A stretch of 64,000 bases of DNA, taken from assembly GCF_013315695.1 (NCBI RefSeq), contig NZ_CP054354.1, one strand, 5' to 3'. Positions 1-64,000 of this stretch are shown one piece after another. The position numbers were made by a program, and so were the translations under genes. Origin of the DNA: Escherichia coli. GTDB taxonomy: Bacteria; Pseudomonadota; Gammaproteobacteria; Enterobacterales; Enterobacteriaceae. The notes beneath the pieces were generated by a model. That model searched no databases. It was not told the DNA's origin and was given only the letters and a program-made list of their open reading frames with translations. How positions within the stretch are numbered: position 1 is the first letter of the stretch; each line of letters begins with the position of its first letter.

Positions 1-1032
1 GTGGCAGGTCTGAAGAATACTTCATATAACGCAGTACACTGGAGTCAGTTAGCACCCGAAGAGCAGATCCGTTTCTGGGAAGACTATGAAGCGGGAAGGG
101 CGACCACTTTCCTGGTTGAACCGGAAAGGAAGCGCACGAAGCGCCGTCGCGGTGAGCACTCCACCAAACCCAAATGCGAAAATCCGTCCTGGTATCGTCC
201 TGAGCGCTATAAAGCGCTGAAAGGGCAGCTCGGGCACGCCTATAACCGTCTGGTGAAAAAGGACCCGGTGACCGGCGAGCAGAGCCTGCGCATGCGCATG
301 TCGCGGCATCCTTTTTATGTACAGAAACGGACGTTCGTCGGTCGCAAATACGCTTTCCGGCCGGAAAAACAACGTCTCCTCGATGCCATCTGGCCGGTTC
401 TGGTCAGCTTCAGTGATGCCGGCACACATACCGTGGGGATGAGCGTCACTCGGCTGGCTGAAGAAATCAGCCCGAAAGACAGCGAGGGACATGTTATTCC
501 GGAACTGGAAGTGACGGTCTCCCGTCTTTCCCGTCTGCTGGCCGAACAGGTGCGCTTTGGTGTGCTGGGTGTGTCAGAGGAAACAATGTGGGACCGTGAA
601 CATCGTCAGCGTCTGCCACGTTACGTCTGGATAACACCGGCAGGCTGGCAGATGCTGGGCGTCGACATGGTAAAACTTCACGAACAGCAGCAGAAACGAC
701 TGCGTGAAAGTGAAATCCGCCAGCAGCTCATTCGGGAAGGTGTTCTGCGTGAGGATGAAGATATCTCCGTTCATGCGGCCAGAAAACGCTGGTATCTGCA
801 GCGCAGCCAGGATGCCCTGAAGAAGCGCCGAGAAAAAGCCGCAGCCAGCAAGCGTGCCAACCGCCTGAAGAAATTACCTGTTGACCAGCAGATTTATGAG
901 ATGGCTGAGTATCTCCGGAAGCGTCTGCCGCCGGATGAAGCCTATTTCTGTTCCGATGACCATCTGAAGCGACTGGCCATCAGGGAGTTGCGTCAGCTTG
1001 AACTGACGCTGGCTGCCCCGCCACCGCACTAG
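1..1032 (+). CDS. Plasmid replication initiation protein (RepZ/RepA1-type); ORF begins with GTG at window position 1, so true start may be here or upstream
   Basis: 343-aa basic protein with Lys/Arg-rich C-terminal half; followed 167 bp downstream by a consensus DnaA box, as at IncFII/IncI origins. Family assignment from memory, not alignment. Confidence 0.65.
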   Translation: MAGLKNTSYNAVHWSQLAPEEQIRFWEDYEAGRATTFLVEPERKRTKRRRGEHSTKPKCENPSWYRPERYKALKGQLGHAYNRLVKKDPVTGEQSLRMRMSRHPFYVQKRTFVGRKYAFRPEKQRLLDAIWPVLVSFSDAGTHTVGMSVTRLAEEISPKDSEGHVIPELEVTVSRLSRLLAEQVRFGVLGVSEETMWDREHRQRLPRYVWITPAGWQMLGVDMVKLHEQQQKRLRESEIRQQLIREGVLREDEDISVHAARKRWYLQRSQDALKKRREKAAASKRANRLKKLPVDQQIYEMAEYLRKRLPPDEAYFCSDDHLKRLAIRELRQLELTLAAPPPH

Positions 1033-1198
1033 ACAGCATCATTCCCTCAGCACTGAATCATCGCCAGCCCCTCCGGGGCTTTCGGCGCAGATTCCGCTCA
1101 GCCCAAAATCCTTAGTAGTCACCTTAAATCCCCTCAGAGGGGCATATCTGCCCATAAAACCACGCATCAGTCATCAGAACGTGGCCACGTTGTTTCAG

Positions 1199-1207
1199 TT
1201 ATCCACA
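1199..1207 (+). promoter_or_regulatory. DnaA box TTATCCACA in the putative origin region downstream of rep
   Basis: Exact 9-mer TTATCCACA at 1199-1207; GC-rich hairpins follow (e.g. cccgccc-gaa-gggcggg near 1530-1546). Confidence 0.45.
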
Positions 1208-1939
1208 TAAATCCGCAAACAAAGAACTTTAAGAAGCTGCAAACCTGAAACAGCAAACCTGCAATATATTCTTAACCCCATCATTTAATCCCCTGCGTTG
1301 CTTCGCCGCAGGGAAAGTCTTTATCTCTGAAACCACTGTGAACAAATACAAAGAGGCCTTCGCTTGCAGCGGCCAAGGCCGCGCCGCTCAGAATCTAAAA
1401 GCACCTCCCACGCTGACGCGCGGGCCCCGAACCTCACCGTTCTGAAACCACAACAAAAAGACATCAGGAATAAAAACACCACACAAACGCAGCACCGTGC
1501 CTACCCCTCATAACTGAAAAGCGAGGCCGCCCCCGCCCGAAGGGCGGGAACAACATCGCTTTTAATTATGAATGTTGTAACTATACTCCGTCATCGCTGT
1601 CAGTCTTCTCGCTGGAAGTATTGAGTACACGCTCGTAAGCGGCCCTCACGGCCCGCTAACGCGGAGATACGCCCCGACTTCGGGTAAACCCTCGTCGGGA
1701 CCACTCCGACCGCGCACAGAAGCTCTGTCATGGCTGAAAACGGGTATGGCTTAGCAGGGCTGGGGATGGGTAAGGTGAAATCTATCAATCAGTACCGGCT
1801 TACGCCGGGCTTCGGCGGTTTCACACCTGTGCTACATGTAACCACCGTATGCCGCCTTACATGCGCTGACGCGCATTATTTGCCTTGTTTCGTCTGAAAG
1901 TAATCACTATGATTAAATATGATTAACAACTAATCGGAT

Positions 1940-2224
1940 ATGCAAATGAAAAACAATACCGCACAGGCAACAAAAGTCATTACCGCGCATGTGCCATTAC
2001 CTATGGCTGATAAAGTCGACCAGATGGCCGCCAGGCTGGAACGCTCCCGGGGCTGGGTTATCAAACAGGCGCTTTCTGCATGGCTTGCCCAGGAGGAGGA
2101 GCGTAATCGCCTGACGCTGGAAGCCCTGGACGATGTGACATCCGGACAGGTTATCGACCATCAGGCTGTACAGGCCTGGGCGGACAGCCTCAGTACTGAC
2201 AATCCGTTACCGGTGCCACGCTGA
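1940..2224 (+). CDS. Type II antitoxin, ribbon-helix-helix (RelB/ParD/CopG-like)
   Basis: 94-aa ORF whose stop overlaps the toxin start (TGATG at 2222-2226); small acidic protein upstream of a RelE/ParE-like toxin. Confidence 0.75.
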   Translation: MQMKNNTAQATKVITAHVPLPMADKVDQMAARLERSRGWVIKQALSAWLAQEEERNRLTLEALDDVTSGQVIDHQAVQAWADSLSTDNPLPVPR

Positions 2225-2499
2225 TGGAACTGAAGTGGACCAGTAAGGCGCTTTCTGATTTGGCGCGGTTATATGATTTTCTGGTGCTGGCCAGTAAACC
2301 TGCGGCCGCCAGAACGGTGCAATCCCTGACACAGGCACCGGTCATTCTGTTAACTCATCCACGTATGGGAGAACAGTTGTTTCAGTTTGAACCCAGGGAG
2401 GTCAGACGGATTTTTGCTGGCGAGTACGAAATCCGTTACGAACTTAATGGCCAGACTATTTATGTATTGCGCCTGTGGCACACACGAGAAAACAGGTAG
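2224..2499 (+). CDS. Type II toxin, RelE/ParE family
   Basis: 91 aa, MELKWT...YEIRYELNGQTIYVLRLWHTRE, typical RelE/ParE length and C-terminal motif; translationally coupled to the upstream antitoxin. Confidence 0.8.
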   Translation: MELKWTSKALSDLARLYDFLVLASKPAAARTVQSLTQAPVILLTHPRMGEQLFQFEPREVRRIFAGEYEIRYELNGQTIYVLRLWHTRENR

Positions 2500-2604
2500 A
2501 TTGTGTGTGGGGACAACTTAACATAGCCTGCAGATATTAATTCTGGAATATTATTATCAGGCCAGATATTTTTCATTCCATTAAATAATCTTGTAGGAGA
2601 TAAA

Positions 2605-2886
2605 ATGAATTACGATGAAATAACAAAAATTACCGCTGAACGTATTAGCGACTACATGACCGAAGCAGTTAATACAGACTCTATAGCCGTTGCGGAAATG
2701 TTTCATAACGCTGCCTGGGGAGTGCGAACATTGTGGTTTGAACTCGTCACAAAAATAGATATAGATATACATAAAAAGAACAGGTATGCGAGTTATGATC
2801 TTAGAAGGAAAATCGAAATGCAGCATGAAGAGTTTCAGAAAATGACAGAGCGCGAGCAAGTGCCTTTATTGAAATCGCCAGAATAA
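2605..2886 (+). CDS. Hypothetical protein (93 aa), low-GC
   Basis: ATG preceded by RBS taggagataaa; AT-rich codon usage unlike the flanking backbone. Confidence 0.5.
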
Positions 2887-3076
2887 TAGAAACAGTACAA
2901 GTACATTGCTGTATTGTGTTTTCCTTGAATATTGAATCGCGGTGCCCATGTACTACGATTCCTTTCGTGTTGTTTATCATTGCACACTTTCCCTGACTGA
3001 GCGTAAACACTGACTACTTTCCCCTCAAACTCCTGGACGGCGAATGCAAAATTGGTCTGTTCCAGCATAGAATATG

Positions 3077-3346
3077 TTACTTTTTCATGACCGAACCCGA
3101 AATTTTGCGCGTCAATAAGAGACGTTGTGTAAACTCAGTCCTTTTATCTGGCAGGTTAACCCCTATCAATCTTAGGATGAAACCACGCCATCCTCTGTTT
3201 GCCTGGTTATTAATTTCATAAAGACGATTGTTTTCCTCTCGTAGTTTTGTCCACTCTAAACAAAGTGTTATATCATCCAGTTCTGTGATGTGTTTCACTT
3301 TTCCATTGACAGTTACAGTGTTTATTCCATTTCCTGTGATCATCAT
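3077..3346 (-). CDS. Hypothetical protein (89 aa), last gene of a minus-strand three-gene unit
   Basis: Start overlaps the stop of the upstream ORF (3343-3346); low GC. Confidence 0.4.
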   Translation of the reverse strand: MMITGNGINTVTVNGKVKHITELDDITLCLEWTKLREENNRLYEINNQANRGWRGFILRLIGVNLPDKRTEFTQRLLLTRKISGSVMKK

Positions 3347-3819
3347 CTTATGCCTTTTTTATCTTCATTTGGGACCGTGCTTTTCTTCGGAGTATCACTA
3401 TTCGTTAACTGCTGTTTATCAATAAAATTCCTGATGTTATCAAGTGCTTCCTTTGTTTTTAGAATGCGCTTGATATCCATTTCATCCCGCCCGGTCATTC
3501 TTTTTCCGGACAAAAGACGTTCAAGAAGCTCCTGTTTCGCATCAGGAGAATCTTTGGCGAGATCCATCAGGTTAAGCAAATCTTCACGATCGAGAGGAAA
3601 GAAGTATTTTACAAAATACTCGAAAAGCGAAAGAAAGTAGTATGCTGTCCATGCAATACCGAAACCGATTCCTATACAGAAATGCAGGTATATAATCAGG
3701 AGAATAGGTAAAATCCATAATACTATAGCTAAAAAAATATATACGGGGTACTGGCATCTGTATGCCCGTTCATGTTTATCCAGGATGAATAAAATCTTCT
3801 CCGCTTCTGAATCACACAT
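3343..3819 (-). CDS. Hypothetical membrane protein (~158 aa from ATG at 3819; ORF track extends to GTG at 3858)
   Basis: Two long hydrophobic segments (YPVYIFLAIVLWILPILLIIYLHFCIGIGFGIAWTAYYFL); GGGAAGAG SD-like sequence before the ATG at 3819. Confidence 0.45.
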   Translation of the reverse strand: MCDSEAEKILFILDKHERAYRCQYPVYIFLAIVLWILPILLIIYLHFCIGIGFGIAWTAYYFLSLFEYFVKYFFPLDREDLLNLMDLAKDSPDAKQELLERLLSGKRMTGRDEMDIKRILKTKEALDNIRNFIDKQQLTNSDTPKKSTVPNEDKKGIR

Positions 3820-3874
3820 AACATTCTCTTCCCATTTTTTCTGATACGTAATGTCCACCTGTTATCAGGAGTGT

Positions 3875-4477
3875 TTATTGCCCAGAAATATTCTCCTGCT
3901 GTGCCTGCATCCTGAGCCACTTTTGTTCTAATGTCGCCAGTCTGCGACCGGCACTCTGTGCTTCAGAGTCTGAGACCTGCCCTTTGGGGTGACCATCCAG
4001 GCCATAACGTGGGACGCCGGCGACAGCTGTCCGCTGCAGATATACGCGGCGGGATGTGATGCAGGACACTGCACAGAGCCATTCGTCCATGGTCAGTTCT
4101 GTCTCCGGGTGTTCTGCCAGAAATGCCGAAATATCATTGTTTATGCCAATTTTCAGGGGAATAAATCCACCACCTTCAGCACGAAGATGAGGAAACAGGG
4201 CCTTTATTTTTTCCACGCACTCGTGAGTATACTCACGGGTCCAGTGGGAGGGACGTGGAAAACGGTGTCTTTTCTTTTTCTTCTTCCTGGCTGGCGCTTC
4301 GGGGATATGTGTTTCGACGGCAGATGAATTTATTCCGGCGGGGGCTGATTCTGCCGTCTGTTCAGTAAATACAGGTGCGATAATATCTGTTTTTTCGGAT
4401 AAGGACGGTGGCGAAAAAGTACGACGTTTTTTCACCACAATGACGGGAGTTTTCCTTTCTTCCTGATTTTTTCCCAT
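3875..4477 (-). CDS. FinO/ProQ-domain RNA-binding protein
   Basis: 200 aa; Lys/Arg-rich N-terminal region (ARKKKKKRHRFPR) and a C-terminal segment (IPLKIGINNDI...ITSRRVYLQRTAVAGVPRYGLDGHPKGQV) that aligns by eye with the FinO C-terminal domain; GAGG RBS. Confidence 0.65.
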   Translation of the reverse strand: MGKNQEERKTPVIVVKKRRTFSPPSLSEKTDIIAPVFTEQTAESAPAGINSSAVETHIPEAPARKKKKKRHRFPRPSHWTREYTHECVEKIKALFPHLRAEGGGFIPLKIGINNDISAFLAEHPETELTMDEWLCAVSCITSRRVYLQRTAVAGVPRYGLDGHPKGQVSDSEAQSAGRRLATLEQKWLRMQAQQENISGQ

Positions 4478-4830
4478 AAATACCTCGGCTGGCTGGTTTT
4501 ACTCTTTAATAATATCACAATTCATAAATTAGTAAATTTCCCATCAGGTGATTTTTCATGGCTAATAAGTCCGTTCTCTGAGTATTTATACTCGAGGTAG
4601 TAACAGTTATGGCGTGACAGTCGAATTGATATTCTACTGAACCCTGACAGAAACATGGTTGATATATTCTCTCACTTTAATGTTGTCATGATATAAATAA
4701 AAACAATTCATTTGAAAGGATATCAGAAGAAGATATCGGGGCGCACAGTTCATCTCTGCCTTTGTTTCATGGGGTGTTCTTTGTATATTTTACTTACTGT
4801 TTAAGCATGTACATAAGGAGTGCTTTCATT

Positions 4831-6177
4831 ATGCCAATGATACTTGTAAAGAAGAATCCCCGGGGCAAAGTGATTCGGGAGCTTAGCAGTGAGGAAGAGA
4901 CTGCAGTAAAGACGGTCTGTGGACTGAAAAAGCCAGCAACCATGGCACTACATAACCTGGCCAATGATATTCTCCGGGAAATGCGTGAGTATGATGCATG
5001 GTTACAGTGTGACTGTATTCCGGGAGATTCGCCGGCCATGAATTTTGCTGCTCTTAAAAACAATACGGGTACTCTTTATCTGTCCAGTTTTAATCATGAG
5101 CATGCACCTGAATGCCCCATGTATCGTCAGTTATCCGGAAATGAAGAGGAAACATCTTCCGGAGCAAGCCGGCATCCCGTTAGCACCCGTATAAATTACA
5201 GAAACTTTTTACCACCTGATGACAGTAATTCTGTTATCAAACTGCAGGCCCGCTCTGCTTACCATAATGGTGAGAGCTCCTCCGTTCGCAAGAAACGTCC
5301 GCGCCTTGCCCGTTTACTCCTGTCGCTTATTGACGATGCTGGGCTGAATAAACTGGATTCCCTGGCTAATCCCCGTATCCGGACTAATTATCGTGAGTGT
5401 CTTGATGCCATACGGCAGGTTACACTGCAGCAGGAGTATATTCGGGGAAGATCCTTATCTGAAATTATCCATTTCCGGCCTGGAATGTCTGAAAGGTCTC
5501 AGGAGCGGTTAATGGAAACGCTGGAGAATTCAGAACGACACTGGCCTGCCAGAAGAAAACATATGTTCTTTCAGATTTTTATGGCGCAGCACATCTGTCG
5601 TGATGCTGTGGAAATTCACTGGGCGAACGGTAATATTCAGGTCATCAGACCTGTGCGGGGGATCAGTATTAATGGTGAAGCGCAGGGCGGAATACGTCCC
5701 CCTTACTGGGTTATTCTTGCTTTTTGCCGGAGTGCCGATGGCAGAATCATCTGCAGTGAAGGGTATGCTCATGCTCTTTATCAACTGACATGTCCGGTGC
5801 CTGTGGACAGCAAACTGGAACGAAACACGCTCACTGCTCTTCTGAATGTGGCCAGCTGGCTTAAAAGAAAGCCAGGTACGCCGGAATTAAGTCTGGAAAG
5901 GCCCCTGTTTGATACAGAAGTTTATGTTAATGGTGAAAAGAAATATGTCCTGCCGGATTTCATTGTCACTGCAAGGGCTCCTGACGGAAAGACGGCCAGA
6001 GTGGTCATCGAAACGATGGGATATGAAGACAGTGATTACTGCGCGAGAAAATCCAGGCAGCATACCGGCATGAAGCAGATTGGTGTTCTGCATACCGATC
6101 CACCGAAATGGCTGGATAACGATCATCCCCCTTTTGAGAAACATATGTACGGTGTTTTTATGCATCTCAGGTACTGA
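4831..6177 (+). CDS. Hypothetical protein (~449 aa) with a Cys/His cluster and a degenerate PD-(D/E)xK-like C-terminal motif
   Basis: ORF track 4762-6177; ATG at 4831 follows AAGGAG (4814-4819). CDCIPGD...HEHAPECP cluster; C-terminal YVLPDFIV...VVIETMGY resembles a TnsA/PD-(D/E)xK core but lacks the Lys. Confidence 0.6.
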   Translation: MPMILVKKNPRGKVIRELSSEEETAVKTVCGLKKPATMALHNLANDILREMREYDAWLQCDCIPGDSPAMNFAALKNNTGTLYLSSFNHEHAPECPMYRQLSGNEEETSSGASRHPVSTRINYRNFLPPDDSNSVIKLQARSAYHNGESSSVRKKRPRLARLLLSLIDDAGLNKLDSLANPRIRTNYRECLDAIRQVTLQQEYIRGRSLSEIIHFRPGMSERSQERLMETLENSERHWPARRKHMFFQIFMAQHICRDAVEIHWANGNIQVIRPVRGISINGEAQGGIRPPYWVILAFCRSADGRIICSEGYAHALYQLTCPVPVDSKLERNTLTALLNVASWLKRKPGTPELSLERPLFDTEVYVNGEKKYVLPDFIVTARAPDGKTARVVIETMGYEDSDYCARKSRQHTGMKQIGVLHTDPPKWLDNDHPPFEKHMYGVFMHLRY

Positions 6178-6204
6178 GATATTTTGTGGCTCAGTTCTGT
6201 AACT

Positions 6205-6250
6205 TTTCCCGTAACATTGTCTGTTGTTACGGGAAAGTCCGGTTTTTGTA
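6205..6250 (+). terminator. Putative rho-independent terminator after the 449-aa gene
   Basis: 12-bp stem tttcccgtaaca / tgttacgggaaa (6205-6236) followed by ggttttt. Confidence 0.4.
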
Positions 6251-6622
6251 TTGCACCAGAGAATACTCAGACTGTGATGCTGCCACAGCGTCAGCAGGCT
6301 TTCTGAACGGTGTAACATTACTTCATGTTAATGATAATCACTATCATTAAATCTTGACATGCCATTTTCTCCTTAATAAATTAATACTGTATATGTATCC
6401 ATATACGTAAGCAGTTAATTCATTTGTTTTCCTCAGAGGATGAAGGAGATACCGAATGTCTGACCCTGTACGGGGTTCAGTGAGTTAGCTGGCCTGGATG
6501 TAACCACTCGTTCAACTCAATTCTCTTAGCGTGGGAAAATTTCCCTTTTCCAAGCGGACCCCTATTAATATTTGTTTTGTTTTAGGTTCTATTCAACATA
6601 GGTCATCCTAAAATACATTGAA

Positions 6623-6654
6623 GATAACAAGATAACAAGATAACAAGATAACAA
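6623..6654. repeat. Iteron array: 4 tandem copies of GATAACAA plus inverted copies, downstream of the partition operon
   Basis: gataacaa x4 at 6623-6654, then ggtgttatcttgttatc inverted copies to ~6690. Confidence 0.55.
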
Positions 6655-6679
6655 GGTGTTATCTTGTTATCTCAAGGTG

Positions 6680-6982
6680 TTATCTTTGTTTTACTTCTGC
6701 TATCAATCGTGATACCTCTGTTTTTGATAGTGTTTTAAGTGCTTCTACCGCCGCCCTGACAACATCAGAACGATTCACTCTGCCTTTACCTGAAACCATC
6801 TCAGCCGTTATAAGGGCATCAATGTCTTTTAGGTTTTCTTCAAAAAAAGAAATACTCACTGGTTTTGCTTTGCTTACAACCGATGATTTATCTGATGACT
6901 TTTTGGTATTATCAAGGCCAGCCGTGCCACCGTTAATAAATGCTGCCTCGTCACGAGGTGAAGTGTTTGCTCTATTTCTCAC
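6680..6982 (-). CDS. Partition centromere-binding protein, ParG-like (predicted ribbon-helix-helix C-terminus)
   Basis: 100 aa; GTG start overlapping the ParA stop (GTGA); C-terminal GRVNRSDVVRAAVEALKTL fits a strand-helix-helix pattern; sits immediately after a small ParA. Confidence 0.55.
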   Translation of the reverse strand: MRNRANTSPRDEAAFINGGTAGLDNTKKSSDKSSVVSKAKPVSISFFEENLKDIDALITAEMVSGKGRVNRSDVVRAAVEALKTLSKTEVSRLIAEVKQR

Positions 6983-7605
6983 AGAATAACCTCTTTCACT
7001 AACGCTTCGATTTCTTGCTGGGCTTTATCATTTTGCGTTTCAAAAATTGTCATTGATTCGGCCCAAGCATCTCGATGTGCTTTACGATCACATACCCGGG
7101 AGTTTGCCAGATGCATTTCAGGGTAATCCTTAAGTACTTCAGCTGCCTCATTGGCTTCATTAACAAACATATTTGTGGGCGTCATGTTTAAAACGAGATA
7201 TCCCCGAACATCCTCATTAAAATCTTTTGCTGCTGTAAAAACGGAGCATGTATGAGGCACAACATCCAGGTCCATCTGAGATGGGCGCAAAGGAGAAATG
7301 AATACATCTGCGGCCATCAATCCACTACGCATTTCTGCGCTATCACGGCCAGCACAGTCTGCAATAACAAAATCATAGGATTTTTCGTGTTCCTTTAACA
7401 TGGCTTTGATGTTACCTGTCGCGCCTGTAACCGGAATATGAGGGAGATCTTCAGGGCGATTGTTGTACCAGGTTAATACTGATTTCTGGTCATCTGCGTC
7501 GACAATAATCACTCTATTGCCTAGTGACATCAGATACGCAGCTATAGATACCGCCAGTGTACTTTTACCTACCCCACCCTTTTGACTACCTAATACTATT
7601 ATCAT
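6979..7605 (-). CDS. Partition ATPase, small ParA (type Ib, ParF-like)
   Basis: 208 aa with deviant Walker A KGGVGKST near the N-terminus; GAGG RBS; flanked by iteron arrays. Confidence 0.9.
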   Translation of the reverse strand: MIIVLGSQKGGVGKSTLAVSIAAYLMSLGNRVIIVDADDQKSVLTWYNNRPEDLPHIPVTGATGNIKAMLKEHEKSYDFVIADCAGRDSAEMRSGLMAADVFISPLRPSQMDLDVVPHTCSVFTAAKDFNEDVRGYLVLNMTPTNMFVNEANEAAEVLKDYPEMHLANSRVCDRKAHRDAWAESMTIFETQNDKAQQEIEALVKEVIL

Positions 7606-7731
7606 TATAGCCTCATATTAAGCTGTTAAGTTAACAACTTAATATTGCCATCTGAACGCGAACCATGCAATTATTTTTGTTATGTTAACAACTTAGCAAG
7701 TTGTTAAGTATTTGATTTATAGATTAATTAA

Positions 7732-7795
7732 GATAACAAGATAACAAGATAACAAGATAACAAGATAACAAGATAACAAGATAACAGGATAACAA
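7732..7795. repeat. Iteron array: 8 tandem copies of GATAACAA (one GATAACAG) upstream of parA; likely centromere/operator
   Basis: Perfect 8-bp tandem repeats 7732-7795; additional palindromes (ttaagttaacaactt) at 7620-7710. Confidence 0.6.
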
Positions 7796-7816
7796 TATTA
7801 TGGGTGGATTACATAT

Positions 7817-9088
7817 TCATAACTGGGCTACTGGCAAATCTGTCCATCTGGTGGTATACGCAGGAGAAAGCATTTCCCGTTTCATTTGCCATTCAGGGGC
7901 GGTTCCTCGCCCCGCAAACCACACTTTCCCTTTTCCCGACTGGTTCAGTTCATCGAGTGTTTTCATTAACTTTTCACTGTTTTTACGGGGCTGGATTTCA
8001 TCAAATAATCCCGGCTGCGCTATACCCGATGGTGTGAAATCAGCCAGCATGACACCTGCCTTCATATAGCGGTACCCTTCACGCCAGACATGGTTTAACG
8101 CTCTGCATGCTGCGGCAATAATGTCCCGGCTGTCCTGTGTGGGCAATGGAAGCTTTTCCACAGCGGCATTGCTGTAACAGGGTTCTTTTACTGCAAAGGG
8201 GGATGTCCGTACAAATGTCGTCACCTGCCGGCAATACTGACGCTCCCCACGTAGTTTCTCTGCGGCCCGCTCTGCATACTGAACAACAGCCTGGTGCATG
8301 GCATCTTTGTCTGTGATTCGTTCACCAAAACTGCGACTACAGACAATCTGCTGTTTTGCCGGCGGTGCTTCTTCCAGAGATATGCAGGACTCGCCGTTGA
8401 GTTCGCGTACCGTACGCTCAAGAATGACGCTGAAGTTTTTCCGGATGAATGCCGTGTTAGCCTGCGCCAGCTGCAGTGCTGTGTTAATACCCAGCGCATT
8501 CAGCTTTTCCGTCAGTCTGCGTCCTACTCCCCAGACCTCACCAACTGGCTGCAACCCCAGTAGCTTCAAGATCCGATTACGGTTTTCTGCCGTCAGCGCG
8601 ACCACACCGGAAAACTGTGGCCATTGCTTTGTTGCCCACTGGGCACTTTTAGCCAGCGTTTTTGTAGGCGCAATGCCCACCCCCATGGTGAGTCCTGTCC
8701 AGCTCTTTACCTGTTCCCTGAGCTGATGACCAAAAATCTCCGGAGAGATGCAATGATTTATCCCCCGCAAATCAATGAACATTTCATCAATTGAGTAGGG
8801 CTCAACTGCGGGAGAAAGCGACTCCAGAACAGCCATAACCCGTTGGCTCATGCTGTGGTACAGCGCATAATTGCTGGAAAATACATGTATTTTCTTCTCC
8901 AGGCGCATTTGTCTCACCTGAAACCAGGGCTGCCCCATTCTGATGCCAAGGGCTTTTGCCTCCGGGCTGCGCGCGATCACACAGCCATCGTTATTGCTGA
9001 GTACGATGACCGGTTCGTTGCGAAGGTCCGGGCGGAAAACTTTTTCACATGAGGCGTAGAAACTGTTGATATCAGCCAGTGCAAACAT
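7817..9088 (-). CDS. impB: Error-prone Y-family DNA polymerase subunit, UmuC homologue (ImpB)
   Basis: 423 aa, N-terminus MFALADINSFYASCE...VIVLSNNDGCVIARS typical of UmuC/MucB/ImpB; start overlaps impA stop. Confidence 0.95.
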   Translation of the reverse strand: MFALADINSFYASCEKVFRPDLRNEPVIVLSNNDGCVIARSPEAKALGIRMGQPWFQVRQMRLEKKIHVFSSNYALYHSMSQRVMAVLESLSPAVEPYSIDEMFIDLRGINHCISPEIFGHQLREQVKSWTGLTMGVGIAPTKTLAKSAQWATKQWPQFSGVVALTAENRNRILKLLGLQPVGEVWGVGRRLTEKLNALGINTALQLAQANTAFIRKNFSVILERTVRELNGESCISLEEAPPAKQQIVCSRSFGERITDKDAMHQAVVQYAERAAEKLRGERQYCRQVTTFVRTSPFAVKEPCYSNAAVEKLPLPTQDSRDIIAAACRALNHVWREGYRYMKAGVMLADFTPSGIAQPGLFDEIQPRKNSEKLMKTLDELNQSGKGKVWFAGRGTAPEWQMKREMLSPAYTTRWTDLPVAQL

Positions 9089-9525
9089 CAGCGTAACTCC
9101 CGCGTCCTGTGTATCACGTGAGTGACAACACCAAAAATACAGATGTTTTCCGGATACAGTGTGCGGAACTCCGGGCTGTCTGAAACCGGCTCCAGTGCCG
9201 GGCGTGGGCGCAACAGCAGTCGTTTGACGGTGGACTCACCGTCGATCTCAGCGATAACGATGTCCCCGTGTTGTGGTTTTTCGGCCCTGTCCACTACCAG
9301 CAGATCACCATTCTGCACGCCAGCCTGGTTCATCGATTCACCGCTGGCGCGCAGAAAGAAGGTGGCTGCAGGTCTGCTGATGCAATAGCTGTTCAGATCC
9401 AGTTCCTGCTCAGCATAATCAGTGGCAGGCGAAGGAAAACCGGCCTGGCAACGATCGGCAAACAACGGTCGCACGTAACTGTCATCGCCTGAAGGGTCAG
9501 CCGGACGGTGATAAACGGTACTCAT
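9088..9525 (-). CDS. impA: UmuD homologue (ImpA), LexA-like S24 peptidase
   Basis: 145 aa with the S24 self-cleavage region (GESMNQAGVQNGDLLVVDR) and Lys in VKRL; overlaps impC stop. Confidence 0.9.
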   Translation of the reverse strand: MSTVYHRPADPSGDDSYVRPLFADRCQAGFPSPATDYAEQELDLNSYCISRPAATFFLRASGESMNQAGVQNGDLLVVDRAEKPQHGDIVIAEIDGESTVKRLLLRPRPALEPVSDSPEFRTLYPENICIFGVVTHVIHRTRELR

Positions 9526-9770
9526 GCTGCAGGCAGCCAGCTGTCGTCCTGCCAGATTTCTTCCAGCAGAGACAGGATACGTTCTTTATCCTTGTCGTTG
9601 CGGGCTCCTGTGACAGATACAGACGGGGCGCTGCCCTGGTCTATACGCAGCCAGATTTCCGGGTAGTGTGGTTTCAGACGTTGTTCGATTTCATTCTGTA
9701 GCGCCTGAAGTGTGCCTGATTTGAGGTTTTTTGTGCTCTGGCGGTCGAAAAGAATTTCAATGCGGATCAT
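9522..9770 (-). CDS. impC: ImpC, small first gene of the impCAB operon
   Basis: 82 aa from ATG at 9770 (MIRIEILFDRQ...), GGAG RBS; ORF track extends it to 9941 but upstream codons lack an RBS and overlap the LexA box. Confidence 0.7.
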   Translation of the reverse strand: MIRIEILFDRQSTKNLKSGTLQALQNEIEQRLKPHYPEIWLRIDQGSAPSVSVTGARNDKDKERILSLLEEIWQDDSWLPAA

Positions 9771-9794
9771 GTTCTCATCTCCCTTTTCTTTATG

Positions 9795-9810
9795 CTGTAT
9801 GTTTATACAG
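9795..9810 (-). promoter_or_regulatory. LexA (SOS) box CTGT-N8-ACAG upstream of impC
   Basis: ctgtatgtttatacag at 9795-9810, 25 bp upstream of the impC start. Confidence 0.75.
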
Positions 9811-10164
9811 TATTCTAATAACTGAATCCGCACACAGTCAAATGTCATTGTTGTGACTAAAAAACGCTCAATTCTCTGAGTGTGTGGCTGTATGCCTGCT
9901 GTGGGCTGCTGTGTCCAGCTTATCCACAGCATTTTGTGCACGGTTCTGTGGACAAAATACCTGGTTACCCAGGCCGTGCCGGCACGTTAACCGGGCTGCA
10001 TCCGATGCAAGTGTGTCGCTGTCGCCGGCCTCCTCACCCGGTCACGTTTCGTCGTTCCTCCTCCACGCGCTGCGGCTTCGGGGCCGCACCTGCATTCGTA
10101 TGCGGTCGCCCGGTAACAGGTGCGGCACGGCCTGATGGAGGCCGCATGTGAGAGGAGAATTCCC

Positions 10165-11091
10165 ATGCCAAACTGGTGCTCGAATCGTATGTATTTTTCT
10201 GGTGAACCGGCACAGATCGCTGAGATTAAACGACTGGCCAGCGGTGCAGTCACACCGCTTTATCGCCGCGCTACAAATGAAGGTATTCAGCTGTTTCTGG
10301 CCGGAAGTGCCGGACTTCTGCAGATCACTGAAAATATCCGCTCTGAGCAGTGCCCCGGAGTGACGGCTGCCGGACGTGGTGCTGTATCACCGGAAAATAT
10401 CGCGTTCACCCGCTGGCTGACACACCTGCAGAACGGTGTACTGCTGGATGAGCAAAACTGCCTGATGCTGCATGAACTCTGGCTGCAGAGCGGTACTGGA
10501 CAGCGTCGCTGGGAAGAGTTACCGGATGATGTCAGGGAAACTATCACTGTGCATTTCACCGCAAAAAGAGGTGACTGGTGTGACATCTGGGGTAACGAGG
10601 ATGTATCGGTGTGGTGGAACCGTCTGTGTGACAACGTACTGCCGGAAAAAACCATGCCGTTTGACCTGCTGACGGTTTTGCCGACCCGCCTGGATATTGA
10701 AGTGAATGGCTTTAACGGCGGTGTTCTGAACGGTGTTCCTTCTGCATATCACTGGTATACAGAACGGTATGGCGTGAAGTGGCCTTGTGGGTATGACCTG
10801 AATATCAGCAGTCAGGGGGAAAACTTCATTCAGGTAGATTTCGACACGCCGTGGTGTCAGCCGGAAAGCGACGTTGTTGCAGAATTAAGCCGCCGTTTCG
10901 GCTGCACGCTGGAGCACTGGTACGCCGAACAGGGCTGCAATTTCTGTGGCTGGCAGTTGTATGAGCGCGGAGAGCTCGTTGATGTGCTGTGGGGGGAACT
11001 GGAATGGTCTTCCCCGACAGATGATGATGAGCTGCCGGAAGTCACCGGACCTGCGTGGATAATCGACAATGTGGCGCATTATGGCGGATGA
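10165..11091 (+). CDS. Conserved hypothetical leading-region protein (~308 aa)
   Basis: ATG at 10165 follows GAGGAG (10152-10157); ORF track start 10120 has no RBS; Trp/Cys-rich. Confidence 0.6.
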   Translation: MPNWCSNRMYFSGEPAQIAEIKRLASGAVTPLYRRATNEGIQLFLAGSAGLLQITENIRSEQCPGVTAAGRGAVSPENIAFTRWLTHLQNGVLLDEQNCLMLHELWLQSGTGQRRWEELPDDVRETITVHFTAKRGDWCDIWGNEDVSVWWNRLCDNVLPEKTMPFDLLTVLPTRLDIEVNGFNGGVLNGVPSAYHWYTERYGVKWPCGYDLNISSQGENFIQVDFDTPWCQPESDVVAELSRRFGCTLEHWYAEQGCNFCGWQLYERGELVDVLWGELEWSSPTDDDELPEVTGPAWIIDNVAHYGG

Positions 11092-11103
11092 AGTATGACG
11101 GAG

Positions 11104-11130
11104 ACGGGCGGGCAACCGCCCGTTTCTTTT
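11104..11130 (+). terminator. Putative rho-independent terminator
   Basis: Stem acgggcgg / ccgcccgt with loop gcaa, followed by ttcttttcc. Confidence 0.4.
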
Positions 11131-11475
11131 CCGACAAAGGATGTCGCCGTGCTCCTCTTTTTACTGCGCCGGCTGACGCGGCGCGGCATAAACGCTGCCT
11201 GTGGTCAGTGTCCCGCGTCCGGCCGGGCACGGGACGGGCGCTTTTACCGCTCCCGGCTGGCGTCGGTGACAGTGTACGCCAGCCCGTCGCCCTTTTCTGA
11301 TGAACGCCCTTCAAGCCGCTTTCGCGGCATAGCCTTGCCGTCAGAAAGACGACGGCTGCGGTATTCCACGGTCGGCCTGACCCGTTACCGGACGCGGTGA
11401 ACAGCCCACAGGCAGCGGGGAACGGGCACCACAGGGGTGCCCTCCCGGTGCCCTCTGTAAGAGAAGGAGTTTGGT

Positions 11476-12159
11476 ATGTCCCGTTTTGTCCTCGGTAACT
11501 GCATCGATGTTATGGCCCGTATCCCTGATAACGCCATTGATTTCATCCTCACCGACCCGCCGTACCTCGTCGGTTTTCGTGACCGTCAGGGGCGTACCAT
11601 TGCCGGCGATAAAACCGATGAATGGCTGCAACCGGCCTGTAATGAGATGTACCGCGTACTCAAAAAAGACGCGTTAATGGTGAGCTTCTATGGCTGGAAT
11701 CGCGTCGATCGTTTTATGTCTGCCTGGAAAAATGCGGGATTCAGCGTTGTTGGTCACCTGGTCTTCACCAAAAACTACACATCGAAGGCCGCATATGTGG
11801 GCTATCGCCACGAATGTGCCTACATCCTGGCAAAAGGCCGTCCACGTCTGCCACAAAACCCGCTGCCGGACGTGCTGGGCTGGAAATATTCGGGCAATCG
11901 CCATCACCCGACGGAAAAGCCCGTTACCAGCCTGCAACCACTGATTGAGAGCTTCACACATCCGAACGCGATTGTGCTGGACCCGTTTGCAGGCAGCGGA
12001 TCAACCTGCGTGGCCGCTCTTCAGTCCGGACGCCGGTATATCGGTATCGAGCTGCTTGAACAGTATCACCGTGCCGGACAGCAACGACTGACCGCCGTGC
12101 AACGGGCCATGCAGCAGGGGGCCGCGAATGATAACTGGTTTGAACCGGAGGCTGCGTAA
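11476..12159 (+). CDS. Orphan DNA N6-adenine methyltransferase
   Basis: 227 aa with DPPY motif (ILTDPPYLVG) and AdoMet-binding FAGSGST; AAGGAG RBS; no adjacent restriction gene. Confidence 0.9.
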   Translation: MSRFVLGNCIDVMARIPDNAIDFILTDPPYLVGFRDRQGRTIAGDKTDEWLQPACNEMYRVLKKDALMVSFYGWNRVDRFMSAWKNAGFSVVGHLVFTKNYTSKAAYVGYRHECAYILAKGRPRLPQNPLPDVLGWKYSGNRHHPTEKPVTSLQPLIESFTHPNAIVLDPFAGSGSTCVAALQSGRRYIGIELLEQYHRAGQQRLTAVQRAMQQGAANDNWFEPEAA

Positions 12160-12381
12160 ATGAACTATGCCGGACACGAAAAACTTCGCGCCGACGTGGC
12201 GGAGGTGGCCAACACCATGTGTGACCTTCGGGCCAGGCTGAACGATATGGAGCATCGCTGTCGCTTTGATTCCGATGTGCTTGTTGAACGCCTGACACGC
12301 CAGACGCTGTATCGCGCCAATCGCCTGTTCATGGAAGCGTATACCGAAATTCTGGAACTGGATTCCTGCTTCAAAGATTGA
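12160..12381 (+). CDS. Hypothetical leading-region protein (73 aa)
   Basis: ATG immediately after the methylase stop (taaATG). Confidence 0.5.
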   Translation: MNYAGHEKLRADVAEVANTMCDLRARLNDMEHRCRFDSDVLVERLTRQTLYRANRLFMEAYTEILELDSCFKD

Positions 12382-12394
12382 GAAGGAGACGAGA

Positions 12395-12829
12395 ATGTAC
12401 GGAACATGCGAAACGCTCTGCCGGGCGCTGGCAGCAAAGTATCCGGGAGATACGCCGCTGATGCTGGTTATCTGGTCCCCGGAAGAAATTCAGGCCCTCG
12501 CTGACGGAATGGATATTTCCCTGTCCGATCATGAAATCAGGACTGTCCTGGCGCGCCTGGAGGACATCCCGGAAGACCAGCGGACTGAATCCGGTATTTC
12601 TTCCGGTGCGGCGATGGAGATCATCAATAACGTGAGAGAAAACCGCCAGGTGACCGTCCCTGCTGAACTGCTGGCGTCCCTGATTCAGACCGCCGAACAG
12701 GCACTGTGGAAACGTGAGTGGGCCGCCCGTGATAACGGCCTCGCCGTCCCGGAATGCGTCACCCGCCGACAGGCGGTGGTTAATCAGGCCCGCGCCCTGC
12801 TGAAAAACAACACACGCGAAAACGACTGA
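12395..12829 (+). CDS. Hypothetical leading-region protein (144 aa); paralogue of 14532-14954
   Basis: RBS gaaggagacgaga-ATG; shares N-terminal MY.T..E and central HVTVPA segment with the 140-aa protein at 14532. Confidence 0.6.
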   Translation: MYGTCETLCRALAAKYPGDTPLMLVIWSPEEIQALADGMDISLSDHEIRTVLARLEDIPEDQRTESGISSGAAMEIINNVRENRQVTVPAELLASLIQTAEQALWKREWAARDNGLAVPECVTRRQAVVNQARALLKNNTREND

Positions 12830-12873
12830 TGTTATCGCCGCCTGCGGGCGGCGATTCAGGGAGACCATGAATC

Positions 12874-13644
12874 ATGAACGAAACGCTGAATGCACTGATT
12901 TGTCGCCACGCCCGTAACCTGCTGCTGGCGCAGGGCTGGCCGGAAGAGACGGATGTTGACCAGCGTAACCCGAAGTATCCGGGCTGGATCAGCATTTATG
13001 TTCTGCTGGATGCGCCCCGGCTGGCGACGTTACTTATCAACCGTCACGGCGGCGTACTGCCGCCGCTCCTGGCCTCTGCCATTCAGAAACTGACCGGAAC
13101 CGGGGCGGAACTTGTTCTGTCCGGCAGTCAGTGGCAGTCGCTGCCGGTACTTCCGGCAGACGGAACGCAGGTGTCTTTCCCGTATGCCGGAGAATGGCTG
13201 ACCGAAGACGAAATCAGGGCAGTTCTTGATGCGGTGCACGATGCGGTACGCAGTGTCAGTTGCCGGGTGGCAGAAGATGCGCGGCGTATCAGGGCGGCGC
13301 TGACCACAACCGGTCAGACGTTGCTGACCCGCCAGACGCGCCGCTTTCGCCTGGTTGTGAAGGAAAGCGATCACCCCTGCTGGCTCGATGAAGACGACGA
13401 AAACCTGCCCGTGGTGCTCGATGCCATCCTGAACCGGGGCGCTCGTTTTTCGTCGGTGGAAATGTATCTGGTCAGTGAGTGTGTGGAGCATATCCTGTCC
13501 AGTGGGCTGGCCTGCGATGTGCTGCGTATACCTGATGAACCGTCCCGTCGCTGGTTTGACCGGGATATTCTGCGGGAGGTGGTCCTGGAAGCCCGGACTG
13601 AAATCCGCAGCATGGCGGATGCACTGGCGAAAATCCGGAAATGA
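12874..13644 (+). CDS. Hypothetical leading-region protein (256 aa)
   Basis: Long ORF with backbone-like codon usage, no competing frame. Confidence 0.6.
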
Positions 13645-13700
13645 TGACGCTGGCGGGGAAAAATCTCCGCCTTTTCCAGCCGGTCCCCGGAAAGAGCAAA

Positions 13701-14040
13701 AGGATGTCGCCGCAGGCTCCGCTTTACCCGGCCATGCGGGGCATGGCCTTGTGGGTTTTCAGTTATGTGGCCTCAGCGCCGTGTGCGGGCTGTGCCGTGC
13801 CTCCATCGTAGCCGGGCTTCTGCGGGCGGGTTGCAAGGTAAGGTGAACCGCTGCGGTCACCCGGTCCCTCCTTCCCGTCTGCCGTGATTTTCCGGTCGTT
13901 CACCCGCTCAGATTTCGCGGTCTCACCCTTCAACTCCCGTCAGCCGTGCGCGTCAGGCTGCGGCTTCCCTTGCGCCCTTGCAACCCTGCAGGCCCGGCAA
14001 AGATGGAGGCACGGCACCGCCCGGTGTCGCGGAATATGTG
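13701..14040. repeat. GC-rich ~340-bp non-coding element, family A copy 1, immediately upstream of klcA
   Basis: Near-identical to 20650-20992; contains palindromes such as gccatgcggggcatggc; no supported ORF. Confidence 0.7.
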
Positions 14041-14059
14041 AACAACGGAGGAAAACATC

Positions 14060-14485
14060 ATGCAATATGCGAAACCTGTCACTCTGAACGTTGAAGAGTG
14101 CGACCGTCTGTCTTTTCTGCCTTACCTGTTTGGCCTGGATTTTCTGTATGCCGAAGCGTCTGTATACGCGCTGGCGAAAAAAATGATGCCGGAATATCAG
14201 GGAGGCTTCTGGCACTTCATCCGCCTGCCGGACGGTGGCGGTTACATGATGCCGGATGGCGACCGTTTCCACATGGTGAACGGTGCAAACTGGTTTGACC
14301 GTACCGTGAGTGCTGATGCCGCAGGCATCATCCTTACCTCCCTTGTGATTAACCGCCAGTTGTGGCTGTACCACGACAGCGGGGATGCAGGGTTGACACA
14401 CCTGTACAGGATGCGTGATGCGCAGTTGTGGAGCCACATCGAATTTCACCCCGAATGCAACGCGATTTACGCGGCACTTGACTGA
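14060..14485 (+). CDS. klcA: Antirestriction protein, KlcA/ArdB family
   Basis: 141 aa; FLPYLFG...[21 protein letters not shown]...SADAAGI matches the KlcA/ArdB pattern from memory; RBS aacggaggaaaa. Confidence 0.8.
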
Positions 14486-14531
14486 TTAACGGACGGGGCG
14501 GCAATGCCGCCCCTGTAAAGGAGACGAGAAC

Positions 14532-14954
14532 ATGTACTGTACTGTTAAAGAAATCATCCGCGATGTACTGGATACAGACGTGCCGGACAGTGAATGCGTT
14601 TTTGCCGTGGTGCTGACCCGTGGGGATGTGCGTCACATAGCCCAGGACTGGAACCTGTCAGACGATGAGCTGGAAACCGTCATGCAGCGACTGGACGATG
14701 CCTTTGAGCATGGTGCGGATGTCAGCGTTGTTCACGACGTTGTTCGTGAACTGATGGAAGAAAAGCGCGCCAGCCGTCATGTGACAGTCCCGGCGGTGAT
14801 GCTGGAAAAAGTGATGGCGCTGGCAGGCAGTGAAATGAAGCGCCTGTATGCCGTCGGGAGTGAGAACGGGGGCGACGGTGACGCATTCGTCAGGGAGGAA
14901 CGCGAAGCAATGGACGTTGTGTTACAGGCGCTGGACGGGGAGACGATGTCATGA
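14532..14954 (+). CDS. Hypothetical leading-region protein (140 aa); paralogue of 12395-12829
   Basis: RBS aaggagacgagaac-ATG nearly identical to that of 12395; acidic. Confidence 0.6.
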   Translation: MYCTVKEIIRDVLDTDVPDSECVFAVVLTRGDVRHIAQDWNLSDDELETVMQRLDDAFEHGADVSVVHDVVRELMEEKRASRHVTVPAVMLEKVMALAGSEMKRLYAVGSENGGDGDAFVREEREAMDVVLQALDGETMS

Positions 14955-15142
14955 ATATCAGCACAGAAACCCGCGAAATTCTGCGTAATTACAGGGCCGT
15001 GATTAATGCGCGGCGTCGTGAAATGGGGCAGAAACCGCTCACCACCGCGCAGATTGTTGATGAAATCTGCGATTTTGTGGCGAATCAGCAGGCGGTTTTC
15101 CTGGGCGGTCACTACATCCTTCAGGGCAGCAGAAACAGGTGA
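14951..15142 (+). CDS. Hypothetical small protein (63 aa)
   Basis: Start overlaps upstream stop (ATGTCATGA). Confidence 0.4.
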   Translation: MNISTETREILRNYRAVINARRREMGQKPLTTAQIVDEICDFVANQQAVFLGGHYILQGSRNR

Positions 15143-15342
15143 TACAGGGGCAGGCGGTGGAGGCCGCCTGTCAGCCCGCGCGAAAACCCCTGGCAGGCTG
15201 ACGCCTGCCGGAAACGCGGGGTGCAGCGCCTGCGGCGCTGCCGGCCCGGCTTTCCGGTCAGAAGGTAGTGTATGGCTGTATGCAGGGAACAGGAGTGATA
15301 TTCCGTGACACTGTCACCGTTTCTGGCTGTCTTTTATTGCGC

Positions 15343-15905
15343 CCACTTCGGCTCCCGGCTGCCTGGCGGCATCCGGTCGTCAGGCCCGACTCCGACGGGC
15401 AGCTGCTGGCGCACCCGCCAGTCTCCGCCGAACCCGCTGGCGCGGTTTCGGGCTGCCGCTACGGTCCGATGCGTGAAAACCCGGGCTTGCAGCGACCGTT
15501 CCGGTCGCGCCGCCCCTGTCGCGCCGTGACCTGCGCTCCCTGCACACCTGACGGTGTGTGAGGAAACTGCGCCTGATGGCGCAGCAGTCCTCCCTCCTGC
15601 CGCCCCCCCTGCGGCCTGTTTCCCCGCTGTGGACTTTCCGGGGGGCAGACGTAACCCCCTCCCGTTCCATCTGTCCAGGGTGAGATGCACCGGCCACAAA
15701 ATTTTTAGCCATGAACCCGGCAAAAAATTTTGCGTCCGCCCCCGGACAGCTGCCCCGTGAGGCGGTAAACGGGCCCCCATCGGAAAGGTCCACTGCGGGG
15801 AGAAACCCCTGTGAAGTGGACGGCAGGAGGAGCTTTCGCTCCTCTGAAGGGGCACATGAACGTCCCGTCGCCGGTATCCGGTTTATCTCACATCTTTCAG
15901 TCAGG
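15343..15905. repeat. GC-rich ~560-bp non-coding element, family B copy 1 (Frpo/ssi-like), upstream of ssb
   Basis: Repeated at 21690-22240 and partially at 25230-25600; hairpins such as ctgcgcc-tgat-ggcgcag; ORFs here lie on both strands without RBS. Confidence 0.65.
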
Positions 15906-15913
15906 AGGTTCTT

Positions 15914-16441
15914 ATGAGTGCACGTGGTATCAACAAGGTCATCCTCGTCGGGCGTCTGGGCAATGATCCGGAAGTCCGTTACATCCCCAACGGGGGCGCA
16001 GTGGCAAACCTGCAGGTGGCCACATCAGAAAGCTGGCGTGACAAACAGACGGGGGAGATGCGGGAGCAGACGGAATGGCACCGCGTGGTGCTGTTCGGCA
16101 AGCTCGCGGAAGTGGCAGGTGAATATCTGCGCAAGGGTGCGCAGGTCTACATCGAAGGTCAGCTTCGCACCCGTAGCTGGGAAGATAACGGTATCACCCG
16201 TTACGTCACTGAAATTCTTGTTAAGACCACGGGCACCGTGCAGATGCTGGGACGTGCACCACAGCAGAACGCTCAGGCGCAACCGAAGCCTCAGCAGAAT
16301 GGGCAGCCACAGAGTGCTGACGCGACGAAAAAAGGTGGCGCGAAAACGAAAGGCCGTGGACGTAAGGCCGCGCAGCCAGAGCCTCAGCCGCAACCGCCGG
16401 AGGGGGAGGATTACGGGTTTTCAGACGACATCCCGTTCTGA
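15914..16441 (+). CDS. ssb: Plasmid single-stranded DNA-binding protein
   Basis: 175 aa; OB-fold N-terminus ([18 protein letters not shown]), Gln/Pro-rich linker, acidic tail ending DDIPF; AGGAGG RBS. Confidence 0.95.
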
Positions 16442-16498
16442 TCGGGCTGACTGTGACAACCGCCCCGCCCTGTGCGGGGCATCACCGGAGATATGAGG

Positions 16499-16732
16499 AT
16501 GAGCGAATATTTCAGAATACTTCAGGGACTGCCGGACGGCTCCTTTACCCGCGAACAGGCGGAAGCCGTTGCCGCACAGCACCGGAACGTCTTTATCGAG
16601 GATGATCAGGGAACGCATTTTCGCCTGGTTGTCCGTCAGGATGGCACGTTGATCTGGCGCTCCTGGAATTTTGAGGACTGTGCCGGGTACTGGATGAACC
16701 AGTACATCAGGGATTTCGGGATTCTTAAGTAA
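16499..16732 (+). CDS. Hypothetical leading-region protein (77 aa)
   Basis: ATG at 16499 is 8 nt after GGAG (16487-16490); ORF track start 16472 is GTG without RBS. Confidence 0.5.
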
Positions 16733-16790
16733 GAGAGGTGCCGGACGCGCGAACGTCCGGCAGGACATAAGCAATTATAAGGGGATGATT

Positions 16791-18749
16791 ATGCCTGTAA
16801 CGAAGTGTGAACCAGAAACCACCCGCAAAGCAAGCCGTAAATCTGTAAAAACGCAGGAAACTGTCCTGTCTGCCCTGCTGGCGCAGACGGAGGAAGTGAG
16901 CGTGCCGCTGGCCTCGCTGATTAAATCACCGCTGAATGTGCGCACGGTGCCGTATTCTGCGGAGTCCGTCAGCGAACTGGCGGAGTCCATTAAGGGCGTC
17001 GGACTGCTGCAGAATCTGGTCGTGCATACCCTGCCTGGTGACCGTTACGCTGTCGCCGCAGGCGGTCGCCGACTGGCAGCACTCAACATGCTGGCAGAGC
17101 GCAACATCCTTCCGGCTGACTGGCCTGTACGCGTGAAGGTCATTCCGCAGGAGCTGGCGACTGCCGCATCGATGACCGAGAACGGTCAGCGTCGGGATAT
17201 GCACCCTGCCGAACAGATTGCCGGATTCCGCGCAATGGCGCAGGAAGGCAAAACACCTGCACAAATCGGTGATTTGCTGGGCTATTCACCCCGCCACGTT
17301 CAGCGAATGCTGAAACTGGCAGACCTTGCTCCGGTTATCCTCGATGCGCTGGCAGAAGACCGCATCACCACAGAGCACTGTCAGGCGCTGGCGCTGGAGA
17401 ACGACACCGCGCGTCAGGTGCAGGTGTTTGAAGCCGCCTGCCAGTCGGGATGGGGCGGTAAACCGGAAGTACAGACCATTCGTCGTCTGGTGACCGAAAG
17501 TGAAGTGGCGGTGGCGGGGAACAGTAAATTCCGCTTCGTGGGGGCTGATGCCTTCTCGCCAGACGAACTGCGCACCGATTTGTTCAGCGATGACGGGGAC
17601 GGTTATGTCGACCGCGTGGCGCTCGATGCCGCCCTGCTGGAAAAACTCCAGGCTGTCGCAGAGTTCCTTCGGGAAGCCGAAGGCTGGGAATGGTGCGCCG
17701 GACGCATGGAGCCTGTCGGTGAGTGCCGTGAAGATGCCCGGGCATACCGCAACCTGCCGGAGCCGGAAGCGGTGCTGACGGAGGCGGAAGACGAACGTCT
17801 GAACGAACTGATGGCTCGTTACGACTCGCTGGAAAACCAGTGTGAGGAATCTGACCTGCTGGCAGCAGAAATGAAGCTGATTGACTGCATGGCGAAGGTC
17901 AGGGCGTGGACGCCGGAGATGCGTGCCGGAAGTGGCGTGGTGGTGTCCTGGCGTTACGGTAATGTGTGTATCCAGCGTGGTGTGCAGTTGCGCAGTGAGG
18001 ATGATGTGGCTGACGACGCTGACCGCACGGAACAGGGGCTGGAGAGCGCGTCAGTGGAGGAAATTAGTCTGCCGTTGCTGACTAAATTGACCTCAGAGCG
18101 CACGCTGGCTGTCCAGGCAGCACTGATGCAGCAACCGGACAAATCCCTGGCACTGCTGGCATGGACGCTCTGCCTGAATGTGTTTGACAGCAAAGCGCAT
18201 AGTAGTCCCGCCAGAATTCGCCTGGAATGTGAGCATTATGCGCTGACCAGCGATGCACCGTCAGGGAAGGAAGGTGCCGCATTCATGGCGCTGATGGCAG
18301 AACACTCTCGTTTTGCTGCCCTGCTGCCGGAAGGATGGGAACGGGATATGACGACGTTCCTGTCACTTAGCCAGGAGGTGCTGTTATCCCTGCTCAGTTT
18401 CTGTACCGCGTGCAGTCTTAACGGTGTCCAGACCCGCGAGTGTGGTCACACGTCACGCAGTCCGCTGGACTCGCTGGAAACCGCCATCGGCTTTCACATG
18501 CGCGACTGGTGGCAGCCGACAAAAGCAAACTTCTTCGGACACCTGAAAAAGCCGCAGATTATCGCAGCCCTGAATGAGGCCGGACTGTCCGGTGCCGCAC
18601 GGGACGCGGAGAAAATGAAGAAAGGCGATGCGGCTGAACATGCAGAGTTCCATATGAAAGACAACCGCTGGGTGCCTGGCTGGATGTGTGCACCACGTCC
18701 ACAGACGGATGCCACTGAACACACCGCTAACCTGGCTGATGCCGCCTGA
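16791..18749 (+). CDS. ParB-like nuclease-domain protein of the leading region (~652 aa)
   Basis: N-terminal ParB/Srx-like segment (GLLQNLVVHTLPGDRYAVAAGGRRLAALNML); alternative ATG at 16785. Confidence 0.8.
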   Translation: MPVTKCEPETTRKASRKSVKTQETVLSALLAQTEEVSVPLASLIKSPLNVRTVPYSAESVSELAESIKGVGLLQNLVVHTLPGDRYAVAAGGRRLAALNMLAERNILPADWPVRVKVIPQELATAASMTENGQRRDMHPAEQIAGFRAMAQEGKTPAQIGDLLGYSPRHVQRMLKLADLAPVILDALAEDRITTEHCQALALENDTARQVQVFEAACQSGWGGKPEVQTIRRLVTESEVAVAGNSKFRFVGADAFSPDELRTDLFSDDGDGYVDRVALDAALLEKLQAVAEFLREAEGWEWCAGRMEPVGECREDARAYRNLPEPEAVLTEAEDERLNELMARYDSLENQCEESDLLAAEMKLIDCMAKVRAWTPEMRAGSGVVVSWRYGNVCIQRGVQLRSEDDVADDADRTEQGLESASVEEISLPLLTKLTSERTLAVQAALMQQPDKSLALLAWTLCLNVFDSKAHSSPARIRLECEHYALTSDAPSGKEGAAFMALMAEHSRFAALLPEGWERDMTTFLSLSQEVLLSLLSFCTACSLNGVQTRECGHTSRSPLDSLETAIGFHMRDWWQPTKANFFGHLKKPQIIAALNEAGLSGAARDAEKMKKGDAAEHAEFHMKDNRWVPGWMCAPRPQTDATEHTANLADAA

Positions 18750-18803
18750 TGAACAACCACACCGCCCCGCCGGAGACGGGGCGGCAGCAAGGGAGATACC
18801 GTG

Positions 18804-19238
18804 ATGAAAACTGAACTGACCCTGAATGCCCTGCAGTCCATGAACGCACAGGAATATGAAGATATCCGTGCTGCGGGAAGCGATATGCGCCGTAATCTCA
18901 CTCACGAGGTGATGCGTGAAGTGGACGCACCGGCTAACTGGGTGATGAACGGAGAGTATGGCAGTGAGTTCGGGGGCTTTTTCCCCGTCCAGGTTCGTTT
19001 CACGCCAGCCCACGAACGTTTCCACCTGGCATTATGTTCGCCGGGAGACGTCTCTCAGCTCTGGATGCTGGTTCTGGTGAATGGTGGTGGACAGCCTTTC
19101 GCCGTCGTTCAGGTGCAACATATCTTCACGCCTGTCGCGATCAGTCACACGCTGGCGCTTGCCGCGACACTGGATGCGCAGGGATACAGTGTTAACGACA
19201 TCATCCATATCCTGATGGCAGAAGGAGGTCAGGCATGA
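18804..19238 (+). CDS. psiB: Plasmid SOS inhibition protein PsiB
   Basis: [27 protein letters not shown]...[34 protein letters not shown] matches F PsiB as recalled; GGGAG RBS 8 nt upstream; GTG at 18801 used by the ORF track. Confidence 0.95.
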
Positions 19239-19954
19239 GCGCACGTTCACGGGCACTGATCCCCCTCAGCGCAGAACAACAGGCCGCCATGCAGGCGGTG
19301 GCTGTCACAGAACAACGTCGTCGTCAGGGACGCACACTTTCAGCATGGCCTTATGCCACCGCTTTCTTTCGCTGCCTGAATGGCAGTCGCCGGATTTCGC
19401 TGACCGATCTCCGCTTTTTTGCCCCTGCGCTGACGAAGGAGGAATTTCATGGCAACCGTCTCCTGTGGCTGGCTGCCGTGGATAAACTGATTGAAAGTTT
19501 TGGGGAAGTCTGTGTTCTTCCCCTGCCATCCGATGCGGGGCACCGTCTGTTCCCGTCCGTGCCTTTTCGTGAAGGTGAGCGTCGTCGTCAGAAAACCACG
19601 CTGACAGAGCAGAAATACAGCCGCCAGCGGGAACGTGAGGCAGAACGACGGGAACTGGAATACCAGACATGTTTTGCTCAGGCGCAGATTGACCTTGCGT
19701 TTCATACTCCCGCCACGGTCGGAAGCTGGTTGTCCCGCTGGTCTGGTGTTGTTGAGGAGCATGATCTGGAAACGATTTTCTGGGGGTGGTGCGGGCGTTT
19801 TCCATCACTGTCATCATTTGACCGGTTTTTCTGGCAGGAGGAACCACTCTGGCGGCTGATTTTTGAAGCCGGTGAGGCCGGTCGTGGTGCACCGGTACAG
19901 GTACGTGCACTTGAGCAGTGGATGATCCCGAACAAGCTGGAGAACGTAATATGA
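19235..19954 (+). CDS. psiA: PsiA
   Basis: 239 aa directly downstream of and overlapping psiB (ATGA), the conserved psiB-psiA arrangement. Confidence 0.85.
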
Positions 19955-20547
19955 TGAAATCAGACGAAAAATACCAGGTTCCCGCGTGGATGCGACCTCT
20001 GTTGCCGTTGCTCTGCAACACCGGGGGGAACGATCCGGAAGAACTGCTGAATGATACAGAAACCACTGCCAGTGCGAATGTTGTCCGTTATGTACTGATA
20101 GTTGCTGTGCGGTCGCAGGTTGATCTGCTGCAGCTTCTGTACAGGAAAGGGCTGTTGCGCACAGAGATACCAGGTGGCTTTTCACCGGAAGAAGCGCAGG
20201 CACTCCTGGATAATCTGGTGCGCAGCCATATCAGCAAGGCGCTGTCGGGCGAGCGAATGGCAGCCCGTGACAGAAATGCCGATCTGGCCTGGATTGGACA
20301 GCAACTGGTCGATGCCGCCTGGTTTGTCCGTGCCACACTGGAAGCGCATGGGATGAGCGTCGGAAATGAGAGTCCCCCTGCTCCGCCGGAGACAATGCCG
20401 GACATACAGACACGGGAACTGGTGATGTTGATCAAGCGACTGGCATCATCGCTGAAAGCGGTGAAACCGGACAGTTGTGTGGTGCGTGAAGCGCAGGACT
20501 GGCTGCGCGACAGAAAACTTGTGGATATCACAGATATTCTCCGGTGA
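19951..20547 (+). CDS. Hypothetical leading-region protein (198 aa)
   Basis: ATG overlaps psiA stop (ATATGA); ORF track start 19918 lies inside psiA. Confidence 0.55.
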   Translation: MMKSDEKYQVPAWMRPLLPLLCNTGGNDPEELLNDTETTASANVVRYVLIVAVRSQVDLLQLLYRKGLLRTEIPGGFSPEEAQALLDNLVRSHISKALSGERMAARDRNADLAWIGQQLVDAAWFVRATLEAHGMSVGNESPPAPPETMPDIQTRELVMLIKRLASSLKAVKPDSCVVREAQDWLRDRKLVDITDILR

Positions 20548-20649
20548 ACCAGGCATGTATATTTTACGCAGGGACATGCCGGTCATGATCGTTTCGTTCC
20601 AGGGGTGGTCTGGAGATCATGCGGTGTGCTCCCTGCTCTCGCCGGAATA

Positions 20650-20992
20650 AGGACGTCGCCGCCGGCTCCGCTTTTACCCGGCCATGCGGGGCATGGCCTT
20701 GTGGGTTTTCAGTTATGTGGCCGCCGTGTCGTGTGCGGGCTGTGCCGTGCCTCCATCGTAGCCGGGCTTCTGCGGGCGGGATGCAAGGTAAGATGAACCG
20801 CTGCGGTCACCCGGTCCCTCCTTCCCGTCTGCCGTGATTTTCCGGTCGTTCACCCGCTCAGATTTCGCGGTCTCACCCTCCAACTCCCGCCAGCCGTGTG
20901 CGTCAGGCTGCGGCTTCCCTTGCGCCCTTGCATCCCTGCAGGCCCGGCAAAGATGGAGGCACGGCACCGCCCGGTGTCGCAGAACATGTGAC
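20650..20992. repeat. GC-rich ~340-bp non-coding element, family A copy 2, immediately upstream of ardA
   Basis: Near-identical to 13701-14040 over ~330 bp. Confidence 0.7.
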
Positions 20993-21008
20993 TATGGAGG
21001 ATTCGGGA

Positions 21009-21509
21009 ATGTCTGTTGTTGCACCTGCTGTATACGTTGGAACCTGGCACAAATACAACTGTGGAAGCATCGCTGGCCGCTGGTTTGACCTGACAACGTT
21101 TGATGATGAACGCGACTTTTTCGCCGCCTGCCGTGCCCTTCACCAGGATGAAACCGACCCGGAACTGATGTTTCAGGATTATGAGGGATTCCCGGGGAAT
21201 ATGGCCTCTGAATGCCATATCAACTGGGCCTGGGTTGAAGGCTTCCGCCAGGCGCGGGATGAAGGCTGCGAAGAGGCTTATCGTCTCTGGGTGGATGATA
21301 CCGGTGAGACGGATTTTGACAGCTTCCGCGATGCCTGGTGGGGCGAGGCTGACAGTGAGGAGGCTTTTGCGGTTGAGTTCGTCAGTGATACCGGCCTGCT
21401 GGCTGACGTGCCGGAGACGGTGGCGCTCTATTTTGACTATGAGGCGTATGCGCGGGATTTATTCCTGGACTCCTTCACCTTTATTGACGGTCATGTGTTC
21501 CGTCGGTGA
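21009..21509 (+). CDS. ardA: Antirestriction protein ArdA
   Basis: 166 aa from ATG at 21009 (GGAGG RBS 20996-21000); MSVVAPAVYVGTWHKYNCGSIAGRWFDLTTFDDE and very acidic C-terminal half typical of ArdA DNA mimics. Confidence 0.85.
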   Translation: MSVVAPAVYVGTWHKYNCGSIAGRWFDLTTFDDERDFFAACRALHQDETDPELMFQDYEGFPGNMASECHINWAWVEGFRQARDEGCEEAYRLWVDDTGETDFDSFRDAWWGEADSEEAFAVEFVSDTGLLADVPETVALYFDYEAYARDLFLDSFTFIDGHVFRR

Positions 21510-21689
21510 TTTACTCCCCGCTCCGGCGGGGGGATGGCCTGCCAGGCCCCCGGAAAACCCTGGCAGGCTTACGCCTGCCTGAAATACAGGAGGGCCGCGC
21601 CTGCGGCGCTACCCTTCCTGCCTGTCATAGTGTGAGGCATTTTTCTGTTTTGTCGTTTCTGTTGTTCTGACTCCCGGGGGCGGGGACAC

Positions 21690-22240
21690 CCTTCGGCTCC
21701 CGGCTGCCTGGCGGCATCCGGTCGTCAGGCCCGACTCCGACAGGCAGCTGCTGGCGCACCCGCCAGTCTCCGCCGAACCCGCTGGCGCGGTTTCGGGCTG
21801 CCGCTACGGTCCGATGTCTGAAAAACCAGGCTTGCAGCGACCGTTCCGGTCGCGCCGCCTCTGTCGCGCCGTGACCTGCGCTCCCTGCACACCTGACGGT
21901 GTGTAAGGAAACTGCGCCTGATGGCGCAGTTGTCTGCCCTTCCGCCGCCCCCCCTGCGGCCTGTTTCCCCGCTGTGGACTTTCCGGGGGCTGAAGCGGCC
22001 ACAACACGTTTCAGCCGTCCAGGGGAGAGATGTACCAGCCACAAAACTTTTTGCCGCAAGCGTCAAAAACTTTTGCGTCTGCCCCCGGACAACTGCCCCG
22101 TGCCGTGGCAGTCGCTGCCCCATCGGAAAGGTCCACTGCGGGGAGAAACCCCGAAGAAGTGGACGGCAGAAGGGGCTTTCGCCCCTCCGGGGGAGCAACC
22201 GGTCGGCCCGGCGACCTGATTCAGCAGAAGGAGACGTTTT
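21690..22240. repeat. GC-rich non-coding element, family B copy 2 (Frpo/ssi-like)
   Basis: Aligns with 15343-15905 along most of its length; ends at the RBS of the 22242 gene. Confidence 0.65.
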
Positions 22241-22241
22241 C

Positions 22242-22676
22242 ATGACAGTCAGCAGCACGATTTCCGTTTTTTGCCGCGACGGGGTGTTCCGTACCGTTTA
22301 CTGCCACCTGCACGGTGAGCCGACCTGGAACGGTCGCATCCTGCATACCCACTATGCCACCGGTCAGCAGGCCGAAGCCCTGGTTGAACACGGTGATATC
22401 CGTTGCCTCGGTCCCCGTTGCGACAAACCCGCCGGGCATACGCTTCAGAACCCGGTGGACGGTGTGACGGCTTATTACGGACGTGACAGTGGTTTCCGGA
22501 TGGACAGTGAGGCGCGTGAGTACCGTTCTTTCAGGGAGGCCATCGCCACGGAAAGCACTGAAGAGGTGCGCTTCCATTATGTGTTCATCGACGGCTACTG
22601 GAAGGTGATGTACCGCACGCCGGAAGGCTGGAAGATGAAAGCGCTCGCGCTGGCACTGCGTCGCTGTCCGGAATGA
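22242..22676 (+). CDS. Hypothetical leading-region protein (144 aa)
   Basis: AAGGAG RBS then ATG at 22242; followed by hairpin terminator gcagggcgataaaccctgc (22682-22700). Confidence 0.55.
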   Translation: MTVSSTISVFCRDGVFRTVYCHLHGEPTWNGRILHTHYATGQQAEALVEHGDIRCLGPRCDKPAGHTLQNPVDGVTAYYGRDSGFRMDSEAREYRSFREAIATESTEEVRFHYVFIDGYWKVMYRTPEGWKMKALALALRRCPE

Positions 22677-22768
22677 AAAAAAGCAGGGCGATAAACCCTG
22701 CCTTTCTCCGCTGGCGCTTCCCCGTACGGAAGTCCGGCATCTCATTCACTAACTATGGAGATTATGCC

Positions 22769-23035
22769 ATGAGACCATCAATTATCTTCGCAACCGCCGA
22801 GTATGTAAAGCGTCTGCGAGAAGAGTGCCTGCGGGAGAACAAACCCCTGCACCGCCATACCCGCTTCAGACGCCAGGAACTGGCACCGGATGAGATTAAC
22901 CCGGACGTCCTGGCGATGGGCGGTCATATCGCCAGACGCTGCAGTGAGCAGAAGCGGGTACGTATCCCCGCCATGAAAGTCAGCGAATGGGGCCACCTGC
23001 TCCGCGCGCTTGAAATTGAACGGGTCTGTCACTGA
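22769..23035 (+). CDS. Hypothetical basic protein (88 aa)
   Basis: ATG at 22769 after ctatggagattatgcc; Arg/His-rich. Confidence 0.45.
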   Translation: MRPSIIFATAEYVKRLREECLRENKPLHRHTRFRRQELAPDEINPDVLAMGGHIARRCSEQKRVRIPAMKVSEWGHLLRALEIERVCH

Positions 23036-23211
23036 TTAACCCCTGCCGTCTGCCTGTGCAGGTGGCAGGATGTGTTCAGGTACTTTACCAGGAGGAACCG
23101 TGAGCAAGATGAAAAACATCACGACGTCTGTGTTGCATGGTGTCTCCACAAAAAACAGAAAAGGGAAACAGATTCTCTTTCATTCAGGGCCCGGGAGGGC
23201 TGGAGATAACA

Positions 23212-23601
23212 ATGAAGTCTTGTTTTGATACTGACAAAGCTTTTCATATGTCTTTTGATGAAGTCACTTTCAACGCTGACAGAATTCGCTCAAAACTGGA
23301 ACTATTATCCGAAGAACTAATGCCCCGTTGTGGTCTTGTTTATGAGCTATATCAGCGACGTTTGAGTGCTGCTATTGATAATTTTGTGGCCACATTGCCG
23401 ACAGAACAACATCTACTGGTCCTGGAACTGGCCCGTGAGGAGTTTGATTACCTTTCCGCAGAAGAGATTGCTGAAGAAATACGCCGTGACTCAGAACGCG
23501 GCTATTGTTGTCATGGCTTTGAACGCAATTGCTGTCCTCTCGGTTGTGGGGATTTGGGCGATGATTGCTGCGATGCTGCTGATTTGATGGAGGAACCGTG
23601 A
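23212..23601 (+). CDS. Hypothetical acidic protein with Cys-rich C-terminus (129 aa)
   Basis: GGAG RBS 23202-23205; C-terminal CCHGFERNCCPLGCGDLGDDCCD. Confidence 0.5.
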   Translation: MKSCFDTDKAFHMSFDEVTFNADRIRSKLELLSEELMPRCGLVYELYQRRLSAAIDNFVATLPTEQHLLVLELAREEFDYLSAEEIAEEIRRDSERGYCCHGFERNCCPLGCGDLGDDCCDAADLMEEP

Positions 23602-24512
23602 GTAAGAAGAAAAACACCACAACGCCCACGCCGCATGATGCCGCGTTCCGGTCGTTCCTGGCGAATCCCGACGTCGCCAGAGATTTTCTGGAACTGCATC
23701 TTCCTGCGGAGTACCGGCAGTTGTGCGACCTGTCCACGCTGAAGCTGGAACCCGCCACCTTTGTAGAGCCGGACCTGCATCAGTACGCCAGCGATATCCT
23801 CTGGAGCGTGAAAACCACCGGGGGTGAAGACGGCTATGTTTATACGCTCATCGAGCACCAGAGCACAGAAAATCTGTACATGCCTTTTCGCATGTTACGC
23901 TACAGTGTGGCGGCGATGCAGAGACATCTGGAGCAGCACAAAACGTTGCCACTGGTGATTCCGGTGCTGTTCTATCACGGTGAGCGCAGCCCGTACCCGT
24001 ACAGCATGAACTGGCTGGACTGTTTTGAGAATCCGGCACTTGCGGCTAAAATATACACAAAACCGTTTCCGCTGGTTGATATCACTGTCGTTGATGACAA
24101 TGAAATCATGAATCATCGCCGGATGGCCGCACTGACGCTGCTGATGAAGCATATCCGCCATCGTGACATGATGGAGCTGCTGGACAAACTCCCGCAGGTC
24201 ATGGTGGAAATTTCAGACGAGCAGGTGCGTGTTCTGATTCATTACATCGTTAACGCAGGGGACTCTGTATCACCGGAATTTATGCGGGCGCTGGCTGAGC
24301 GTCTGCCGCAGCATGAGGATAAACTGATGACTATCGCAGAACGTCTTGAGCAAAAAGGTCGCCAGGAAGGCAGGATGGAAGGACGCATGGAAGGAGCGCT
24401 TGAAAAAGCCCTGGCTATTGCGTGCCAGCTTCAGAAAATGGGGATGACGCCGGAGCAGATTAAGCAGGCTACCGGACTTTCCGATGACGAACTGAAGAAA
24501 ATCACTCACTGA
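23598..24512 (+). CDS. Rpn (YhgA-like) recombination-promoting nuclease, PD-(D/E)xK family
   Basis: 304 aa, GTG start after GGAGG; N-terminal PHDAAFRSFLANPDVARDFLELHLP and C-terminal QEGRMEGRMEG...MGMTPEQIKQATGLSDDELKK are characteristic of Rpn proteins as recalled. Confidence 0.8.
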   Translation: MSKKKNTTTPTPHDAAFRSFLANPDVARDFLELHLPAEYRQLCDLSTLKLEPATFVEPDLHQYASDILWSVKTTGGEDGYVYTLIEHQSTENLYMPFRMLRYSVAAMQRHLEQHKTLPLVIPVLFYHGERSPYPYSMNWLDCFENPALAAKIYTKPFPLVDITVVDDNEIMNHRRMAALTLLMKHIRHRDMMELLDKLPQVMVEISDEQVRVLIHYIVNAGDSVSPEFMRALAERLPQHEDKLMTIAERLEQKGRQEGRMEGRMEGALEKALAIACQLQKMGMTPEQIKQATGLSDDELKKITH

Positions 24513-24519
24513 TGAGAAC

Positions 24520-24552
24520 CGCAAAGCCCGGCAAAATCCCGGGCTTTTTTGC
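24520..24552 (+). terminator. Rho-independent terminator after rpn
   Basis: aaagcccggcaaaatcccgggctttttt: GC stem plus T-run. Confidence 0.6.
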
Positions 24553-24574
24553 CTGCAGGAGCAGAGCAAACAGC

Positions 24575-24745
24575 ATGACGATTGCAGAACGTCTTATACA
24601 GAAAGGTTTTGAAAAAGGTGCTCTTGAAGTGGCGCGGGAAATAGCCTGCCGGCTGCGGGATATGGGCTGGACGCCGGAACGGATTCAGGAGGCGACCGGA
24701 CTTTCCGGTGAAGAACTGAAAAAGCTGTTTCCTGATGAGCAGTAG
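24575..24745 (+). CDS. Free-standing Rpn C-terminal-domain paralogue (RpnS-like small protein, 56 aa)
   Basis: MTIAERLIQKGFEKGALEVAREIACRLRDMGWTPERIQEATGLSGEELKK parallels the rpn C-terminus MTIAERLEQKG...; begins after the rpn terminator; weak RBS. Confidence 0.45.
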   Translation: MTIAERLIQKGFEKGALEVAREIACRLRDMGWTPERIQEATGLSGEELKKLFPDEQ

Positions 24746-24775
24746 CCTGGCATTCTGCCAGGCTGTGAATCACGC

Positions 24776-25027
24776 TCACACATCCTCTGCCGTTTCCCCC
24801 AGTTCATTTTCCAGTCGCCTGATGATATCTGCCTTACGCATCCCCTGCATGTGAGGCAGCAGGTCACGGACTGAAAGTGCCTGGGTGGTCCTCCAGACGG
24901 TGACATCCACCTGCTCCGCATTTTCCCAGGCGTGCCATGTTCTCTGTGTCACGCCAAATTCTCTGGCCGCTTTTTCGCGTGACCAGAGCATGCTTTTTCG
25001 CCAGATTCGCAGTTCCCAGCCGGTCAT
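24776..25027 (-). CDS. Small Xre-like helix-turn-helix regulator (83 aa)
   Basis: REKAAREFGVTQRTWHAWE resembles an Xre-type HTH; divergent from the leading-region genes; operator-like repeats upstream. Confidence 0.5.
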   Translation of the reverse strand: MTGWELRIWRKSMLWSREKAAREFGVTQRTWHAWENAEQVDVTVWRTTQALSVRDLLPHMQGMRKADIIRRLENELGETAEDV

Positions 25028-25039
25028 AAAATACCTTTT

Positions 25040-25140
25040 AAAAAGTGAAAAAACTTCACTTTATTTTATCACCATAATCACCAAATCAGCGCGAAAAATA
25101 AATGTGAAAAAGTGAAGAAATTTCACTTTTTTTAGTTGTA
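25040..25140. promoter_or_regulatory. Inverted-repeat operator candidates (GTGAA-N-TTCAC) upstream of the Xre-like gene
   Basis: aaagtgaaaaaacttcacttt and gtgaaaaagtgaagaaatttcac in an AT-rich stretch. Confidence 0.4.
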
Positions 25141-25229
25141 GATGTCGTGCTGTTTTCTCTGTTTTCACCTGTGCGGGAGTGGGTGTCAGTGACCACCACA
25201 TGCCATTGTTGTGCCGTCGTTTTTCTTCA

Positions 25230-25600
25230 GTCGCGCCGGATGCAGCGCTCCCTGCACACCTTACGGTGTGTAAGGCCACTGCGCCTGATGGCGCAGCTGT
25301 CTCTGCCTGTCTGCCGCCGCACTGCGGCCTGTTCTCCGCAGACGGACTTTCCGGGGAACATACACGACCACATCCCGTTTCAGTTATCCAGGGGAGAGAT
25401 GTACCAGCCACAAAACTTTTTGCCGCAGGCGTCAAAAACTTTTGCGTCTGCCCCCGGACAACTGCCCCGTGACGTGGTGAGCATCCCCCGTCGGAAAGGT
25501 CCACTGCGGGGAAATCCCCGAAGACCCGGACGGCAGAAGGAGCTTCGCTCCTCCGGGAAATGACCTGGCTGACCCGGCAGTCGTGACGATGAGGAGACAA
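25230..25600. repeat. GC-rich non-coding element, family B copy 3 (partial, 3' ~370 bp)
   Basis: Aligns with the 3' part of 15343-15905 and 21690-22240; ends at the RBS of the 25605 gene. Confidence 0.6.
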
Positions 25601-25604
25601 TGTG

Positions 25605-26453
25605 ATGAATCAGACTTTACCCACTGCTGACCTGAATACTGCCGGCACGACAGATGTTATTCCGTCTGTAGCTATCGACCGCATCATCGCGCAGCGTAAC
25701 GAAGGTATTGCACTGTTCATGCAGGCGATGGAATGCCTGGCGACAGCGCGCAAGATTCTGCTCGATGCGTCAGGTGATATTTTTCTTTACGGGTTTGAAG
25801 ACTGCGTGACTGATTCCGTTCGTCGCATGGATAAGACGGAAGAAGCGAAAAGGAATATCACCCGTCTTGCCGACCGGAAAATCTGGGACCGCCTGATGAC
25901 AGATACGGGCATGTACACCTTCATGAGTTCATGCCAGCGTGATGAGTGGAACAGCCAGCTGATGAGCGACACCTGTCCTGAAATCACCCTGGACAATGTA
26001 CTGGCAACATTCCGCCATCTTAATGCCAGCAAGATGCAGACGTTTGAACAGGGGCTGATTGATGTCTACCGGAAATTGTCATGGGATTACAGAACCAATA
26101 ATCCCTGCCGTCTGGGTAAGAAAATCATTATTGAAAACCTACTGTACCGCTGGAGTAACGGGCGTGTGACGCTGGACTGCAGCGGACGGGAGGCACTGGA
26201 TGACCTGGTACGTCCGTTTTATCTGCTGGAGGGGCGCAACGTTCCTGACTTCAGGAACAGCATCGGGGCGCAGTATGGTGAATTTCTCGGGAACGGTGAC
26301 AATGTCGGTAAGCTGTTAGAAGGGGAATATTTTACGGTGCGTGGCTACCAGAAAGGGACCGTACACATTGTCTTTAAGCGTTCTGACCTTGTTGAAAAAC
26401 TGAATGATATTATTGCACGGCATTATCCTGGTGCATTGCCGCCACGAGTCTGA
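25605..26453 (+). CDS. Hypothetical leading-region protein (283 aa)
   Basis: GAGGAG RBS 25591-25596 then ATG at 25605; terminator-like hairpin at 26464-26496. Confidence 0.6.
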   Translation: MNQTLPTADLNTAGTTDVIPSVAIDRIIAQRNEGIALFMQAMECLATARKILLDASGDIFLYGFEDCVTDSVRRMDKTEEAKRNITRLADRKIWDRLMTDTGMYTFMSSCQRDEWNSQLMSDTCPEITLDNVLATFRHLNASKMQTFEQGLIDVYRKLSWDYRTNNPCRLGKKIIIENLLYRWSNGRVTLDCSGREALDDLVRPFYLLEGRNVPDFRNSIGAQYGEFLGNGDNVGKLLEGEYFTVRGYQKGTVHIVFKRSDLVEKLNDIIARHYPGALPPRV

Positions 26454-26538
26454 TTAAACAGAAAAGCCCAGGTATTTATGCCGGGGCTTTTTTTTCTGTA
26501 ATCATCATAATCTCAGAACACAATGTGACATTGTCACA

Positions 26539-26880
26539 TCAATTGTTGTTCATATCGATGCCATCTTTCCTGCCTGAATCTGTCTTTTTAGGTGCTGTTT
26601 TAGAGGAAGAACGGCGGGATGGTTTTTTCGATTCTGCTTCCCGAATAATGTCACGAAGTGCTTTCTCTCCTACTTCATATCCTGCATTTTTGAGCGTGTC
26701 ACGAACATCTGTCAGTGTATAACCCTTTGTCCTTACCAGGATAATGATGTCATCACGAATGGCATCAAGAAAATCACGCAATGTTTTCCGTTGAGCGGTG
26801 AGGTCTGGCAATTCCGATAAAGCAGCTTTTGCCAGCTGGATGTCATCATCTGAGTAAAATTTTTTAGACGCCATTGGCAC
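26539..26880 (-). CDS. Hypothetical Lys/Ser-rich protein adjacent to oriT (113 aa)
   Basis: GGAGAG RBS before GTG at 26880 (alternative ATG at 26874); basic C-terminal tail. Confidence 0.5.
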   Translation of the reverse strand: MPMASKKFYSDDDIQLAKAALSELPDLTAQRKTLRDFLDAIRDDIIILVRTKGYTLTDVRDTLKNAGYEVGEKALRDIIREAESKKPSRRSSSKTAPKKTDSGRKDGIDMNNN

Positions 26881-26989
26881 TTTCTCTCCGTTTAATGTTG
26901 AAGCCTGATTTTATCATCAAAAACTGCCTCCTGGCAGGGCTGCGCCCTGCCTCTGCCGTCTGCATAAGACTATGATGCACAAAAATAAC

Positions 26990-27065
26990 AGGCTATAATG
27001 GACTGAAAAACGGGACAGGATGTGTAATCGTATAACCGCGCACGCACGGCTATACGATTACCACC
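26990..27065 (-). other. oriT core: MOBP-type nic site ATCCTG|T on the minus strand (nick between 27016 and 27015) plus 11-bp inverted repeat
   Basis: Minus strand reads cacATCCTG|TCCCGTTTTTC; inverted repeat GTAATCGTATA...TATACGATTAC at 27024-27061, 7-8 nt from the nick; sits just upstream of nikA-nikB. Confidence 0.75.
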
Positions 27066-27106
27066 TGGTCAGGGCTTAGCCCCGACACCCCGGTAAGGAG
27101 CAGACC

Positions 27107-27439
27107 ATGAGTGAGAAGAAAACCCGAAGTGGCAGTGAGAAACGGCAAAAGAATGTCCTCATTGCTGTTCGTTTTTCACCAGAAGAGGCTGAGATTGTTA
27201 AAGAAAAGGCAGAAAAAAACGGACTGACAGTTTCAACTCTGATAAGAAAAACTGTGCTGGGAAAACAGATAAATGCCCGCATTGACGAAGATTTTTTGAA
27301 AGAGCTGATGCGTCTTGGTCGCCTGCAGAAGCATCTGTTTGTGGAAGGAAAACGCACGGGAGATAAAGAGTATGCAGAGGTTCTCGTTGCTATTACAGAG
27401 CTTGCTAATACTCTGCGAAGAAATTTAATGGGACGCTGA
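27107..27439 (+). CDS. nikA: Relaxosome accessory protein NikA (ribbon-helix-helix)
   Basis: 110 aa; VRFSPEEAEIVKEKAEKNGLTVSTLIRK...LMRLGRLQKHLFVEGKR matches R64 NikA as recalled; AAGGAG RBS. Confidence 0.9.
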   Translation: MSEKKTRSGSEKRQKNVLIAVRFSPEEAEIVKEKAEKNGLTVSTLIRKTVLGKQINARIDEDFLKELMRLGRLQKHLFVEGKRTGDKEYAEVLVAITELANTLRRNLMGR

Positions 27440-27450
27440 GATAATCGCTG

Positions 27451-30171
27451 ATGAATGCCATCATTCCGAAAAAAAGACGTGACGGAAAGTCTTCTTTTGA
27501 AGACCTGATTGCGTACACCTCAGTGCGGGATGATGTGCCGGAAGATGAACTCAGGCCTGACACGGAAATGAAAGCTGAGATTCCGCACCGGAACCGCTTC
27601 AGACGTCTTGTTGATTATGCAACACGTCTGCGTAATGAAAAATTTGTTTCCCTGATTGATGTGATGAAAGACGGCAGTCAGTGGGTGAATTTCTATGGTG
27701 TGACCTGCTTTCATAACTGTTTGTCTCTTGAATCTGCGGCTGAAGAAATGCAGAAAGCAGCAGAGCTTGCTCATTTTTCCAAAGATGATACAGACCCTGT
27801 TTTTCACTATATTCTCTCCTGGCCTGCGCACGAAAGTCCGCGTTCTGAGCAGCTTTTTGACTGTGTGCGTCACACCCTGAAATCCCTTGAGCTGTCAAAA
27901 CATCAGTATGTGGCAGCCGTTCATACAGACACGGATAACCTGCATGTACATGTTGCAGTGAATCGTGTCCACCCTGAAACCGGCTATATCAATTGCCTTC
28001 CGTGGAGCCAGGAAAAACTCAGTCGTGCATGCCGTGAACTTGAACTTAAGCACGGATTCGCGCCGGATAATGGTTGCTTTGTACATGCACCGGGCAATCG
28101 TATTGTGCGCAAAACAGCGCTGGTACGTGAGCGCCGTAATGCCTGGCGACGCGGGAAAAAGCAGACGTTCAGGGAATATATTGATCAGATGTCGATTGCC
28201 GGGCTGCGTGAAGAGCCAGCACAGGACTGGTTATCTTTGCATAAACGGCTGGCCAGTGATGGTCTGTATATCACGATGCAGGAAGGGGAACTGGTGGTGA
28301 AGGATGGCTGGGACAAAGCGCGGGAAGGTATTGCACTCAGTTCGTTCGGACCGTCATGGACAGCTGAAAAACTGGGGCGGAAACTGGGGGAATATCAGCC
28401 TGTACCGACAGATATTTTCAGTCAGGTGGGGACACCCGGTCGTTATGATCCGGAAGCCATAAACGTTGATATCCGGCCGGAAAAAGTGGCAGAAACGGAG
28501 AGTCTGAAACAGTACGCCTGCCGTCATTTTGCCGAACGCTTACTGGCAATGGCGCGCAATGGTGAACTGAAAAGCTGCCTGGCTGTACACCGTACTCTGG
28601 CAGAGGCGGGATTATGGATGGGGATTCAACACGGGCATCTGGTACTGCATGATGGATTTGATAAACAACAGACACCAGTACGTGCAGACAGTGTGTGGCC
28701 GTTAATGACGCTGGATTACATGCAGGATCTGGATGGTGGATGGCAGCCTGTACCGAAGGATATTTTTACTCAGGTCGTTCCCGGAGAACGATTCCGGGGA
28801 CACAGTATTGGCTCTCAGCCTGTCAGTGATTACGAATGGTATCGCATGAGGATGGGCACAGGTCCGCAGGGGGCTATAAAGCGTGAACTGTTTTCTGATA
28901 AGGAAAGTCTGTGGGGATACGGCCTTATTCAGTGCAGGAGCCTGATTGAAGAGATGATAGCTGACGGGGATTTCAGCTGGCAGGCATGTCATGAGATGTT
29001 TGCACGTAAAGGGCTTATGCTGCAGAAACAGCATCATGGTCTTGTGATTGTGGATGCGTTTAATCATGAGCTGACACCGGTGAAGGCCAGCAGTATCCAT
29101 CCTGATTTGACGTTATCCCGTGCCGAGCCTCAGGCCGGGCCATTTGAAATTGCGGCTGCAGATATTTTCGAACGGGTGAAGCCTGAATGTCGTTACAATC
29201 CGGAACTTGCTGCCAGTGATGAAGTGGAACCCGGCTTCCGGCGCGATCCTGAGATTCGTCGTGAGCGCCGTGAAGCCCGTGCAGCTGCGCGGGAAGATTT
29301 GCGTGCGCGTTATCTTGCATGGAAGGAGCACTGGCGTAAACCCGACTTACGTTACGGAGAACGGTTACGGGAAATTCATGCTGCCTGCCGTCGGCGCAAG
29401 GCGTATATCCGTGTGCAGTTCCGGGATCCACAATTGCGTAAGCTGCATTACCATATTGCGGAAGTGCAGCGTATGCAGGCGCTGATCAGGCTGAAGGAGA
29501 GTGTGAAGGAAGAGCGGTTGTCACTGATTGCGGAGGGTAAGTGGTATCCTTTGTCCTACCGGCAGTGGGTGGAACAACAGGCGGCTCAGGGAGACAGGGC
29601 TGCAGTATCGCAGTTACGTGGCTGGGATTATCGTGATCGTCGCTCGCGTAATAAGGATAAAAGACGCACAACTAATGTTGATCGTTGTGTCGTACTCTGC
29701 GAACCCGGAGGAACGCCACTTTTTAATAATGTTGCAAAACTTGAAGCTCGTCTTCAGAAAAATGGAAGTGTTCATTTCAGGGATACGCGGACAGGAAAAA
29801 ATGTCTGTACGGATTACGGAGATCGGGTTGTTTTCTACCATCACACGGACCGAAATGAACTGGCAGAGAAGCTTGATTTAATTGCGCCAGTTCTGTTCAG
29901 CCGCAACGGAAAGCTTGGTTTTGAGCCGGAAGGTTCATACCAGCAGTTTAATGATGTGTTTGCAGAAATGGTGGCCTGGCACAATGCAGCGGGAATAACC
30001 GGAAACGGACACTTCACCATTACTCGTCCGGACGTGGATTTGCACCGTCAACGCAGTGAGCAGTATTACCGGGAATATATCAGACAGCAGACCCGTTTAT
30101 CGGAGAGCCATGATGATAATTATACGTTACGGCAGGAGAAAACATGGGAGCCACCATCACCTGGAATGTAA
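27451..30171 (+). CDS. nikB: Relaxase NikB (MOBP family)
   Basis: 906 aa; relaxase histidine motif HVHVAVNRVHP; directly downstream of nikA. Confidence 0.95.
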   Translation: MNAIIPKKRRDGKSSFEDLIAYTSVRDDVPEDELRPDTEMKAEIPHRNRFRRLVDYATRLRNEKFVSLIDVMKDGSQWVNFYGVTCFHNCLSLESAAEEMQKAAELAHFSKDDTDPVFHYILSWPAHESPRSEQLFDCVRHTLKSLELSKHQYVAAVHTDTDNLHVHVAVNRVHPETGYINCLPWSQEKLSRACRELELKHGFAPDNGCFVHAPGNRIVRKTALVRERRNAWRRGKKQTFREYIDQMSIAGLREEPAQDWLSLHKRLASDGLYITMQEGELVVKDGWDKAREGIALSSFGPSWTAEKLGRKLGEYQPVPTDIFSQVGTPGRYDPEAINVDIRPEKVAETESLKQYACRHFAERLLAMARNGELKSCLAVHRTLAEAGLWMGIQHGHLVLHDGFDKQQTPVRADSVWPLMTLDYMQDLDGGWQPVPKDIFTQVVPGERFRGHSIGSQPVSDYEWYRMRMGTGPQGAIKRELFSDKESLWGYGLIQCRSLIEEMIADGDFSWQACHEMFARKGLMLQKQHHGLVIVDAFNHELTPVKASSIHPDLTLSRAEPQAGPFEIAAADIFERVKPECRYNPELAASDEVEPGFRRDPEIRRERREARAAAREDLRARYLAWKEHWRKPDLRYGERLREIHAACRRRKAYIRVQFRDPQLRKLHYHIAEVQRMQALIRLKESVKEERLSLIAEGKWYPLSYRQWVEQQAAQGDRAAVSQLRGWDYRDRRSRNKDKRRTTNVDRCVVLCEPGGTPLFNNVAKLEARLQKNGSVHFRDTRTGKNVCTDYGDRVVFYHHTDRNELAEKLDLIAPVLFSRNGKLGFEPEGSYQQFNDVFAEMVAWHNAAGITGNGHFTITRPDVDLHRQRSEQYYREYIRQQTRLSESHDDNYTLRQEKTWEPPSPGM

Positions 30172-30391
30172 GCCCGGATAAGTGATGGTGCAAAGATTCA
30201 GCCCAAAAACGGCAGGAATCTTCGTCAATAAGGGCGGGAGTAGTCACTGAATTGAGTTTATACCCGGTTAACTCTGAATTAAGGGCCGTGTCTGCGGCCC
30301 TTATCCAGTGCGCCGTAAAACCCCGGACTTAGTGAACAGGGTTTTACAGTCTGATTGACAGATATGGTCACCAGAAAATATTTGTATTCCT

Positions 30392-32692
30392 TCAGTATTT
30401 TTCGTCAGTTGTTGGTTGTGCTCCACATGATTTCTGGGGATGATCATTATTTATTGTCTTCGATTTATTATTTTCAGCGACCGGTAACAGTATCTCCAGG
30501 GGGAGCAGGGTATTCAGAATCGCCTTCACTGAAGGTATATCTTCAGGACCGGAGTGTTCCTCTTCCGGACGATTCAGTGTGATATAACATACCCGGCGTT
30601 CTTCCCTGGTTGTGTTATTGATAGTGTGCACAGCCTTTTTCCACAGTTCGTTTGCCCGGGATTCGATATCTGTATCATATTGCGGAAGCAGATCCAGTGA
30701 TGTCTGCGCTGTTGCCAACCGGCGCTGGAATGTATCAATGATACGGTAAGGCTCTGTACGGTTTTTACGACGTTTACGGGATGGTTTTGCTGTCAGTACA
30801 CCGATGATGCTGCTGACATGCTCCGGTGTGGGGAGCCTGCGCTGCACTGTCCTGGGGACGAGACGGCGGAGACGCTCCAGCCGGGGGGCTTCAACGGAAA
30901 TATAGCGGTTGATGACCACCGGATCACTGTCGCAACTTTTCTCGCTGTCCGGAATATACACAGAGGCTGACGGCACCACATCCCCCTGGAAAACGGTAAA
31001 GAACTCACCGGCATTCAGTCTGATCAAATCCTGCACGTCGATTTTGCTTTCCATCTGGATGGTGATCTGGTTACCGTCCACCCAGGACTCACCCATCACA
31101 CCATCGTGGCGCTGCAGGCTGCCCATTCTGGCCCGTGCCTCTTCACCGGCGGCATTTTTCACCGTTCTTGCCGTTTTGTCGTCACTGACAATGCGTCCGG
31201 CGAATTTGGTGCCGGCGTTCTGCATCAGTGTGGCGGTGTTGGTGGCGGAGGTCTGCCCTTCAATTCGCTCCTGATCCTGCGCCATCATTATCAGGGAAAA
31301 CTCCAGTGAACGTACCTGGGTGGCCTCCACAGCAATGCGGTCTGTGTAGTAGGCACCGACTTCGTCAAGGATACAGATATAGGGGAAGCTGCCTTTGTAT
31401 TTTTTGACTTCCAGGGTCTGTGCATCTGTGCCTTCCAGGCGGTAGCCCAGGTCACGGGCGAGGAGCATGCTCTGCTGGGTGACGAACATACGACCGAGTG
31501 CCGACGTGGTATGGGCCGATGTGTCCAGTGCAGGGATCATCACAATCAGAATGCGGTCGCTGTGAATACTGTCGCGAATATCGATATCGCCGGCATCTGC
31601 CGCAAAGACGTCCCCGAAGGTTTCGGCAAAGGTTGTGAACGTTTCCGAGAACTGACCGGAGAGATAAGCATGCTGTTTACGGGGCTCCTCAGTCCAGGCT
31701 GACGGCGTTCTCACCAGTGACATATCGAATCCCGGGACATCCTGCAGGTAGTTTCGCAGTGGTGCGATAGCTTCTTCCGGCCACTGGTCATCAAGGCCAC
31801 GGCAATAGAGTTTTGCCATCCCTTCCAGCGTCATATGTTCCCGTAACATCTGCAGGGACATGGTTTTACCTTCCCGGACGCACCAGAATTTTGTGCCAAA
31901 GACCAGGGCTTTGTTCATGGCTATCGCCCGTGACTGCCATTCACCGCCCTGAACGTTCTGGGGCAGCATGGACTGCATGGTTTCGGCGGTGAAGGCTTCG
32001 GTGCTGAATGCGAACGGGTTCCAGGTGTTTGACTGTGGGCGGGATTTATCGCCACTCTGAATGACTTCACTGCGGGATTTTCCGCCGTTCATGAAGTTGA
32101 TGACTTCGATATCATCCTCCCTGCCAAAACGTCGGGAGAGATACCAGATTGTCCTCGTGGTATCGTTCTGTGCCTTGCCGTCAACAAAGGTAAAGCCTCT
32201 TCCCCAGCAGAGCGGGTTGAGCAGCCAGGCAAAGGTGGTTTCTGTTTTACCGCCACCGGTGGTGGCAAAAAACATGACATGCCGGGTGAGGTCATCCATG
32301 CTCAGCCAGAGTTCGCGACCGATATCGTTGATACGGCGGTAACCGACATAAAAAATCCCCCGGGCGGGGAATGTTTCATCCGCTTCATACTGAAACAGGG
32401 TGGGCCAGAAGCTGAAGAGGCTTCTCCTGACCTTTCTGTCCTGGGAGGGGTCATCAAGGCTGAGTGTCATGGGCATACGCAGGGGGCATCGCCAGCGTTG
32501 CAGCATGAATATCACGGAGGTGACCAGGGTGAACAGCAGGCAGACAGGAAGGGCCAGTGGCCATATCAGCGCCGTAATGATACTGCCGGCCAGACACAGA
32601 CCAGTGATGTTCAGGTTATGCAGTGCATTCCACAACGGGTTTCCCCAGGCCGTGCGGTGTATGAGGTCAGGATTAACGTGGTGCTGGCTCAT
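30392..32692 (-). CDS. trbC: TrbC, DotL-like type IV coupling protein
   Basis: 766 aa; N-terminal transmembrane segments and Walker A TTGGGKT; GAGGAG RBS. Confidence 0.85.
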   Translation of the reverse strand: MSQHHVNPDLIHRTAWGNPLWNALHNLNITGLCLAGSIITALIWPLALPVCLLFTLVTSVIFMLQRWRCPLRMPMTLSLDDPSQDRKVRRSLFSFWPTLFQYEADETFPARGIFYVGYRRINDIGRELWLSMDDLTRHVMFFATTGGGKTETTFAWLLNPLCWGRGFTFVDGKAQNDTTRTIWYLSRRFGREDDIEVINFMNGGKSRSEVIQSGDKSRPQSNTWNPFAFSTEAFTAETMQSMLPQNVQGGEWQSRAIAMNKALVFGTKFWCVREGKTMSLQMLREHMTLEGMAKLYCRGLDDQWPEEAIAPLRNYLQDVPGFDMSLVRTPSAWTEEPRKQHAYLSGQFSETFTTFAETFGDVFAADAGDIDIRDSIHSDRILIVMIPALDTSAHTTSALGRMFVTQQSMLLARDLGYRLEGTDAQTLEVKKYKGSFPYICILDEVGAYYTDRIAVEATQVRSLEFSLIMMAQDQERIEGQTSATNTATLMQNAGTKFAGRIVSDDKTARTVKNAAGEEARARMGSLQRHDGVMGESWVDGNQITIQMESKIDVQDLIRLNAGEFFTVFQGDVVPSASVYIPDSEKSCDSDPVVINRYISVEAPRLERLRRLVPRTVQRRLPTPEHVSSIIGVLTAKPSRKRRKNRTEPYRIIDTFQRRLATAQTSLDLLPQYDTDIESRANELWKKAVHTINNTTREERRVCYITLNRPEEEHSGPEDIPSVKAILNTLLPLEILLPVAENNKSKTINNDHPQKSCGAQPTTDEKY

Positions 32693-33797
32693 TGTGATAC
32701 TCCTCGCTATCTGTTGCTTTCAGGAAGAGGCGAACGGAAGTGGCGTCTTTCAGGATGCCGGACGGCAGGTGCCAGCCGGTATCTGATAACACCCAGGGGG
32801 TTCCGCCAAAACCGAACTGGCGGAAAGCCTGGTTATTGACATCGATGGCAGCACGTGCGGCGGTCAGACACTGTCCATCCTGTGCGGCCGGTGCATCGCC
32901 GGTGGGGGCCATACCACTGTCAGCGGAATACAGCTGATGCCATCCGGTCGCCCGTTTTTGTGAGTCCGGTTCACACAGCAGCGGAGCAGTCCGCTTTGTA
33001 CTGGACTCCCCGCCAATCACGGAGACCGGATAAATCACCACGCTGAATTCCCGGGCCAGTTGCTTAAGCGCGGGTTCCAGCAGACGGCAGTTGATGCATG
33101 CGGGGTCAAGGAAGGCGTACAGCGTGCGTTCATGACCAGTGGACAGGTTAATGGTGAACATCCCCCGGTCTGCGTTGCGTTTAAGTACTGTGGCCAGATT
33201 ACGGCGGGCCTCAGCGGCCTGAACGTGTTGTTCTTCCGTCACTGCCGTCGGGGCGGGGGCAGAAGAAGGTTCCTGCTGTGTGGGAGCCGGGCGGACCGGG
33301 ATGCTGTTAACATGATGTTCCGTATGTGGGCGTGGTGTCTCTGTGTCGGTTACTGGTTCAGCTCTCCATTCCTGAGATGTAGGGTAAGCCAGCGTGGAAG
33401 GGGACTCTGCCTTCATCCAGTGGTAACCTGCAACTGTCGCCGGCAGAGCAATTCCGGCGATAAAGCCACACATCAGTGTCCGCCAGAAGCCATTTTTCCG
33501 GGAGGGATGTTTTCCTTTTCCGGCATATTCGGCATCCAGGCAGGCATCAATCGCTGAGAGCATTCTGCCGATGTGATGTCCGGGACGTTCTGCATCAACG
33601 GTATCAACAAGCACCGTTTCGGTTATTTCGCGAAAAGGGGAACTGAAGGACAGGTGCATCAGCCTGTTATTACGGTTAATCAGTGCGCCCAGTTCTGTGA
33701 CTGGCAGGATGGCAATCACCTCCCGATTACCGTCAGGGTACAGGGCGGTCAGGGACAGGTGTTTATTATTCAGTGTTGCAGTGTAGTGGATGGTCAT
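32673..33797 (-). CDS. trbB: TrbB, thioredoxin-fold disulfide isomerase-like
   Basis: 374 aa; CxxC motif (DPACINC) in the C-terminal domain; start overlaps trbA stop (ATGA). Confidence 0.75.
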   Translation of the reverse strand: MTIHYTATLNNKHLSLTALYPDGNREVIAILPVTELGALINRNNRLMHLSFSSPFREITETVLVDTVDAERPGHHIGRMLSAIDACLDAEYAGKGKHPSRKNGFWRTLMCGFIAGIALPATVAGYHWMKAESPSTLAYPTSQEWRAEPVTDTETPRPHTEHHVNSIPVRPAPTQQEPSSAPAPTAVTEEQHVQAAEARRNLATVLKRNADRGMFTINLSTGHERTLYAFLDPACINCRLLEPALKQLAREFSVVIYPVSVIGGESSTKRTAPLLCEPDSQKRATGWHQLYSADSGMAPTGDAPAAQDGQCLTAARAAIDVNNQAFRQFGFGGTPWVLSDTGWHLPSGILKDATSVRLFLKATDSEEYHNEPAPR

Positions 33798-35137
33798 TGT
33801 TCTTTTTCCTTGTCGGCGGGATGCTGTTTTTCGGTGGTTTCGGTGGTTTCGGTGGTTTCGGTGGTTTCGGTGGTTTCGGTGGTTTCGGTGGTTTCGGTGG
33901 TTTCGGTGGTTTCGGTGGTTTCACCAGTGTCAGTGTCTTCGTCGTTATCATGGCGGCGGGGTATCACGTCATCCGTGAGTGACCAGCGGGTTCTGATCTG
34001 ACGTTTACGATCGCGATCTGGCTGAGGTTCGTCCCATATCAGGCCCAGCCCCAGCATGTCCCGTCGAAGCCCTTCAATGGCCTCTTCCACACAGGGTTCC
34101 GGGCAGGGGAGGCCGAGACGGCTGGCTTCATTTTCTGCCCGGGCAACGGCCACCACGCCGGCCCCTTCGATGAAGCCTTTTGTGGTGTTTGCCCGGTGAA
34201 GGGCATAGAAGAGCGTCCGGTCAACGCCCTTGAGCCACAGCCAGTTGGGGGGCGTCAGGCGCAAATCATGTGCGTAAAGCCAGACCAGACCGCTGCGAAC
34301 GTAACGGTGCTGCCTGAGCCACTGTTGTGCACCTTCTGTTTTTATGACCCGGATAAAGGCGTTTCTGGCCAGTGAATACACTGGCGTGCTGAAACGCCCC
34401 TGGTCCCGCTTGCTTTTGAGTCTGCAGGAGAGGTTGAGGTTATTCATCAGGGAAACAGCCGCTTTCCGGTCCCCGAGGAAGAACTGCAGGCCAAAGACGG
34501 CAAAGAGCGCTTTTTCATGTGGAGCCATGTCTTTCCAGGTGGTCAGAGGCTGGCCCAGCTGCGCCATAAAGCGCTGGCGCGTGGCCGCAACATCGAGCTG
34601 CATGTTGCGGATAAGGTTGTTCTGCGCCACAAAGACTTCCGGGGTTAGAGCGACACGGCGCTCGGGACGTTTTTGTCCGTGGAAGAGTCTGTTGCTGTCT
34701 CCGTCAGCCAGAACGGGGGCGATCGCCGGTGACAGTGATGAAAACAGATGTGGCAGCGTGTGGATATTCAGTGGTCTGCGGGTGAAGCGGGGCTGGGCCG
34801 GATGCTGAAACCACATCCACAGAAAGCCGATCGTCATGGGAAGCAGAATCAGCCAGAGGATCCCCACGGTCTGTGACATGACATCCAGCCACTGGCTGAA
34901 AGTGATCGTTGCAGCGTTGTTGGCGGTGTTGGCCAGCAGGTTATAACGGGGGGCGGCAAAATGGTGAAAAGGCCCCCAGTCAGTCATCCCCCACATTGTG
35001 TGCAGGATCAGGCAGGTGGCAAAGACGATGTCGGGTAAAAAGAGCCAGATGAGAAGCGCAAAGAGCAGACATATGGTGCCAACGATATACCATATGTTCA
35101 TCGGGTCTTCTGTTGTGGGGGAGTGTTGGTAAGACAC
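33794..35137 (-). CDS. trbA: TrbA (membrane protein) with a C-terminal Thr-Thr-Glu repeat tract
   Basis: 447 aa; GTG start 7 nt after GGAGG; N-terminal transmembrane segments; C-terminus (TTE)x9. Confidence 0.75.
   Translation of the reverse strand: MSYQHSPTTEDPMNIWYIVGTICLLFALLIWLFLPDIVFATCLILHTMWGMTDWGPFHHFAAPRYNLLANTANNAATITFSQWLDVMSQTVGILWLILLPMTIGFLWMWFQHPAQPRFTRRPLNIHTLPHLFSSLSPAIAPVLADGDSNRLFHGQKRPERRVALTPEVFVAQNNLIRNMQLDVAATRQRFMAQLGQPLTTWKDMAPHEKALFAVFGLQFFLGDRKAAVSLMNNLNLSCRLKSKRDQGRFSTPVYSLARNAFIRVIKTEGAQQWLRQHRYVRSGLVWLYAHDLRLTPPNWLWLKGVDRTLFYALHRANTTKGFIEGAGVVAVARAENEASRLGLPCPEPCVEEAIEGLRRDMLGLGLIWDEPQPDRDRKRQIRTRWSLTDDVIPRRHDNDEDTDTGETTETTETTETTETTETTETTETTETTETTEKQHPADKEKEQ
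33832..33921. repeat. Perfect 9-bp tandem repeat (cggtggttt x10) encoding the TrbA TTE tract
   Basis: Ten exact units at 33832-33921. Confidence 0.9.
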
Positions 35138-35281
35138 GAGGATTCCTCCATCGATAAATAGATAAATTTCGGGATGAGGCTGAGTGGAATTAATGCGAAC
35201 AATCGCCGGTAATGACCGGGCAGGGCTGAATTCAGCAGGGCATTTTCACAGGAACAACAGAAGGTGGTGAGAGACAGGCAC

Positions 35282-35312
35282 AAAAAAGCCGACTGGTGAG
35301 GCCGGCTTTTTT
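35282..35312. terminator. Hairpin flanked by A-run and T-run (bidirectional terminator geometry) at the start of type I module 1
   Basis: aaaaaagccgactggtgaggccggctttttt; on the minus strand the hairpin is followed by a T-run. Confidence 0.55.
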
Positions 35313-35375
35313 GCGATCCCAGGGAGAGTGGGTGGCTCTGGCCCGGAGGAAGTCTCTTTTCAACTAACGTTACCA
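35313..35375 (-). ncRNA. Predicted antisense sRNA for module 1 (cis-encoded upstream, minus strand)
   Basis: 35335-35367 repeats 35570-35601 (in the toxin leader) at ~31/33; a minus-strand transcript here would be complementary to the leader and end at the 35282-35312 terminator. Not demonstrated. Confidence 0.3.
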
Positions 35376-35673
35376 GAATATCGTTATATTCACCTGATCG
35401 CAATCTGTTCGTTACAGTCTATTGTTCCGGGAGTAGCGATATCGCCTGAAACAAGTATAATCAGCAAGTTAGCCTTGTCTGGAGACTTACCTTCGCATCA
35501 ATCCATCGGGACTATGGATCTGTGCTATTCAAAGACCTGGGCGGACAAACAGGTGGTGCTGCGTCTGGTGCTCTGGCCGGAGGAAGTCTCTTTTCAGCTA
35601 ACAATGAAAGAGCTGTTGTGACAGGCAATGTAAGAGTAAACAACAGTGATTTCCTCCATTGATGGAGAAACGG

Positions 35674-35769
35674 ATGATTAACCTGTTAATCATCGTTCTC
35701 AGGGCGGTTGTTGCTGTGGCTAACGCAGTGATAGCTCTCCTGGAACTGATCCGGGAACTGGTTGACTGA
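35674..35769 (+). CDS. DinQ/TisB-like type I toxin, copy 1 (31 aa, single transmembrane helix)
   Basis: MINLLIIVLRAVVAVANAVIALLELIRELVD; GGAG RBS 6 nt upstream next to a CCTCC stretch; strong terminator 35791-35816; below the ORF-track size cutoff. Confidence 0.6.
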   Translation: MINLLIIVLRAVVAVANAVIALLELIRELVD

Positions 35770-35790
35770 TAATCCCGGAAACGTACTTAA

Positions 35791-35819
35791 GGGCAGAGGG
35801 TCACCGCCCTCTGCCCTTT
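35791..35819 (+). terminator. Terminator hairpin after toxin copy 1
   Basis: gggcagaggg-tcaccg-ccctctgccc followed by ttt. Confidence 0.55.
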
Positions 35820-36010
35820 AATAATCTACGGACAGATTACTTTCTGTACTTCCAGAGCCTGTTTCTGTGAGTCAAACATGAGCTGGTTTTTACCGACTAC
35901 ACCCAAGTAAATATATTCGATATCTCCCATTTGCCGTATTTTCGTAAAATTCAACAGGAAATATTCAACGGGAGTGAGAGAACTGCTGTCCGGGGAGGAG
36001 GTACAGACGC

Positions 36011-36044
36011 AAAAAAACCGACTGGTGAGGCCGGTTTTTTTGCG
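36011..36044. terminator. Hairpin with flanking A/T runs at the start of type I module 2
   Basis: aaaaaaaccgactggtgaggccggttttttt, paralogue of 35282-35312. Confidence 0.55.
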
Positions 36045-36105
36045 ATTCCGGATCGAAGTTGGTAGCCCTGACCGGAAGATAACTGCCTATAACTGACTAT
36101 GAAAT
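36045..36105 (-). ncRNA. Predicted antisense sRNA for module 2
   Basis: 36071-36101 repeats 36254-36292 (toxin 2 leader) at ~26/30; repeat sequence differs from module 1. Confidence 0.3.
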
Positions 36106-36357
36106 AATACGGCTGAAATAATATTTCTGCAAGCACAGTATAAGTATATACTCGGTGTGTCAGCTTTGAGGCACGTTCTTTCCGGCATATCGTTCACCGG
36201 GATGAACAGGTTGCAAGTCCTGGCCAAAACATCAGGTGGTGCTGGTTTTGGTGCTCTGGCCGGAGAAGAACTGTCTATAACTGACACTATAGAAAACGTG
36301 GCGACAGGCAATGTAAGGGCAAACCACGGTGTTCTTTCTCCATTGATGGAGAAGCGG

Positions 36358-36453
36358 ATGATTAACCTGTTAATCATCGTTCTCAGGGCGGTTGTTGCTG
36401 TGGCTAACGCAGTGATAGCAATCCTGGAACTGATCCGGGAACTGGTTGACTGA
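36358..36453 (+). CDS. DinQ/TisB-like type I toxin, copy 2 (31 aa)
   Basis: MINLLIIVLRAVVAVANAVIAILELIRELVD, one substitution from copy 1; same RBS context and terminator. Confidence 0.6.
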   Translation: MINLLIIVLRAVVAVANAVIAILELIRELVD

Positions 36454-36473
36454 TAATCCCGGAAACGTACTTA

Positions 36474-36503
36474 AGGGCAGAGGGTCACCGCCTTCTGCCC
36501 TTT
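36474..36503 (+). terminator. Terminator hairpin after toxin copy 2
   Basis: gggcagaggg-tcaccg-ccttctgccc then ttt. Confidence 0.55.
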
Positions 36504-36515
36504 AACAAAATATGC

Positions 36516-36692
36516 TCAGGTTAAAAATCGAAAACCTTCCTGCACTTCCTGTGCCTGTTCCCGTGAGTCAAACATGAGCCGGCTTTTACCCGGAACTCCC
36601 CAGGAAATATATTCTACATCCACCCACCATTTTCCGTATTCTTCATACGGTCCGGATATCACTTTAGTGACAAATGCATCAACCAGGTTCAT
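36516..36692 (-). CDS. Hypothetical small protein (58 aa) convergent with toxin copy 2, possibly co-transcribed with nuc
   Basis: AAGGTG RBS then ATG at 36692; MNLVDAFVTKVISGPYEEYGKWWVD...; a frameshifted paralogous stretch lies at ~35830-35950. Confidence 0.35.
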   Translation of the reverse strand: MNLVDAFVTKVISGPYEEYGKWWVDVEYISWGVPGKSRLMFDSREQAQEVQEGFRFLT

Positions 36693-36842
36693 TTTTACAC
36701 CTTTCTGTTATTCTGCTTATTACGACCAGCAGACAGCAAATATTAAAAATAACGCGGCGGTAAAAATGGCAATTTTTTTCCATGCTGTATTTTTGCCATT
36801 TATTTTCTTTGAAATGGTTTTTTTCTTCATATCAGCAAATAA

Positions 36843-37310
36843 TTATTTCTTATTCTGTTTTCTCCAGGTCCATGGTGGTACCGGATTTTTATCTGCCCAT
36901 AATCCCCGCTTCAGGGCGCGGGCATCACGCTGGAGCGGCGGGAGAGTATAGTCATTATTGTAGTCCGGGTACACCCAGGCAGCGCCGTTACGGACCTGCC
37001 AGCGATTTGCTTCTGTGCCGTCAGCGGTATAGACCCGGCCGAGAATACGGCCATACCTGTCTGTCTGCGCGTATTGCACGGTTACGGGCTTTCCGGCCAC
37101 CAGGTCCTTCAGCTGAGTGGCTGACCAGCGTCCAAAGGGCTGTTTCTTTTCCGGTGCATCAATATTAGCCAGACGGACCCTGACAGGCTTTTTGTCCTGT
37201 AATATTTCCAGCGTATCACCATCAAGAACGCGGATGACGTGCCCCTGAATCTGTGCAGCACAGAGAGAAGCGGAAAAAATAATGGTGAGTGAAAAGATAT
37301 ATTTTATCAT
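36843..37310 (-). CDS. nuc: Secreted thermonuclease (micrococcal nuclease-like)
   Basis: 155 aa; signal peptide then VIRVLDGDTLEI...VRVRLANIDAPE, matching SNase active-site pattern; GGAG RBS. Confidence 0.85.
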   Translation of the reverse strand: MIKYIFSLTIIFSASLCAAQIQGHVIRVLDGDTLEILQDKKPVRVRLANIDAPEKKQPFGRWSATQLKDLVAGKPVTVQYAQTDRYGRILGRVYTADGTEANRWQVRNGAAWVYPDYNNDYTLPPLQRDARALKRGLWADKNPVPPWTWRKQNKK

Positions 37311-37412
37311 TTCATCGTCTCCTTTTTATTTATGAAAACAGGTGCAATTAATATTGCGAAATAATAACGTTCAGGTGTGTTTTTTTTGGCAGTGTGATAC
37401 TTCACGCAGGGC

Positions 37413-38093
37413 ATGAATTCCAGTACGCTGATATCCGTGATGATACGGCAACAGATATCCGGTGACGGTATGCAGGAACATATTGATTATCAGATTGAGA
37501 AATATCAGTTCAGGGCCAGGAATGAGTCACCGCGACTGATGCGCCAGTGGGAAGATGTCATGCGTGAATGCCGTGATACCGGAGCAGGAGCCAGGGAGCG
37601 GCTGCGGATTGCCTTACTTAATGTTGATTATGTGACCAGTTTTGAACTGCCGTTTCGTCTGCTGTTAACCCGGACACCGCAGATGATTGACAGCGTGCGG
37701 CGGGAATGGCAGCTCAGCCAGAAAAAAGTTGTATTCAATGAGCGGCAGCGGGGATGTGTATACAGTCTGCAGAATGACTTATCCGGCGTGCCGGATAGCT
37801 TCAGTTACAGTCTTGCGACGCGAATACGGCGGGCGGACAGCTATGGCATGACGACGCGTTGTTTCACTGATATAGCCGGGCAGGTTAAAGCCCCGACAGC
37901 ACGGCTGAAACTGGCGCTGGAAAGCGGGTTAATTGTCACCGCGCTGGATGGTCTGTTCTGGCTTGGTATTCAACGTATTGCCGCAGATGTGCAGCGGCTG
38001 CGTCAGTCCGGAATGACAATCATCACCCGGGATGTTGAGGTCTCAGACTCGCTGACCGGAACCACACGGGTTGTTTCCGGGTACAGCCTTTGA
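37413..38093 (+). CDS. Hypothetical protein (226 aa)
   Basis: Long ORF, no clear RBS at any candidate start; 3' end overlaps the convergent 38043-38294 ORF by 51 nt. Confidence 0.45.
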   Translation: MNSSTLISVMIRQQISGDGMQEHIDYQIEKYQFRARNESPRLMRQWEDVMRECRDTGAGARERLRIALLNVDYVTSFELPFRLLLTRTPQMIDSVRREWQLSQKKVVFNERQRGCVYSLQNDLSGVPDSFSYSLATRIRRADSYGMTTRCFTDIAGQVKAPTARLKLALESGLIVTALDGLFWLGIQRIAADVQRLRQSGMTIITRDVEVSDSLTGTTRVVSGYSL

Positions 38094-38294
38094 TTTATGC
38101 AACAAAGTATCGCAGCGTCGAATATGAGCTATGGCCAGATTTTTGTTAATCGTGGTTGTTGCAACATGTAAGGCGAATGACCACACTATTCTGGCACGCT
38201 CGTAATCATGCTGAAATTCTGCTTCCTGTCCTGCCGTGATGAGTTCCGACCAGGACATACGGCGAAGTGTATGTCTGTCAGTAATATCCGTCAT
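38043..38294 (-). CDS. Small putative regulatory protein (83 aa), possibly PerC-like
   Basis: GGAGGAGG upstream of ATG; YERARIVW...AIAHIRRC loosely recalls PerC-type motifs; weak assignment. Confidence 0.4.
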   Translation of the reverse strand: MTDITDRHTLRRMSWSELITAGQEAEFQHDYERARIVWSFALHVATTTINKNLAIAHIRRCDTLLHKSKAVPGNNPCGSGQRV

Positions 38295-38506
38295 GAGCTC
38301 TCAGCCTCCTCCTTCGTATTTCCGTCAGAAACACAAACGCCCCGCAGAGAAAATTCGCCAACATTCTCCTTTTTAATGGCGCGCAATGCATCGCGGCAGG
38401 CCCGTTCGGTATGAAAGGCCTGGCTGTGCACCGCCAGTGTGGGCTGACGGGCATCACCGGAAGAGACATTAAAGGGCGATGAAAGCCAGAAAATCAGTAG
38501 CCACAT
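38291..38506 (-). CDS. Hypothetical small protein (71 aa) with hydrophobic N-terminus
   Basis: GAGGTG RBS 6 nt before ATG; N-terminal MWLLIFWLSSPF. Confidence 0.5.
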   Translation of the reverse strand: MWLLIFWLSSPFNVSSGDARQPTLAVHSQAFHTERACRDALRAIKKENVGEFSLRGVCVSDGNTKEEAESS

Positions 38507-38509
38507 GCG

Positions 38510-38878
38510 TCACACCTCGTCCTTTTTATGCGGGTATCTGGACAGAATATTGAGCGCCTGTAATGGCGCTTCATGCATTTCACGGATACAACGGGCATCG
38601 GTGATATTTTCCCGGTAATGTGTGGTTTCCAGCATCATATGATGCATATGGAGCATCCGGGCCAGGGCTGCGCGGAGTTCTTCAATATGTTGTTCATGGG
38701 AATGCTGGCGGGGCTGTATCCGGCAGAGAGGGATAACCTCCACATCATCCGGGTGCGCGCGAAGCCACGCGTCAGTGACTGCAATGTCGTCAGTGTAAAA
38801 CCATGTGCCGGATGTCCCGTTGGCCAGAAAACGCATTTTCCAGGCTTCTGGGGTGGCGGTTGTGTTGTTATCTTTCAT
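38510..38878 (-). CDS. Hypothetical His-rich protein (122 aa)
   Basis: ATG at 38878 after GGTGG; ORF track start 38893 is upstream alternative. Confidence 0.5.
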   Translation of the reverse strand: MKDNNTTATPEAWKMRFLANGTSGTWFYTDDIAVTDAWLRAHPDDVEVIPLCRIQPRQHSHEQHIEELRAALARMLHMHHMMLETTHYRENITDARCIREMHEAPLQALNILSRYPHKKDEV

Positions 38879-39177
38879 GGTGCCACCACTCATTCAACAG
38901 GCTTAATGCTGTCCAGGCGCAGTCTGCTCAGACTGTCGTGGCTGCCACAGCGGCGTCCAGTGCTTTTGCTGTAGCACTCCTGCCCCCTGATACACCATGC
39001 CGTTGGCGTTTCGTAGAGGCTGACACGTCGGGTTTTATCTTTAATGATGAGAAGCCCGGTGTGAGTTTTTGTCTTTTTCATCGGTGGGGTACAAACGCAG
39101 AAATTTTGTTGTCATTACATCATCAGTTTTAGCCTGCAGAGACGCTGAAAAATCAGCGTTTTCAGACCCTGTTCAGG

Positions 39178-39420
39178 TTAGTGAATATTCTTGCCTGGCC
39201 TTTCGGCAATATCAATCCCCTGAAGTTGCATGGATATCCCATGCCCATTGAGCATCTGGCTGTCCATGGAATGGATACCGCATGTCATCATCAGGTTGTA
39301 ACAAAGCGTACTCAGCATGGCGAGTGCCTCTTCTGAGGATTTACAATGTGTGTTCATAAGGGCCAGAAACTGCTCAACAACATCCGGGTTAATGCTGGTA
39401 CTGTGTATTTCATCCTTCAT
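39178..39420 (-). CDS. Hypothetical small protein (80 aa)
   Basis: AAGGA RBS 6 nt before ATG at 39420; ORF track extends to 39498 without RBS. Confidence 0.4.
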   Translation of the reverse strand: MKDEIHSTSINPDVVEQFLALMNTHCKSSEEALAMLSTLCYNLMMTCGIHSMDSQMLNGHGISMQLQGIDIAERPGKNIH

Positions 39421-39749
39421 GATGTGTCCTTGTTTTTTATTATTTTGCATTTCAGAAAATAACACGATGCCTGCAGCCCGGAAAACAGATGTGTGCACAC
39501 GTAGTCACTTTCCGGCTTTATTTCTGTCCCTGACACAAAATACGTGGTGGCATGAAAAGGATTGTGGCGGACTGGAAAACGATTAGAATAGCGGCGGGCG
39601 CTTGAGGCTGTATGCCGAAAGCGTTTTGTGGACGGCATGTAGCAGAAAGCCCCAGGCGATTTTTTTATCAATCAACCCAGGGCCCACTGTAATGCCTCAA
39701 CAACATTATAGTAGCCCGATGACGGCCGAAAGGCAATGGAGGGGCTGCG

Positions 39750-39902
39750 ATGCCACAACGAACGTTTTTAATGATGTTAATCGTCGTCTGTGTGACGATA
39801 CTGTGTTTTGTCTGGATGGTGAGGGATTCGCTTTGCGGATTTCGTATCGAGCAGGGAAATACGGTGCTTGTGGCAACGTTAGCCTACGAAGTTAAACGTT
39901 AA
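39750..39902 (+). CDS. Hok/Gef-family type I toxin (PndA-like, 50 aa) with overlapping mok-like frame
   Basis: MPQRTFLMMLIVVCVTILCFVWMVRDSLCGFRIEQGNTVLVATLAYEVKR fits the Hok pattern (...R.SLC....G...V.A.LAYE.K); overlapping ORF 39692-39895 ends 7 nt before the hok stop, as mok does; below the ORF-track cutoff. Confidence 0.7.
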   Translation: MPQRTFLMMLIVVCVTILCFVWMVRDSLCGFRIEQGNTVLVATLAYEVKR

Positions 39903-40039
39903 CGGGCAACACGGCGGTAGAGAATCTGCCGCCGGATTGTTGCGAAGGCTGACCTCAATGCGCCTTGTTTGTCTTTTTTACCGGACGACTGCTGGTTGCT
40001 GCTGTCCGGCAGCTATTATTTTTTCCGTCCTGTGCGTCA

Positions 40040-41626
40040 TCAATTATGACAGTCGCTCTCATTTAGTTGTCTCTGGTTAGATGTATTATTAGATATTTTC
40101 GGGGTAATTCGATAAAAGTTATCCACTTCAGCACCAGACTGAATGATATATGCAATAAGATCTAAACGATGAATCTCGTATCGTGTACGTAACTCCATCA
40201 TTTCACGCCATGCTAAAATCCTTGATGTTTTCAGTTCAGCCTCTATAAGTTTCCATGTGTTTGTTGAGATGGCATGTTCTTCCAGCTGACGTAACGAGAA
40301 CCTATCACTAATGACCAACCATCCCCATCCTCGAGTATGTGCCCATTTGCGACCTGCATTACTTTTTATTCTCGTGAGACTCAAGGTCATTCGGTCTGTT
40401 GGCTTCACTTCCATAAGTAGGCACCGACCATCAACTGTCGCAATGAGTAAATCTGGATAGTATTTTTTTGATTTGTTTTTAAAACAATATGGAATAGAAA
40501 ATGGTTGTTCTTGATAGAAAAGAACCTGATCGCAACATTCTAATAGATTCATTATTTTAAACTCAAGCCCTGATTCGTACTGGACTGTACGACCTAATTT
40601 TTGAGAGTAAAAGAATCCAGATATGTCAGTATCATTAACCGCTCTCTGTGAACATAGCTGTTCTACGGGGGGAGGAGGTGCGATATATTTTGGCCAATGT
40701 GTATTGTCTAGCCATTTACTGAATATGAACTCAACTCTTTCTTTCTTGATTCGGGCTCTTTCCTGAGCGCGAGCGTGTGCTAATTCTGCTCTTCGTTCAC
40801 GTAACCTCTGCTTTTGTAATTGTGATATTAATGAGAGCGAACTTTTTATTTCATCTCGTCTTGCTTTAGGAATGCCTGCGGTAAAAATAATGAATTTGGC
40901 GGCTAAGTCAGAGGATGTAACGAAATCCCGATGAACAATACGATAAATCCATACTGCTATATCATATGGTGAATTACCTATTGAGTTAATAAGGGCTTTA
41001 AGGCAAGCTCCAGGTGTCCCTTCATAGCGAGATTTAGCAGCTAGTAAGCCAAGGGCTCGTTCCTGAAGTTGTCTTACCCTTTCACGGGAAATTCCTAATT
41101 TGACGGCAATATCTGCCAGAGAATGAGGTGAATCATCTGTGCCGAGTCGCATTAGAAGAATATATTGATGTCGTTTATTAGATAAACTTTCGATAGCAGA
41201 ATGAATTAGCATAATGACATCATGTTCATCGGCTATATAATCTTTAAAATCTGTATTGGGTTGGCAGAGGGGGAGTGGGGTATTTTGTTTAAAACTATTC
41301 TTTTGTATTTCAACTTTATCATGAGCAATTGTTTTTGCAGTGCTCAATGATATTAAATTATTGATGATACTATTGTGTTCTTGGCGAGGAATCTTGTTGA
41401 AGTAATTGCTGAGATCATTCACCGTGTTTATATCGTTGAACTCAAGAAACTCAGAAGGAAGCAGGCGTTTGATTGCTCCACGTATTCCCCCGGACGATCG
41501 TTGATGTGTTTGAGTAAGTTTTTTTAGCGAGACGCCCTCCGCTATGGATACGAGAAGACGCTGTAACTCTTCAGTATTCCATGGAGTACCATGTCGTGCT
41601 GGAAAATTGCTGCGGGATTCAGACAT
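40040..41626 (-). CDS. AT-rich multi-domain protein: Myb/SANT-like N-terminus, sigma-70 region-4-type HTH, C-terminal TnsA-like PD-(D/E)xK endonuclease (528 aa)
   Basis: GTPWNTEELQRLL (SANT-like W..EEL), SLADIAVKLGISRERVRQLQERALGLL (sigma r4/LuxR-type HTH), QYESGLEF...YYPDLLIATVDGRCLLMEVKP (E...PD...EVK nuclease core). Domain calls by eye. Confidence 0.65.
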   Translation of the reverse strand: MSESRSNFPARHGTPWNTEELQRLLVSIAEGVSLKKLTQTHQRSSGGIRGAIKRLLPSEFLEFNDINTVNDLSNYFNKIPRQEHNSIINNLISLSTAKTIAHDKVEIQKNSFKQNTPLPLCQPNTDFKDYIADEHDVIMLIHSAIESLSNKRHQYILLMRLGTDDSPHSLADIAVKLGISRERVRQLQERALGLLAAKSRYEGTPGACLKALINSIGNSPYDIAVWIYRIVHRDFVTSSDLAAKFIIFTAGIPKARRDEIKSSLSLISQLQKQRLRERRAELAHARAQERARIKKERVEFIFSKWLDNTHWPKYIAPPPPVEQLCSQRAVNDTDISGFFYSQKLGRTVQYESGLEFKIMNLLECCDQVLFYQEQPFSIPYCFKNKSKKYYPDLLIATVDGRCLLMEVKPTDRMTLSLTRIKSNAGRKWAHTRGWGWLVISDRFSLRQLEEHAISTNTWKLIEAELKTSRILAWREMMELRTRYEIHRLDLIAYIIQSGAEVDNFYRITPKISNNTSNQRQLNESDCHN

Positions 41627-41832
41627 GATTTTATCTTTATGTTTTCTAGGTACTGCCTTGAGTGTGTGGATATGATAATTATTTGTAATGATATTGTTAT
41701 CTTTTATAGATAACTGATATGCAGAATTGTATTGATTTTGTCTACAGTGGGCAAGACAGTGCTAAGAATTTGTGGGGAAAACATAGAGACTCCATGCGGC
41801 GTCCTGAGATAGACGGCAGACAGGCATTCTGC

Positions 41833-41867
41833 CTGAAAAGAAAAAGCCGGTTCAGAGAAAACCGGCT
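41833..41867 (-). terminator. Rho-independent terminator after the excA-like gene
   Basis: Minus strand: agccggttttctctgaaccggct followed by ttttt. Confidence 0.5.
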
Positions 41868-41899
41868 GACGGATTATCGTCTAACAGTTGATAGCTACC

Positions 41900-42553
41900 T
41901 CAAAATACTTCTGCAACAGGAACACCGGCAACTTTTTCCCACTCTTTAACCCGATACCGGATCATCTGTGGGAAACGTTCCTTGTACTCATATCCACGTG
42001 CAGCCATGGTGTGCATGGTGTTGGCCAGCGTCCTTGCTGAGATGCCGGAGATCTCAAGAGGAATCATCGGCAGACTCACATAGGTGGTGTGGATTTCCAG
42101 CTTGCCGTCTTCAGCAACCGTGCGGGTAAAGTTGTGAATATCCAGACCAATCACATCCATCACATTGTTTGGATAAATACGCACATACAGCATGGTGCCG
42201 TTTTTAATGTCGATCCCGAAATAACAACTCTTCGAGAATGACAGTTGCTCATAATCGCTGGTCGGCGCAAAGGGACTGCTTTCTTTTATCTGCTGAACAA
42301 CCTGCTGGACTTTCTTTTTCTTCGCTCTGGTTTTCATATATAGCCAGAGTGATGGGAGTATTAATAGGAGCCAACTGCCATAAGTATATAGATATGCTTG
42401 AATATCTGTTTCTATATATGGTTCTGTAAGCATCATACCGGTAAATCCTAGAGAACATAGTAATAAAAAAGGAACACCAAATATAAAATAAGCAGTGCGG
42501 ATAAGGTAATAATATGCCCACCAGGAAGGATATCTGCTTTTTGTTGTGTTCAT
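41900..42553 (-). CDS. Putative entry-exclusion inner-membrane protein (ExcA-like by position)
   Basis: 217 aa, two N-terminal transmembrane segments, GGAGG RBS; lies directly downstream of traY where I-type plasmids carry exc; AT-rich; sequence itself not recognised. Confidence 0.45.
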   Translation of the reverse strand: MNTTKSRYPSWWAYYYLIRTAYFIFGVPFLLLCSLGFTGMMLTEPYIETDIQAYLYTYGSWLLLILPSLWLYMKTRAKKKKVQQVVQQIKESSPFAPTSDYEQLSFSKSCYFGIDIKNGTMLYVRIYPNNVMDVIGLDIHNFTRTVAEDGKLEIHTTYVSLPMIPLEISGISARTLANTMHTMAARGYEYKERFPQMIRYRVKEWEKVAGVPVAEVF

Positions 42554-42640
42554 AATAAACCTCCATATTCACCTGAATGTATTTTAATCTCTTCAGGTGA
42601 ATATGGCAATGGTGTTTTAGTGGTTTTTCGATATTTTCAT

Positions 42641-44806
42641 TTATTGTTTTATTCCGTCTTTATCATCTCTATTAATATTTTTCAGTTTTTCTTCACGAAC
42701 GCCAGGTGTTCTGCGCATATTGGTATTACCTCCGGCAATAATATCTTTGACTGAAGAAACCATATTCCCCAGCATATTAACACCGTCACGTCCGCCCAGA
42801 AAATTAATTACATGGTCAGGCAGATAAGCCTGAAGCGCAAAAACGGCTGCAACCAGTGTGGTACAGGCGCGGGCATAAATCATCAAAAATCCCGCCATGC
42901 TGAACACACCCGTCACAGAGTTTATCTGGACATTCATCAGTGCAGCAGCATACAGCGCATTCAGGATTGTGCCGCCGGCCACGATGGCGACTGATGCAAA
43001 AAAGAACCCGAACACCATCAGCAGCGGTCTGATCATGCTGTCTATCAGGTAGATGTAACCGTAAGCGGCTCGGCTTCCCCGGTCCTGACTTGTTCCCAGA
43101 TGGGTGGCGGCCCACAGGGGGCCAGCAGCACATCCAATCAGTACGCTGACTATCCAGTTGCCGATGCCGGTCATCCAGAAGATAAACGGGATAAACGGCA
43201 GGTAAATGGATAACGAAAAACCGGCACAAAACAGCAAAAACAGCAGGAAGTAGAGTGGTGGTGCGGATGCTTCCAGAAAAGCCTTTGCGGCGTCAGATAA
43301 TCCGCTGACGGCATTGACCAGTCGACCAAAAACGGAGTTGCTGCCGGCCGTGGAAAGTACCCTGACGGTGGTATAACCCGCCCAGATGGTTTCGGTCGTA
43401 ACCATGGTGTAATCGCCAATGTTTTTCATTTTTATCAACGGATTTAGTTGATTAGTTGTGGTACCTGTACCGCTCAGATAAGTGGCTGTCCAGTTAGTCA
43501 TTCTTGTTAGGTTAAACCCAATCAATTTTAAGATTGCTGATTGAGGGTCTTGAGTTTTAGATGCGTGGTATTCACTGGCAGAGGTGGCGGTTCCCAGTGC
43601 AGGAGTATACGCTGAGTTCTGCAGCTGTGCCTGGTAAGCCCCCTTGACTTCCTTCAGGAATTCCGTATCCCCGGCTTCGCCCAGTGACGAGACGCCACTC
43701 ACTGTAGGAGCACGGTCGGCCAGTTCAGCCAGTCGCTGGTTGGCGGTGGCAAAGGTCTGGTACCAGGCGCCCAGGGCAACCCAGCCGTAGGTGGTCAGGT
43801 AGGATTTCAGCTGCTCCCTGCGCTCAGTTTCTGCGTTATCTGCCGGCAACGCCTTCTGCACCGTTTCTTCATACCGGTTGGCTGCCTTCTGAATACGGCT
43901 TTCAATATCCGGCAGGTTGCCGTTACCCGTGTCGCGCCGGGTCCGGTATGCCGACACAAATTCCTGCGCCGCGCTGTCCAGGTCACGGAGCATGGTATCC
44001 ATGGCGGAGCGCTGTGCCGTCAGAACCCCCTGATATTCCGTTTCAATGAAGGGATTGAAAAAATGGGCCAGCGCGGACTGCTTGTTACTGCCGTTTCCTT
44101 TCACGGAGAGACTCACACTCCCGCAGGTGGCGCTGCCATTTGAGACGGTGACGGTATATCTGCCATTCTCTGTCCGTGAGGATTCGCTCATGGGCGGCGT
44201 TGATGAACGTGCGGTACGGTTAAAGTCATCGAGGCCCGTATTCATGGCGTGTTTGCACAGTTCCATCTCCAGAATTCCCCGTGCTGCCGTGCGGGTGGAG
44301 ACATGTACTGGCTGTACGGTCATTGAATAGCCTTCAGCAATGTTTTCTGCCGCTGTCTGAACCATGATATTGGCGGAACCGATGCCCATGATGGATGCGC
44401 CCCACAGCATGACCAGTTGCGCCAGACTCCAGCCGGAAGCGGTGGGCACAATCATCAAAAATCCACTCACGACACTGAGTATGCCGACGACGTCCCGTCC
44501 GTTGTTAAAGACACTGCCCTGGTGTCCCGTGCGGACAGCATGACGGATACCAATAAACAGAAACCAGACTATCCCCATCGTGGCGATAATTGCGTTAAAC
44601 ACCATGAACAGGTTGCCAATGATGGTGTTGCTGCTGGCTGTCAGGGGATTTGTGACCACATCACCAAAAATGGTGACCAGTGCCTGGCGCGACAGGTCAT
44701 CCGGATTGGTGGCGGCACTCACAATGTCCTGATAGGTGACGAAAGCCTGTGCAGGTACGGCAGCCAGCGCCAGACCTGCACTCAGTGCTCTGGGTATGAT
44801 TTTCAC
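42641..44806 (-). CDS. traY: TraY, polytopic inner-membrane T4SS protein (DotA-like)
   Basis: 721 aa, signal peptide plus many transmembrane segments; GTG start 5 nt after GGAG. Confidence 0.8.
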   Translation of the reverse strand: MKIIPRALSAGLALAAVPAQAFVTYQDIVSAATNPDDLSRQALVTIFGDVVTNPLTASSNTIIGNLFMVFNAIIATMGIVWFLFIGIRHAVRTGHQGSVFNNGRDVVGILSVVSGFLMIVPTASGWSLAQLVMLWGASIMGIGSANIMVQTAAENIAEGYSMTVQPVHVSTRTAARGILEMELCKHAMNTGLDDFNRTARSSTPPMSESSRTENGRYTVTVSNGSATCGSVSLSVKGNGSNKQSALAHFFNPFIETEYQGVLTAQRSAMDTMLRDLDSAAQEFVSAYRTRRDTGNGNLPDIESRIQKAANRYEETVQKALPADNAETERREQLKSYLTTYGWVALGAWYQTFATANQRLAELADRAPTVSGVSSLGEAGDTEFLKEVKGAYQAQLQNSAYTPALGTATSASEYHASKTQDPQSAILKLIGFNLTRMTNWTATYLSGTGTTTNQLNPLIKMKNIGDYTMVTTETIWAGYTTVRVLSTAGSNSVFGRLVNAVSGLSDAAKAFLEASAPPLYFLLFLLFCAGFSLSIYLPFIPFIFWMTGIGNWIVSVLIGCAAGPLWAATHLGTSQDRGSRAAYGYIYLIDSMIRPLLMVFGFFFASVAIVAGGTILNALYAAALMNVQINSVTGVFSMAGFLMIYARACTTLVAAVFALQAYLPDHVINFLGGRDGVNMLGNMVSSVKDIIAGGNTNMRRTPGVREEKLKNINRDDKDGIKQ

Positions 44807-44880
44807 GGTAACTCCGGAACCGAAGGGGATGCCCGGGCATCAGCCCCCGGAATGAGGAAAAGAAATTGCAGACCGGACAG

Positions 44881-45450
44881 TCAGTACTGCCGGTGGGTAA
44901 TGGCCAGCCATGTGGCCTGTTTCCAGCCGTGCCGGGCCTGCAGGTAATCGGGGAATGTGCCCTGTTCGTCCTCGCTGACCCGACGTTCATTCAGCTGCCA
45001 GAGGCGGTATGACGCAATCAGGGCTTTTGAGGCACACAGTGCTGCAATGGTGCTCATCAGTAACAGGCAGACCAGGATACGTATCAGGGTGATGACCGGC
45101 AGTGCGGTGGCCGCAAGGGCCATACCACACAGCAGAAGTACCGGTATCATCATCAGCCAGAATCCTGTCCGCCAGAACATCCTGCGACGTCGCAGACGCC
45201 GGTCCAGTTCGTCGACCGTCAGTCCGCTGGCCCTGACCGCTTCCTCCCAGGTCATACAGACCGGACTCTCCGGTTGCCGGTCGGGCATGAGGCGCTTCAG
45301 GCGCGTTTTATGCTGGTCCAGCATATGGCGGCAGCTGCGCAGCATCCAGCGGGTTTCGGCCAGTGGTGCGAACAGATTTATCCCTATATCACCGATGCGG
45401 CGGAGACGGGGGGCCGGTTTTTTTTCGTCGATGCTGTTGTCGTCTTTCAT
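44881..45450 (-). CDS. traX: TraX, membrane protein
   Basis: 189 aa with two central transmembrane helices; assigned by synteny between traW and traY. Confidence 0.6.
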   Translation of the reverse strand: MKDDNSIDEKKPAPRLRRIGDIGINLFAPLAETRWMLRSCRHMLDQHKTRLKRLMPDRQPESPVCMTWEEAVRASGLTVDELDRRLRRRRMFWRTGFWLMMIPVLLLCGMALAATALPVITLIRILVCLLLMSTIAALCASKALIASYRLWQLNERRVSEDEQGTFPDYLQARHGWKQATWLAITHRQY

Positions 45451-46652
45451 CTTACGCTCCCCTGGCTCATGGCCTGTGACAGTTCGCCAAGGCGCTGTCC
45501 GTAATACTGCCGTGCGGCCAGCGCAAGTTGCTGCCCGGCGATAACGTTACCCTGACGAATCTGCTCTTTCAGATCGTTCATCTGCCAGTTCAGCAGGGCG
45601 GTGGTGCGCAGCAGCTCACGGAGAAGGTTATCGCCTTCCATGCCCTGCAGATCCTGCTGCCAGTCGGTGTTGGCATACCGTCTGCCGGCTTCAAAGGCCT
45701 CAAACTCCCGCTGGCTCATGTGGCCACGGGTGCGGGCTTCTGATGATGCGGTCCGGTCAAAATATGCCGCAGCTGACGGTGACTGCAGGGCTTCAGTCAG
45801 TGCCCCACGGGTGGCTTCATTAGGGGTACTGTCAGCAATCAGTGACAGCTGCGGATGAGAGGCGGCATCGATGATGCCGTTGTATTCATTCTGCAGGCCC
45901 ACATACGTGCGCCCGGTCTGTGTGCCCACTTCTCCTTTCCCCGGGGCACGACCCGCTGACGGTCTGGCGGTGTTTTTCATATAAGCCGTCGCGGCATCAA
46001 TCTGTTTCTGATCCCAGGTGAGAGCGGCCGGGGTATCTGCTGTGCCTGCGCCCTGATAGAGCGATCGTACCTGGCTGTCTCCGCCCGGCAGATCGCCCAC
46101 GGCAGGGCAGACATCAGTTCCGCCAAAGCGGGCATACTCCGCTTCCGTGCAGTAACCGGCGTGGATGCCGGCACTGTCATACGCCTCGCGGACCGGGGAG
46201 TCCGCAGCCCGGGAGAGACGTTCCCGGATGGGTTTACTGCTGACCCCTCCCCCCTGACTCAGACGTGCCGCTGCAGACGCTGCTGCCCGGCGGCTTTCTG
46301 CTGCAATGCCGGACGCGGATTCACTGCAGATGGAGTCCGGCACGCTGAAGCTTTTCCTGGCCTCCTCGAGGCGGTGTGTTTCATTACTGAATATCATCTG
46401 CTGACGGGTGGCCTGCCCGTCCTGGGCAATGACGGTGGCCAGTTTTTCTGAGTTCTGGGTGATGGCTGTGCCGGTGGCCGTCTGCATACGGACCATTTCC
46501 TCCATGATGCCCTGTATGGTGGCCAGCTCCGGCATGATCTGTCGGGTGACGGGCTGACTGGACACAACATTCACAGAGTAGGCATGGGTGGCAGGGATAA
46601 CCGCACAGCCTACAAGGAGTGCAAGCAGTGTGGTTGCAGATTGTCTTTGCAT
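45447..46652 (-). CDS. traW: TraW, lipoprotein
   Basis: ATG at 46652 with GGAG RBS gives MQRQSATTLLALLVGCAVIP (lipobox LVGC); ORF track starts further upstream at 46757. Confidence 0.65.
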   Translation of the reverse strand: MQRQSATTLLALLVGCAVIPATHAYSVNVVSSQPVTRQIMPELATIQGIMEEMVRMQTATGTAITQNSEKLATVIAQDGQATRQQMIFSNETHRLEEARKSFSVPDSICSESASGIAAESRRAAASAAARLSQGGGVSSKPIRERLSRAADSPVREAYDSAGIHAGYCTEAEYARFGGTDVCPAVGDLPGGDSQVRSLYQGAGTADTPAALTWDQKQIDAATAYMKNTARPSAGRAPGKGEVGTQTGRTYVGLQNEYNGIIDAASHPQLSLIADSTPNEATRGALTEALQSPSAAAYFDRTASSEARTRGHMSQREFEAFEAGRRYANTDWQQDLQGMEGDNLLRELLRTTALLNWQMNDLKEQIRQGNVIAGQQLALAARQYYGQRLGELSQAMSQGSVR

Positions 46653-47230
46653 TCTTTTTTCTCCGTTTTCGGGGGATACAGGATGTCTGGTACGCGATGA
46701 CTGAGTGATTCCGGCAGCGGAGCCAGCGGGAAACACTGGAAGCGGCGCGTGATCCATCCCTGACGGTTACGGTTATCGATGAGCGTGAAGGTACGACGCT
46801 TCACGCGTTTCAGTGTCGGGGTGTCGCTTTCCATGACCGGCCAGTCTCCGGCTGTGAGTGCCGGTGTGCCGGGGACATCCGGCCACAGCCAGGTGTTGTC
46901 AGACATCAGCGCAGTGAGTGGTGCGGGCAGAAGCCAGTGAATGACATGCTGTATATCAAAAGGCGGTCGCTCCGGCACGTTAACCTGCCAGGTGGCCGTT
47001 GTTATCAGCGTGCCTGTCTCTCCGGGCAGGGCCAGGCGAATACCACTCATCTCCCCGTCAGCCCGTCTGTCACTGGCAAAAATGACCCGGGGATTAGGGG
47101 ACGGTCGCAGTGTGAAGCAGGCGGACGGCAGGGTGAAGCTGAAACTGTCACCGTCCACGCGCAGTGTTTTCAGGAAGACCTGTCCCCGGGCAGGACGCCG
47201 GCAGCGGGGGGTGATATGAATGCTGTACAT
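46610..47230 (-). CDS. traV: TraV
   Basis: 206 aa; start overlaps traU stop; assigned by synteny. Confidence 0.55.
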   Translation of the reverse strand: MYSIHITPRCRRPARGQVFLKTLRVDGDSFSFTLPSACFTLRPSPNPRVIFASDRRADGEMSGIRLALPGETGTLITTATWQVNVPERPPFDIQHVIHWLLPAPLTALMSDNTWLWPDVPGTPALTAGDWPVMESDTPTLKRVKRRTFTLIDNRNRQGWITRRFQCFPLAPLPESLSHRVPDILYPPKTEKKECKDNLQPHCLHSL

Positions 47231-50200
47231 CAGAGGTTATATCCCTGCTTACGGATGAGTTCTGCTGCCAGCTCATGGATGACGTTTTCACTGTCATGTG
47301 TACGGGCGCGGTGTTCTATCAGTGAGGTGGCTGAACCCCGGGGAAAGTGTTCGGCCAGGATCTGGCGTGCCCGCAGTGACCCCACCTCCTGCGTCAGCGC
47401 ACGTCGCAGGGCGCTGTCTTTAGGAGAGGAGTTCAGTGCCCACAGCTCCAGTGGACCGAGGGTGAATTTCAGGATCCGGGCCAGCGTGCCGTTTTTTACA
47501 CGGAACACAGCCAGTACCGGGACACCACTGCCGTCCGGTGCGGCCCCTTCCGGCATTTTCAGGAAGCGCCGCAGTGTGACTTCCGGGACGCCAAAGTTAT
47601 CCCGCAGGAACGGAATTTCGTCAGGGCGGTAACGCAGCAGCCACAGGGTGTTGGCGGATTTGAGCACGGCCGGAGGATAATGCTGCAGCAGCTGGGTGCT
47701 CAGCACCGTGCGTATCCCGAACTTACGCTGCTCCAGCTCCTGGGTGTCCAGGGCTTCCCAGATGAAGTTGATCCCTTTTGCATTGTGCAGTTCGTCATAG
47801 ACTTTGGTCTTGACCTCCTGATCAAGCTGTTCAATGCGGCGGAAAATCACCTCATGGTAGCGTGGGTCGAGATTTTTCCGTATTTCCTCCTGATACTGCG
47901 GCAGGACAAAATCCCCGCCGGCGATCTGCCCGGCCAGCAGATACATGATACCGGTGCGCAGACGTCCGGCAGGTGTCTTGTCCCCGGCCACATTGTTCAG
48001 ATCAACGGCGACCACGCGGGTGTCGGGGCTGAGCATAAACCGGGTACAGCCGGACATCATCGGGTAGTCACTGTGTCCCTGATCGAGGGCACGGCGGATG
48101 TAGTCCAGCAACCGCTCTTCCGAGTTATCACGCTGAACGGTGCCGAACACATCCCGGATGGACGGCTGTCCCAGCAGGGCGGACATTTCAGCCAGCAGGG
48201 GCATGGCCTGGTAGTGTGCCCGCTGGGCGGCGGGGATATTCCCTGCAATATGCAGCATGTCCCTGATTTCAAACCAGGTGGCGGCATTCCACCATCCGGC
48301 ATCATGTTGTTCAGCGATGCCGCTCTCTTCCAGGGCGAGATCCACCAGGGGTTCCGTACCTGCGCGGTAAAGTCTGGGGTTATTCTCGCCATATTCCCGG
48401 AAGGCCAGGTCCACCAGGCTGCTGATGATTTGCCGGGTGTCGCCGGGATTACAGGGCTGACCGGTGCCGGTATCCACACACAATGCACAGAGGACGGAGA
48501 CCATGAAGTTCTTTTCCGGTGTGACGGGTTTTCTGGCCCCGTACATCACATCAAACAGGTTGCGGGTGTGGTCCGGGTCATTACTCAGAATGATCCCCAC
48601 GGCTTCGTCCTTTCTCTGCTCAGGCAGGCTGTCACGGATAAGCTGTACCAGTCCCTGTGCACTGAATCCCTTGTCGATATAGGCAATGAAAGGGAGATTC
48701 TTCTGGGCTGAGGCTATCTGGATCTCCGACAGTGCGTTGATGAGTACCGATTTGCCCAGACCGGGTGCGCCGGGTGTCAGCTCCGTGTGCTTGTTCTGTT
48801 GTGATGACGCCAGCGCCACCTCCCATGCAGAGCCGTCTTCGGTGTGCATCATCAGATTTCCCTGTCCCCGCCAGACAGAGCCTGCCCTGTTCAGGGGAAA
48901 CAGGGAAAGGGCGTGTGAAAGGGGCGGGTAAAGGGGGATCGGGCCGGAGCTGTGGGAGGCTGCCAGAACCGTGTTCACCCAGGCACGTCTCGGATCACCG
49001 AAGGTTGTGGTGGTGCCGCATACCCCCCAGCCTTCCAGCGCAGATTTCAGGAGAGCCTGGTTACGGGTACAGACTTCCCGGCTGTTTCCCCATGTGGTGG
49101 CAACAATGGTCATGATACAGACCGGATCATGCTTGTTGATGTCATTCAGCATCATTACCGAGTCATACATGGGCCGGAGAGGAGGAATAAAGCTGCTGTA
49201 GGTCAGCAGGGTTTTCTTGACCCCCAGCGCCTTCATGCCGTCGGGCATCAGATCCATCCGGATACGCCAGGGGATTGCACGGGGCACATCCCTGACCAGC
49301 TGGTTGAATGTCCGCAGATTCTGAGGGGGCAGGGTAATGGCGACCATACCGTGCCAGAGCTCACCGGCCTGAATCAGGCTGCCGTGTGTTTCAGGCTGTG
49401 TGGTGAATAACTGCAGATTCAGCGACGGTGCGTGGAATACAGAGGTATCCCCGCCCTGTCGCCAGCCGGCAGGACGGGCATCTTCAGGCAGATGAGGCTG
49501 CCATACTGCCGGTGTACTGTTGCGCTCCAGCTGGCGGCGGATTTCCCGTCCCACTTCATGGATATCCATCAGGCGAATCAGCAGGCCATCAGAATCATGT
49601 GTCAGGGCCTGCTCCAGCGTGTCCAGTAAGGCGTCATGCCGTATTTTGAGGGCGGAAAGTGTCCAGCGCCAGGGATCCTGCGCAAAACGGGCTGGCGGAG
49701 CGTGTTCAGCGAGTTTCCTGACACGGGTCTGATGGTCCTTGCGATCGGTCCGGCTCAGCAGTTCTTCAGAGCTCCAGACGGTCAGCCAGCAGCGCTCCCG
49801 GACAAGCCAGGGGGTGAGTGTGGTGACTTTTTCATCCAGGACGTCCTGAAGCAGGATCCCCGTGCGTGCGATGGATTTTCGCTGGGGTAAGAGCATGGCT
49901 TCGATTTCATCCCTTCCACGCTCCGGATCGCGTTCGAAAACAAAACTGATTTTGTGGCCGGAATTTTTCCAGGCCGTGTTCATTCGCTCAGCCAGTGCTG
50001 CAATCAGTGACTCCAGTGTCCCGGGGGCCGTCTGGTCCGGGTTTTCATCCATTTCTTTCAGGGCACCGCTGATTTCAAAGACGGAAAGGTAATACCCCTG
50101 TTTTGTGGTGGCAATGTAGGGGGCTTTCAGCCAGGGGCGGCGTTCGCGGTCCTGCTGGTCCAGACCGATGACGGTGTGCAGATCACAGTAATCGGGGAAG

Positions 50201-50286
50201 AATGCGGAAACGGAATACCGTGACAGGGTACTGATACAGTCTTCAATGGCAAAAATAATGCGGTTGATATTCATGGCATGGGGCAC
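47230..50286 (-). CDS. traU: TraU, large nucleotide-binding T4SS protein (DotO-like)
   Basis: 1018 aa; Walker A GAPGLGKS; size and position match R64 TraU. Confidence 0.85.
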   Translation of the reverse strand: MPHAMNINRIIFAIEDCISTLSRYSVSAFFPDYCDLHTVIGLDQQDRERRPWLKAPYIATTKQGYYLSVFEISGALKEMDENPDQTAPGTLESLIAALAERMNTAWKNSGHKISFVFERDPERGRDEIEAMLLPQRKSIARTGILLQDVLDEKVTTLTPWLVRERCWLTVWSSEELLSRTDRKDHQTRVRKLAEHAPPARFAQDPWRWTLSALKIRHDALLDTLEQALTHDSDGLLIRLMDIHEVGREIRRQLERNSTPAVWQPHLPEDARPAGWRQGGDTSVFHAPSLNLQLFTTQPETHGSLIQAGELWHGMVAITLPPQNLRTFNQLVRDVPRAIPWRIRMDLMPDGMKALGVKKTLLTYSSFIPPLRPMYDSVMMLNDINKHDPVCIMTIVATTWGNSREVCTRNQALLKSALEGWGVCGTTTTFGDPRRAWVNTVLAASHSSGPIPLYPPLSHALSLFPLNRAGSVWRGQGNLMMHTEDGSAWEVALASSQQNKHTELTPGAPGLGKSVLINALSEIQIASAQKNLPFIAYIDKGFSAQGLVQLIRDSLPEQRKDEAVGIILSNDPDHTRNLFDVMYGARKPVTPEKNFMVSVLCALCVDTGTGQPCNPGDTRQIISSLVDLAFREYGENNPRLYRAGTEPLVDLALEESGIAEQHDAGWWNAATWFEIRDMLHIAGNIPAAQRAHYQAMPLLAEMSALLGQPSIRDVFGTVQRDNSEERLLDYIRRALDQGHSDYPMMSGCTRFMLSPDTRVVAVDLNNVAGDKTPAGRLRTGIMYLLAGQIAGGDFVLPQYQEEIRKNLDPRYHEVIFRRIEQLDQEVKTKVYDELHNAKGINFIWEALDTQELEQRKFGIRTVLSTQLLQHYPPAVLKSANTLWLLRYRPDEIPFLRDNFGVPEVTLRRFLKMPEGAAPDGSGVPVLAVFRVKNGTLARILKFTLGPLELWALNSSPKDSALRRALTQEVGSLRARQILAEHFPRGSATSLIEHRARTHDSENVIHELAAELIRKQGYNL

Positions 50287-50568
50287 TCCGGTAAGGATGA
50301 ATCATCACGGTCTTATATTTTTTGATGCCACAGCAGGGGATGTGGCATGAAAAAACAGCAGAGAAGATAAATAATCTGTTGAGGGGCAGGGGCGTATTTC
50401 TGTGTGATTACACCCGGATAAATAAACTGCTGGCGGCGAATGAACCGGGCAATCTCTTTTTCATCTCCGTCAGGCGGAATATCGTCAGTCAGCGACCGGA
50501 TAATAAAGTGCCGGAATGCATCTGCGGAGAACTGATATCCGGCAGAACGTCACCGGCACCGGTGTGTG

Positions 50569-51387
50569 TCACATGACGTACTTTTTGTCAGGAAACGAAT
50601 CCGGCAGCAGAATGAGCGCCACCCCGTCCATTTTCTCCCTCAACGTTTTACGCTGTGCCGGCGGCCAGCGGCGCAGGGCATCAGCAAAATCCGCCGGACG
50701 CCAGGTGCGGAATTTCTCCTCAACGGCCAGACGGTTCTGTACCAGGGCATTCAGGACTGCCCGTCCCTGCCTGACCCGCTGACGGTTATCGCTGAAAATC
50801 TCCTGCAGTGCCCGCGCATTGAGGGCAACCACCGAGGCCGGATGCAAATCGGGGAGCCAGACCATCACTCCCTGTGCGGCAGCGTAGCCGTTCAGACAGT
50901 GCCAGGCGTGGCAGAAGGCACAGAGATGAAAGGGCGGGCCTTCCGGCTGCAGCAGGTCACTTTCATTTTCGCTGAGTGCATCCGTTGTGACGATTTGCGA
51001 CTTTTCCACATGACGCAGGGCCAGTCGCCTGGCCGACAGGCGGGCCTGTGCCAGGGACCGCTCCGCATCCTGCAGGGTTCGGGTGTGTTTCTTTTTTTCG
51101 TCAGCGTTTTCCGGTACCGGACGTTTTTTCAGGCGCATCACCCGGGTGAGGTTTTTTTCCAGCAGGACGATCGTATCCCGGCAGGTGTCAGCCATCTGCT
51201 GTAATGGCCATGAATCTTCCAGAATGAAGCGGTGAGTGACGGTTCTGCGACAGCAGGGGCAGCGTCCCTCTGTTGAGAGCACTGGCGGTGGTAACAGGGC
51301 TTCACCGCTGAATACCGTGTCCGGTTGCGGGAGCGGGAAAAGCCATCGTTCCCGGACCGGGGCGATGAGTGGCGGGGTCTTTTTCAT
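50569..51387 (-). CDS. traT: TraT (I-type transfer protein, not the F surface-exclusion TraT)
   Basis: 272 aa; assigned by synteny upstream of traU; start uncertain because it overlaps the traS candidate. Confidence 0.55.
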   Translation of the reverse strand: MKKTPPLIAPVRERWLFPLPQPDTVFSGEALLPPPVLSTEGRCPCCRRTVTHRFILEDSWPLQQMADTCRDTIVLLEKNLTRVMRLKKRPVPENADEKKKHTRTLQDAERSLAQARLSARRLALRHVEKSQIVTTDALSENESDLLQPEGPPFHLCAFCHAWHCLNGYAAAQGVMVWLPDLHPASVVALNARALQEIFSDNRQRVRQGRAVLNALVQNRLAVEEKFRTWRPADFADALRRWPPAQRKTLREKMDGVALILLPDSFPDKKYVM

Positions 51388-51553
51388 ACGCTTTTCTCTC
51401 TGTATACAGGGTGACGGCAGCCAGAATCAGTGCTGCTATAGCGGTGGAGTAACACTCTGCAAACACAAACTCCTGATTATCCCGGTTGTCGCGGGCAATC
51501 ACGTTGCCGTGCTCTGTTCTGAGCAGGGTGAAAGGGGGTAGCTCACAGGACAT
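51302..51553 (-). CDS. Small membrane protein, TraS candidate (83 aa)
   Basis: GGAGG RBS 8 nt before ATG at 51553; one transmembrane segment; overlaps traT by 86 nt in another frame. Confidence 0.35.
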   Translation of the reverse strand: MSCELPPFTLLRTEHGNVIARDNRDNQEFVFAECYSTAIAALILAAVTLYTERKAYEKDPATHRPGPGTMAFPAPATGHGIQR

Positions 51554-51609
51554 GGTCTGGTCCTCCTCATTGTGTGAAGACGGCACCGGTTTCCCGGTGC
51601 CTTTGCGGA

Positions 51610-52008
51610 TTAACTGATTGAAACCGGAGAAAGACCGAGCGTTTTCTGTCCGCTGCCCATCAGTTCCGGTACGACGGCAAGGCAGACGCCGACCAGAATT
51701 GACAGCAGGCAGGCCAGCCCTGCACCGGGTTTTTTACCGATTTGTTTGAGGCCAAGCAGTCCGCCGATAAAGAGCACCAGGCCAATAACCTGACCGATAG
51801 CCACAAACGAACTGCTGGAGCCTCTGGCACCATCGCCAACGGTTTTAATCATATCGAAGAGGGTATTTGCCATTGCGGTGTGGGGCAGCAGCATCACGGG
51901 AAGCAGCAGTAACAGGCGTACCAGCCGGTCACGGCAGGCCATCAGGCATAACTGAACATAAACAGATGCAGCGCGCAGACGCGCCGCCATGGCACGAAGT
52001 CGTGACAT
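51610..52008 (-). CDS. traR: TraR, small membrane protein
   Basis: 133 aa from ATG at 52008 (GGAG RBS); hydrophobic core; ORF track starts at 52161 inside traQ. Confidence 0.55.
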   Translation of the reverse strand: MSRLRAMAARLRAASVYVQLCLMACRDRLVRLLLLLPVMLLPHTAMANTLFDMIKTVGDGARGSSSSFVAIGQVIGLVLFIGGLLGLKQIGKKPGAGLACLLSILVGVCLAVVPELMGSGQKTLGLSPVSIS

Positions 52009-52054
52009 AGTGTCTCCTTTATTAACAGATTGATTTACTGAAAAAATACAGGGG

Positions 52055-52585
52055 TCAGAAGGCGATACCGAGGCTTGCCAGAGTGGCATCGATAACCCGG
52101 TCGTTGAAAACCAGCAGAACGCCGGCCACAAACTTGACGTTCCCTTTACTGATGGATTCACTGGCGCTCAGGGCGGTGTGCCCGTCCAGCAGTGATTTGC
52201 GCCAGATGGATATGCCGTTCATGACAAAACCGACGCCGGCCAGTTTTGCCAGTGAGAGAATGGCATTGACGGCACCGGCAGCGGCACCAAAGGAGCCCGG
52301 CTGCACGTATGCGATGGGGGCGAAAGAATCTGCCCTGAAGCCCATCTGGGTACCACCGGCATTGATCATTGAGGGCAGACTGACCAGCATGCCGCAGATG
52401 AAGATACCGGCAATAAATTTTCCCGGTCCCATACTGTGACGTCCTTCTGCCCGGGCGCGCATCAGATGACCGATAAGGCCGATAATCCCCAGCAGCTCTC
52501 CCCAGGTAAAGAGAAACTCCATGCCTGCACTGAAAATACCGCTGGCAAAGTTCTCTATGGCTGTCAGGGCATCAATGCTCATCAT
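52055..52585 (-). CDS. traQ: TraQ, membrane protein
   Basis: 176 aa, Gly/Ala-rich hydrophobic segments; synteny. Confidence 0.6.
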   Translation of the reverse strand: MMSIDALTAIENFASGIFSAGMEFLFTWGELLGIIGLIGHLMRARAEGRHSMGPGKFIAGIFICGMLVSLPSMINAGGTQMGFRADSFAPIAYVQPGSFGAAAGAVNAILSLAKLAGVGFVMNGISIWRKSLLDGHTALSASESISKGNVKFVAGVLLVFNDRVIDATLASLGIAF

Positions 52586-53295
52586 CGTAATGTACCGGCA
52601 GAGGTGATGACTGCCCGGCTGGACGGGTCAATCCGAGTGATGGTGATGTTTCCCAGACTGTCGCCTTCCCGTACTGCCCAGGCACTGCCCTGCCAGCGGA
52701 TCCAGGCCATGCCTTTCTCCACCGACATGATTTTCATGCCCTGCAGAGGTGAAGGCAGGGTTTTCGCAGGCTGTCTGTTATTCCCGGTCGGGGCTGGCAG
52801 TGCTCCCTGCATCTGCAGGGTATGCACCTGCTTACGGGTCTCCTCAAGCAACTGACGGGTTTCCTGTGCCCAGGCCTCATCCTTCTGAATGGCGTTACTG
52901 AGGGTGGTGATACTGTCCTTCAGCATGGTCAGGGTGCGCCGGATTTCCTCATCCCGTCTGTCCAGCTCTGCTTTCAGATCACGGGCAAGTTGCTGCATGT
53001 CTGCCTGTGGGGTAACCGGCGGTGCGGGCATGTTGTTTCCGCTCCCGGACTCCGTCATGGTCATGGGCTCTGCCCAGCTCTCAGCAGCGGGCGGTGTGAC
53101 AGCAAAGCCTGCATCTGCAGGGGGCTCTGAGGGTGTCCGCAGAAACTTGTACCAGATGGCGACCAGGATGATGAGGGCACAGCCGGCCCAGACCGGCAGG
53201 CTGTATCCCATATACTGGCGTTTCAGGAAGGATTTGCCGGATGCCGGTGCCGTCGTTTCGCCAAAGCTGCCGGGATCTTCATGTTCGTTTTTCAT
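52582..53295 (-). CDS. traP: TraP (DotF/IcmG-like bitopic protein)
   Basis: 237 aa, single transmembrane segment then coiled-coil-like region; synteny. Confidence 0.6.
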   Translation of the reverse strand: MKNEHEDPGSFGETTAPASGKSFLKRQYMGYSLPVWAGCALIILVAIWYKFLRTPSEPPADAGFAVTPPAAESWAEPMTMTESGSGNNMPAPPVTPQADMQQLARDLKAELDRRDEEIRRTLTMLKDSITTLSNAIQKDEAWAQETRQLLEETRKQVHTLQMQGALPAPTGNNRQPAKTLPSPLQGMKIMSVEKGMAWIRWQGSAWAVREGDSLGNITITRIDPSSRAVITSAGTLR

Positions 53296-54629
53296 GGATA
53301 ACTTTCCTGTTGTATGCCGTAGCGTTGCTGCATTTCATTCTGTTTACGGAGGACCGCCGCCCGGATCCTGTCAGAGGCCTGGTGCTCTGCCTCCGCCTGG
53401 GTGAGCGGACGTCCGGAGGAGGGGGACTCAGAAGGGGCAGTGCCGGAGGACGGCGTACTGATATCGTTGCTCATGACCGGCTCAACAAACAGAATGGAGA
53501 CGACCTCGCCCCGTGATACTGTCACCTGACGGTAAGGTTCGCTCTCTGCCTGGCGGGTCAGCAGCTGGCTGCCCCGTTCGGCCATGCCACCTGCAATGAC
53601 GCCGGCCAGCGCCTCTCCATCAGGCATTCCCACCCTGCCGGTAATACTGCCGTAGTTTCCCTGAAGGATCTGTGTGTTGGCGTCTTTGTAAAGACTTCCG
53701 ACATTGCCCACCCCGCCAAGTACGGACGGCAGAACGATGTGCTTAAACCAGCGGTGGTTCACGTCGCTGGCCACGGTTGACATTCCTGTTCGTTCATTCA
53801 GGGCATATGCATTCACCTTCAGAAACATGCCCCTCCACATCATCCGGTCAAAGTGGATATCCATTCCCTGACCTGCGAGTCTGGCGTCCTGGCTGTAGAG
53901 GACGGCCCCGGCCCATGGGCCGGCAGGTACGGAGGCCACCACACGGGAGACCGCATTGTCAGAGTCCACTTCGGTATCAATGTAGGCCGGTACGCGGGTC
54001 AGTGCCGGTATCAGCTGGATCCCCGGACGTGCTGCCGGGGTTGCCAGACTCGTCTCCTGCAGACGGGGATGTTGTGATGTAACGGTACCGGGCGGTGACG
54101 CATGTGGGGCTGTCCCGGGAGTGCCGGTGGTGCTCCACATGGCTGCTGCCACTACCGGTGGCCGGGCATCCTGATGCTGTGTATTGATACGGGCAAGCAG
54201 TTTCTGTAATGCCTCACGCCGTTTTTCCCGGGCAGTCTGATCTTCCTGAGGGGGGGATGCGTTTTGCCCGGAAGTGCCTGACTGATCATCGGGGGGATTA
54301 TCCCTTTTCTGATCGTTTCCGGTATCGGTATCCAGTCCCCGGGGCAGACTGGCGATAAACGTCTCGTTATTACGTAACGCTTCTGCAGCACCACGTTCAT
54401 TGTCAGCCCGCAGTAAATCCCGGTAGTGCTGTGTCTCCATCACGTTCCGTCCGCCGCCGGACGTTGTGCTGTTGATATTGACTGACGAGAGCGATGCAGC
54501 GTTTTCGGGGGACAGCCAGGTGAGCAGCAGGTATCCGCCCCCGATGATAATCACGCCCCCCATAACCAGCAGGGCTGACAGCTTTTTGCCGGATTTTGCG
54601 GCTGTGTCCTGTTCTTGTTCTGCGCTCAT
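53292..54629 (-). CDS. traO: TraO (DotG/IcmE-like, VirB10-type)
   Basis: 445 aa; N-terminal transmembrane segment, Pro/Thr-rich linker, conserved C-terminal domain; synteny. Confidence 0.65.
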   Translation of the reverse strand: MSAEQEQDTAAKSGKKLSALLVMGGVIIIGGGYLLLTWLSPENAASLSSVNINSTTSGGGRNVMETQHYRDLLRADNERGAAEALRNNETFIASLPRGLDTDTGNDQKRDNPPDDQSGTSGQNASPPQEDQTAREKRREALQKLLARINTQHQDARPPVVAAAMWSTTGTPGTAPHASPPGTVTSQHPRLQETSLATPAARPGIQLIPALTRVPAYIDTEVDSDNAVSRVVASVPAGPWAGAVLYSQDARLAGQGMDIHFDRMMWRGMFLKVNAYALNERTGMSTVASDVNHRWFKHIVLPSVLGGVGNVGSLYKDANTQILQGNYGSITGRVGMPDGEALAGVIAGGMAERGSQLLTRQAESEPYRQVTVSRGEVVSILFVEPVMSNDISTPSSGTAPSESPSSGRPLTQAEAEHQASDRIRAAVLRKQNEMQQRYGIQQESYP

Positions 54630-54632
54630 GAT

Positions 54633-55607
54633 TTACTCCAGTTCCGGGGTGACGTGAACGGACTGACCATTCACGGAGAAGGTGAGTAAGGGGGTCACCG
54701 GCAGTTTCCACAGCCGCGTACCATCAGCCGATGCCAGCGTCTGTTCAAATTCATCCCGCAGCATGGCCCGTGAGCGCACGAGAAGATCATCGCCGTGTTG
54801 CCAGATGGTGGTGTCCGGGACGTTACCGGAGAATTTCAGGCGGCGGATGGCGGGATCATCCGGTGGCACACCGTCCAGAAAGGCCTGCAGAGTGGCGTCA
54901 TGCAGGGCAATTTTTTCTGACGGTATGGACACCACCGGGCTGGCAGGTCCCTGCCGGGGAATGCGCAGATCCAGACGACTGTCGATTTCCTGACTCAGGG
55001 TAGTGGTGTCCGTTTCACCACTGGTGATATTCAGGATGACCGGTACAGACAATCCTTTGAGATAGACCGTCACATTCCCGGCAGCCCAGGCGCGCAGGGG
55101 GGTGACGGACACCATATTGCCGTTGAACTGCACGTCAAAGTGACCGGGCGCAGCGTTATAGGGCGGATCCGACTGTGGCCACGGACTGCCGTTGACGTCC
55201 GTGAAGGTCACCACGCTGACGTTATGCAGAGCGGTACGGACAAGGGGCAGGCTGGCCCCCGGAGACAGATTCACCGTGAGGGAACTGATACGGGGCACCA
55301 CACTGGTGAGCGGGGCACTGATGGCCCGTTCGTTATCGGCCATTATCCCACGGAGTTCACGAATTTCACTGGCATTCAGGGGAGAATCCAGCGATGCGCC
55401 TTCCTGTACAAGAGCAGCGCCGGGAGGCGGCAGGTTTCCCGGGAGTTGTGCGGCTGGCGGGGGACCGCCTGCCGGGGTGTTCCCGGTTGCCTGTGCGGTC
55501 TTTCCGCCGGTCTGCGGGCTTCGTGCATTTTTCCAGCCCGGGTTATCTGCAGCTGTGACAGTGCCGCACACAATAAGCAGTGCGCCAATAAGATGATGTA
55601 TGTGCAT
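54633..55607 (-). CDS. traN: TraN (DotH/IcmK-like secreted protein)
   Basis: 324 aa from ATG at 55607 giving signal peptide MHIHHLIGALLIVCGTVTA; ORF track start 55904 runs into traM. Confidence 0.65.
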   Translation of the reverse strand: MHIHHLIGALLIVCGTVTAADNPGWKNARSPQTGGKTAQATGNTPAGGPPPAAQLPGNLPPPGAALVQEGASLDSPLNASEIRELRGIMADNERAISAPLTSVVPRISSLTVNLSPGASLPLVRTALHNVSVVTFTDVNGSPWPQSDPPYNAAPGHFDVQFNGNMVSVTPLRAWAAGNVTVYLKGLSVPVILNITSGETDTTTLSQEIDSRLDLRIPRQGPASPVVSIPSEKIALHDATLQAFLDGVPPDDPAIRRLKFSGNVPDTTIWQHGDDLLVRSRAMLRDEFEQTLASADGTRLWKLPVTPLLTFSVNGQSVHVTPELE

Positions 55608-55617
55608 GATATGAGTC

Positions 55618-56313
55618 TCAGATTCCTGCTGCGGCGTTACGGGAAACCATCTGGCTGATTTCCATGCCGCCGGGTTTGATGCGGGGGTCAACGCGCCGGA
55701 CAGTGATTTCAAAGGTGAAGGCCTGTTCGGGGCGGGTGCTGGTCTGACCGACCAGGCGCATCCTGACCGGATACTGGAATTTCCAGAACCAGACGCCGTT
55801 CTCCATCTGTCCCTGGTTGACCAGGGTACCTGCCCCGATAGTGGTTGTGAGGTTAAATTTCTCCTTTTTAATAGTGTCGAGAATGTTCGAGGCCTGAAGG
55901 GCATTCACATAGCCGGCAAAGCCGGCTTCGGAAAAGCGGGGGGCCTGTGTCGTGATTTGTTTTCGGTAGTGGACAAAATCGAGATTGAAGGCTTCGCTCA
56001 GCGTCATGCTGCCAAAGTTCATGACGTCGCTCTGACTCCAGGCCGGCTGGCTGGTTGGTGCCAGACGGACCAGTCGGCCATTGTCAGTGGCAAAGTATTC
56101 GCGCGTCACGCCGGTGGCATGCCAGTACTGTATGCCATTAGCCACCAGGCTGATGCAGAGTGCTGCGCCGCTGTACAGCAACGCCCTGACCAGACCGGGT
56201 ACCAGCGCGGCCCGTTGTTCTGACTGTGCGATGGTTCTGAGCACGGGGTTATAAATATCTCCGCTGTTATCCGCTTCCGGTGAGACAGGGGAGGTGGGTT
56301 GTGCTTCGCTCAT
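55618..56313 (-). CDS. traM: TraM (DotI/IcmL-like)
   Basis: 231 aa with one transmembrane segment; AGGAG RBS. Confidence 0.65.
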   Translation of the reverse strand: MSEAQPTSPVSPEADNSGDIYNPVLRTIAQSEQRAALVPGLVRALLYSGAALCISLVANGIQYWHATGVTREYFATDNGRLVRLAPTSQPAWSQSDVMNFGSMTLSEAFNLDFVHYRKQITTQAPRFSEAGFAGYVNALQASNILDTIKKEKFNLTTTIGAGTLVNQGQMENGVWFWKFQYPVRMRLVGQTSTRPEQAFTFEITVRRVDPRIKPGGMEISQMVSRNAAAGI

Positions 56314-56324
56314 GGTGCTCCTGT

Positions 56325-56675
56325 TCAGAGGTTGTAGTCTTTCCAGGGGTCGATATTCCCCGGAAGATGGTCATTCACCCGATCCACGACGGCATCACAG
56401 ACCTGGTTTTCCAGGTCGCGGAGGAGCTTGTCCAGGCTGGGGAACTGCGGAAGAGTGATACTGATGTCCTTGATGCGGGACAGGCAGGACTGCAGGGAGG
56501 AGGCGACGTCATTCTCCCGCTGTGACCATGCCTGGCTGGCTGTGCGCGCCCGCTCCCAGGCGGCTCTGCTGCCGGCTTCGGCAGCGGCCCCCGCCCGGCA
56601 GGTGGCGGCACCTGCCACCGGTGATGCCAGGGTGATGCCGGTCAGTATGACCAGCAGCGTTTTTTTCATGTTCAT
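56325..56675 (-). CDS. traL: TraL, small secreted protein
   Basis: 116 aa from ATG at 56675 (AAGGA RBS), signal peptide MNMKKTLLVILTGITLASPVAGA; ORF track start 56846 overlaps sog. Confidence 0.5.
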   Translation of the reverse strand: MNMKKTLLVILTGITLASPVAGAATCRAGAAAEAGSRAAWERARTASQAWSQRENDVASSLQSCLSRIKDISITLPQFPSLDKLLRDLENQVCDAVVDRVNDHLPGNIDPWKDYNL

Positions 56676-56691
56676 GGTCGTCCTTACCGGC

Positions 56692-59600
56692 TCATCGGCC
56701 GGGGCTGTGGGATTGTGCCTGTTGCAGAGTTTTTTCCTGCCTGTCCTCCGCCTTTTGGCTGTCAGACCACTCTTTCCAGGTCTGCTCAAAACCCAGAGAG
56801 CGGAAAAGCTTGTCCGGTTGCTCTTCCGGTTTGTGGATGGCGGCAAACAACGGGGAGTCCTGTTGCTTCAGGTGAAACTGCATTATTTGTGGGGACGGAC
56901 GCTGATGATTATTCTCATCATGGTTAACAGCTTCACCGTAACCGGCAAACTGCAGACCGTTATCCGTCAGGGCATTGATAACCAGCTGACGGTTGTCAGC
57001 TGACGGGGTGGCCAGTGCCGGGTAAAGGGTGCCGTTCAGGCGGACCACGCCCTGCAGATGATCATCTGCGCTGTGGACCAGCAGAAGATTCAACTGACGA
57101 TTGTCCTTATCGGCAGAGGCGATGGCTGGTATCAGTTCATTGGGGGCATTACCAGCGAGGGGGAGTCGCATTGATTGATCCTGAGGTGCTGATGCAGGTT
57201 GCCTGTCTTCACCAATGTACAGATTATTGGGAGGATTTTTGGGGGAGCGAACTTCCTGCATTATCTGTGGCCAGTGTTGTTGCATCTGTAACATCACCTG
57301 GCTGAATGTTGCCATCGGAAACTCCAGGGTATGCTGACCCGCATGAGGTTGGTCATTATTAACGGTAATGCCGTTACTGACCGGGGTTATGGCCCAGATA
57401 TTACGGATACGATCCCGCGTTTCACCGGACAGCCGGAATGTTTCTCTCGCCTGCAGTGTCAGTGTGACGGGGTCACCCTTCTGATGGTTTTTGACCAGTT
57501 CTTCCAGGCCGTTTCCCCAGTATTCCCGTTTGCCACTGCGGTTGGTGAGCTCCACAAAAAAGCAGCGCCCTTTTCCGGGCGCATACTCTTTTTCTCCGTA
57601 GTTTGTCAGGACGGCAGTCACACTTTCACCGGGGCTGAGCTTGCCGGGCGGCTCTTCCACCGGTGTGTCGGGTTGCTGCGGCTGTGCACTGACAGGGGCT
57701 TTTTCTGGCGCAGACGACGGGGCGGCGGGGTGTTCCGGTCTGTCGGCCCGGGGGGCTTCAGCTTTTGCCGTGACCGGCGCTTCCGGATGCGGTGTTTCAG
57801 CCGTACTGCCTGCTGTTTGTTCAGCCTCTGCCTTCGGTGACACAGGGGGAGCCGGTTGGGCCATTGTTGTCTCTTCCGGTGACTGGCGGTTGAGTTCCGG
57901 CGTGGGTCTGTGGGTGACAATGGCATCATGCGCCATCTCTTTTTCCTTGCGGAGTTTTTCCAGTGCTGCCCGCTGGGCCGGGAGTTTCATGCGAACCTTG
58001 ATGTCGTATTCGACAATCAGCTGCATGGCTTTTTGCTTAAAGGCATCACTGCCGGTCAGCTCGATAACGCCGCCATAGAAGTTGGTGGCCACAGCAAGGG
58101 CAGCCAGGACCTTTTTGTCATCCGCGCTGGCGCCATCCACCATTTCGAGACAGTAGAGTCTGTCCAGGAAGGCGGGTTCACCGTCAACGCTGTAGAGCGC
58201 AGTCCTGTCGGGAAACTCTTTGTGTGTAAGATTTTTAAGGATCTCGTCCAGGTTGTGCCGCTGCGGACTGTCGGGACGGCGGGGTGCAAAGATAATCGTG
58301 TCCGGTTCCGCTGACGATGTGTCTTCCGGGCTGGTTTCCGGTGGTGATGGTGGTGCGACCTCCTCTGTTGCTGTTTCAGCCTCCGTGGGCTTTTTCTCCT
58401 GAATAACGGAAGGTTCTGAGGTGCGTGATTTCACACCGGTCAGAAAACGGCGCAGACGGCTGAAAAGCGATGGCGTTTCAGGGCGGGCTGCTTCATTCGC
58501 TGTGCTGGTCTCAGTGGCGGACACAAGACGCTCTTCCTGCAGTTTATCTTCAGCCGTCGGTTCAGCGGTGGCCTGCCGGACTGGCTGAGTTTCTGCAGGT
58601 TCAGAAGGTGAGGCTGTTTCTGCTGTGCCGGTGTTGTGAACAGCAACCGTGGCATCGGCATTGAGCTCCTCAGCGGGTGCGTTCCTGTTGTCATCGGTGA
58701 TGTCAGAGGAGTGCTCTGCGCCGGTCTCAGCGGCAGACGCAACGCTCTTTTCCTGTGCTTTATCTTCTGCCGTCAGTTCAGTGGTCACCTGCTGAACTGG
58801 CCGCATCCCGGCCGGTTCAGAAACTGTGTTTGTCTCCGCGTTGTCGGTGTTGTGAACAGTGGGGGCCCCCGGAGTGTCAGCGTTGAGATCTTCCGCAAAT
58901 GCGCTCCAGTCGTCAGCGCTGGCCATGGAAACCTGCACTTGTTCTTCAGACTGCGTTGTGGTGGTGTGCTGTGTCCCGGCCGCGTCGGAGAGGGCGGTTT
59001 CCGGTGTGTCTTCACTCCGGGGATGTTCTTCTGCCTGCGTGCTCTGGTTGTCAGCGGTGGTGGCAGAGGCATTTTCTTCACCGGTATCAGCGGTAGCCAC
59101 AGAGGCATTTTCTTCTCTGGTATCGGCAGCGGAAACAACGTTCTCGTGTGGTTTATCTTCTGCGGTCGGTTCAGTGGTTGCCTGCTGCACGGACTGCATC
59201 CCGGCAGGTTCAGGAAGCGCTCCTGTTTCTGCTGTGTCGCTGTTGTGAGCGGTGTCTGTACCTGTGGCGTCTGTATTGAGGTCTTCCTGGTCGCCAGCGG
59301 TAGGCACAGAGGTATTCTCTGTGCCGGTATCAGCGGCAGACGCAATATTCTCCAGTGGTTTATCCGGGGATAACGTCTCCGCAGTTACTGATTGCAGGGA
59401 TGCATAGGCGGCATAGTCATCTTCATATGCCTGGTTTTCTGTATCGTCGGAGTGGGTGTCATAAGGCGTATCCTGTGTCGCCAGCTCCGTTTCCGGGGCT
59501 GTGCTCTGTCTGTTTTCAGGGGACATTTGTGGCTTCTCATCTTTTACCGGTGTGAATATCAGGTTGTCGATCACGACAGCCTCACGATGGTCGGCAGTGT

Positions 59601-60753
59601 CACTGTTGGGTGTGGGGATACCGATATGTTTTAACTGTGCATTCATGGCATTCTGAAAGTTGTCCCGTCCCCGGCTGGCGTCCAGGTCATTGAAATCGGT
59701 CAGTCCCTGTGCTTTTTCCGCCTCCGTAAAGGCCGGAATAATGACTTCGCCATTCGTGACTTCTGCGGCCTTTGTTGCACTAAAAACCCCTTTGTTAATT
59801 TCCCGTTGATGATCGTTGTCGGCACAGAAGACAAAGGGGCTGTCAGTCCAGATTTGGCGGGCATTTTCTGCCACGGCAATCATATTGCTGGCATCAACTG
59901 TCATCAGAACCGGAAGGCCGGTTGCTTCGTGCAGGGAGGCGGCAGTAGCGTAACCTTCCGCAAATAACAGGGGGCGGCCATTTTCCGGGGTTCCGAAGGT
60001 GAACCAGTTGCCGGTTTTCTCGGAGTCTTTCAGAATGCGGGCATCCTTCCCGCCGGTGACCGGAATACGCTGGTACGAACGTATTTCTCCCCGGCCGTTG
60101 CTGAAGGGAATAACCAGCTCATTTTTATTGTTCAGCCGCACGCCAGGCGCGGCCCGGATGCCCTTGCGCGTCAGGTATTCATGTGCTGTTGCCTGTGGCA
60201 ACCTGTTAATATAGGAGCGGGCATAGCCGGCCTGTTTGTTATACTGTTGCTGCAGTTTACGAGCGTTATCATCGCGCTGTTGCTGAGCGAATGCCCGCAG
60301 ATGCAGTCTGGCCAGAGGATCGTGTTGTTCTCCGCCGGAAAATACCCAGTTTGTGGGACTGTCATCGGCGCTCCGGTAGTCGCGGTACCAGCCGGCGGGA
60401 CGACCATCAAGATAGGCCCTGTATGCGCCACTTTTGGCCCCTTTTTTGTCATCCCGGGTGGCCACTCTGTGTATGGCTCCGTCCATCTGTGGCAATCCCT
60501 GAATAACCAGCCCGGCGTTTTCCAGGACCTGAGCAAATTCAGTGACCGGATCGCCGGCATCCATCGACAGTTCCTGTGGCCGGGGTAACCAGCGCTCCAG
60601 CAGTGAAAGTTCGGTACCCGCCCGGGCATACCAGAGCTTTTTTTCTGGATCCCATGCGACAGCTTTGCGGCCATTTAACGGGGGAACTGCATTTTTTACG
60701 GCTTCTGTCTCCTCAGGCGGGACAGCAAGCCAGGTTCGATATCTGGACTTCAT
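56692..60753 (-). CDS. sog: Sog-type conjugative DNA primase with repeat-rich linker
   Basis: 1353 aa; TOPRIM-like motifs (FAEGYATAASL, CADNDH) in the N-terminal third; central region of imperfect ~80-aa Thr/Ala/Glu-rich repeats; GGAG RBS. Confidence 0.85.
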   Translation of the reverse strand: MKSRYRTWLAVPPEETEAVKNAVPPLNGRKAVAWDPEKKLWYARAGTELSLLERWLPRPQELSMDAGDPVTEFAQVLENAGLVIQGLPQMDGAIHRVATRDDKKGAKSGAYRAYLDGRPAGWYRDYRSADDSPTNWVFSGGEQHDPLARLHLRAFAQQQRDDNARKLQQQYNKQAGYARSYINRLPQATAHEYLTRKGIRAAPGVRLNNKNELVIPFSNGRGEIRSYQRIPVTGGKDARILKDSEKTGNWFTFGTPENGRPLLFAEGYATAASLHEATGLPVLMTVDASNMIAVAENARQIWTDSPFVFCADNDHQREINKGVFSATKAAEVTNGEVIIPAFTEAEKAQGLTDFNDLDASRGRDNFQNAMNAQLKHIGIPTPNSDTADHREAVVIDNLIFTPVKDEKPQMSPENRQSTAPETELATQDTPYDTHSDDTENQAYEDDYAAYASLQSVTAETLSPDKPLENIASAADTGTENTSVPTAGDQEDLNTDATGTDTAHNSDTAETGALPEPAGMQSVQQATTEPTAEDKPHENVVSAADTREENASVATADTGEENASATTADNQSTQAEEHPRSEDTPETALSDAAGTQHTTTTQSEEQVQVSMASADDWSAFAEDLNADTPGAPTVHNTDNAETNTVSEPAGMRPVQQVTTELTAEDKAQEKSVASAAETGAEHSSDITDDNRNAPAEELNADATVAVHNTGTAETASPSEPAETQPVRQATAEPTAEDKLQEERLVSATETSTANEAARPETPSLFSRLRRFLTGVKSRTSEPSVIQEKKPTEAETATEEVAPPSPPETSPEDTSSAEPDTIIFAPRRPDSPQRHNLDEILKNLTHKEFPDRTALYSVDGEPAFLDRLYCLEMVDGASADDKKVLAALAVATNFYGGVIELTGSDAFKQKAMQLIVEYDIKVRMKLPAQRAALEKLRKEKEMAHDAIVTHRPTPELNRQSPEETTMAQPAPPVSPKAEAEQTAGSTAETPHPEAPVTAKAEAPRADRPEHPAAPSSAPEKAPVSAQPQQPDTPVEEPPGKLSPGESVTAVLTNYGEKEYAPGKGRCFFVELTNRSGKREYWGNGLEELVKNHQKGDPVTLTLQARETFRLSGETRDRIRNIWAITPVSNGITVNNDQPHAGQHTLEFPMATFSQVMLQMQQHWPQIMQEVRSPKNPPNNLYIGEDRQPASAPQDQSMRLPLAGNAPNELIPAIASADKDNRQLNLLLVHSADDHLQGVVRLNGTLYPALATPSADNRQLVINALTDNGLQFAGYGEAVNHDENNHQRPSPQIMQFHLKQQDSPLFAAIHKPEEQPDKLFRSLGFEQTWKEWSDSQKAEDRQEKTLQQAQSHSPGR

Positions 60754-60816
60754 GTCGTTCTCCGGGGATTAAAGATGAGGGCGTTGTGATACGCCGGGAT
60801 GATGAACAAAAGAGGG

Positions 60817-61107
60817 TTATTCCGTTCCGCGCCATTCACGGGGTAATTCTGTGCGATGCCGGTACCACCAGGGACGGCCTGACGCCTGTTTACCCTGCAC
60901 CAGGCTGTACAGACGCCGGCAGAGCGTCCGGACAGTCCATCCTGAGTACCCCAGGAGCACAAAAAACAGCAAAATGCCGCTGCACACCCAGAATGTTGTT
61001 TTTGACGGATACGGAAACAGCAGCAGGTAAATCATGGTAAACGGCAACGGGACACCATAAATATTCAGTGGCGGAGTGACATCCCGCCAGAAGCCTTCGC
61101 GTTTCAT
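60817..61107 (-). CDS. traK: TraK, small membrane protein
   Basis: 96 aa, two transmembrane helices; start overlaps traJ stop. Confidence 0.5.
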   Translation of the reverse strand: MKREGFWRDVTPPLNIYGVPLPFTMIYLLLFPYPSKTTFWVCSGILLFFVLLGYSGWTVRTLCRRLYSLVQGKQASGRPWWYRHRTELPREWRGTE

Positions 61108-62252
61108 TTGGGGAATTCTCCGGCCGGGATGAAGAGCGCAGCTTCTGATGCCTCAATGCTGCCCGTCTGATACATGGTCAGAACCTGATCCCGTATCCGC
61201 CGTTTTTCCTTGCGAATGATTTCATCAATGTAATGCCCCCATGTCGCATGGGACTGCCGGGAGAGCGTATCACGCAGTTCGTCAGTTATGACGATGTATT
61301 CCCGGACGGCCTGTCTGCCACCGTCATTTGTTCTGACCAGGACCTGCACCAGAATGAACTGCACCAGGGAAAGGGTGGCGGCTGCCATTGAATCCCTGAT
61401 TTCCGGTGGAAATAACCCCAGCAGCCGGGCAAAGGTTTCACCGGGTGATTTGGTGTGCATGGTGCCGATGCATAAGTGACCGGTGTTACCTGCCTGGACG
61501 GCTGCATCTGCCGTTTCATAATCCCTGATTTCACCGATACCGATGATGTCCGGGTTACGGCGAACGGCAGAGCGAAGTCCTGCCGCAAAACTTTCCACAT
61601 CACGCCCGATTTCGGCCTGATGGGGTGGCAGAAGGTCATTCTCTCCCCCCAGAATGTATTCCACCGGATCTTCATAGGTCACCGTTTTGCGGTCGGGGAA
61701 ATGCGTCTGAATGTAGCGGTACAGTGCCGCTGCCAGTGTGGATTTACCGGAGCCGGTCTCTCCGCAGATGAAACCCAGACCGGTTTTCCGGAGCATGGCA
61801 TCCAGCAGGTCCGGTTCAATATTCATGGTGAGGATGTCCGGAATATCGGACGGGATCACCCGCATGGTGACGGAGATTACTTTTTCTTCTGTTGCTGATG
61901 TTCCCTGAATCAGATGACAGCGCAGGCGAACACGCTGCCCCCGTTGCAGACCGTAGCGACCGGAGGCATCACCGCTGACCTGAATGGTACGGTCCACGGG
62001 ATGACCGGACAGCACCCGGGGAAGGACTTCCCGTCCAAACAATTCATCACTCAGCGCCATCATGATGGAGGACGGCAGAGGATGTGCGGACGAACGTACC
62101 CGCCGTCCAAAGCGACTGACAGATACCGGTGAGCCGCCTGTCAGATCGATATCACTGACGCGGTGTCGGGCACACCAGGCAAAAAAATAGCGAAACTCTT
62201 CGGCCGTGAAACGGGCGAAAGGGAATGTGCCGAACTCATCGGGTAATTTCAT
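61104..62252 (-). CDS. traJ: TraJ, PilT/VirB11-family traffic ATPase (DotB-like)
   Basis: 382 aa; Walker A GETGSGKST; GGAAGGAG RBS. Confidence 0.9.
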   Translation of the reverse strand: MKLPDEFGTFPFARFTAEEFRYFFAWCARHRVSDIDLTGGSPVSVSRFGRRVRSSAHPLPSSIMMALSDELFGREVLPRVLSGHPVDRTIQVSGDASGRYGLQRGQRVRLRCHLIQGTSATEEKVISVTMRVIPSDIPDILTMNIEPDLLDAMLRKTGLGFICGETGSGKSTLAAALYRYIQTHFPDRKTVTYEDPVEYILGGENDLLPPHQAEIGRDVESFAAGLRSAVRRNPDIIGIGEIRDYETADAAVQAGNTGHLCIGTMHTKSPGETFARLLGLFPPEIRDSMAAATLSLVQFILVQVLVRTNDGGRQAVREYIVITDELRDTLSRQSHATWGHYIDEIIRKEKRRIRDQVLTMYQTGSIEASEAALFIPAGEFPK

Positions 62253-63072
62253 CGGGGGCTCCTTCCGTGCTGACGACCGGACGCCAGCGTGATTTCTGCA
62301 GGGTGAATTCCGCGTGTGTCTTCAGACGGCGGACGTGGTCTCCGGTGATGAGTTTCCTGCCGTTACCGGTGACGGTCTGCCGCTGTTCAGTCACATCCGG
62401 GCGTGTGATCATGCCCTGACGCCAGAGCAGGGCATAAAGCATCATTCCCCGGTAATCCCGGGTCAGGCGTTTCTGGTTGGCTTCCAGGGTGAGGTCAGCG
62501 TTGTCACGGCCTTCCTGCCAGCCCTGGCGGAGTGCGTTTTCCCAGAGTCTGCGCTGTGCGCGGTCTTCCGGTACAACACGGCCCTCAGTTCCCGGGGTGG
62601 CGGTAGTGGAAAGCCCCCGCAGAAGCCAGTCACGCCAGCCCGGCGGGTTACTGACAAAACGTTCGGGGCGCAGGATGGTCCAGACACGGGACGCGGTTCT
62701 TATCTGGTCAGGCTGAATGTGAGCAACATCCTGCGCTTCATCAATAACAGGGGGTAGCCAGCCTTCCCTGCTGATAAGGGGACGGAAGTCATACAGGGCA
62801 TTCAGTGTACTTTCCCGGGCATTCAGTGCCTGAATCAGTTCCCATGAGCGCTGTGCTTTTCCGCCACGGAATCCCAGCGTTCGTCCGGCGTCCGTGAGCA
62901 TCTGGCGACGGGTGTCTGAAATGCCGTCATCCTGGTTGTCAGTGGGCGTCAGCCATGCCCGGAGATCCGGCGGTGGTAAATTGCCTGCCATACCGGCAGG
63001 GGGGCGATGGTGCTGTCCGGCACAGCCTGCCAGCAGGAGCCCGGACAGCAGGAGACAGACCTGTTTTTTCAT
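62236..63072 (-). CDS. traI: TraI, lipoprotein (DotC-like)
   Basis: 278 aa; MKKQVCLLLSGLLLAGC lipobox; start overlaps traH stop. Confidence 0.65.
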   Translation of the reverse strand: MKKQVCLLLSGLLLAGCAGQHHRPPAGMAGNLPPPDLRAWLTPTDNQDDGISDTRRQMLTDAGRTLGFRGGKAQRSWELIQALNARESTLNALYDFRPLISREGWLPPVIDEAQDVAHIQPDQIRTASRVWTILRPERFVSNPPGWRDWLLRGLSTTATPGTEGRVVPEDRAQRRLWENALRQGWQEGRDNADLTLEANQKRLTRDYRGMMLYALLWRQGMITRPDVTEQRQTVTGNGRKLITGDHVRRLKTHAEFTLQKSRWRPVVSTEGAPDEITR

Positions 63073-63527
63073 TTTTTCTCCGTTGGCATATAGGAAAGAT
63101 GTAAACGCCCGGCTGACTGTGAGAGGACTGCCCGCCAGGCAGTCTGGGCCTCTGTGAGACGAAGGGCATCAGCGAAGGTCATATCGCGTACATGGAGTGA
63201 GACGGGCAGGGGAAGACGCACGCCGCTGTAACTGAACTGTTGTCCGCGCAGACGGGCCAGCTCGCTCAGGAGCTCCAGAGCATCGCCTTCCCAGTCAAAG
63301 GAAACCCGCCCGCTGTGAGCCTGCAGGCTGCCTCCGGGCTGGCGGGAAGGCAGGGCTGCAGAATACGTGCCCTGCTCCCACAACTGATACTGTGCATGTC
63401 GTGTGACAGCGACTTCAGAAGCTGCACCGTACTTCCTGGCCGGTGCGGTATTATCCGGGGGAAGATGACAGCCGCTCAGACAGAGCATGGCAACTCCCCC
63501 TGCAAGGGTGATACGTTTTTTTTGCAT
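63069..63527 (-). CDS. traH: TraH, lipoprotein (DotD-like)
   Basis: 152 aa; MQKKRITLAGGVAMLCLSGC lipobox. Confidence 0.6.
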   Translation of the reverse strand: MQKKRITLAGGVAMLCLSGCHLPPDNTAPARKYGAASEVAVTRHAQYQLWEQGTYSAALPSRQPGGSLQAHSGRVSFDWEGDALELLSELARLRGQQFSYSGVRLPLPVSLHVRDMTFADALRLTEAQTAWRAVLSQSAGRLHLSYMPTEKK

Positions 63528-63630
63528 GGTTTTATCCGGAAAATAATGAACAGGACTGGCGGTGAGTGGCCAGAAGAGCGGAAACGAGCAGATTCAGGTC
63601 AGAAGCCCCGGGCGTCCCGGGGCGTGATAA

Positions 63631-64000
63631 TCAGAAGGTGAACTGTAACTGAGCAATGGCACCGTAGTTGTTGTCGGTGCCCACGAGGCCGGCGACATCA
63701 ATGTGAATCACATCAAACGGTGAGAGCCCAATCCCGGCAGTGAATGCACTGCCGTTGTTGCTGGCCAGATTCTGGCGGTAACCGGTACGTAACTGTGCCC
63801 ATTTCCAGGCATTAAACTCAGCACCTACGGCGGCAAACTGACGTTTGCTGTCTGATGTGAAGCCGCTGGCCGGGGTCAGATCCACATCCAGTGCCGTGGT
63901 GAACATGTCGTTGTGCCATGATACGCCGGTTGTTACCTGCGGACGGATCCTGAAGGTTTCAGTGACACCATGTACCTCTTTGGTCTCAATGCTGCGTGGG
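63631..64000 (-). CDS. 3' end of an upstream transfer gene (start beyond the window), outer-membrane-type C-terminus
   Basis: Frame is open from 64000 down to the stop at 63631 (I translated 63907-63999: no stop); C-terminus ...GAIAQLQFTF ends in aromatic-X-Phe typical of beta-barrel proteins. Confidence 0.5.
   Translation of the reverse strand, partial: PRSIETKEVHGVTETFRIRPQVTTGVSWHNDMFTTALDVDLTPASGFTSDSKRQFAAVGAEFNAWKWAQLRTGYRQNLASNNGSAFTAGIGLSPFDVIHIDVAGLVGTDNNYGAIAQLQFTF

Follow-up and report, generated by a model that had tools for sequence, protein, structure and literature searches.

The window analysed here is a 64,000-nucleotide stretch of Escherichia coli DNA that opens with an initiator gene, repZ/repA. 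This gene is separated from a toxin-antitoxin operon (1940-2499) by a single intergenic gap of 907 bp, at 1033-1939 (Table 1). The product of repZ gives a weak match to the Pfam family IncFII_repA and is called plasmid replication initiator RepA in NZ_AP025678.1, an identical RefSeq record of the E. coli plasmid pRb23_1, which is typed as IncI1/B/O, MOBP and MPF_I. No CDS is annotated in that record between 1-1032 and 1940-2224. The stretch singled out in the original prediction, 1033-1900, takes up nearly all of this gap. The far right end of the gap, with its promoter-like site, is part of the neighbouring toxin-antitoxin operon and lies outside the replication region.

A DnaA box, an AT-rich stretch, a Ter site and a motif resembling the primer starts of phages G4 and alpha3 follow one another along the gap in the order expected of an IncFII/IncI origin and its single-strand initiation signal (ssi). 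This is in line with the original prediction, which had proposed that such plasmids carry the origin and single-strand initiation signals here and had noted the DnaA box, found to be perfect. The Ter site was missing from that prediction and the ssi was left unplaced; both are mapped in the present analysis. On the other hand, the description of the region as GC-rich has to be dropped, since its GC content of 52.6% is below that of the whole window (53.6%); repZ has 56.1%. The composition is patchy within the gap, with 41% GC in 1199-1365 and 56-58% on both flanks, and the + strand of 1033-1600 strongly favours C over G (182 C, 105 G).

Table 1. Positions of genes, replication elements and hairpins at the left end of the window
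Feature	Position	Strand	Remarks
repZ/repA initiator gene	1-1032	+	343-aa ORF, GTG start
CIS spacer, repZ to origin	1033-1198	+	putative role, after the R1/ColIb-P9 model
Palindrome AACGTGGCCACGTT	1178-1191		perfect, 14 bp; directly left of the DnaA box
DnaA box TTATCCACA	1199-1207	+	exact match; rep-proximal edge of the origin
Predicted RepZ-binding part of the origin	1208-1315		GCAAAC-type repeats and a dyad
AT-rich distal origin	1316-1365		aligns with the R100 AT-rich segment downstream of the DnaA box
Hairpin CCCACGC-TGAC-GCGCGGG	1407-1424	- (terminator-like)	right edge of the origin
Place homologous to terRL of R1/R100	1438-1460	-	5/12 core positions match; no Ter
Long hairpin abutting Ter	1508-1571	- (terminator-like)	helices 1508-1510/1569-1571, 1517-1523/1557-1563, 1532-1538/1542-1548
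Ter site ATTATGAATGTTGTAACTATACT, candidate Tus-binding	1565-1587	+	terRR equivalent of R1, by sequence match
Near-invariant hairpin cluster between Ter and primer start	1634-1708	-	helices 1634-1661, 1662-1708
G-site start motif CCTGCTAAGCC, predicted primase-dependent ssi	1758-1748	-	11/11 match to phage alpha3 oric
Hairpin trio on the template strand, 5' of the start	1795-1808, 1813-1847, 1861-1876	-	
Promoter-like site and tandem TATGATTAA repeats	1894-1939	+	upstream of the antitoxin gene
Ribbon-helix-helix antitoxin gene	1940-2224		Pfam RHH_1 match
ParE/RelE toxin gene	2224-2499		Pfam ParE_toxin match

Coding capacity of the gap and organization of the origin

Over the stretch homologous to the gap, a 128-aa 'replication-associated protein RepA4' or else a hypothetical protein has been annotated in some IncFII records, and R100 has an intact 128-codon frame there (L007:45733-46119). 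The interval could accordingly be, or recently have been, protein-coding, either as a RepA4-like gene or as a decayed ORF, but we consider this extremely improbable. The repA4 frame is broken in the window, and in pEntH10407 it is broken into two truncated ORFs, while among 15 homologues the open frames vary in position, strand and length. When the homologues are aligned, the variable sites fall about equally into the three codon phases (49/45/43, 37/41/39 and 34/34/34), indels are mostly of 1-2 nt, and conservation tracks the base-paired stems rather than codons. Neither the intact conserved frame nor the codon-like substitutions expected of a RepA4 coding gene were found, and a search of Pfam and NCBIfam with the small candidate ORFs (55, 62, 57, 66 and 128 aa) returned no match. 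The view that ~900 bp are devoid of a supported ORF therefore stands, and the signature of a degraded coding sequence, which the original prediction had named as the contrary case, was not detected. In pEC958, the repA4 region holds ter sites, tolerates no transposon insertions and is needed for maintenance (PMC4398462), a requirement that agrees with a cis-acting role.

Origins of the IncFII/IncI complex are located ~150-180 bp past the initiator gene, with CIS in between, and the same arrangement is observed here: the DnaA box lies 167 bp past the repZ stop, and in R100 the same box lies 176 bp past the repA1 stop. The CIS spacer has a GC skew of -0.28 to -0.33, and its C-rich, G-poor + strand resembles a Rho-utilisation site. 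It also carries a GC hairpin, with the stem AGCCCC/GGGGCT at 1066-1080 extending to 1055-1094. To quantify folding, five segments of the gap were folded as single-stranded DNA and compared with dinucleotide-preserving shuffles; the segment 1033-1170 gave z values of -3.3 on the + strand and -2.8 on the - strand. The hairpin following repZ is kept in relatives from Citrobacter, Raoultella and Enterobacter, whose RepZ proteins are 61-70% identical to that of the window. Since a T-run follows the hairpin in these relatives, it is probably the terminator of the repZ transcript.

The origin core would extend over about 1199-1365. The core of the palindrome beside it, GTGGCCAC, recurs in two relatives from Enterobacter, L014 and L015. 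The DnaA box is kept in ColIb-P9, L009, L012 and L013, and diverged in L014 and L015. Within the predicted RepZ-binding part, tandem 14-mers with GCAAAC-type repeats occupy 1233-1260, and a dyad CCCTGCG...CGCAGGG is located at 1291-1313, with paired changes of its two arms in L014 and L015 (CTCTG...CAGAG). Both the dyad and the CCGCAAAC/CCGGAAAC motifs of this part are retained by relatives. The AT-rich distal part is a probable unwinding region; in R100, oriR is placed in the corresponding AT-rich stretch by analogy. The AT-rich stretch is kept in relatives, three of which (L012, L014 and L015) have a perfect inverted DnaA box, TGTGGATAA, where the window has a degenerate one, TGTGAACAA, at 1336-1344. 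One consensus DnaA box, a predicted initiator-binding part and an AT-rich end thus succeed each other in the order found in IncFII/IncI origins. In the case of R1, the minimal oriR comprises 188 bp, replication is unidirectional, and DnaA bound to its box only with RepA immediately downstream (PMC5883639). By analogy with R1, RepZ may bind the origin core and open its AT-rich end, and the origin may fire in a cis-dependent manner.

At the right edge of the origin, the segment 1290-1435 folds no better than the shuffles (z values of -0.9 and -1.3); two hairpins located there are conserved nonetheless. The stem at 1407-1424 is kept by compensatory changes in L012 (CCCGTCAC/GTGACGGG), L013 and R100.

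Ter site and conserved hairpins

The candidate Ter site has its G6 at 1570 and exact core positions 8-19 (ATGTTGTAACTA) at 1572-1583. Over the 64 kb, the pattern GNRNGTTGTAACKA is matched exactly only once, at 1570-1583 (+ strand), against ~0.03 matches expected by chance according to our own estimate. A + strand Ter with G6 is present in 15/15 homologous loci, so that, besides the match of the core and of G6, a terRR-like position and orientation beside the origin are conserved. The polarity of the site was calibrated on TerB of E. coli MG1655, where the + strand carries both the pattern and, shortly downstream of it, tus. TerB stops the clockwise fork, that is, the fork moving to higher coordinates there, and it follows that a fork moving 5'->3' along the strand reading ...GTTGTAAC... 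is stopped. The orientation of the plasmid site is the one predicted to arrest left-to-right forks, i.e. those arriving via repZ and the origin. Located between the origin and the G site, it also faces, in the blocking orientation, a helicase travelling from the former to the latter. By analogy with the experiments on R1, R100 and ColIb-P9, Tus would bind at 1565-1587 and cause polar fork arrest.

A scan of the window allowing 2 mismatches found no left Ter. Among the 15 homologous loci, the left (-) Ter is present only in R100, L012, L013, L020 and L021; it is missing from the window, ColIb-P9, R64 and seven further loci. R100 has two inverted perfect Ter sites, with the - strand one at L007:45777-45790, whereas the window has the right one only. 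In R1, the minimal oriR lies on one side of the ter sites and the leading-strand start on the other, and the clockwise fork, having copied the plasmid, comes to its final stop at terRR (PMC10331603). The missing left Ter in IncI-type plasmids bears on how unidirectional replication is enforced.

Several strong hairpins had been announced for the region, and four of the five segments examined do fold better than shuffled sequence. Besides the spacer, these are 1500-1600, with z values of -3.6 on the + strand and -4.9 on the - strand, 1600-1740, with -3.5 on the - strand versus -1.3 on the + strand, and 1785-1885, with -2.5 on the - strand. Compensatory changes affect four pairs of the long hairpin abutting Ter, and are also present in the cluster 1634-1708, where GGG/CCC is replaced by GGC/GCC and CCCGAC/GTCGGG by CCCGTC/GACGGG.

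Formal covariation analysis covered 1508-1708, with 41 curated pairs in seven helices (1508-1571 and 1634-1708) and an alignment of 15 sequences. Across these homologues, the curated pairs are paired at 95.7%, and six pairs, amounting to 26 cells, are changed on both sides. The covariation score reaches 0.113, compared with 0.033 for shuffles, none of which attained 0.113 in 500 trials, and at most 0.031 for slid controls. The non-Watson-Crick cells of the seven helices are distributed very unequally, 18/26 being G.T on the - strand and 0/26 G.T on the + strand; they perhaps reflect four or five separate changes. Because of this G.T bias and of the stabler fold of the - strand, the data point to the minus strand, which is the leading-strand template, as the folding strand. 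The cluster 1634-1708 probably folds as single-stranded DNA on this strand.

For the hairpins at 1795-1876, the evidence consists of the fold z value and of stems recognized by eye or by per-sequence folding. The first of them, CCGGC-TTAC-GCCGG at 1795-1808, shows a compensatory change in L018 (GCGGC/GCCGC). The terminal one, ATGCGC-TGAC-GCGCAT at 1861-1876, marks the right end of the block common to IncFII plasmids and occurs in 15/15 homologues, with the variant stems ATGCCGC/GCGGCAT and ATGCGCC/GGCGCAT. It is conceivable, though unlikely, that the two best-conserved hairpin elements, 1634-1708 and 1508-1571, form a separate, undescribed single-strand device in addition to the primase signal, which would help the first helicase or priming past Tus-Ter, or would stand in for the left Ter by keeping IncI replication unidirectional.

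Predicted primer start and probable direction of replication

The minus strand reads CCCTGCTAAGCCA at 1759-1747 and here contains the predicted start motif of a G site. Compared with G4 at its annotated primer start, CTGCTAAGCCA agrees at 10/11 positions, with one base different, and the G4 variant, CTGCAAAGCCA, is found in several homologous plasmids. The annotated primer start of G4 is at the CTG of ...CCCTACTGCAAAGCCA..., and alpha3 has ...CCCTCCTGCTAAGCCC... at the aligned place. In the window, CTG is the complement of 1757-1755, and CAGG (complement of CTG) is invariant in 15/15 homologues. With priming taken to begin at the T of CTG, following G4, position 1756 is predicted to be the first base of the primer, and synthesis would proceed rightward, to higher coordinates. 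According to our own estimate, an exact 11-mer has a chance expectation of ~0.03 in this small search space, and the start motif alone is only modestly significant.

The complementary-strand origins of G4 and alpha3 have in common with the plasmid the motif CTGC(A/T)AAGCC at the primer start and, on the template strand, several hairpins located 5' to it. The plasmid differs from them in the arrangement of its hairpins: it is without a hairpin directly at the start, the nearest being ~40 nt away, and it adds a conserved hairpin cluster 3' of the start. Similarity to the phages does not extend beyond the start motif, and only local alignment revealed it; a blastn search of 1500-1900 against 50,697 phage records gave one chance match only. 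With the ssiA-containing RepFIA region of plasmid F, no meaningful similarity was observed.

The predicted start at 1756 lies right of Ter, and the DnaA box is 557 bp away (551 bp in R100). The R100 equivalent of the start, L007:46097, is contained in the repA4 frame (45733-46119), whose end is 22 bp further on. This location fits the description of R1, where the start is past the ter sites (PMC10331603). A G site is expected to combine CTG with a phage-like start, a position on the leading-strand template past the ter sites and a conserved single-strand structure, and these features are found together here. With the R1 numbering that we take to apply, namely the DnaA box at 1427-1435 and oriR at 1406-1593, the start would be ~385 bp beyond oriR; Masai and Arai (1989) reportedly placed the leading-strand start ~380-400 bp beyond oriR. 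The homologous segment of ColIb-P9 is said to have acted in DNA priming when assayed in phage M13 (Tanaka et al. 1991). The ColIb-P9 and R100 segments were reportedly primed by primase and SSB alone, in a rifampicin-resistant and dnaB-independent manner, with rescue of M13 (Tanaka et al. 1991, 1994), and two separated conserved domains are said to be needed in the R100 G site (Tanaka et al. 1994). By analogy with the experiments on R1, R100 and ColIb-P9, priming would take place at this signal.

Other sequences were discarded. The 9-mer CGGAGATAC, common to both phage origins, is carried by the strand opposite to that of the start motif, and its occurrence was taken as chance (~0.4 expected, own estimate). 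The first start candidate was TACTG on the - strand (1794-1790), beside the hairpin 1795-1808; L012 and L015 have not kept its CTG. The CTGs of the + strand at 1716 and 1733, implying leftward synthesis, are not conserved; the GC skew and the G.T bias favour the - strand, and the rightward (clockwise) fork described for R1 also argues against them (PMC10331603).

The restriction of G.T(U) pairs to the - strand would also be compatible with hairpins acting as RNA, in the form of one or more small structured transcripts running leftward from the minus strand and regulating replication or the neighbouring operon. Indeed, this strand has terminator-like hairpins at 1424-1407 and 1554-1526 and a weak promoter-like site at 1594-1565. 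The promoter match, however, is 9/12 and overlaps Ter, and the Rfam 15 covariance models gave no match in 1-4000 of the window even at E <= 1. Moreover, a minus-strand bias is equally expected of a single-stranded leading-strand DNA template, the start motif matches phage DNA priming origins, and the ColIb-P9 segment reportedly has priming activity in M13. An RNA function of the hairpins appears very unlikely, and a folded DNA template is the preferred reading.

The + strand has a positive GC skew over 4-64 kb. Third codon positions show the same sign whichever strand the gene is on (+0.14 for + genes and +0.078 for - genes), so that the + strand looks like the leading strand. The skew pattern fits that expected of a plasmid copied by one rightward fork, and the strand-specific history of conjugative transfer may contribute to it.

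Related plasmids and proposed mode of replication

Alignment with ColIb-P9 and R100, which the original prediction had suggested as a check, places the region among its known counterparts. In ColIb-P9/R64 (IncI1) the parts are arranged as in the window, and the nucleotide sequences are 95.5% identical over 841 nt; no difference is found in the DnaA box, the repeats, Ter or the start motif. Point differences are located around 1584-1630 and 1820-1880. The stem of the terminal hairpin has 6 bp in the window versus 7 bp in ColIb-P9, where ColIb-P9 has its second AAGCGG motif the window has AAACGG, and the promoter of the flanking toxin-antitoxin operon is unlike that of ColIb-P9/R64.

R1/R100 (IncFII) have the same layout, with rep, a spacer, the DnaA box ~170 bp past the stop, an AT-rich end, Ter and the leading-strand start. 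The repA4 region of R100 aligns with 1505-1876 of the window, at 90.5% identity over 1505-1873, whereas the spacer and the origin core are barely alignable, and RepZ and R100 RepA1 share 24% amino-acid identity only. Since the block is so similar (~90%) between replicons with such different initiators, it has been exchanged between otherwise distant replicons. The borders are mosaic, BLAST matches in other plasmids having their left end at 1401 or 1505 and their right end at 1876 or 1900. The block, which comprises ~370 bp with Ter and the priming signal, is carried by >5000 plasmid records and by 4152/5426 complete E. coli genomes, in which 7311/7367 places are on plasmids.

The sharpness of these borders on both sides, the contrast between block and initiator identities and the several terminator-like hairpins could suggest that, beyond the origin core and Ter, the hairpins are mere transcription insulators and that the 90% identity of IncI and IncFII is a by-product of recent recombination. 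We regard this as highly improbable, given that at 73-80% block identity the stems, Ter and the CAGG start persist with compensatory changes. In addition, the start motif matches two phage primase origins, and the start lies where published work puts the start region of the leading strand in R1 (PMC10331603).

Collectively, the elements observed, their order, orientation and conservation, the compensatory changes, the absence of a coding signal and a strand composition fitting rightward replication indicate that 1033-1939 is very probably the cis-acting replication region of an IncI-complex (IncI1/B/O) plasmid, laid out as in ColIb-P9/R64 and R1/R100. In the proposed mode of replication, RepZ would be made from 1-1032, its transcript ending in the C-rich CIS spacer. 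RepZ in cis and host DnaA at its box would then act on the origin core and open the AT-rich end. A helicase loaded at the origin would expose the minus strand further right, and host primase alone would read the G4-type ssi and start the leading strand at ~1756, toward higher coordinates. A single fork would copy the whole plasmid and come back via repZ and the origin. There, Tus on Ter would halt it ~170 bp short of the leading-strand start, before the fork displaces its own starting end, which would prevent over-replication and rolling-circle runaway. The plasmid Ter is identical to the chromosomal TerB in core positions 8-19 and G6. The chromosomal fork trap, however, uses two opposed groups of sites, whereas the plasmid has a single site adjoining the origin, which in this model would stop one unidirectional fork after a full round.

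The region is a textbook replication control region, already known, and our results leave its current understanding unchanged; the gain is a precise coordinate map. The value of this map lies mainly in annotation, as public records leave the block blank or present it as a hypothetical or 'RepA4' protein. With the DnaA box, Ter and its polarity, the primer start and the hairpins in place, the block can be annotated as cis-acting DNA, and the map would likewise show in which direction IncI and IncFII resistance plasmids are replicated.

Strand composition and short motifs of the replication region

The plus strand of the replication region carries a large excess of C over G between 1033 and 1600 (182 C, 105 G), with the skew reaching -0.33; elsewhere on the plasmid the skew has the opposite, positive sign. 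An RNA reading through from the initiator gene repZ would resemble a Rho-utilisation site in being rich in C and poor in G. Two conserved hairpins resemble intrinsic terminators oriented for leftward transcription. These elements could shield the origin from transcripts arriving from the right or, alternatively, they could act as single-strand DNA signals.

Two short motifs were also observed in this region. A perfect 14-bp palindrome, AACGTGGCCACGTT (1178-1191), lies beside the DnaA box, and its core GTGGCCAC was found again in both Enterobacter relatives. The 9-mer CGGAGATAC at 1662-1670 is invariant in 15/15 plasmid sequences and is also kept in the priming origins of phages G4 (L008, 3946-3954) and alpha3 (L026, G-H intergenic region). 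In the plasmid it is located on the strand opposite to the primase start motif. Its presence in both plasmid and phage origins is probably due to chance (about 0.4 expected).

Neighbouring genes and additional DnaA boxes

Downstream, at 1894-1939, a tandem TATGATTAA (1908-1916 and 1918-1926) overlaps a promoter-like site preceding an RHH/ParE toxin-antitoxin pair; the two copies are probably the operator of the antitoxin. The ProQ/FinO-family, ParA-like and ImpB-like genes are the usual backbone of the IncI complex.

Hairpins and backbone genes around the replication region
Feature	Position	Strand	Remark
Conserved hairpin	1424-1407	-	intrinsic terminator-like for leftward transcription
Conserved hairpin	1554-1526	-	intrinsic terminator-like for leftward transcription
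ProQ/FinO-family RNA-binding protein gene	3875-4477	-	2 kb from origin
ParA-like gene	6979-7605		after ProQ/FinO-family gene
ImpB-like gene	7817-9088		after ProQ/FinO-family gene

With no more than one mismatch allowed, the window contains 20 DnaA boxes against 11.8 expected, an enrichment reached by 0 of 100 shuffles. A second perfect box (9920-9928, +) is followed 19 bp away by an inverted one-mismatch box (9947-9955, -), and a DUF1281 gene (10120-11091) lies downstream of the pair at a distance of about 170 bp.

The Ter-plus-priming block

The edges of BLAST matches delimit the Ter-plus-priming block by sharp mosaic borders at 1401, 1505, 1876 and 1900. Its IncI and IncFII versions share 90% identity, against only 24% for the initiators of these plasmids, and the block therefore has the appearance of a cassette that can be exchanged.

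Complete with both Ter sites, the cassette is also present in an IncN-R plasmid (L020, NZ_AP024754.1, 1726-2151) and an IncR plasmid (L021, NZ_CP114570.1, 1533-1961), neither of which has an initiator gene annotated beside it. The cassette was also located at 56 chromosomal positions in E. coli genomes. All these copies may represent replicon remnants or integrated plasmids.

The right Ter is kept in all 15 aligned loci. The left Ter of R1/R100, terRL, is absent at 1438-1460 in the window, as well as in ColIb-P9, R64 and seven other relatives; a terRL-type site was found in R100 (L007:45777-45790), L012, L013, L020 and L021. Since the left Ter is missing, a leftward fork would meet no Tus block in IncI-type plasmids.

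Follow-up and report, generated by a model that had tools for sequence, protein, structure and literature searches.

A FopA-type RNA chaperone gene and its probable accessory neighbours yafA and yaeA on an I-complex plasmid of Escherichia coli

Background

Three open reading frames lie on the same strand at positions 3077-4477 of a 64,000-nt stretch of an E. coli plasmid, here called the window: a gene for a FinO-domain protein, a gene for a membrane protein and a gene for a protein of 89 amino acids. The locus raises the question whether the three form one functional unit, in which the membrane protein is a partner of the RNA-binding protein as the initial annotation proposed, and on which RNA the FinO-domain protein would act. 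The window opens with a repA/repZ-type initiator gene and is part of an I-complex conjugative plasmid.

Results

Layout and base composition of the locus

The outer coordinates and the minus-strand orientation of the three genes were confirmed by the list of open reading frames. The features referred to below are as follows.

3073-3076: edge of the conserved block, 1-4 nt outside the yaeA stop codon, where near-identity to pCol1B9 sets in
3077-3346, minus strand: yaeA-like ORF, 89 aa (88 aa in RefSeq), a basic, soluble protein
3343-3819, minus strand: yafA, 158 aa from the ATG at 3819 (RefSeq), predicted two-helix TM hairpin and helical C-domain
3343-3858, minus strand: longer version of yafA in the ORF list, 171 aa, GTG start at 3858
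3820-3874, minus strand: fopA-yafA spacer, 55 nt, without terminator-like or promoter-like site
3875-4477, minus strand: fopA (yafB), 200-aa FinO/ProQ-domain RNA chaperone (ORF list and Pfam)
4509-4536, minus strand: candidate fopA promoter, sigma-70-like, TTTACT-16-TATTAT with extended TG, a consensus match only
4688-4716, minus strand: second promoter-like site, in the AT-rich divergent intergenic region of fopA and yagA, a consensus match only

The stop codon of yafA overlaps the start of the 89-aa ORF in an ATGA at 3343-3346. The GTG extension of yafA is not kept in the other yafA allele, in which the GTG is changed to CTG and 1 nt is deleted.

All three genes had been described as AT-rich. 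This holds for yafA (38.0% GC) and the 89-aa ORF (38.1%), which alone are strongly AT-rich, but not for fopA, with 50.1% GC against a window mean of 53.6%. As a whole the three genes have 43.3% GC, within the lowest 8% of 1401-bp windows, and the low-GC tract, from about 2500 to about 4760, extends past them on both sides.

Several E. coli plasmids match positions 2400-4800 of the window with 100% identity, and the match to NZ_OP378611 is in register with the window numbering. Relative to pCol1B9 (reference record NC_017718) the locus is near-identical from the yaeA stop codon through fopA into yagA, with the exception of a short central stretch of yafA, and the sequence downstream of the unit (2500-3072) is unrelated to pCol1B9. 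As a separate observation, fopA lies in a hotspot of recombination and insertion, and blaCMY-2 integrates adjoining yafB-yagA (PMC11024496).

Assignment of the 200-aa protein to FopA

Residues 84-186 of the head protein match the Pfam family PF04352 ProQ/FinO (E=1.4e-12, profile positions 4-102 of 109) with 48 bits against a gathering cutoff of 27. The sequence also matches the solved FinO domains of ProQ (ProQ-NTD, 5nb9, E=1.5e-5) and RocC (7rgs, E=0.0086), and at the sequence level the head gene can be taken as coding for a FinO-domain protein, as was first proposed. It scored below threshold with the NCBIfam models for FinO proper (NF010317, 25.7 bits, cutoff 136) and for the ProQ equivalog (NF003434, 24.5 bits, cutoff 127).

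Aligned with FopA of pCol1B9 (NC_017718, 5713-6315) the protein is identical at 199 of 200 residues, without gaps and over the full length including the FopA-specific N-terminal region, the sole substitution being P23 here for L23 in pCol1B9. The N-terminal region (about residues 1-83) is disordered and rich in Lys and Arg. The protein keeps Tyr146 and Arg157, the conserved RNA-binding residues in the FopA numbering (PMC7491321), and the dN/dS of the gene against pSTY1-1898 is 0.29. It is placed between yafA and yagA near a repZ-type replicon as in pCol1B9, in agreement with the published location of fopA between these two genes (PMC7491321). On every sequence-level criterion tested, the 200-aa protein belongs to the FinO/ProQ superfamily and to the FopA orthologue group.

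FopA is the name given to YafB by Gerovac et al. (2020, RNA 26:1448; PMC7491321). The protein accumulates in stationary phase (PMC7491321), and YafB was reported at high abundance in proteome data from an E. coli transconjugant with the plasmid pCTXM123_C0996 (PMC10531281).

The Inc and repZ target

In the published RIP-seq of pCol1B9 FopA the reads were dominated by Inc, the cis-antisense RNA of about 70 nt of the repZ replicon, and the repZ mRNA was likewise enriched; STnc1590, mgtM and STnc700 were the further leading ligands listed, and none of these is a type I antitoxin (PMC7491321). On its own, the purified protein binds Inc and repZ and makes the formation of the Inc-repZ duplex about sevenfold faster (PMC7491321). 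The expectation that a FinO-domain protein acts on antisense RNA agrees well with Inc as the main ligand. According to a review, FopA represses the synthesis of RepZ and hence the plasmid copy number (PMC9977716).

In NZ_OP378611 a repZ pseudoknot leader was recognised by Rfam RF01087 (PK-repZ) with 188.9 bits in the 160 nt preceding window position 1. The same 160 nt hold a CopA-like match on the antisense strand that ends about 12 nt before window position 1, and both features lie outside the 64-kb window. The Inc-like antisense strand gives a long hairpin and loop as in pCol1B9, with the tail UUUUCCUU and a z of -4.8. Its upper stem differs from that of pCol1B9 Inc at several positions, as is expected between incompatibility types.

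The literature examined gave no copy-number phenotype of ΔfopA for plasmids of the I-complex. In TnSeq on the IncI1 plasmid pESBL, YafA (0.96), the FopA homologue Hp3 (0.95) and YagA (1.00) were non-essential (PMC4288162, Table 2), which refers to dispensability for maintenance and transfer under laboratory conditions only.

Spacer, promoters and co-transcription

A consensus scan detected neither terminator-like nor promoter-like sites between fopA, yafA and yaeA. The fopA-yafA spacer is identical in the window and in pCol1B9, and in two plasmids with the second yafA allele it has one substitution and an A-run shifted by 1 nt; the divergence between the alleles becomes strong at the ribosome-binding site and start codon of yafA. 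The candidate promoter at 4509-4536 lies 32-59 nt upstream of the fopA ATG in a region identical to pCol1B9. Given the lack of such sites between the genes and the overlap of the last two, co-transcription of yafA and yaeA with fopA from this candidate promoter is plausible.

The proteins encoded by yafA and yaeA

The hydropathy plot of YafA has one continuous hydrophobic stretch at residues 22-59 (19-residue Kyte-Doolittle windows above 1.6), and the AF2 model is all-helical (pLDDT 68) with helices at residues 3-49 and 52-73. We read the hydrophobic parts as a TM hairpin of two helices, approximately 24-49 and 52-74, and the conserved helical C-domain past the hairpin as cytoplasmic, so the model is consistent with the two-helix membrane protein first described. 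The UniRef name is 'Protein YafA', and no match was detected in Pfam, NCBIfam, PADLOC (E<=1) or PHROGs. A profile search with the YafA alignment against 1.84 billion cluster representatives returned 109 matches only, many of them short fragments, and Pfam gave nothing meaningful for ten of the longer ones. A polysaccharide deacetylase of 302 aa among the matches looks like a fused or mis-called ORF.

YafA of the window is 90% identical to YafA of pCol1B9, the differences being a 6-aa indel and 11 substitutions, which cluster in the TM region. At the nucleotide level there are 12 non-synonymous changes and 1 synonymous change, a ratio that is not statistically significant on 13 changes. The dN/dS of yafA is 0.55-0.65.

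The 89-aa YaeA-like protein (pI 10.0, AF2 pLDDT 71) is 100% identical to WP_000627831 of pCol1B9, and the dN/dS of its gene is 0.09. In the alignment of homologues the residues G-W-R-G-F at 52-56, inside a conserved motif, are invariant. No match was found in Pfam, NCBIfam or PADLOC (E<=1), PHROG matches were seen only at E 0.13 or worse, and a profile search of the PDB gave no fold match. Foldseek comparison of the YafA and YaeA models with the PDB yielded nothing below E=2.7. In pairwise comparison YaeA resembled part of an AraC-family regulator encoded on pEGY2, namely its first HTH (34% over 70 aa, E=2e-6). This likeness was rejected: profile comparison gave it a probability of only 9.5%, and no AraC or other HTH domain came from the Pfam scan or the PDB profile search. 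Both yafA and the yaeA-like ORF appear to be real genes, since homologues with 35-67% amino-acid identity and invariant motifs are present on other plasmid backbones and the dN/dS values lie below 1.

Conservation of the three genes on other plasmids

To judge the three genes as a unit, it should be noted that in 997 of the 1501 plasmid records matching the block a contiguous stretch covers 80% or more of 3077-4477. More diverged FopA homologues (69, 65, 49, 34 and 33% identity) sit on IncI-gamma, IncFIA, IncK2/Z and IncI2 plasmids; the homologue from IncI2 is PcnR. All five lack yafA and yaeA and have different genes downstream, and in four of the five loci the homologue is located a few kb from an antisense-controlled repA.

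The neighbours of fopA are in turn found elsewhere. Homologues of YafA without fopA occur on an IncX1 plasmid and in F-like tra operons between traR and traC, the latter making up most of the plasmid matches of the family. On IncF(K) and IncHI2 plasmids, YaeA homologues stand by themselves in the vicinity of hha or H-NS genes. At these sites yaeA homologues have no yafA as neighbour, and yafA homologues no yaeA.

Within the IncI1 plasmid pN367, a fopA that is 99% identical (dS = 0) lies beside a yafA of 65% identity (dS = 0.42). In this plasmid yafA is intact while yaeA has lost 122 bp internally, and pESBL-type plasmids share both the yafA allele and the yaeA remnant with it. The two yafA alleles reconverge near the 3' end of the gene. 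By these comparisons, yafA and yaeA are frequent but not obligate neighbours of fopA, and are exchanged or lost independently.

Accordingly, the claim that the three genes work as a unit in which the membrane protein is a partner is not upheld, as the neighbours vary and homologues of yafA and yaeA occur without fopA. The initial annotation had also held that absence of the genes from close relatives without a phenotype would count against it. This is so in part for yaeA, which is deleted in pN367, and the homologues of yafA and fopA are among the genes that were non-essential in the pESBL TnSeq (PMC4288162).

Discussion

We consider it very probable that fopA is a known copy-number chaperone gene, and that yafA and yaeA are separately acquired accessory genes which FopA does not need for its role. 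FopA binds Inc, which forms a long stem-loop ending in a short U-rich 3' tail, and speeds its pairing with the repZ/repA mRNA leader, as shown for the 99.5%-identical protein of pCol1B9. This pairing blocks the leader pseudoknot required for RepZ translation, and tighter negative control of copy number would follow. By analogy, FopA may act likewise on the slightly different Inc of the present plasmid, and from the review cited above together with the IncI2 paralogue PcnR we infer an effect of FopA on copy number in vivo. The accessory genes yafA and yaeA would probably be read through from fopA, and their role may be associated with the envelope and unrelated to RNA chaperoning by FopA. The difference in GC content (fopA 50%, yafA and yaeA 38%) argues for separate origins of the two. 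A functional link of some kind may nonetheless exist among the three genes, because the block is contiguous in 997 of 1501 records and the spacer is almost identical across the yafA alleles.

Rather unlikely in our view is an independent two-gene module of yafA and yaeA beside fopA, for instance a membrane toxin with a small regulator, a system resembling abortive infection or exclusion, or a conjugation accessory. The ATGA overlap suggests translational coupling of the pair, both genes have 38% GC unlike fopA, YafA-like genes are found between traR and traC inside F-like tra operons, and the TM region of YafA varies relative to pCol1B9 (12 non-synonymous to 1 synonymous change, and the 6-aa indel). 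On the other hand, neither protein matches PADLOC, Pfam, NCBIfam or PHROG, and the 12:1 ratio lacks statistical significance on 13 changes. The two genes are not conserved as a pair, since yaeA has been lost from pN367 next to an intact yafA and homologues of each gene lack the other elsewhere. For this reason a toxin-antitoxin reading of yafA and yaeA was rejected as the main explanation.

It is improbable that yafA and yaeA, if co-transcribed with fopA, make up a so far unrecognised membrane-associated accessory to antisense control of copy number, or a new small membrane-effector module. If this were true, the recurrence of YafA-like genes in tra operons of the F-like type would suggest an envelope function conserved among plasmids.

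Still less do we expect that the three genes are a single functional module in which YafA and YaeA modulate or localise FopA, by membrane tethering or sensing of growth state. Such a module would fit the contiguous same-strand arrangement with no predicted terminator between the genes, the intact block in about two thirds of the matching records and the conserved spacer next to different yafA alleles, and the stationary-phase accumulation of FopA (PMC7491321) makes regulation plausible. However, purified FopA is active on Inc and on pairing by itself (PMC7491321), all five diverged homologues do without yafA and yaeA, yafA alleles have been swapped beside an unchanged fopA and yaeA has been lost, and the differing GC contents argue for separate origins.

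Type I antitoxin RNAs had been suggested as targets, and some FinO-domain proteins such as ProQ do bind RNAs of this type. SibA, for example, co-purifies with ProQ (PMC8136791). The window contains a sok RNA at 39596-39752, and the FopA homologue of IncI2 adjoins a hok gene. But the RIP-seq of a 99.5%-identical FopA was dominated by Inc and antitoxins are absent from the named top ligands (PMC7491321), and we regard it as very unlikely that FopA mainly serves antisense RNAs of type I toxin-antitoxin systems such as Sok.

That yafA, the 89-aa ORF or both arose by chance in AT-rich DNA and are not genes is hardly credible: the lack of family assignment, the only moderate AF2 confidence and the many truncated database copies would agree with this, but homologues at 35-67% identity with invariant motifs in unrelated backbones, dN/dS values below 1 for both genes and 109 cluster representatives in the profile search, many of them short fragments, speak against it.

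The finding on FopA is already known, as the gene has a name and mapped ligands, and many plasmid records annotate all three ORFs; the window contributes one more copy of fopA, on an IncK/Z-type backbone. FopA-type proteins set the copy number of I-complex plasmids, which rank among the main carriers of ESBL and AmpC genes, and thereby their fitness cost and the dosage of resistance genes. Hundreds of sequenced plasmids carry yafA and the yaeA-like gene.

Comparison with known systems

The most similar system is FopA of pCol1B9 from S. Typhimurium SL1344, which shares 199 of 200 residues, the yafA-yagA position near repZ and an identical upstream region with the gene in the window. Its target is of the same type as in the present plasmid, an Inc/repZ pseudoknot leader, whereas the replicon types differ: the present plasmid is typed as IncK2/Z or IncI1/B/O, and the pCol1B9 type is IncI-gamma/K1.

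FinO of F-like plasmids, which acts on FinP/traJ, has the FinO domain in common with FopA, protects a cis-antisense stem-loop RNA and speeds its pairing with mRNA. FinO controls conjugation through traJ, FopA-type proteins control replication, and the N-terminal regions are unrelated. In ProQ, the chromosomal global RNA chaperone, the FinO domain aligns with that of FopA (5nb9, E=1.5e-5), but FopA is without the ProQ linker and the Tudor-like C-terminal domain, and its published target set is distinct from that of ProQ.

PcnR (YaeC) of IncI2 plasmids is likewise a plasmid FinO-domain protein encoded close to repA, approximately 33-36% identical to FopA of the window, and its locus has no yafA or yaeA as neighbours. 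PcnR binds a stem-loop in the repR leader mRNA directly (PMC8053102), in contrast to FopA, which chaperones the antisense RNA. It represses synthesis of the replication initiator and copy number, and the copy number of the ΔpcnR IncI2 plasmid is increased about 10-fold (Yang et al. 2021, NAR 49:3981; PMC8053102). Though the RNA contact of PcnR differs, the effect of ΔpcnR illustrates what proteins of the FopA class can do.

Allelic divergence of yafA

The yafA gene, which encodes the membrane protein of the fopA unit, occurs as two sharply different alleles, with about 60-65% amino-acid identity and a dS of about 0.4 between the window and the plasmids pN367 and pSTY1-1898. The genes compared were:

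Window, 3343-3819, minus strand: yafA
L015 (locus from pN367), 1604-2113: yafA
L014 (locus from pSTY1-1898), 1772-2272: yafA

The flanking fopA and yaeA sequences are near-identical around these divergent alleles, and the mosaic breakpoints of yafA lie at the gene start and near the 3' end. In the transmembrane region, comparison of the window with pCol1B9 gave 12 non-synonymous changes to 1 synonymous along with an 18-bp indel; this excess is unusual, though not statistically significant.

The yaeA-like gene survives only as a remnant in IncI1 plasmids of the pN367 and pESBL types; it carries an internal deletion of 122 bp, and no part except residues 41-76 can be recognised:

L015 (pN367), about 1500-1610: yaeA-like remnant
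L008, 3505-3612: yaeA-like remnant

Genes surrounding the unit

Directly after the yaeA stop codon an AT-rich segment stands in place of the 3'-5' exonuclease and hypothetical genes of pCol1B9. The 93-aa ORF it contains has 38.7% GC, and a family search with this ORF gave no match. Immediately upstream of the AT-rich tract we also detect an overlapping gene pair similar to yacA/yacB.

1940-2499: ribbon-helix-helix antitoxin and RelE/ParE toxin genes
2500-3072: AT-rich segment
2605-2886, plus strand: 93-aa ORF

On the far side of fopA lie the following genes:

4762-6177 (RefSeq start about 4831), divergent from fopA: yagA
6680-7605: ParA-family ATPase and overlapping 100-aa partner
7817-9088: Y-family (ImpB/UmuC-like) DNA polymerase, after the ParA-family pair

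The yagA product is conserved (about 448-471 aa), and its C-terminus bears only a faint likeness to families of nuclease type, with DUF790 at E=0.27 and the restriction endonuclease family BPTD_3080 at E=0.071. A low-GC stretch (35-39%) separates the ParA-family pair from the polymerase gene. In epidemic IncI1 plasmids yafB (fopA) and yagA are flanked by blaCMY-2 insertions (PMC11024496).

Antisense RNA matches

Rfam searches of the window revealed two antisense RNA matches:

36009-36096, minus strand: AgrB RNA, 47.7 bits (Rfam gathering threshold 40)
39596-39752, plus strand: sok antitoxin RNA, gathering-level match, 124.7 bits

AgrB is an antisense RNA family associated with dinQ, a type I toxin locus of the chromosome. 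The AgrB-like match on this plasmid may point to an unannotated type I toxin-antitoxin locus.

Related loci in other plasmids

A FopA homologue with 49% identity is encoded in pEGY2, another IncK2/Z plasmid, where genes for a regulator of the PerC family and an HTH protein of AraC type take the place of yafA and yaeA behind it. A weak likeness of YaeA to this AraC-type protein was not upheld by profile comparison and was rejected. YafA-like membrane proteins of 158 aa (about 35% identity) are encoded within the tra operons of F-like plasmids, with traR on one side and traC on the other, the gene start overlapping the end of traR.

L005 (pEGY2), 3501-5206: FopA homologue locus
L010 (pCC1409-1), 3001-3477: YafA-like gene in tra operon, also in many F-like plasmids

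This distant tra-operon form of YafA is present in >1700 plasmid records.

Follow-up and report, generated by a model that had tools for sequence, protein, structure and literature searches.

The 64,000-nucleotide stretch of Escherichia coli DNA analysed here (the window) is an IncI1 plasmid, and the open reading frame at positions 4831-6177 of its plus strand is yagA. It starts with an ATG and encodes 448 amino acids; the 449 residues counted in an earlier, sequence-only reading of the window include the stop codon. The same reading described the product as an unknown protein, which is correct as regards its function, but the gene has long had a name. The product is 100% identical to the protein annotated as "yagA: protein YagA" in IncI1 plasmids (WP_001132017.1), and the 1.6-kb region containing the gene is 100% identical in several records, including pEC00606_6, in which it is located at the same coordinates. 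The ATG is preferred over an upstream TTG because the homologues begin with M-x-M-(K/I)-L-V. As proposed earlier, the gene exhibits its own ribosome-binding site and a terminator-like element (Table 1); the hairpin portion of the latter spans 6204-6237, with the T-run located 3' of the hairpin. No sigma-70 promoter was found by a consensus scan of the plus strand upstream of yagA, and a search of the upstream region for a LexA-box-like site, performed as a test of SOS regulation, was also negative. The sole perfect CTGT-N8-ACAG sequence in the window is located at 9795-9810, near the dinI-like and umuDC genes. An Rfam scan of positions 1-12000 of the window showed no RNA family. An array of 8-bp repeats occupies positions 6621-6686.

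The gene is widespread. DNA similar to yagA is present in 1,249 PLSDB plasmids, and the gene is annotated on more than 1,000 plasmids. Among complete E. coli genomes, 904 of 5,426 contain yagA DNA, and 1,000 of the 1,022 places at which it occurs are plasmid-borne. In the literature, yagA is treated as a backbone gene and as a member of a "stability region", a name given without evidence, and is known as a gene into which resistance elements insert, recurrently in the case of ISEcp1-blaCTX-M. A 2020 study of the adjacent gene yafB (fopA), which encodes a FinO-domain RNA-binding protein, referred to the yagA product as a protein of unknown function (PMC7491321). Approximately 23% of the matching plasmid records (291 of 1,249) do not show a contiguous match over 80% of yagA and correspond to partial or interrupted copies, and two YagA homologues are split into two open reading frames each. 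Together with the use of the gene as an insertion site for ISEcp1-blaCTX-M, these partial, interrupted and split copies indicate that yagA is dispensable. A comparison of the IncI1 and IncI-gamma alleles gave a dN/dS ratio of 0.41, a value which is based on only 17 differences and is uninformative.

Table 1 Location in the window of yagA, of its expression signals, and of the domains and motifs of its product
Feature	Position	Strand	Basis
Ribosome-binding site AAGGAG	4815-4820	+	Read from the sequence, 10 nt 5' of the ATG
yagA coding sequence	4831-6177	+	448 codons and stop; open reading frame list; homologues
Putative zinc-binding cluster C60-x-C62 ... H91-x3-C95	5008-5115	+	Alignments; DUF1173-like pattern (PMC3045609)
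Low-confidence linker, probably flexible, aa 133-151, then basic RKKRPRLARLL	5227-5283	+	pLDDT <50 in the full-length model
Central helical and beta-rich domain, aa ~155-325, without solved structural relative	5293-5805	+	
C-terminal PD-(D/E)xK nuclease-like domain, Bax1/DUF790 type, aa 326-448, PF27227	5806-6174	+	
E330 in helix alpha-1, motif VDSxxER, putative first metal-binding acid	5818-5820	+	125/125 relatives; model helix 328-345
Motif II, P375-D376-F377, start of core strand beta-2	5953-5961	+	D in 123/125; aligns with AfBax1 D305
Motif III, E394-T-M396-G397, end of core strand beta-3, Met for Lys	6010-6021	+	Aligns with AfBax1 E318-I-A320-G321
Y403-C-A-R406-K407, helix after beta-3	6037-6051	+	Y403 and K407 align with AfBax1 Y327 and K331; 123/125 each
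Terminator-like hairpin with 12-13 bp stem, then T-run	6204-6247	+	Inverted repeat, 6205-6216 / 6225-6236

YagA comprises three parts (Table 1). The N-terminal part contains the Cys/His cluster noticed in the sequence-only reading, which reads C60-D-C62 ... H91-APE-C95. All four residues are present in each of 26 aligned homologues, their conservation in 125 distant relatives is 98-100%, and the cluster is probably a zinc site. A fragment of the N-terminal part is labelled "DUF8534" by RefSeq. The central domain, which follows the linker, is confidently modelled. The C-terminal domain is modelled with the topology alpha1(328-345)-beta1-hairpin-beta2(377-382)-beta3(388-394)-alpha2(401-414)-beta4. 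When the YagA model was compared with the PDB using Foldseek, no match was obtained at E <= 0.001; the proteins that it resembles in structure are, with few exceptions, PD-(D/E)xK nucleases.

A word-indexed search yielded 116 homologues, mostly enterobacterial, with 30-59% identity to YagA, and an exhaustive profile search (E <= 1e-3) yielded 807 clusters at 50% identity, nearly all with a length of 420-470 amino acids. The conservation of the gene across these 807 clusters is far above what is expected by chance. The YagA family is large, with members of about 440 amino acids, and is almost entirely restricted to proteobacterial plasmids: homologues are found in 1,452 plasmid records and in none of 50,697 phage records. 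The search of PHROGs likewise gave no significant match and pointed to no phage homologue or counter-defence link. Nothing significant was obtained with YagA in local scans of Pfam, NCBIfam, PADLOC, and PHROGs, in which the weak traces were DUF790 (E = 0.25) and an NCBIfam restriction-endonuclease model (E = 0.066). A precomputed PF27227 (Endonuc-like_C) tag is carried by the cluster representative that is 98% identical to YagA and by most YagA homologues, including distant ones. PF27227 is a recent Pfam entry.

Residue conservation was counted in 125 relatives with a median identity to YagA of 23%. The residues that are near-universal in this set are C60, C62, H91, and C95 of the cluster, S327, E330, R331, K357, P358, P375, D376, F377, E394, M396, G397, Y403, K407, and M414. 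Among them, E330 is conserved in all 125 sequences, D376, Y403, and K407 in 123 each, and E394 in 122. Position 357 is occupied by K in 124 of the 125 relatives, whereas the IncI1 protein exhibits R357.

The motif YVLPDFIV...VVIETMGY, which had attracted attention in the sequence-only reading, corresponds to residues 372-398, with M396 at the position of the ExK lysine. The reading was right in finding a methionine where a lysine is expected: this residue is M in 107 of the 125 relatives and K in none. With regard to the acidic residues of PD-(D/E)xK nucleases, YagA exhibits all three, namely an Asp on beta-2, an acid on beta-3, and a Glu on alpha-1. The lysine expected two residues past the beta-3 acid is absent. 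Several accepted PD-(D/E)xK families exhibit a relocated lysine (PMC1913061), and in YagA the candidate for this role is K407, as judged from its conservation and from the alignment with Bax1 described below.

PDB sequences were searched with a profile confined to the C-terminal domain, which was built from 36 diverse sequences. The five best matches are Bax1-type chains from several archaea (E = 2.3e-4 to 1e-2), and the sixth has an E value of 0.47. Four of the five chains are named Bax1; the remaining one, 8gy8_A, was deposited as an IF-2 homologue, and the same motifs are aligned in it. This link surfaced only when the profile was limited to the C-terminal domain, as searches of PDB sequences with the whole protein, either as a single sequence or as a full-length profile, returned just a chance match with a PRPP synthetase. 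Pfam DUF790 (PF05626) is matched at E <= 0.05 by 37 of 89 family members (best E = 2.2e-5), and YagA itself scores 10.5 bits against this model, under the gathering cut-off of 28.8. By sequence profile, the Bax1 endonucleases are the nearest solved relatives of YagA.

The alignment of YagA with AfBax1 pairs D376 with D305, E394 with E318, M396 with A320, G397 with G321, Y403 with Y327, and K407 with K331. The active site of the Bax1 nuclease domain comprises E275, D305, and E318 (PMC7293015). E330 of YagA probably corresponds to E275, an equivalence which is based on topology, the two residues being unaligned. Bax1 is an experimentally active nuclease; the activity of its nuclease domain is reduced or abolished by D305A in AfBax1 and D301A in SsBax1, and the role of AfBax1 E318 in the active site was assigned from the structure (PMC7293015). 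In DUF790, the motif-III lysine was described, in a fold-recognition study, as having migrated to the alpha-helix which follows the third core strand (PMC1913061). Bax1 and YagA share the pattern PDF ... (I/V)E-x-hydrophobic-G ... (E/D)Y-x3-K, in which motif III is without a lysine and the following helix has a conserved one. They differ in the other domains, as Bax1 exhibits an N-terminal XPB-binding domain and a Cas2-like domain, whereas YagA exhibits the CxC...HxxxC cluster and the novel central domain. In addition, Bax1 is archaeal and chromosomal, whereas YagA is bacterial and plasmid-borne. The SF2 helicase XPB, which is the partner of Bax1, is absent beside YagA, and no helicase recurs among the YagA neighbours.

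The sequence-only reading had compared YagA with TnsA and with a 528-amino-acid protein encoded in the window (40040-41626, minus strand). The latter carries a Pfam Tn7_TnsA-like_N domain (PF08722, E = 5e-12) and a sigma-70 region 4 HTH domain, which is not found in YagA. BLASTP between the two proteins is not significant. Using hhalign, the YagA profile aligns with the TnsA-like domain of the 528-amino-acid protein with E = 1e-3 and a probability of only 20%, in a register which places E330 opposite an E, PDF opposite PDL, and ETM opposite EVK. TnsA (1t0f_A) is the top Foldseek match of the YagA model, which is not significant (E = 0.036, probability 0.66), and YagA does not match Pfam Tn7_TnsA-like_N even at E <= 1. 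The proposed likeness is borne out in the order of the motifs, E ... PD(F/L) ... hhhE-x-(K/M), and in the membership of both proteins in the PD-(D/E)xK superfamily, but TnsA is not the nearest kin of YagA, since sequence profiles favour Bax1/DUF790. The resemblance is real at the superfamily level only. TnsA exhibits a Lys where YagA has a Met and acts with a transposase partner that is absent for YagA.

DUF1173 (PF06666) is closer in overall architecture. Laganeckas et al. (2011) described it as a family with a CysXCys...HisX3-5Cys N-terminus and a signature-less, PD-(D/E)xK-related C-terminal domain, found DUF790 to be its nearest HHsearch relative, and concluded that what ties it to nucleases may be structure only (PMC3045609). 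Both families have about 400-450 amino acids, a Cys/His N-terminus, and a non-canonical PD-(D/E)xK-related C-terminus. In contrast to DUF1173, which was described without a conserved active-site signature, the YagA family exhibits a nearly invariant PD and E. A YagA homologue with 53% identity is labelled "DUF1173 family protein" in UniRef. YagA does not match the Pfam DUF1173 HMM at E <= 1, this model is matched weakly by 3 of 89 relatives (best E = 5.4e-4), in the N-terminal part only, and Pfam keeps the two families as separate entries, PF27227 for YagA and PF06666 for DUF1173. In these comparisons, the YagA family behaves as a sister family to DUF1173.

Other PD-(D/E)xK enzymes are more remote. 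Hjc and VRR-Nuc exhibit the same arrangement of the E-D-E acidic triad but keep the ExK lysine, and they are about a quarter of the size of YagA, which has two additional domains. No similarity at the sequence level was detected between YagA and Hjc, VRR-Nuc, Vsr, I-Bth0305I, or the DUF559 protein NGO0050. The E-x-x-G at the end of beta-3 presumably recalls the Vsr-like enzymes among them (Vsr, I-Bth0305I, and DUF559 NGO0050).

The genomic context of yagA was examined at 31 loci, on IncI1, other enterobacterial plasmids, Acidiphilium, Sphingomonas, and Rhizobium replicons, and metagenomic contigs. Within 6 kb of the gene, ParA and a tyrosine recombinase are each encoded at 11 loci, UmuC at 8, Rep3/RepE at 7, and a small ParB-like protein at 6, and the gene order recombinase, small ParB, ParA, YagA, Rep3, and UmuCD is found repeatedly. 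The commonest Pfam families among the 144 immediate neighbours are ParA-like (7), Phage_integrase (7), Rep3 (6), and impB/UmuC (4); defence families in this set are sporadic, with at most three members each, and none recurs. The alphaproteobacterial copies have type IV secretion genes and a DNA methylase gene in their vicinity. The few transposases near yagA loci belong to IS elements. This pattern of neighbours may reflect shared plasmid ancestry instead of functional coupling. A functional pair formed by FopA (YafB) and YagA was considered and rejected, as the FinO-domain neighbour is not conserved beside the homologues at the other loci.

Based on these observations, we propose that YagA is a metal-dependent, structure-directed DNA endonuclease with a relocated lysine, which would act as an accessory protein on the DNA of its own plasmid, a reading to which we give a probability of about 0.55. 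A divalent metal would be bound by E330 on alpha-1, D376 on beta-2, and E394 on beta-3. The positive charge of K407, on the next helix and with Y403 nearby, would replace the function of the motif-III lysine, as in DUF790. Judging from Bax1, VRR-Nuc, and Hjc, the target of YagA is probably a structure in DNA, such as a fork, flap, bubble, or junction, rather than a sequence. Recognition of DNA would fall to the putative zinc-binding N-terminus together with the novel central domain. As a non-essential accessory, YagA would process replication, recombination, or repair intermediates of its own plasmid, a role which is suggested by the steady position of the gene among Par, Rep, resolvase, and UmuDC genes.

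We read YagA as probably active, because the three acids, Y403, and K407 are 98-100% conserved and because Bax1 is active without a motif-III lysine. Nuclease activity as such is the part of the proposal that we hold with somewhat greater confidence. This also bears on the earlier description of the protein as an "inactive or variant nuclease", of which the second term appears more appropriate than the first. The biological role is more tentative. Maintenance of plasmid DNA, or processing of repair intermediates, is our preferred role, held as a working preference, and a role in conflict or interference comes second and appears unlikely.

The alternative that survives best, while still improbable, is that YagA is active in conflict, as a single-gene, plasmid-borne factor which would cut phage or rival-plasmid DNA or replication intermediates. 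The gene stands alone with its own ribosome-binding site and terminator, and it is located in the variable accessory region of IncI1, where relatives have colicin genes and where ColIb-P9 has ibfA, an inhibitor of phages T5 and BF23. Between IncI1 and pECC59-2-type plasmids, YagA shares 31-32% identity, whereas ParA shares 92%, the small ParB 64%, and UmuC 67%; UmuD shares 58-60% in other related plasmids. Such divergence, and the presence of defence-type neighbours at some loci, namely AAA_13, DUF6361, and a helicase at locus L007 and RES at locus L002, with DpdF, AbiTii, and IetA models also matched among the neighbours, are consistent with a conflict function. However, YagA itself matches no PADLOC model, maintenance genes recur among the 144 neighbours while defence families do not, and there is neither a partner methylase or immunity gene nor any phage homologue or counter-defence link. 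In a wider version of this alternative, which we find similarly doubtful, the whole YagA family would consist of plasmid-specific, zinc-module-guided endonucleases acting as specificity or conflict determinants, for example against rival-plasmid replication or conjugation intermediates or against incoming DNA. If this were true, the N-terminal and central domains would form a new DNA-recognition module, and the fast divergence of YagA (31% identity, against 58-92% for the other proteins) would reflect an arms race or the switching of target specificity.

It is also rather unlikely that YagA is catalytically dead and serves as a nuclease-fold DNA-binding or scaffold protein, whose fold and zinc module would bind DNA, for example at a plasmid site, and leave it uncut. 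The lysine of motif III is missing in all 125 relatives, the IncI1 protein has R357 in place of the near-universal K, and in DUF1173, which exhibits the same architecture, the nuclease link was itself suspected to be "structural rather than functional" (PMC3045609). Partition and replication genes, beside which DNA-binding adaptors are common, adjoin yagA. Nevertheless, the conservation of the three acids, Y403, and K407 at a median identity of 23% would be expected if an active site were being maintained, and Bax1 is active with the same lysine-less motif, the Asp aligned with D376 being needed for the activity of its nuclease domain.

The reading of YagA as an endonuclease of TnsA-type transposition, either intact or as a degenerate remnant, is largely refuted and very improbable: the register of its motifs with those of the 528-amino-acid protein and the Foldseek match with 1t0f_A are outweighed by the lack of a significant match in Pfam and BLASTP, by the missing lysine of the catalytic E ... 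D ... (Q/E)-x-K, by the profiles that favour Bax1/DUF790, and by the absence of a TnsB-like transposase or transposon ends flanking the gene in IncI1 and at the 30 other loci.

Some of this was already known: the gene is catalogued, Pfam recognises the fold class, and a published analysis had done so for the sister family DUF1173. What is new is the specific link with Bax1, which may explain the missing lysine, and the definition of a candidate active site, both derived from sequence comparison, as well as the recognition that the N-terminal two-thirds of YagA are without a solved counterpart. The missing lysine can be seen as a family trait, common to YagA and to the active nuclease Bax1. By naming five candidate residues, E330, D376, E394, Y403, and K407, the comparison turns an anonymous open reading frame into a testable enzyme hypothesis. 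If YagA is inert, these results amount to a routine refinement of its annotation. The IncI1-group plasmids, of which yagA is a backbone gene, are among the main vehicles of ESBL and AmpC resistance genes, and if YagA is indeed a structure-specific nuclease for plasmid maintenance or competition, it would be a widespread new player in plasmid biology.

At codon 357, within the K-P motif that follows core strand beta-1, the YagA of IncI1 carries an arginine, whereas a lysine occupies this position in 124 of the 125 distant relatives. The arginine is common to all checked representatives of IncI1-type clusters that span the position. The neighbouring yafB, which is divergent from yagA, encodes a product matching Pfam ProQ (E = 1.4e-12) and corresponds to FopA, a plasmid RNA-binding protein with a FinO/ProQ domain (PMC7491321). 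In the locus comparison, yafB was not found beside YagA homologues in other plasmids. An array of short repeats separates yagA from the 3' end of the small-ParB/ParA operon and is longer by five units (40 bp) in the otherwise identical IncI1 plasmid pEC00606_6. This array may serve as a partition (centromere-like) site with a variable copy number.

Coordinates of yagA, of its homologues and of other features of the plasmid
Feature	Location	Coordinates	Strand	Remarks
yafB (FopA)	window	3875-4477	-	divergent from yagA
yagA	window	4831-6177	+
Codon 357 of yagA	window	5899-5901		K-P motif after core strand beta-1
Repeat array	window	6621-6686		8-bp direct repeats AAGATAAC, inverted copies TGTTATCTT
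LexA-box-like perfect palindrome	window	9795-9810		CTGTATGTTTATACAG; motif search of window
Gene for 528-aa protein	window	40040-41626	-	sigma-70 region 4 HTH, TnsA-like N-terminal endonuclease domain
Small gene upstream of yagA homologue	L009	6371-6994
Small gene upstream of yagA homologue	L020	769-1392
Small gene upstream of yagA homologue	L016	8751-9047
Small gene upstream of yagA homologue	L019	3324-3665
yagA copy, 98% identical	L012	4595-5938		8-kb contig, binned in a Collinsella (Actinomycetota) MAG
Split yagA homologue, two ORFs	L021	1674-3009		Enterobacteriaceae MAG
Split yagA homologue, two ORFs	L025	3810-4935		Pantoea stewartii

The yagA homologues of Yersinia ruckeri, Pantoea brenneri, and Rahnella are each preceded by a small gene (about 100-207 aa), whose product gives a weak winged-helix-like signal. 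In Y. ruckeri this gene lies directly against the yagA start codon and could therefore represent an operon partner or regulator that is missing from IncI1. The gene context of the alphaproteobacterial homologues (L026-L032, on Acidiphilium plasmids and contigs) is unlike the enterobacterial one: the gene on the 5' side always encodes a protein of the ATP-grasp type (Pfam ATPgrasp_ST, E = 5e-25), and those on the 3' side encode a Pro/Ala-rich protein of ~430 aa, a DNA methylase of the N6/N4 type, and a large membrane protein. The contig binned as Collinsella is most likely a mis-binned fragment of an enterobacterial IncI1 plasmid.

Elsewhere in the window, the LexA-box-like palindrome is the sole instance of CTGT-N8-ACAG at zero mismatches and is adjoined by dinI-like and umuDC-type (imp) genes. 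The 528-aa protein is an odd domain fusion, combining an HTH of sigma-70 region 4 (E = 4e-9) with a TnsA-like endonuclease domain (E = 5e-12) whose E...PD...EVK motif is intact. Its gene is adjoined by excA and a hok/gef toxin, with no transposase partner beside it.

The split yagA homologues of the Enterobacteriaceae MAG and of P. stewartii are likely pseudogenes, and a truncated yagA is also present in many IncI1 plasmids. When the yagA of the window was compared with its homologues in related plasmids with syntenic neighbours (L008, L023, L024, L018, and L025), YagA showed only 31-48% identity, far below the values for ParA (85-92%), small ParB (54-66%), UmuC (67-70%), and UmuD (58-60%) in the same comparison. 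As YagA is much more diverged than its syntenic neighbours, these sequence comparisons suggest that the yagA slot is subject to fast evolution or to allele replacement.

Follow-up and report, generated by a model that had tools for sequence, protein, structure and literature searches.

The closest described counterpart of the region considered here is the par locus of the IncI plasmid pESBL from Escherichia coli O104:H4 (Daniel et al. 2020, Genes 11:1207; PMC7602700). Tn-seq implicated two of its genes, O3K_25822, which encodes a ParA re-annotated with a Walker A extension, and O3K_25817, which encodes the 100-aa protein Hp7 (PMC7602700). In EMSA the latter protein, ParB, binds octamers, named parS in that work, sequence-specifically and in either orientation. 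It shifts a probe of seven direct repeats and a probe with 4+4 units in opposite orientation, with up to seven and eight discrete complexes respectively, which is about one complex per unit, and its affinity in vitro is comparable for the direct and the inverted arrangement; the complex with a single unit is weak, which suggests that binding is cooperative (PMC7602700). Foci of GFP-Hp7 are observed only in cells that carry pESBL, and the locus stabilises pXX705, a derivative of mini-F from which sopABC is deleted (PMC7602700). A par deletion in pESBL itself causes no visible destabilisation, which is attributed to compensation by conjugation and addiction systems (PMC7602700). When the literature was searched for subsequent studies of this ParB or its octamer, the 2020 paper was the only one found (PMC7602700). 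In the native context, the contribution of par to plasmid stability is subtle.

Several other type Ib systems are suitable for comparison. In TP228 (ParF/ParG/parH), parH and the operator lie upstream only, with tetramer boxes rather than contiguous octamers. In pSM19035, heptad arrays (parS1-3) occupy several sites around the operon and double as operators, and binding is likewise cooperative and needs more than one unit. The repeat units of pB171 measure 6 bp. Its elements are ordered parC1-parA-parB-parC2 (PMC4270457). Dual arrays are known from pB171 and from pSM19035, and the upstream parC1 of pB171 is involved in regulation (PMC7602700).

The par locus of the window and its relation to pESBL

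The window is a stretch of 64,000 nucleotides of E. coli DNA (contig NZ_CP054354.1), which has an IncFII/IncI-type repA at its start and the genes yagA, parB-parA and impCAB in IncI order. Its positions 6623-7795 almost certainly represent the type Ib parABS locus common to plasmids of the IncI complex (IncI1, I-gamma, K, B/O, Z), the same system as in pESBL. ParA and ParB of the window do not differ from those of pESBL-EA11 (NC_018659) in a single amino acid, and the two plasmids have an identical octamer; both the protein identity and the GATAACAA unit place this ParB in the Hp7 family of pESBL and the IncI complex. The locus is already known, as the 2020 work covered the system together with its key binding experiment. 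A preliminary description, made from the letters of the window, expected the 100-aa protein to bind at least one of the flanking arrays, and since the protein is identical and the octamer the same, the published pESBL EMSA bears this out (PMC7602700).

The two loci share the GATAACAA consensus, arrays on both sides of the operon, the direct-plus-inverted layout of the downstream array, the gene order yagA / parB-parA / impB and the neighbours yagA and impCAB. Their arrays differ only in copy number and in variant units. Upstream, pESBL has 7 units and the window 8; downstream, pESBL has about 10 direct units (three of them GATGACAA variants; array at 4873-4998 of the extracted stretch) and 5 inverted ones, in contrast to 4 + 3 in the window. 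A further difference is a Tn3/ISEcp1-CTX-M-15/TEM-1 insertion between yagA and parB of pESBL, which is lacking in the window, where this intergenic stretch (6178-6622) is uninterrupted. In NZ_CP090538 an IS26 is found there, and this stretch next to the downstream array appears to be a hot spot for insertions.

The GATAACAA octamer is strongly enriched, with 16 exact copies in the 64-kb window against 1.55 expected; the maximum in 100 dinucleotide-preserving shuffles was 5, and 0/100 reached 16. Twelve of the 16 copies fall within 6623-7795, around the minus-strand genes of ParA and its 100-aa partner. The remaining 4 (23205, 38865, 41694, 46999) are singletons, which is about the number due to chance. 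Tandem Repeats Finder reports arrays of period 8 at 6621-6655 (4.4 copies, 100% match) and at 7730-7795 (8.2 copies, 96% match), and also lists a short inverted block at 6657-6672. This enrichment and the positions of the arrays confirm the two-gene partition cassette with repeats on both sides that had been proposed in the preliminary description. The four exact units reported there are borne out as contiguous direct units at 6623-6654. They were called upstream-distal, but the genes are on the minus strand, so that this array is situated 3' (downstream) of the operon. Only seven of the eight upstream-proximal units are exact (Table 1), not all of them as had been counted, and the three inverted copies directly after the 6623-6654 array were absent from that description.

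Table 1. Features of the par locus, with positions in the window
Feature	Position	Strand	Details	Basis
Downstream (3') parS array	6623-6654		4 contiguous exact GATAACAA units	Sequence; octamer binding published for pESBL, EMSA (PMC7602700)
Terminator-like hairpin in parAB transcript	6636-6674	-	18-pair stem and U-rich tail	Terminator scan, RNA fold
Inverted octamer copies	6656-6684		Three copies: 6656-6663, 6664-6671, 6677-6684	Sequence
parB	6680-6982	-	100 aa, GTG start	ORF
parA	6979-7605	-	208 aa, type Ib Walker-type partition ATPase; WP_000587689.1	ORF and domains
Shine-Dalgarno	7611-7614	-	GAGG, 5 nt upstream of parA ATG	Sequence; invariant in IncI/Klebsiella leader alignment
Palindrome, 31 bp, candidate operator	7615-7645		ATATTAAGTTGTTAAC/TTAACAGCTTAATAT, octamer-like half-sites TTGTTAAC	15-nt arms, 93% complementary
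Candidate parA promoter	7641-7670	-	-35 TTGCAT (7670..7665), 18-nt spacer, -10 AATATT (7646..7641)	Conservation
Second palindrome	7685-7707		TTAACAACTT-AGC-AAGTTGTTAA	Palindrome and promoter scans
Upstream (5') parS array	7732-7795		8 contiguous units: 7 exact GATAACAA and GATAACAG at 7780-7787	Sequence; counterpart of '7-DR' probe (PMC7602700)

Read along transcription, the units of the downstream array are TTGTTATC. The first and the last of the inverted copies correspond to GATAACAC on the minus strand, while the middle copy is exact; read in the AGATAACA frame, none of the three deviates. The parB stop codon (6680-6682) overlaps with the last copy. Together, the 4 direct units and the 3 inverted copies make up the inverted-repeat part of the downstream parS and are the counterpart of the '8-BS'-type probe (PMC7602700). 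The upstream array is placed between the stop of impB/umuC (7817) and the parA promoter, with 126 bp between the array and the parA ATG (7605). The impCAB genes (umuDC-like, SOS mutagenesis; 7817-9941) have the same direction as parAB and end 22 bp from this array (gap 7796-7817). No terminator-like site is predicted between impCAB and the array (7796-7817), and read-through across the array into parAB is therefore possible.

Type Ib systems are recognised by a small Walker ParA (about 200-230 aa, KGGxxK[ST]) without an N-terminal HTH or regulatory domain, a small partner (typically RHH) that is neither an HTH protein nor a CTPase and is encoded directly downstream of parA, and adjoining cis-acting arrays. 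All of these are present here; the arrays are seen in the sequence itself, and their binding is taken from the published work on the identical protein and octamer (PMC7602700). ParA has a deviant Walker A motif, KGGVGKS, within GSQKGGVGKST, and is without an N-terminal DNA-binding domain. Its Pfam matches (MipZ, AAA_31 and CbiA) all begin at residue 2, and these domains, the Walker A motif and the length of the protein agree with the small ParA of the preliminary description. The NCBIfam model ParA_partition matches residues 2-205 with E = 1e-45 and 155.8 bits, which is under its 180-bit equivalog cut-off. The closest solved structure is ParF of TP228 (4dzz, E = 2.3e-14, residues 6-207 aligned).

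The partner gene parB follows closely, as its GTG start shares 4 nt with the parA stop. ParB consists of a conserved N-terminal tail (MRNRANTPPRDEAAFINGG), a variable linker and a C-terminal RHH-like domain (residues ~41-100). Comparison with Pfam and NCBIfam gave no match at threshold, and a sequence search over all PDB chains found no relative, the best hit (E = 8.6) being an alphaRep artefact. Homologues of ParB fall into 164 clusters at 90% identity, mainly from Enterobacterales plasmids, and some of these clusters carry the source names 'Par-like' or 'ribbon-helix-helix domain-containing'. In an alignment of 28 relatives (at least 56% identity) the N-terminal motif RNR...E..FI.GG is invariant and residues 22-37 form the variable linker, which is followed by an invariant KAKPVS.S and a conserved helical domain. 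AlphaFold2 places an extended segment at residues 41-47 and helices at 48-64, 71-82 and 87-98, with a pLDDT of 80-95 for residues 41-100 and low confidence for the N-terminal half. ParB thus models as a ribbon-helix-helix fold. The RHH-like nature ascribed to it earlier is supported by this modelling, although the protein belongs to no curated Pfam or NCBIfam family.

Among the type Ib systems, TP228 resembles the window locus in its ATPase, as ParF is the closest solved relative of ParA, but differs in the partner: no significant sequence similarity between ParB and ParG was found with an approximate ParG query. BLASTP of ParB against this approximate ParG sequence returned only a misaligned 25-residue match, which we discarded as evidence. 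The par2 locus of pB171 likewise combines a small Walker ParA and a small ParB with an upstream array near the promoter, whereas its repeat unit and sequence are different and no detectable similarity of the ParB sequences has been reported (PMC7602700). In pB171, centromere pairing and operator roles are demonstrated, while the operators of the window system are candidates from sequence. The delta/omega system of pSM19035 is Gram-positive, with a larger delta ATPase and no detected sequence relationship, and omega differs further in that it regulates addiction genes and copy number globally; what it shares with the window locus is an RHH protein that acts on contiguous short units (7 bp vs 8 bp here), direct or inverted. 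The preliminary description is correct in substance in proposing a partition cassette, the two arrays of which could be two centromere sites or an operator plus a centromere. It regarded arrays on both sides of the operon as less common than a single centromere. However, dual arrays are not unusual in type Ib, as the examples of pB171 (parC1/parC2) and pSM19035 demonstrate (PMC7602700).

Distribution and copy-number variation

A megablast search of PLSDB with positions 6500-7900 of the window as query (1,401 bp) found partial matches in 3,682 plasmid records, of which 1,262 carry at least 80% of the query in one place. The hosts of the matches are Escherichia, Klebsiella, Salmonella and Shigella, and the best matches are conjugative IncI-gamma/K1, IncI1/B/O and IncK2/Z plasmids. 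In the best 25 matches (at least 98.7% identity) the matched length departs from that of the query by -16 to +152 bp, and for 24 of them this departure is divisible by 8. About 1,260 plasmid matches are full-length; the loci that we inspected number 15. Seven upstream units are present in each of pESBL, CP088354 and CP088639, against eight in the window. The direct units downstream vary more widely, from 3 in CP088639 and 4 in the window to about 10 in pESBL and 24 in CP088354. In the latter (CP088354.1, IncI1/B/O; locus ~381-640), the 24 units include 14 consecutive TTATTACC in gene direction. The copy number of the arrays varies like that of a VNTR among near-identical plasmids.

Klebsiella IncFII/FIB(K) plasmids possess a more distant version of the cassette, with 87% identity over query positions 122-1299, which correspond to 6621-7798 of the window (NZ_CP054973.1, locus 1274-2528). 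The homology starts and ends at the outer edges of the arrays, and we interpret this as an indication that array-parB-parA-array behaves as an exchangeable module. The Klebsiella cassette has different flanks, with repB at one end and a gene for a site-specific integrase at the opposite end. Its arrays comprise 9 direct units downstream and about 12 units upstream, five of which are GATAGCAA variants.

The Salmonella Infantis plasmid pR22.3740_195k (2990-3320) keeps a parB homologue, while parA just upstream is lost and about two octamers remain downstream. Past the last parA codons the sequence is unrelated to parA, and the par locus of this plasmid looks decayed. A stretch of Pantoea agglomerans pPAG02 (3001-3055; 32-bp exact match) was considered as an orphan centromere and rejected. 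It consists of 3.5 GATAACAA units followed by three copies of an unrelated GGAGGTAA, is flanked by pagP and a sugar transporter (sugar-porter) gene, lacks par genes in its vicinity, and is probably a coincidental microsatellite.

Possible roles of the arrays and of the palindromes near parA

Relatives down to 58% ParB identity retain 8-bp arrays though their units differ. In the following, units are written in gene direction, and the arrays of the extracted loci are found at 1620-1870 (upstream) and 2805-2885 (downstream). In Citrobacter (L010/L011; ParB 58%) the downstream array consists of eight or four copies of TTGTTATC with one inverted AGATAAC before them, and in a first pair of Pantoea loci (L008/L009; ParB 71%) of six to eight copies of TTAATAAG; the upstream repeats of both groups are degenerate and phased at 8 bp. 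A second Pantoea pair (L012/L013; ParB 60%) has three to four copies of TCTTAGTA downstream, together with inverted copies. Upstream, palindromic sites are recognisable by eye in this pair, and Tandem Repeats Finder found no period-8 array there. The upstream neighbour umuC is also present in Pantoea L012.

Three of the four groups of relatives, the most distant with 58% ParB identity, preserve the two-sided layout, from which we infer that each of the arrays works as a parS site. As KAKPVS.S, the predicted DNA-reading ribbon, does not change between relatives with different units, the determinants of specificity must lie elsewhere.

An alignment of the parA leaders of IncI and Klebsiella plasmids displays two conserved blocks with 16-18 nt of diverged sequence between them, which we interpret as the signature of a promoter. 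This TTGCAT/AATATT candidate scores under the threshold of the scan tool; a TTGCnn-N18-AATrTT arrangement is also visible by eye in Pantoea L008. The 31-bp palindrome overlaps the -10 and the predicted +1 (near 7634) of the candidate promoter and abuts the Shine-Dalgarno GAGG. It is conserved between IncI and Klebsiella, in contrast to the adjacent diverged spacer, and its half-site TTGTTAAC is one base off the parS unit. The second palindrome overlaps the -35 TTGCTA (7699..7694) of a promoter-like site reported by the scan tool, the -10 of which (AATAAT) ends at 7670. The 10-mer from which both palindromes are built (TTAACAACTT / AAGTTGTTAA) has 7 matches at up to one mismatch against 2.2 expected and is enriched only in this region, where four of the seven lie. 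The upstream array starts 62 bp upstream of the TTGCAT -35, and of the promoter-proximal octamer-like units one is in phase with the 8-bp register of the array (7684 = 7732 - 48) and another is out of phase. In Pantoea L008, three direct units at the same promoter position match the unit of its own array. The likeness of the half-sites to the octamer, their overlap with the promoter and the units of Pantoea L008 together suggest that the palindromes are a candidate ParB operator, distinct from the upstream array.

Termination of the parAB transcript could take place at the inverted junction of the downstream array. The predicted hairpin (Table 1) folds with -35 kcal/mol (z = -5.95), and 0/200 shuffles are as stable. 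Citrobacter likewise has a direct/inverted junction (8-bp stem), which the Klebsiella version lacks, so any role as a terminator is not universal. Scanned with Rfam, the window has no match in the par region; elsewhere, there are gathering-level matches at 39596-39752 and 36009-36096, to sok (124.7 bits; hok/sok- or pnd-type addiction locus) and to the AgrB antisense RNA (47.7 bits).

We tentatively put forward a joint reading of these elements as one possibility. Both arrays would be centromeres, and the promoter palindromes with their TTGTTAAC half-sites would form a separate operator, bound by ParB at a different affinity. The downstream junction may double as a terminator. Expansion of variant units (GATGACAA, GATAGCAA, GGTAATAA) may tune the loading of ParB, or else the partition incompatibility between plasmids with this ParB in common (IncI, IncK and Klebsiella IncF).

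It is also conceivable, if rather doubtful, that the arrays divide the labour, one being the centromere and the other purely an operator, so that, for example, the upstream array represses parAB and the downstream array segregates the plasmid. The upstream array is situated 33-62 bp upstream of the candidate -35 elements, but overlaps neither candidate promoter, while separate palindromes overlap the -35 and the -10/+1. Likewise, the involvement of the upstream parC1 of pB171 in regulation parallels such a division (PMC7602700), yet the promoter-proximal arrays of pB171 and pSM19035 also have centromere activity (PMC7602700), and both repeat arrangements are bound with comparable affinity in vitro (PMC7602700).

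That the arrays are non-functional, slippage-prone microsatellites, which flank the operon by chance, is very improbable in view of the published specific binding and foci of ParB (PMC7602700). Steps of 8 bp in copy number among near-identical plasmids and the expansion of variant units in blocks, such as the 14 TTATTACC units of CP088354, are what slippage would produce, but the two-sided positions are conserved in divergent relatives, and the promoter-proximal units of Pantoea L008/L009 match the unit of their own downstream array.

Initiators of the IncFII/IncI-type RepA class are controlled by antisense RNA and not by iterons, which counts against replication iterons in this window. The term iteron, used in the preliminary description, is a misnomer, and a role of the repeats as Rep-binding iterons is hardly credible: their short, tandem and direct arrangement on a plasmid and the repB beside the Klebsiella cassette would fit it, but the repeats of the window are not origin repeats that adjoin and are bound by Rep, its IncFII/IncI-type RepA (1-1032, RepA_IncFII_LM, NF040977) is encoded about 5.6 kb from them, and the repeats accompany parAB on plasmids with other replicons and are octamers bound by ParB (PMC7602700).

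Proposed mechanism and significance

Partition by this locus would follow the type Ib paradigm of TP228, pB171 par2 and pSM19035. Dimers of the RHH protein ParB would coat both arrays and thereby form the partition complex. The flexible, conserved N-terminal tail of ParB (R2/R4, E12-G19 motif) would contact ParA and stimulate ATP hydrolysis, and ParA-ATP dimers, bound non-specifically to the nucleoid, would form a gradient that spaces the plasmid copies. Autoregulation probably proceeds via the octamer-like promoter palindromes, alone or with the upstream array, and the inverted junction of the downstream array may also end the operon transcript.

The additions made here to the published system are modest and of specialist interest: the RHH model of ParB, the VNTR-like arrays, the array-to-array module, the variation of the unit among relatives that retain the arrays, and the candidate operator palindrome. 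Recognition of the cassette averts mis-annotation, as ParB is a 'hypothetical protein' in most records and ParA was first annotated without its Walker A motif. The cassette helps to segregate plasmids of the IncI complex and Klebsiella IncF plasmids, which spread ESBL and other resistance genes, and it is a target for plasmid-curing or incompatibility strategies.

Follow-up and report, generated by a model that had tools for sequence, protein, structure and literature searches.

The minus strand of the window (the whole 64-kb stretch of Escherichia coli DNA that was analysed) carries the genes impC, impA and impB in that order, preceded by a stretch of regulatory signals and, beyond it, by genes on the plus strand. 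The features that matter for the following are listed by coordinate.

7817..9088, minus strand: impB, a UmuC-like Y-family DNA polymerase (Pfam IMS, IMS_C, DUF4113 and IMS_HHH)
9088..9525, minus strand: impA, a UmuD-like S24 self-cleaving subunit (Peptidase_S24, E = 8e-24; UmuD 8gmt, E = 6e-35)
9522..9770, minus strand: impC CDS, 82 aa plus stop, DinI-like (ORF, Pfam DinI, alignment to 1ghh, IMPC_ECOLX / WP_000618110.1)
9771..9941, minus strand: on comparative evidence, a non-coding stretch inside the longest ORF, comprising 5' UTR, operator, promoter and upstream intergenic DNA
9779..9785, minus strand: Shine-Dalgarno sequence AAGGGAG, 8 nt before the ATG at 9770 (anti-SD duplex -8.4 kcal/mol)
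9793..9812, minus strand: primary LexA (SOS) box TACTGTATAAACATACAGCA, with the CTGT-N8-ACAG core CTGTATAAACATACAG at 9795-9810
9812..9841, minus strand: predicted sigma-70 promoter, with -35 TTGACT at 9841-9836, an 18-nt spacer and -10 TAGAAT at 9817-9812
9820..9839, minus strand: GACTGTGTGCGGATTCAGTT (CTG-N10-CAG), a weak LexA-like site and the second in this region, which overlaps the -35 hexamer and part of the promoter spacer
10120/10189-11091, plus strand: DUF1281 gene
from 11476, plus strand: methylase gene
from 15914, plus strand: ssb

Proteins and layout of the operon

ImpC matches the Pfam DinI family (PF06183) over residues 19-79 (E = 8e-18; 65 bits against a cut-off of 24.2), corresponding to profile positions 3-63 of 63, and the full DinI fold is present from residue 2. 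The protein is of equal length to E. coli DinI and aligns with it from end to end; by this likeness, ImpC would act on RecA filaments as DinI does. ImpA aligns to UmuD, with CQA-GFPSPA opposite VQC-GFPSPA and ASGESM opposite ASGDSM, and carries the TVKRL motif too (the criterion used was a cleavage-site motif together with the catalytic Ser and Lys). At the aligned position of the UmuD cleavage site, ImpA has Ala-Gly where UmuD has Cys-Gly. ImpB has UmuC-type domains. Because of what is established for UmuD'2C, ImpA is expected to activate itself by self-cleavage and then to make up, with ImpB, a pol V-like translesion polymerase.

Both gene junctions overlap: the impC stop and the impA start are contained in ATGA, and the impA stop and the impB start in TGATG. 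These overlapping stop and start codons suggest translational coupling, and the three genes are probably co-transcribed. In E. coli, dinI and umuDC are under LexA-box control as separate transcription units, whereas in the window the DinI-like gene heads the polymerase-gene operon. Operons of the impCAB type have also been studied on Shigella plasmids and on other I-complex plasmids.

The locus is the impCAB operon as described for the IncI1 plasmid TP110 (Lodwick, Owen & Strike 1990, as cited in PMC12211044 and PMC10286972) and for the I-complex in general: the 82-aa ImpC is identical, the genes follow the order impC-impA-impB with the same overlapping junctions, and the operon occupies the same position at the far end of the leading region, where its neighbours are a DUF1281 gene and a ParA gene. 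Over 751 nt, the window is 100% identical to its best DNA match, on the IncK2/Z plasmid NZ_CP024254.1 from E. coli ATCC 43886 (our loci L001 and L010), and several thousand I-complex and other plasmids are 95-99% identical to the window DNA. The ATCC 43886 plasmid carries the methylase-DUF1281-impCAB segment twice, at about 5-9.5 kb and at 101-105 kb. Two small differences, neither of substance, set the lineage of the window apart from the commonest IncI1 variant: its 5' UTR is longer by one T, and one T of the operator spacer is replaced by A. The SOS box of impCAB and the 82-aa ImpC are already known, and no new biology is implied by finding them here.

LexA operator and promoter

The initial annotation had placed a perfect CTGT-N8-ACAG box 25 bp upstream of the ATG at 9770. 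The coordinates bear this out: the core runs from 9810 to 9795, its last base lies 25 positions upstream of the A, and 24 nt separate the end of the core from the start codon. We regarded as a LexA operator a CTGT-N8-ACAG (CTG-N10-CAG) core within a 20-mer that resembles TACTG(TA)5CAGTA. The core CTGTATAAACATACAG is the sole CTGT-N8-ACAG in the window.

Such a core could be a chance match, in which case impCAB would lie outside LexA control here. Indeed, dinucleotide-preserving shuffles of the window contain the bare 16-nt pattern 1.01 times on average, and at least once in 70 of 100 cases. The case for an operator therefore rests on the full 20-mer, on the overlap with a promoter and on conservation, rather than on the 'perfect' core. 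The 20-mer TACTGTATAAACATACAGCA agrees with the consensus TACTGTATATATATACAGTA at 17 of 20 positions, and none of the 100 shuffles comes within these three mismatches. Scanning positions 9400-10300 for the sigma-70 consensus returned a single match, at 10 of 12 positions, which is the promoter listed above. As the LexA 20-mer begins at the final base of its -10 hexamer, the predicted transcription start near 9805 falls within the box.

Conservation points in the same direction. The CTGT and ACAG halves are invariant in the window and in five relatives (L001-L004 and L008); within the box the central spacer alone varies (ATAAAC, ATATAC or ATATGC), and the flanks vary as well. Two more distant homologues, on a Klebsiella IncFII plasmid (L006) and on a Salmonella arizonae plasmid (L007), have a DinI-like gene of about 80 aa with a LexA box 30-36 nt upstream of its start. 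These boxes are AACTGTACATCCATACAGTA at -30 in L006 and CACTGTATAAATAAACAGTA at -36 in L007. L006 has a umuD homologue and a Y-family polymerase gene downstream, as in impCAB, whereas L007 has no downstream umuD. Protein identity to the window is 48-50%, and these independent boxes and their flanks differ in sequence from those of the window.

The closest published system is the IncI1 plasmid pTF2. In a lexA mutant strain with hyper-induced SOS, ImpC of pTF2 was up 21-fold and ImpA 9-fold, and ImpB was likewise induced (PMC12211044). Two LexA sites were predicted there: box 1, TACTGTATATACATACAGCA, which is located at -21 relative to the short start and has a heterology index of 1.60, and box 2, AACTGAATCCACACACAGTC, with a borderline index of 13.49 (PMC12211044). 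The window has two predicted LexA sites at matching positions, but each is one base off its pTF2 counterpart, and the distance from box to ATG is 1 nt longer. Relative to the pTF2 box, box 1 of the window has one further spacer mismatch, T to A at position 10. As a variant one spacer base away has a published index of 1.60, the box of the window is itself expected to have a low heterology index (<15, in the model of Lewis et al.), and LexA probably binds this exact variant too. Taken with the shuffles, the promoter overlap and the independent boxes, the induction of a plasmid copy whose box differs by one base makes a chance match exceedingly improbable.

With the box read as an operator, regulation would proceed as follows. 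In the undamaged cell, a LexA dimer on the operator would block RNA polymerase. Upon DNA damage, RecA filaments would bring about self-cleavage of LexA, and the operon would be transcribed from its probable start near 9805. Translation from the ATG at 9770, behind AAGGGAG, would then yield the 82-aa DinI-like ImpC, followed by the UmuD-like ImpA and the UmuC-like ImpB. Forced overexpression of impCAB is toxic (PMC10286972), which is consistent with tight repression. Recognition of the LexA box both fixes the start of impC and marks the operon as SOS-regulated, a call that bears on stress-induced mutagenesis borne by resistance plasmids.

One relative departs from this pattern. On a K. pneumoniae IncFIB plasmid (L005, NZ_CP095256.1), unrelated sequence next to a ClbS/DfsB gene (…gggaagacccATATACATACAGCAAAAG…) stands, about 45 nt upstream of impC, in place of the entire promoter and of the left half-site of the LexA box. 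Judged from its sequence, this impC-umuD copy has lost its SOS operator.

The start codon of impC and the longer reading frame

In the ORF list, impC has its ATG at 9770-9768 and its stop at 9524-9522 on the minus strand, and the longest version of this ORF, from GTG 9941, would encode 139 aa. The initial annotation held that this longer frame reads through the SOS box and that the 82-aa ImpC is the better model. We agree on both counts. The frame from GTG 9941 spans 9812..9793, and the exact 82-aa sequence is that of IMPC_ECOLX / WP_000618110.1, so the database form of ImpC is the short one and not one with an upstream start. This comparison with published ImpC was made through the IMPC_ECOLX name on the exact sequence and through secondary citations.

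Public records overwhelmingly carry the short protein. It is named 'Protein ImpC ... RepID=IMPC_ECOLX' in UniRef and also goes by 'DinI-like family protein', and it occurs on at least 1000 contigs; every inspected RefSeq record that encodes an identical ImpC has the 249-nt CDS (WP_000618110.1). Long forms are rare in the protein collection, with a 136-aa form on 17 contigs and a 139-aa form in one record. The depositor annotation of LC567071, for example, has a 136-aa 'hypothetical protein'.

The main alternative is that the long ORF, whether from GTG 9941 (139 aa) or from ATG 9932 (136 aa), encodes a genuine N-terminally extended ImpC in this lineage. The few public annotations of 136- or 139-aa proteins are in its favour, as is an upstream frame that has no stop for 72 codons in the window, L001 and L002. 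The codon usage of the 57-codon extension is also slightly positive, with a log-odds score of +0.18 bits per codon in frame, similar to that of impA. This score is positive largely because the other frames contain stops; being weakly positive, it means that coding of the extension is not excluded by the codon-usage test.

The signals for translation and the protein alignments argue against an extended ImpC. The four upstream in-frame starts (GTG 9941, ATG 9932, ATG 9848 and GTG 9833) have no Shine-Dalgarno sequence, with anti-SD duplex energies of -2.8 kcal/mol or weaker. Their positions, at the -35 hexamer or further upstream, place all four outside the predicted transcript, and the promoter and operator would have to serve as coding sequence for the extension. 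The 57 added residues have no Pfam domain match. Residues 2-78 of DinI (PDB 1ghh, 81 aa) align to residues 60-136 of the long ORF, which are residues 3-79 of ImpC, so that the N-terminus of DinI coincides with the Met at 9770.

Comparison of relatives reveals how the long frame arose. The window, L001 and L002 share an additional T near 9792, after the operator and ahead of the Shine-Dalgarno sequence (CAGCATAAAG vs CAGCAAAAG), and the 139-codon ORF exists because of this 1-nt insertion in the 5' UTR. In L003, L004 and L008, which have no long ORF, a TGA at -69, which forms part of the -35 hexamer TTGACT, interrupts the upstream frame, and yet their impC core is identical to that of the window at 249 of 249 nt. 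Across the relatives, all differences (1-6 substitutions and one indel) fall within the 171-nt 'extension', with none in the 249-nt core.

The insertion is also a minority state. A 90-nt query covering the operator, UTR and start retrieved 2480 plasmid records, of which 173 (~7%) match at >=99% identity and represent the variant of the window. A further 2104 match at 95-99%, and among the matches listed in this band the span is one base shorter. Likewise, a tblastn search with the 139-aa ORF aligned in two pieces over 416 nt, not 417, in most records. The variant lineage includes IncK2/Z and some IncI-gamma/K1 plasmids. Beyond this group, the L006 and L007 proteins align from residue 57/58 of the long ORF only, the former from its own residue 1, and both genes have an in-frame stop upstream of the start, at -33 and -27, respectively.

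Given that an extended ImpC needs an insertion that few plasmids have, and that plasmids with an identical core have a TGA instead, we consider it extremely unlikely. Translation from an intermediate codon, ATG 9848 (108 aa) or GTG 9833 (103 aa), is vanishingly improbable: both codons are in frame in the variant of the window, but they have no Shine-Dalgarno sequence (duplex energies >=0), would not be on the predicted transcript given their positions at the -35 hexamer or further upstream, and in the common variant are out of frame or behind the TGA at -69.

The stretch 9771-9941 on the minus strand is thus almost certainly the regulatory region of a plasmid SOS mutagenesis operon, impC-impA-impB, in which the 82-aa ImpC starts at 9770. 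On the comparative evidence, the 139-codon ORF is spurious, a product of longest-ORF calling. The value of this result is one of annotation hygiene, as longest-ORF calling engulfs the impCAB operator and promoter in plasmids that have the 1-nt insertion in the 5' UTR, and over-extended 136-139-aa 'ImpC' or 'hypothetical' proteins have been passed on in a few public records. It is very unlikely that the linked changes of this lineage (T to A in the operator, one added nucleotide) alter LexA affinity or 5'-UTR function, or that rare extended ImpC is made from read-through transcripts. If LexA affinity or 5'-UTR function were altered, expression of the toxic impCAB operon would shift in the basal or the induced state.

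The leading region and the element upstream of impC

The genes of the leading region, which also include a ParB-like gene, psiB, psiA and ardA, are all on the plus strand, towards nikA (27107) and nikB (27451), and the first unit to run the other way is impCAB. In other plasmids of the I-complex and in F plasmids, the leading genes are transcribed from the transferred strand. If this holds for the window, imp mRNA would be in the sense of the incoming strand, and thus could form only after synthesis of the complementary strand.

Between impC and the DUF1281 gene lies a structured intergenic element of 270 bp (9880-10150), which is about 96% identical to an unannotated segment found in thousands of plasmids without impCAB. 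In one inspected IncF record, its counterpart is located between sopB and a DUF1281 gene. The element contains a 27-nt imperfect inverted repeat with arms at 9970-9996 and 10108-10134, and folded as single-stranded DNA it reaches -64.6 kcal/mol (z = -5.8). An Rfam search of 9000-11000 with E up to 1 gave no match, and there is no second copy of the element within the window.

We considered whether this element might be a 'class 3' ssDNA promoter like that of the M.EcoGIX operon of pESBL (PMC12672017), but do not adopt this reading. In the sliding fold it reaches -71.9 kcal/mol, short of the -75 kcal/mol cut-off of that paper; a much stronger hairpin (-94.2 kcal/mol, 11151-11450) is present directly 5' of the methylase gene; and the 9400-10300 scan found no sigma-70 consensus on the plus strand.

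Six operons of the IncI1 plasmid pESBL are reported to be driven by ssDNA promoters (PMC12672017), and the hairpins found in the window 5' of leading-region genes match this arrangement. In 300-nt sliding folds of minus-strand ssDNA, the mean across the window is -45.3 kcal/mol (sd 11.5). Very stable hairpins of -82 to -99.6 kcal/mol occur at 11151-11450, 13726-14025, 15151-15800, 20676-20975, 21501-22175 and 25251-25550, several of them just 5' of the methylase gene, a KlcA-like antirestriction gene, ssb, ardA and a DUF4942 gene.

Two further gene models in this region overlap structured DNA. The DUF1281 gene is over-extended too: its longest ORF starts at GTG 10120 (323 aa) and enters the structured intergenic element. 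The RefSeq protein, with a start equivalent to position 10189, is 300 aa long, and residue 45 is the first in the Pfam match. RefSeq also has a 103-aa Arg-rich 'hypothetical protein' at ~11088-11400 on the plus strand, in the gap that separates the DUF1281 and methylase genes. This ORF coincides with the hairpin at 11151-11450, which is among the strongest, and may have been called in error on top of a structured ssDNA promoter.
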